In this document: positions 1-420 of the stretch, in pieces
Layout of the letters: each line of letters begins with the position of its first letter
Numbering within the stretch: the first letter of the stretch is position 1
From: a phage
Sequence record: MW984356.1
Strand: one strand, 5' to 3'
Length of the DNA: 420 nt
Program-made: the position numbers and the translations under genes
Notes under the pieces: model-generated
Databases searched by the model: none
The model's input: the letters and a program-made list of their open reading frames with translations, nothing else
Told to the model about the DNA's origin: nothing

Positions 1-45
1 GTTTTTTCGCAAAATTCTTTAGTGGTACCTTTCTATTCTCACTCT
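1..45 (+). other. C-terminal part of the pIII signal (leader) peptide, ending at the leader-peptidase cleavage site ...PFYSHS; residues upstream of the KpnI site differ from the canonical leader
   Basis: Seen in sequence: 22-45 encodes V V P F Y S H S (GTG GTA CCT TTC TAT TCT CAC TCT), identical to the engineered M13KE leader end as I recall it. Positions 4-21 encode F S Q N S L where the canonical vector has L F A I P L. Established knowledge: cleavage occurs after SHS. Confidence 0.8.
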
Positions 46-420
46 GAGCCTTGGGTGCATTTGAATTATTGGGTTAGTAGGGGTGGAGGTTCGGCCGAAA
101 CTGTTGAAAGTTGTTTAGCAAAATCCCATACAGAAAATTCATTTACTAACGTCTGGAAAGACGACAAAACTTTAGATCGTTACGCTAACTATGAGGGCTG
201 TCTGTGGAATGCTACAGGCGTTGTAGTTTGTACTGGTGACGAAACTCAGTGTTACGGTACATGGGTTCCTATTGGGCTTGCTATCCCTGAAAATGAGGGT
301 GGTGGCTCTGAGGGTGGCGGTTCTGAGGGTGGCGGTTCTGAGGGTGGCGGTACTAAACCTCCTGAGTACGGTGATACACCTATTCCGGGCTATACTTATA
401 TCAACCTCTCGACGCTGCCC
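1..420 (+). CDS. gIII: Partial CDS (both ends outside the window) of phage M13 gene III minor coat protein pIII, as an engineered N-terminal peptide-display fusion (leader - 12-mer - GGGS - mature pIII N1 - Gly linker - start of N2)
   Basis: Seen in sequence: frame +1 (codons at 1-3, 4-6, ...) has no stop codon over all 140 codons. From 94 it translates to AETVESCLAKSHTENSFTNVWKDDKTLDRYANYEGCLWNATGVVVCTGDETQCYGTWVPIGLAIPENEGGGSEGGGSEGGGSEGGGTKPPEYGDTPIPGYTYIN. Established knowledge: this is the N-terminus of mature M13 pIII, recognised from memory and not database-checked. Confidence 0.93.
24..29. other. KpnI/Acc65I recognition site (GGTACC), the 5' cloning site of the display vector
   Basis: Seen in sequence: GGTACC at 24-29 inside the leader codons GTG GTA CCT. 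Established knowledge: wild-type M13 has GTT GTT CCT here, so the site is an engineered vector feature. Confidence 0.85.
46..81 (+). other. Synthetic randomized library insert: 12 NNK codons encoding the displayed peptide EPWVHLNYWVSR
   Basis: Seen in sequence: codons GAG CCT TGG GTG CAT TTG AAT TAT TGG GTT AGT AGG; every third position is G or T, with no stop or amber codon. The insert sits exactly between the leader end (TCT at 43-45) and the GGGS spacer (82-93), the insertion point of Ph.D.-type libraries. Confidence 0.9.
82..93 (+). other. Engineered Gly-Gly-Gly-Ser spacer between the displayed peptide and mature pIII
   Basis: Seen in sequence: GGT GGA GGT TCG at 82-93, immediately followed by GCC GAA ACT (A-E-T, mature pIII residues 1-3). 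Established knowledge: this spacer is absent from wild-type M13 and characteristic of the M13KE display design. Confidence 0.88.
92..97. other. EagI recognition site (CGGCCG), the 3' cloning site of the display vector
   Basis: Seen in sequence: CGGCCG at 92-97, spanning the TCG GCC G junction of spacer and mature pIII. Established knowledge: the site is engineered; wild-type has TCC GCT GAA here. Confidence 0.85.
94..294 (+). other. pIII N1 domain (mature residues 1-67), which mediates TolA binding during infection; includes four Cys that form two disulfides
   Basis: Seen in sequence: translation AETVESCLAKSHTEN...WVPIGLAIPEN, with Cys codons at 112-114, 199-201, 229-231 and 250-252. Established knowledge: N1 domain boundaries and the C7-C36 / C46-C53 disulfide pairing of g3p. 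Confidence 0.85.
295..351 (+). repeat. Native glycine-rich linker G1 of pIII, encoded as a tandem 15-bp repeat (three full units plus a 12-bp partial), peptide EGGGSEGGGSEGGGSEGGG
   Basis: Seen in sequence: units gagggtggtggctct (295-309), gagggtggcggttct (310-324), gagggtggcggttct (325-339) and gagggtggcggt (340-351). All are in frame +1 and coding. Confidence 0.9.
352..420 (+). other. N-terminal part of the pIII N2 domain (F-pilus binding); the last ~15 nt deviate from canonical M13
   Basis: Seen in sequence: 352-405 translates TKPPEYGDTPIPGYTYIN, matching pIII. Codons 406-420 give L S T L P where canonical M13 has P L D G T..., consistent with a missing C in the C-run at 405-407 plus further mismatches. 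Confidence 0.75.

Follow-up and report, generated by a model that had tools for sequence, protein, structure and literature searches.

Organisation of the gene III reading frame

The window, by which we mean the whole stretch of 420 nucleotides analysed here, is open across all of its bases in frame 1, and the translation of that frame, VFSQNSLVVPFYSHS-EPWVHLNYWVSR-GGGS-AETVESCLAKSHTENSF...GYTYIN..., passes from the pIII signal peptide through a short insert and a spacer into mature pIII. The earlier note had proposed that a leader end with a KpnI site, 12 NNK codons, a GGGS spacer, an EagI site and mature pIII follow one another at this locus, and all of these elements are indeed present, in the claimed order and in a single frame (Table 1). 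The leader is represented by window 22-45, which encodes VVPFYSHS, and the mature protein starts at 94 with GCC GAA ACT (AET...); the EagI site at 92-97 overlaps both the last spacer codon and this mature-protein start.

Table 1. Features of the 420-nt window, with strand and supporting observations
Feature	Position	Strand	Remarks
Degraded read end over pIII signal-peptide codons	1-16	+	Expected ...TTATTATTCGCAATTCC
Gene III signal-peptide 3' end, ...(P)LVVPFYSHS	17-45	+	0 mismatches to the rebuilt clone; ends at the cleavage site after Ser18 (TCT)
Engineered KpnI/Acc65I site GGTACC	24-29	.	Single occurrence in the window; 1611 T>G and 1614 T>A, silent, Val11 and Val12
Insert read as randomised, 12 NNK codons, peptide EPWVHLNYWVSR	46-81	+	Not in wild-type M13
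GGGS spacer GGT GGA GGT TCG	82-93	+	Identical to the oligo spacer (PMC4871350)
Engineered EagI site CGGCCG	92-97	.	Single occurrence in the window; GCT to GCC (1635 T>C, Ala19, silent)
pIII N1 domain, residues 1-67	94-294	+	Equals 1G3P residues 1-67; equals JX412914 except at position 124
M13mp-lineage marker, T for C, CCC to TCC	124	+	1663 C>T; Pro29Ser (precursor), Ser11 (mature)
-96 gIII primer site	178-197	-	Exact reverse complement; primer from PMC5405960
NOR751 primer site	235-257	-	Exact reverse complement; primer from PMC5405960
Glycine-rich linker G1, residues 68-86, EGGGS repeats	295-351	+	Equals 1G3P and wild-type M13
pIII N2 domain start, residues 87-104	352-406	+	Equals 1G3P residues 87-104 and wild-type M13
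Degraded read end	407-420	+	Expected ...AACCCTCTCGACGGCACTTATCC

From 94 to 405 the window translates, with 0 mismatches and with Ser11 included, to residues 1-104 of the g3p N1-N2 structure PDB 1G3P, and the frame matches the Pfam family PF05357 (Phage_Coat_A) at E = 2e-31. The boundaries between N1, the G1 linker and N2 were set from residue numbering, and a tandem repeat at 294-351, with a 15-nt period and 3.9 copies, coincides with G1. Functionally, N1 is the TolA-binding domain of pIII and N2 is its F-pilus-binding domain. A search of Rfam at a permissive threshold returned no RNA family in the window. Two minus-strand open reading frames of 33 and 22 amino acids, both antisense within gene III, were dismissed as chance occurrences.

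The two ends of the window are ragged, and gapped alignment to the rebuilt M13KE clone described below resolves what happened there. Within positions 1-16 one base is substituted, an A run has gained 2 bases and a C run has lost 1, while at positions 407-420 a CCC run is 1 base short and is followed by six unalignable bases. The degradation looks equal at both ends, and on the strength of this alignment we read it as base-calling errors typical of read ends; such errors had been anticipated by the earlier note, and they are confined to these two segments. The read also continues far beyond the sites of the -96 gIII and NOR751 primers, and therefore another primer made it. A third exact reverse-complement match, on the minus strand at 110-131, is to what we take to be the sequence of the -28 gIII primer; all three primers are customary choices for sequencing gene III.

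Comparison with M13KE and wild-type M13

The reference for this comparison was a reconstruction, assembled from wild-type M13 (JX412914), the M13KE gene III substitutions (PMC5405960 S1 Table) and the KpnI-EagI cloning oligo (PMC4871350); it was thus built from published differences and not taken from a deposited M13KE file. When the window was compared with the rebuilt clone without gaps, 0 mismatches were found over 17-406 outside the 36-nt insert, and the comparison was garbled at the 5' and 3' ends only. The description of the window as an engineered gene III fusion of the M13KE / Ph.D.-12 type is borne out by this result, as is the claim that the 36-nt insert is the only non-vector information, the rest of 17-406 being identical to the rebuilt clone. 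The earlier note had further expected the flanks at 22-45 and 82-400 to align to M13KE gene III. They do align, although those limits were drawn slightly too narrowly, the exact match extending over 17-406.

A three-way alignment of the window with M13 JX412914 and NC_003287 places every departure from the wild type. Between the ragged ends (17-406), GTT GTT has become GTG GTA (GTT GTT CC to GTG GTA CC), which creates the KpnI site; the Ser18 codon has changed from TCC to TCT (CTCC to CTCT); 48 nt, comprising the 36 nt and GGTGGAGGTTCG, are inserted precisely where the signal-peptide codons end and those of the mature protein begin; GCT has become GCC, which creates the EagI site; and at window 124 CCC has become TCC (Pro29Ser). 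There are no further differences from wild-type M13 in this interval. Near-identity outside 46-81, with KpnI, EagI and GGGS differences as in M13KE, was what the earlier note had foreseen for such an alignment, and this is the pattern that emerged.

The published record accounts for these changes. According to Zygiel et al. 2017 (PMC5405960 S1 Table), 1611 T>G and 1614 T>A in gene III are both silent, form the KpnI site and are specific to M13KE; 1632 C>G and 1635 T>C, again both silent, form the EagI site of M13KE; and 1663 C>T (Pro29Ser) is found in M13mp18 and M13KE and not in wild-type M13. Of these listed M13KE/M13mp18 changes the window has four, all but 1632 C>G. M13KE is a descendant of M13mp19, and the peptides of the Ph.D. 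libraries are placed between its KpnI and EagI sites, which flank the junction of signal peptide and mature pIII (PMC5405960). For cloning into M13KE, Brinton et al. 2016 (PMC4871350) give the oligo GTACCTTTCTATTCTCACTCT(XXX)nGGTGGAGGTTC, the opposite strand carrying GGCCG, and both the TCT codon and the spacer sequence of the window are those of this oligo, whose flanks are identical at window 40-45 (...CAC TCT) and at 82-93 (GGT GGA GGT TCG). The leader flank of M13KE is GGTACCTTTCTATTCTCACTCT (PMC4871350, PMC3038132), whereas wild-type M13 has GTTGTTCC...CTCC at the leader position.

Three known sequences come close to the window, and they can be distinguished by what they share with it. 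In the Ph.D.-12 library an NNK 12-mer is joined via a GGGS linker to the pIII of M13KE (PMC7160927), and a clone of this kind has the same leader with KpnI/Acc65I, the TCT codon for Ser18, 12 NNK codons, the GGTGGAGGTTCG spacer and EagI, together with the same Pro29Ser M13mp allele and the same -96 gIII and NOR751 primer sites; within 17-406 it does not differ from the window at all, and only the 12-mer EPWVHLNYWVSR is clone-specific. Empty M13KE agrees with the window in its gene III sequence and in the KpnI and EagI changes, but its leader is followed at once by TCG GCC (1632 C>G), without insert or spacer, where the window has TCT and 48 extra nucleotides. Wild-type M13 (JX412914, NC_003287) presents the signal peptide, N1, the G1 linker and the N2 start in the same order, and JX412914 is identical to window 97-406 except at T124, yet both restriction sites and the 48-nt insertion are missing from the wild type, and the TCC (Ser) of the window is CCC (Pro) there. 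At this codon 29, natural fd has CCT.

The window also touches on a difference between M13 stocks. Position 198 is C (GAGGGC), as in the 'Rutgers' wild-type M13 JX412914, and T in the RefSeq M13 NC_003287, a silent polymorphism between stocks; it is because of this C that JX412914, rather than NC_003287, is the best natural match.

Searches of natural phages and public assemblies

We looked for the arrangement in natural sequences at several levels. A megablast search against 50,697 phage records returned 33 Ff-type records (M13, f1, fd and relatives), which match only window 91-414, in gene III, at 97-99% identity. A query coverage of 80% was reached by 0 of the phage records, window 1-90 was covered by 0 of the 33 natural Ff records, and a more sensitive blastn search of 17-140 against the phage records again produced alignments from window 91 onward only. 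Over window 91-140, none of the 33 Ff records came within fewer than 3 mismatches.

The junctions themselves were equally absent from the larger collections scanned. The full junction pattern, the right junction and the left junction each gave 0 exact matches in the IMG/VR viral contigs; the right junction gave 0 in 185,579 species-representative genomes and 0 in the JGI metagenome contigs; and the junction region matched nothing among the plasmids and complete E. coli genomes searched. As a positive control we used a degenerate pattern able to match the wild-type leader as well as the engineered one, and this pattern matched one viral contig, three genome contigs and 0 metagenome contigs. All four of these matches are wild-type, reading GTTGTTCC...CTCC GCT GAA with no insert. 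Indeed, in every copy of natural gene III recovered, ...SHS is joined directly to AETVES, where the window has 16 extra codons between them. The KpnI-insert-GGGS-EagI arrangement occurs in 0 natural Ff records and in 0 contigs of the collections scanned, and the view that it is not a natural one stands.

Several public assemblies drew our attention in their own right. Contig JPUP01000080.1 ('SAR11 cluster bacterium PRT-SC02' contig_430), deposited as part of a single-cell genome, shares about 98% identity with Ff phage along a 2.9 kb stretch (317-3249), and at about 2513-2521 it carries the M13mp-lineage Pro29Ser allele (AAATCCCAT); given this combination of identity and allele, the contig looks like contamination by an M13mp cloning vector and not like a marine inovirus. 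Two short actinomycete whole-genome shotgun contigs, NZ_JBEZFS010000163.1 (Nonomuraea sp. NPDC048916; 1-125) and NZ_JBFAYQ010000168.1 (Streptomyces sp. NPDC051776; 660-790 and 112-638), each contain a 5' fragment of an fd-type gene III that breaks at ...TTTAGATCC/GGCCAAGC. The Streptomyces contig also matches a sequence that in one plasmid includes a TEM beta-lactamase gene, and the matching sequence recurs, with identities reaching 100%, in many small plasmids of unrelated hosts. Both contigs are probably fragments of laboratory vectors that have found their way into the assemblies. Fragments of Ff-derived cloning vectors thus seem to be present in some public 'genome' assemblies, and vector-like gene III matches in environmental data need a contamination check.

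The insert and the identity of the window

The insert consists of the codons GAG CCT TGG GTG CAT TTG AAT TAT TGG GTT AGT AGG, in frame and with no stop, and the third base is G or T in 12 of 12. If each third base is G or T at a rate of 0.5, the chance of such a run is 2.4e-4; it rises to 3.9e-3 at 63%, the rate of G or T third bases in the 116 flanking vector codons. We take the consistent G/T endings, as they stand in the sequence, to be an NNK signature of the kind carried by the Ph.D.-12 library. The exact 36-mer has 0 matches in viral contigs, blastn of window 40-100 against the phage records gave no match at E up to 10, and a full-text search of roughly 8 million papers found neither the peptide EPWVHLNYWVSR, nor three substrings of it, nor the insert's first 21 nt.

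Overall, we are all but certain that the window, positions 1-420, is a single sequencing read from gene III of a recombinant M13KE phage, given as the sense strand, and that the 12-mer which this phage carries is a random one from an NNK library. It represents about 400 nt, in gene III only, of a vector of ~7.2 kb, whose lacZ-alpha insert and remaining M13KE markers lie beyond its limits. The clone most probably stems from the Ph.D.-12 library of New England Biolabs; an NNK 12-mer library made in-house in M13KE would give an equal sequence, and a selected clone and a naive one would look alike.

The closest competitor keeps the vector and changes only the origin of the insert: a 12-residue peptide or epitope would have been designed and then placed between Acc65I and EagI, with no random library involved. 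Designed inserts are routinely cloned with exactly these flanks (PMC4871350, PMC3038132), and the flanks therefore do not discriminate between a designed and a random insert. The insert itself is more informative: a run of 12 codons all ending in G or T would be a coincidence in a designed sequence (P about 0.004 at the vector rate, or 0.0002 at a rate of 0.5), the pattern fits NNK synthesis and not codon optimisation or a fragment of a natural gene, and neither the 36-mer nor the peptide has a match in the viral contigs, phage records and full-text literature searched. We therefore consider a designed insert improbable. A different pIII display system, either a phage vector of the fd-tet/fUSE5 type or a pIII phagemid, would be more improbable by far. 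Such systems also place their fusions at the junction of signal peptide and mature pIII, and the N1-G1-N2 sequence of gene III is common to all of them. fUSE5, for example, has SfiI sites and an fd backbone. Codon 29 of the window is, however, the M13mp allele TCC and not the CCT of fd, and there is a single GGCC in the whole window and so no SfiI site as a fUSE5-type vector would have; moreover, the KpnI and EagI changes specific to M13KE are present, and the native leader ...SHS immediately precedes the insert.

A natural origin is the least credible reading of all. It would require an Ff-type phage with a natural insertion of 16 codons at the N-terminus of its attachment protein, and in its favour natural M13, f1 and fd share 98-99% identity with the pIII part. 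Against it, the changes give rise to a pair of 6-base cloning sites that exactly bracket the insertion, and they coincide with documented changes introduced by Kunkel mutagenesis, the insert is NNK-coded, the first 90 positions are covered by none of the natural Ff records, and the junctions were not found in the environmental and genome collections scanned. We give this origin only a negligible chance, and a natural or new biological system can be regarded as effectively excluded.

The preferred reading, a clone from an NNK library in M13KE, comes with a well-understood mode of action, since the mechanism of M13KE display is established vector knowledge. Consider a phage carrying this gene III. 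Its pIII precursor would be exported and cut by signal peptidase after ...SHS, and all five pIII molecules at the virion tip would then begin with EPWVHLNYWVSR as a free N-terminus, separated from domain N1 by GGGS. Infectivity would be kept through N2, which would engage the F pilus, and N1, which would engage TolA. In this way the displayed peptide would be linked to its coding DNA, and panning could enrich for binders, which sequencing of the region would then identify.

What the peptide binds is a separate matter, and the target of EPWVHLNYWVSR cannot be inferred from its sequence. We suggest, quite tentatively, that it may be an as yet unpublished binder, either an affinity-selected ligand or a target-unrelated one. 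The peptide has two Trp, one Tyr and one His among its 12 residues, and by a binomial estimate its aromatic residues are in only mild excess over the NNK expectation. Peptides rich in aromatic residues often bind plastic.

Regardless of how the peptide was obtained, the window is a known engineered construct of no biological novelty, and the insert of 36 nt is the sole information that it holds beyond the vector. Its value is thus one of housekeeping only: the window should carry a synthetic or vector label and be left out of searches for new natural systems.

Follow-up and report, generated by a model that had tools for sequence, protein, structure and literature searches.

The closest described relatives of the DNA analysed here are gene III of the phages M13, f1 and fd, its version in the vector M13KE, and the clones of the commercial Ph.D.-12 library of New England Biolabs (NEB). 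In gene III of wild-type M13, f1 and fd, there is no insert, GGGS spacer, KpnI site or EagI site, and the leader joins AETVES directly. M13KE differs from wild-type M13 by the codon changes Val11 GTT>GTG, Val12 GTT>GTA, Ser18 TCC>TCG and Ala19 GCT>GCC, and these four were introduced so as to obtain sites for KpnI and EagI (Zygiel et al. 2017, PMC5405960, S1 Table, by NEB authors). The change Pro29Ser in M13KE was inherited from M13mp18/19 (WT1663 C>T), and the history of the vector is described in the same paper (PMC5405960). Ph.D.-12 clones of NEB share with the DNA studied here the leader end, the sites for KpnI and EagI, the 36-nt NNK cassette, the GGGS spacer and the Pro29Ser form of pIII.

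Peptides displayed in such libraries have been compared across many selections. In the review of Vodnik et al. 2011 (PMC6259164), binders of plastic are described as typically rich in aromatic residues, with two Trp residues separated by 1–3 residues, and aromatic content by itself as not diagnostic of plastic binding. The same authors regard the Ph.D.-12 peptide APWHLSSQYSRT as probably target-unrelated; it was obtained in selections on heart tissue, on stem cells (embryonic and neural) and on apatite, and also on sulfated glycoprotein, phospholipase, ghrelin and beta2-glycoprotein I (PMC6259164). The peptide, which is widely used, is also named the “cardiac targeting peptide”, and its cell-entry mechanism is still described as unknown. 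The DNA of a clone encoding APWHLSSQYSRT is given in Zahid et al. 2010 (PMC2923200). A selection on rhesus embryonic stem cells yielded APWHLSSQYSRT, GYPHPWTLWHLN and LDVRPWYVTPLP together, and a PWX(L/V) motif was proposed (Lu et al. 2010, PMC2919412). Selections on four different targets yielded another peptide, QDVHLTQQSRYT (SAROTUP 2019, PMC6643146, Table 2). When clones of Ph.D. libraries grow fast, the displayed peptide is not the cause; the growth is due to alterations of the gene II 5'-UTR or of lacZ-alpha (PMC5405960).

We analysed a stretch of 420 nt from a phage sequence record (MW984356.1), which we refer to as the window. A megablast search of 50,697 phage records showed that gene III of M13, f1 and fd is 98–99% identical to the window, with alignments that cover bases 91–414 only. 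A more sensitive search with bases 1–130 gave the same limit, as the alignment with wild-type gene III again started at base 91. In wild-type M13, the leader end, ...TATTCTCACTCC, directly abuts GCTGAAACT; at this leader junction, the window contains 48 extra bases, which correspond to a 36-nt insert plus GGTGGAGGTTCG. Downstream of the junction, bases 94–403 are identical to those of resequenced wild-type M13, except for C96, which forms part of the EagI site, and T124, which gives Pro29Ser. The only further difference from reference M13 within 94–403 is C198; we consider this a lineage base because the resequenced wild-type isolate also has C198.

The window contains every M13KE-specific change that falls within this stretch: G24 (WT1611 T>G), A27 (WT1614 T>A), TCG GCC at 91–96, and T124. 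The last of these corresponds to the M13mp19 marker Pro29Ser; the markers lacZ-alpha, in the intergenic region, and T5091 map beyond the 420 bases.

A protein search with the translation of the window retrieved two short NCBI proteins (P0002 and P0003), both annotated as “hypothetical protein, partial [Salmonella enterica]”. Their sequences read ...VVPFYSHS-SDGMGIRSTMKE-GGGSAETVESCLAKSH... and ...VVPFYSHS-ASASHFLPDSVR-GGGSAETVESCLAKSH..., and they are encoded by two 282-nt contigs (L003 and L004) of the NCBI assembly GCA_037480375.1, which is not the representative of a species. Both contigs are identical to the window at bases 18–45 and 82–193, so that within 18–193 only the 36-nt insert differs, and the inserts are unrelated to each other. 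Compared with the wild type and with these two independent clones, the window could be divided into the following features:

1–21, plus strand: start of the read, degraded, covering gene III leader codons (vector TTATTATTCGCAATTCCTTTA, window GTTTTTTCGCAAAATTCTTTA), as defined by alignment with the two clones of the same vector.
22–45, plus strand: end of the pIII signal peptide, VVPFYSHS, within the stretch identical to both contigs.
24–29, plus strand: engineered KpnI/Acc65I site, GGTACC, containing the M13KE-specific bases G24 and A27.
31–45, plus strand: leader end TTCTATTCTCACTCT, by sequence match.
43–45, plus strand: Ser18 codon TCT, derived from the library oligonucleotide, within the end of the signal peptide.
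46–81, plus strand: randomised insert of 12 NNK codons (36 nt), identified by translation, missing in wild-type M13 and replaced by other NNK 36-mers in the independent clones.
82–93, plus strand: GGGS spacer, GGT GGA GGT TCG, derived from the library oligonucleotide, the same in both contigs and missing in wild-type M13.
92–97, plus strand: engineered EagI site, CGGCCG, spanning the Ser codon of the spacer and Ala1 of mature pIII, in which TCG and GCC are the M13KE changes WT1632 and WT1635.
94–294, plus strand: N1 domain of mature pIII (AETVESCLAKSH...IPEN), detected as Pfam PF05357 Phage_Coat_A (E=3.7e-31), with limits that we take from established knowledge of pIII; it includes the M13mp-lineage change Pro29Ser at T124.
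110–131, minus strand: site of the -28 gIII sequencing primer, an exact match to its reverse complement.
178–197, minus strand: site of the -96 gIII sequencing primer, an exact match.
295–351, plus strand: natural glycine-rich linker of pIII between N1 and N2, (EGGGS)3 EGGG, identical to wild-type M13.
352–403, plus strand: start of pIII domain N2 (TKPPEYGDTPIPGYTYIN), identical to wild-type M13.
404–420, plus strand: end of the read, degraded, with one C lost from AACCCTC and bases 415–420 mismatched.

The two sequencing-primer sites were located with the primer sequences of the NEB manual. Both contigs part from the window after base 193, within the -96 primer site. In the linker, Tandem Repeats Finder detected a repeat with a period of 15 and 3.9 copies at 294–351. 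The two minus-strand ORFs at 66–167 and 74–142 were discarded: they lie within gene III and are products of a mechanical listing of ORFs.

On the plus strand, frame 1 stays open across all 420 bases, and it is both the gene III frame and the reading frame of the insert. Its translation reads VFSQNSLVVPFYSHS-EPWVHLNYWVSR-GGGS-AETVESCLAKSHTENSF...GGGSEGGGSEGGGSEGGGTKPPEYGDTPIPGYTYIN, followed by a garbled tail. Alignment with the two independent clones showed that, relative to the true vector sequence, bases 1–21 have lost two A's and one C and gained two extra A's. We infer that the differences at 1–21 and 404–420 are base-calling errors of a single-pass read, because a phage with a frameshift in its leader or pIII would not be viable and would not form plaques.

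The insert at bases 46–81 consists of the codons GAG CCT TGG GTG CAT TTG AAT TAT TGG GTT AGT AGG, which encode the 12-mer EPWVHLNYWVSR. An earlier sequence-only reading of this DNA had stated that all 12 codons obey the NNK rule, and this was borne out: the third base is G or T in 12 of 12 codons. The same holds for the inserts ASASHFLPDSVR and SDGMGIRSTMKE of the two contigs (24 of 24 codons NNK), which brings the K-ending insert codons of the three clones to 36/36. Neither a Cys codon nor an amber codon (TAG) is present in the 36-nt insert of the window. Besides two Trp, the peptide contains a single Tyr, His, Glu and Arg; its side chains carry a formal charge of 0, and the pI was calculated as 6.85. 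This agrees with its earlier description as a near-neutral peptide with two Trp, one Tyr and one His and lacking Cys.

That reading had also held an all-NNK stretch to be unlikely in natural coding DNA. The count of 12/12 stands, but the argument is weaker than was claimed. The gene III flanks are themselves rich in K at third positions (81/128 flanking codons, 63%), and the chance of 12 K-ending codons in a row is 0.4% with the local codon usage, and not the 0.02% expected with equal base use. With this background, the NNK pattern alone is modest evidence. It is the engineered flanks, rather than the NNK pattern, that decide the origin of the insert. Judging by the three clones, fixed engineered flanks around unrelated NNK 36-mers are the architecture of a library: compared with the two independent M13KE library clones, the flanks of the window are base-for-base identical and only the 12-residue peptide is different. 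The window is thus very likely a single-pass gene III read of one clone from an M13KE-based 12-mer library of the Ph.D.-12 design. We consider it a clone of this type and not natural DNA because the engineered flanks recur with different NNK inserts and the wild type aligns only from base 91. We observed nothing that speaks against a library clone. A custom library constructed in M13KE would look the same as Ph.D.-12 in this stretch.

Two alternatives, an insertion of natural origin in a natural variant of gene III and a peptide that was designed and then cloned into the vector, would have to account for the same arrangement. The 0.4% chance just mentioned means that the NNK pattern by itself leaves natural coding DNA possible. 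Against this, engineered sites, a spacer and vector-specific silent changes flank the insert exactly, the same flanks surround other NNK inserts in the independent clones, and no match was found in the natural sequence collections. The natural form was rejected, as it is ruled out by the flanks. As for a designed peptide, the codons AGG, AGT and TTG fit random NNK and would not be the usual choice of a designer for E. coli. Taken as a whole, we regard an origin as a natural variant or a designed insert as extremely improbable.

Exact searches for the 36-nt insert, and for the scaffold pattern carrying any insert of 15–45 nt, gave no match in viral, metagenome and representative-genome collections. 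BLAST searches with the junction region gave no match in plasmids or complete E. coli genomes, and in the phage collection they retrieved only wild-type gene III, from base 91 onward. Hence, a natural occurrence of the peptide between these flanks, which would have argued against a library clone, was looked for and not found in these collections. The 12-mer and its fragments of 6–7 residues do not occur in about 8 million full-text papers and preprints, a corpus that leaves aside mimotope and patent databases, and within that scope the earlier statement that the peptide is not recognised as a published binder agrees with our result. Among the 5-residue fragments, only YWVSR gave a full-text match, in a paper on the West Nile virus proteome, and this is a chance natural 5-mer. 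Within the full-text literature and sequence collections covered, EPWVHLNYWVSR appears to be unreported.

From the established design of the vector follows how the peptide would be displayed. The fusion protein would be made with the pIII signal peptide and exported, and leader peptidase would cleave after ...SHS. Mature pIII would then start with Glu-Pro-Trp-Val-His-Leu-Asn-Tyr-Trp-Val-Ser-Arg, followed by the GGGS tether and N1, and thereafter by the natural glycine-rich linker (295–351) and N2. In this way, a linear peptide with a free N-terminus would be present on every pIII copy at the virion tip. The proposal that a linear, Cys-free peptide with Glu as its first residue directly follows the leader cleavage site is supported by the flanks, i.e., the KpnI site (24–29), the leader end (31–45), the GGGS spacer (82–93), the EagI site (92–97) and the M13KE-specific bases. 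A second-position Pro is clearly no obstacle, as APWHLSSQYSRT, a heavily propagated clone, has one there too.

We then considered whether the composition of EPWVHLNYWVSR is unusual for an unselected clone. At least two Trp residues are present in 5.2% of random NNK 12-mers, and at least three residues of the W/Y/F type in 9.5%. The NNK information content of EPWVHLNYWVSR is 36.2 nats, compared with a mean of 34.8 ± 1.5 for random peptides, and 20% of random 12-mers reach at least this value. All of these values are within the range of unselected clones, and the idea that selection is visible in the composition of the peptide was therefore rejected. The label “aromatic-rich”, given to it in the sequence-only reading, is correct in that two Trp and one Tyr are present, but the enrichment is mild only.

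To screen EPWVHLNYWVSR for known target-unrelated signatures, we used 24 motifs taken from Vodnik et al. 2011 (PMC6259164, Table 1 and text), which comprise plastic, streptavidin, biotin, metal, protein A and Fc binders. Scanned by regular expression, with and without the vector flanks, the peptide matches none of the 24. This includes the plastic motifs WXXW, WHXW, WXXWXXXW, WHW, WXW, WXXXW and FHXXW. The scan for binders of other decoys likewise found none of HPQ, EPDW(F/Y), DVEAW(L/I), GD(F/W)XF, PWXWL and WXPPF(K/R), nor His runs, WT(I/L)XXHR, SS(I/L), RTY, QSYP and others. The PWVHL segment of EPWVHLNYWVSR differs from the decoy motif PWXWL at one fixed position. The peptide is also absent from the S3 Table of PMC5405960, Tables 1–2 of Vodnik 2011 and Table 2 of SAROTUP 2019, which are the tables covered by this comparison. 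The regions related to propagation (gene II 5'-UTR or promoter, and lacZ-alpha), at about 6589–6813 of M13KE, lie beyond the 420 bases.

A resemblance was found with APWHLSSQYSRT. When one single-residue gap is allowed, EPWVHLNYWVSR and APWHLSSQYSRT share 6/12 identities (P, W, H, L, S and R), the alignment being E-PW-V-HL-NYWV-SR for the window and A-PW---HL-SSQY-SR-T for APWHLSSQYSRT. Both peptides, which come from the same library type, have Pro-Trp at positions 2–3, then His-Leu, four residues and Ser-Arg. They differ in that PW and HL are separated by a Val in EPWVHLNYWVSR only, and in the middle residues, which are NYWV in EPWVHLNYWVSR and SSQY in APWHLSSQYSRT. Six identities with APWHLSSQYSRT are reached by 3.4e-4 of random NNK 12-mers, and the same closeness to any of 37 listed promiscuous or fast-growing 12-mers by 5.7e-3 (~0.6%), figures that have to be read with the knowledge that the similarity measures were picked after the resemblance had been noticed and that more than 37 peptides were informally compared. 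A plain local-alignment score against 46 listed peptides was not significant, with 71% of random 12-mers doing as well against at least one listed peptide; only the end-to-end identity count with one gap picked out APWHLSSQYSRT.

Other peptides share parts of this arrangement. Like EPWVHLNYWVSR, GYPHPWTLWHLN has PW and then HLN within three residues. The window peptide fits PW.{0,3}HL[SN], a pattern set by APWHLSSQYSRT and GYPHPWTLWHLN that 1.8e-5 of random NNK 12-mers fit, and HL.{3,4}SR, common to APWHLSSQYSRT and QDVHLTQQSRYT and fitted by 2.9e-4 of them; both patterns were defined in this analysis and are not an established family definition. The strict motif PWX(L/V) is not present in EPWVHLNYWVSR, which has PWVH. 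Lu et al. 2010 (PMC2919412) name five peptides; the possibility that EPWVHLNYWVSR is one of these was rejected, as it differs from all five.

The published DNA of the APWHLSSQYSRT clone allowed us to compare codons. Of the residues in common, Pro, Leu, Ser and Arg can be encoded by more than one NNK codon, and at 4/4 of these the codons differ between the window and the APWHLSSQYSRT clone. Because all choosable codons differ, the two clones are independent, and the window clone as a mutant, contaminant or carry-over of the APWHLSSQYSRT clone was rejected. If the similarity is meaningful, it would act at the peptide level.

Why this clone was recovered can be explained in several ways. The reading that we tentatively put forward is that EPWVHLNYWVSR may belong to a recurring class of Ph.D.-12 peptides typified by APWHLSSQYSRT, with PW and HL followed by four residues and SR, a class obtained from many unrelated targets. 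In that case, an aromatic/hydrophobic patch that behaves promiscuously or in a target-unrelated way would account for its recovery, and not a specific target. Against this class speak the choice of the measures after the fact, the local-alignment score that was not significant, the lack of a strict PWX(L/V) motif in EPWVHLNYWVSR, and its composition, which falls within the range of unselected clones. It is somewhat unlikely, although conceivable from the residues shared, that EPWVHLNYWVSR was selected independently and by convergence as a member of a PW-x(0-3)-HL-x(3-4)-SR class together with APWHLSSQYSRT, in which case the shared residues would be the determinant of the multi-target recovery or cell entry of APWHLSSQYSRT. 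That EPWVHLNYWVSR is a genuine, specific ligand of the intended panning target strikes us as rather doubtful. It matches 0/24 target-unrelated motifs, is absent from the tables of target-unrelated and fast-propagating peptides given above, and has an NNK information content slightly above average, but it is not reported in the searchable literature and resembles a peptide isolated on many unrelated targets. The binding target of EPWVHLNYWVSR cannot be read from the DNA, as the sequence-only reading had maintained, and its caution about specificity is supported by the resemblance to APWHLSSQYSRT.

The clone might instead be background, either an unselected member of the library (a naive-library quality check or carry-over) or a faster grower owing to a mutation elsewhere, with the peptide being incidental. 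Its composition is unremarkable for NNK, and fast growth in Ph.D. libraries stems from the gene II 5'-UTR or lacZ-alpha and not from the peptide. However, EPWVHLNYWVSR is not among the fast clones of the S3 Table of PMC5405960, and the resemblance to APWHLSSQYSRT would have to be a coincidence (~0.6% allowing for the 37 comparisons, with the measure chosen as stated above); we consider background an unlikely explanation. Binding to plastic (polystyrene) is very unlikely. Three W/Y residues and a His in 12 positions do recall plastic binders, which are typically aromatic-rich, but such an aromatic content is present in 5–10% of random clones and is not diagnostic alone. Moreover, no plastic motif was matched, Trp3 and Trp9 of EPWVHLNYWVSR have five residues between them compared with the typical 1–3, and the most similar known peptide, APWHLSSQYSRT, is reported not to bind polystyrene (PMC6259164). 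The suspicion of plastic binding that had been raised from the Trp/Tyr content is thus not supported. The more general warning that the clone might be target-unrelated holds by way of the resemblance to APWHLSSQYSRT, and not by way of a plastic motif.

For genome biology, the clone matters very little. The DNA of the window is vector-derived and synthetic, and should be flagged as such and not treated as a natural gene; likewise, the two library amplicons annotated as Salmonella “hypothetical proteins” should be flagged as vector-derived synthetic DNA. For users of phage display, the resemblance to APWHLSSQYSRT, if real, would mark EPWVHLNYWVSR as a probable promiscuous binder. If real, it would also narrow down the residues (PW, HL and SR) that may explain the recovery of APWHLSSQYSRT on many targets.

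The displayed peptide ends, next to the GGGS spacer, with Ser-Arg (window positions 76-81). PMC5405960 S3 Table contains nine Ph.D.-12 clones that propagate fast, and in two of these, TGITNWEVRTSR and KDTNIYDQRYSR, the same terminal pair precedes the spacer. Among random NNK 12-mers a terminal Ser-Arg is expected at a frequency of 0.9%. Arg is also the last residue of ASASHFLPDSVR, a clone present in a Salmonella assembly. The recurrence of this ending could reflect a bias of the library or of processing, or else it could be a coincidence.

T124 corresponds to Pro29Ser, a change of the M13mp18/19 lineage. Position 198 is C in the window and also in the resequenced wild-type isolate JX412914.1, and therefore the odd base at this position belongs to the reference NC_003287.2, which has another base, and not to the window. 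The repetitive and antisense features are the following.

294-351: tandem repeat with a period of 15 nt (3.9 copies, 95% identity), encoding (EGGGS)n
66-167, minus strand: short ORF of 33 aa, antisense to gene III
74-142, minus strand: short ORF of 22 aa, antisense to gene III

The repeat is the natural glycine-rich linker joining the N1 and N2 domains of pIII and is the same as in the wild type. Both minus-strand ORFs share bases with the insert and with the first part of mature pIII, and nothing suggests that they are genes.

Small insertions, deletions and mismatches with respect to the vector are present at both ends of the window (1-21 and 404-420), a pattern that is usual for a single Sanger read, whose ends are unreliable. 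They include a one-base deletion at position 404 that causes a frameshift, which, if real, would be lethal for pIII. The standard sequencing primer sites, at 110-131 (-28 gIII) and 178-197 (-96 gIII), both fall within the read, implying that a different primer was used or that the read is a longer amplicon.

Ph.D.-12 library amplicons were also found as two contigs of the Salmonella enterica assembly GCA_037480375.1 (NCBI).

L003 and L004, each 1-282: 282-nt contigs, JBBHBN010000065.1 and JBBHBN010000064.1

They carry the inserts ASASHFLPDSVR and SDGMGIRSTMKE, and in both contigs the match to the vector breaks off within the -96 primer site.

The protein search that used the window translation also returned, under P0001 and P0004, an engineered cysteine-free, His-tagged fd pIII N1-N2 fragment and, from a sequencing-run assembly, a truncated pIII in which most of N1 and N2 is missing. 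These are additional man-made pIII derivatives within public protein collections. As for L003 and L004, since the annotation of these library amplicons reads “hypothetical protein, partial [Salmonella enterica]”, they look like laboratory contamination that has reached a public assembly as well as protein databases.
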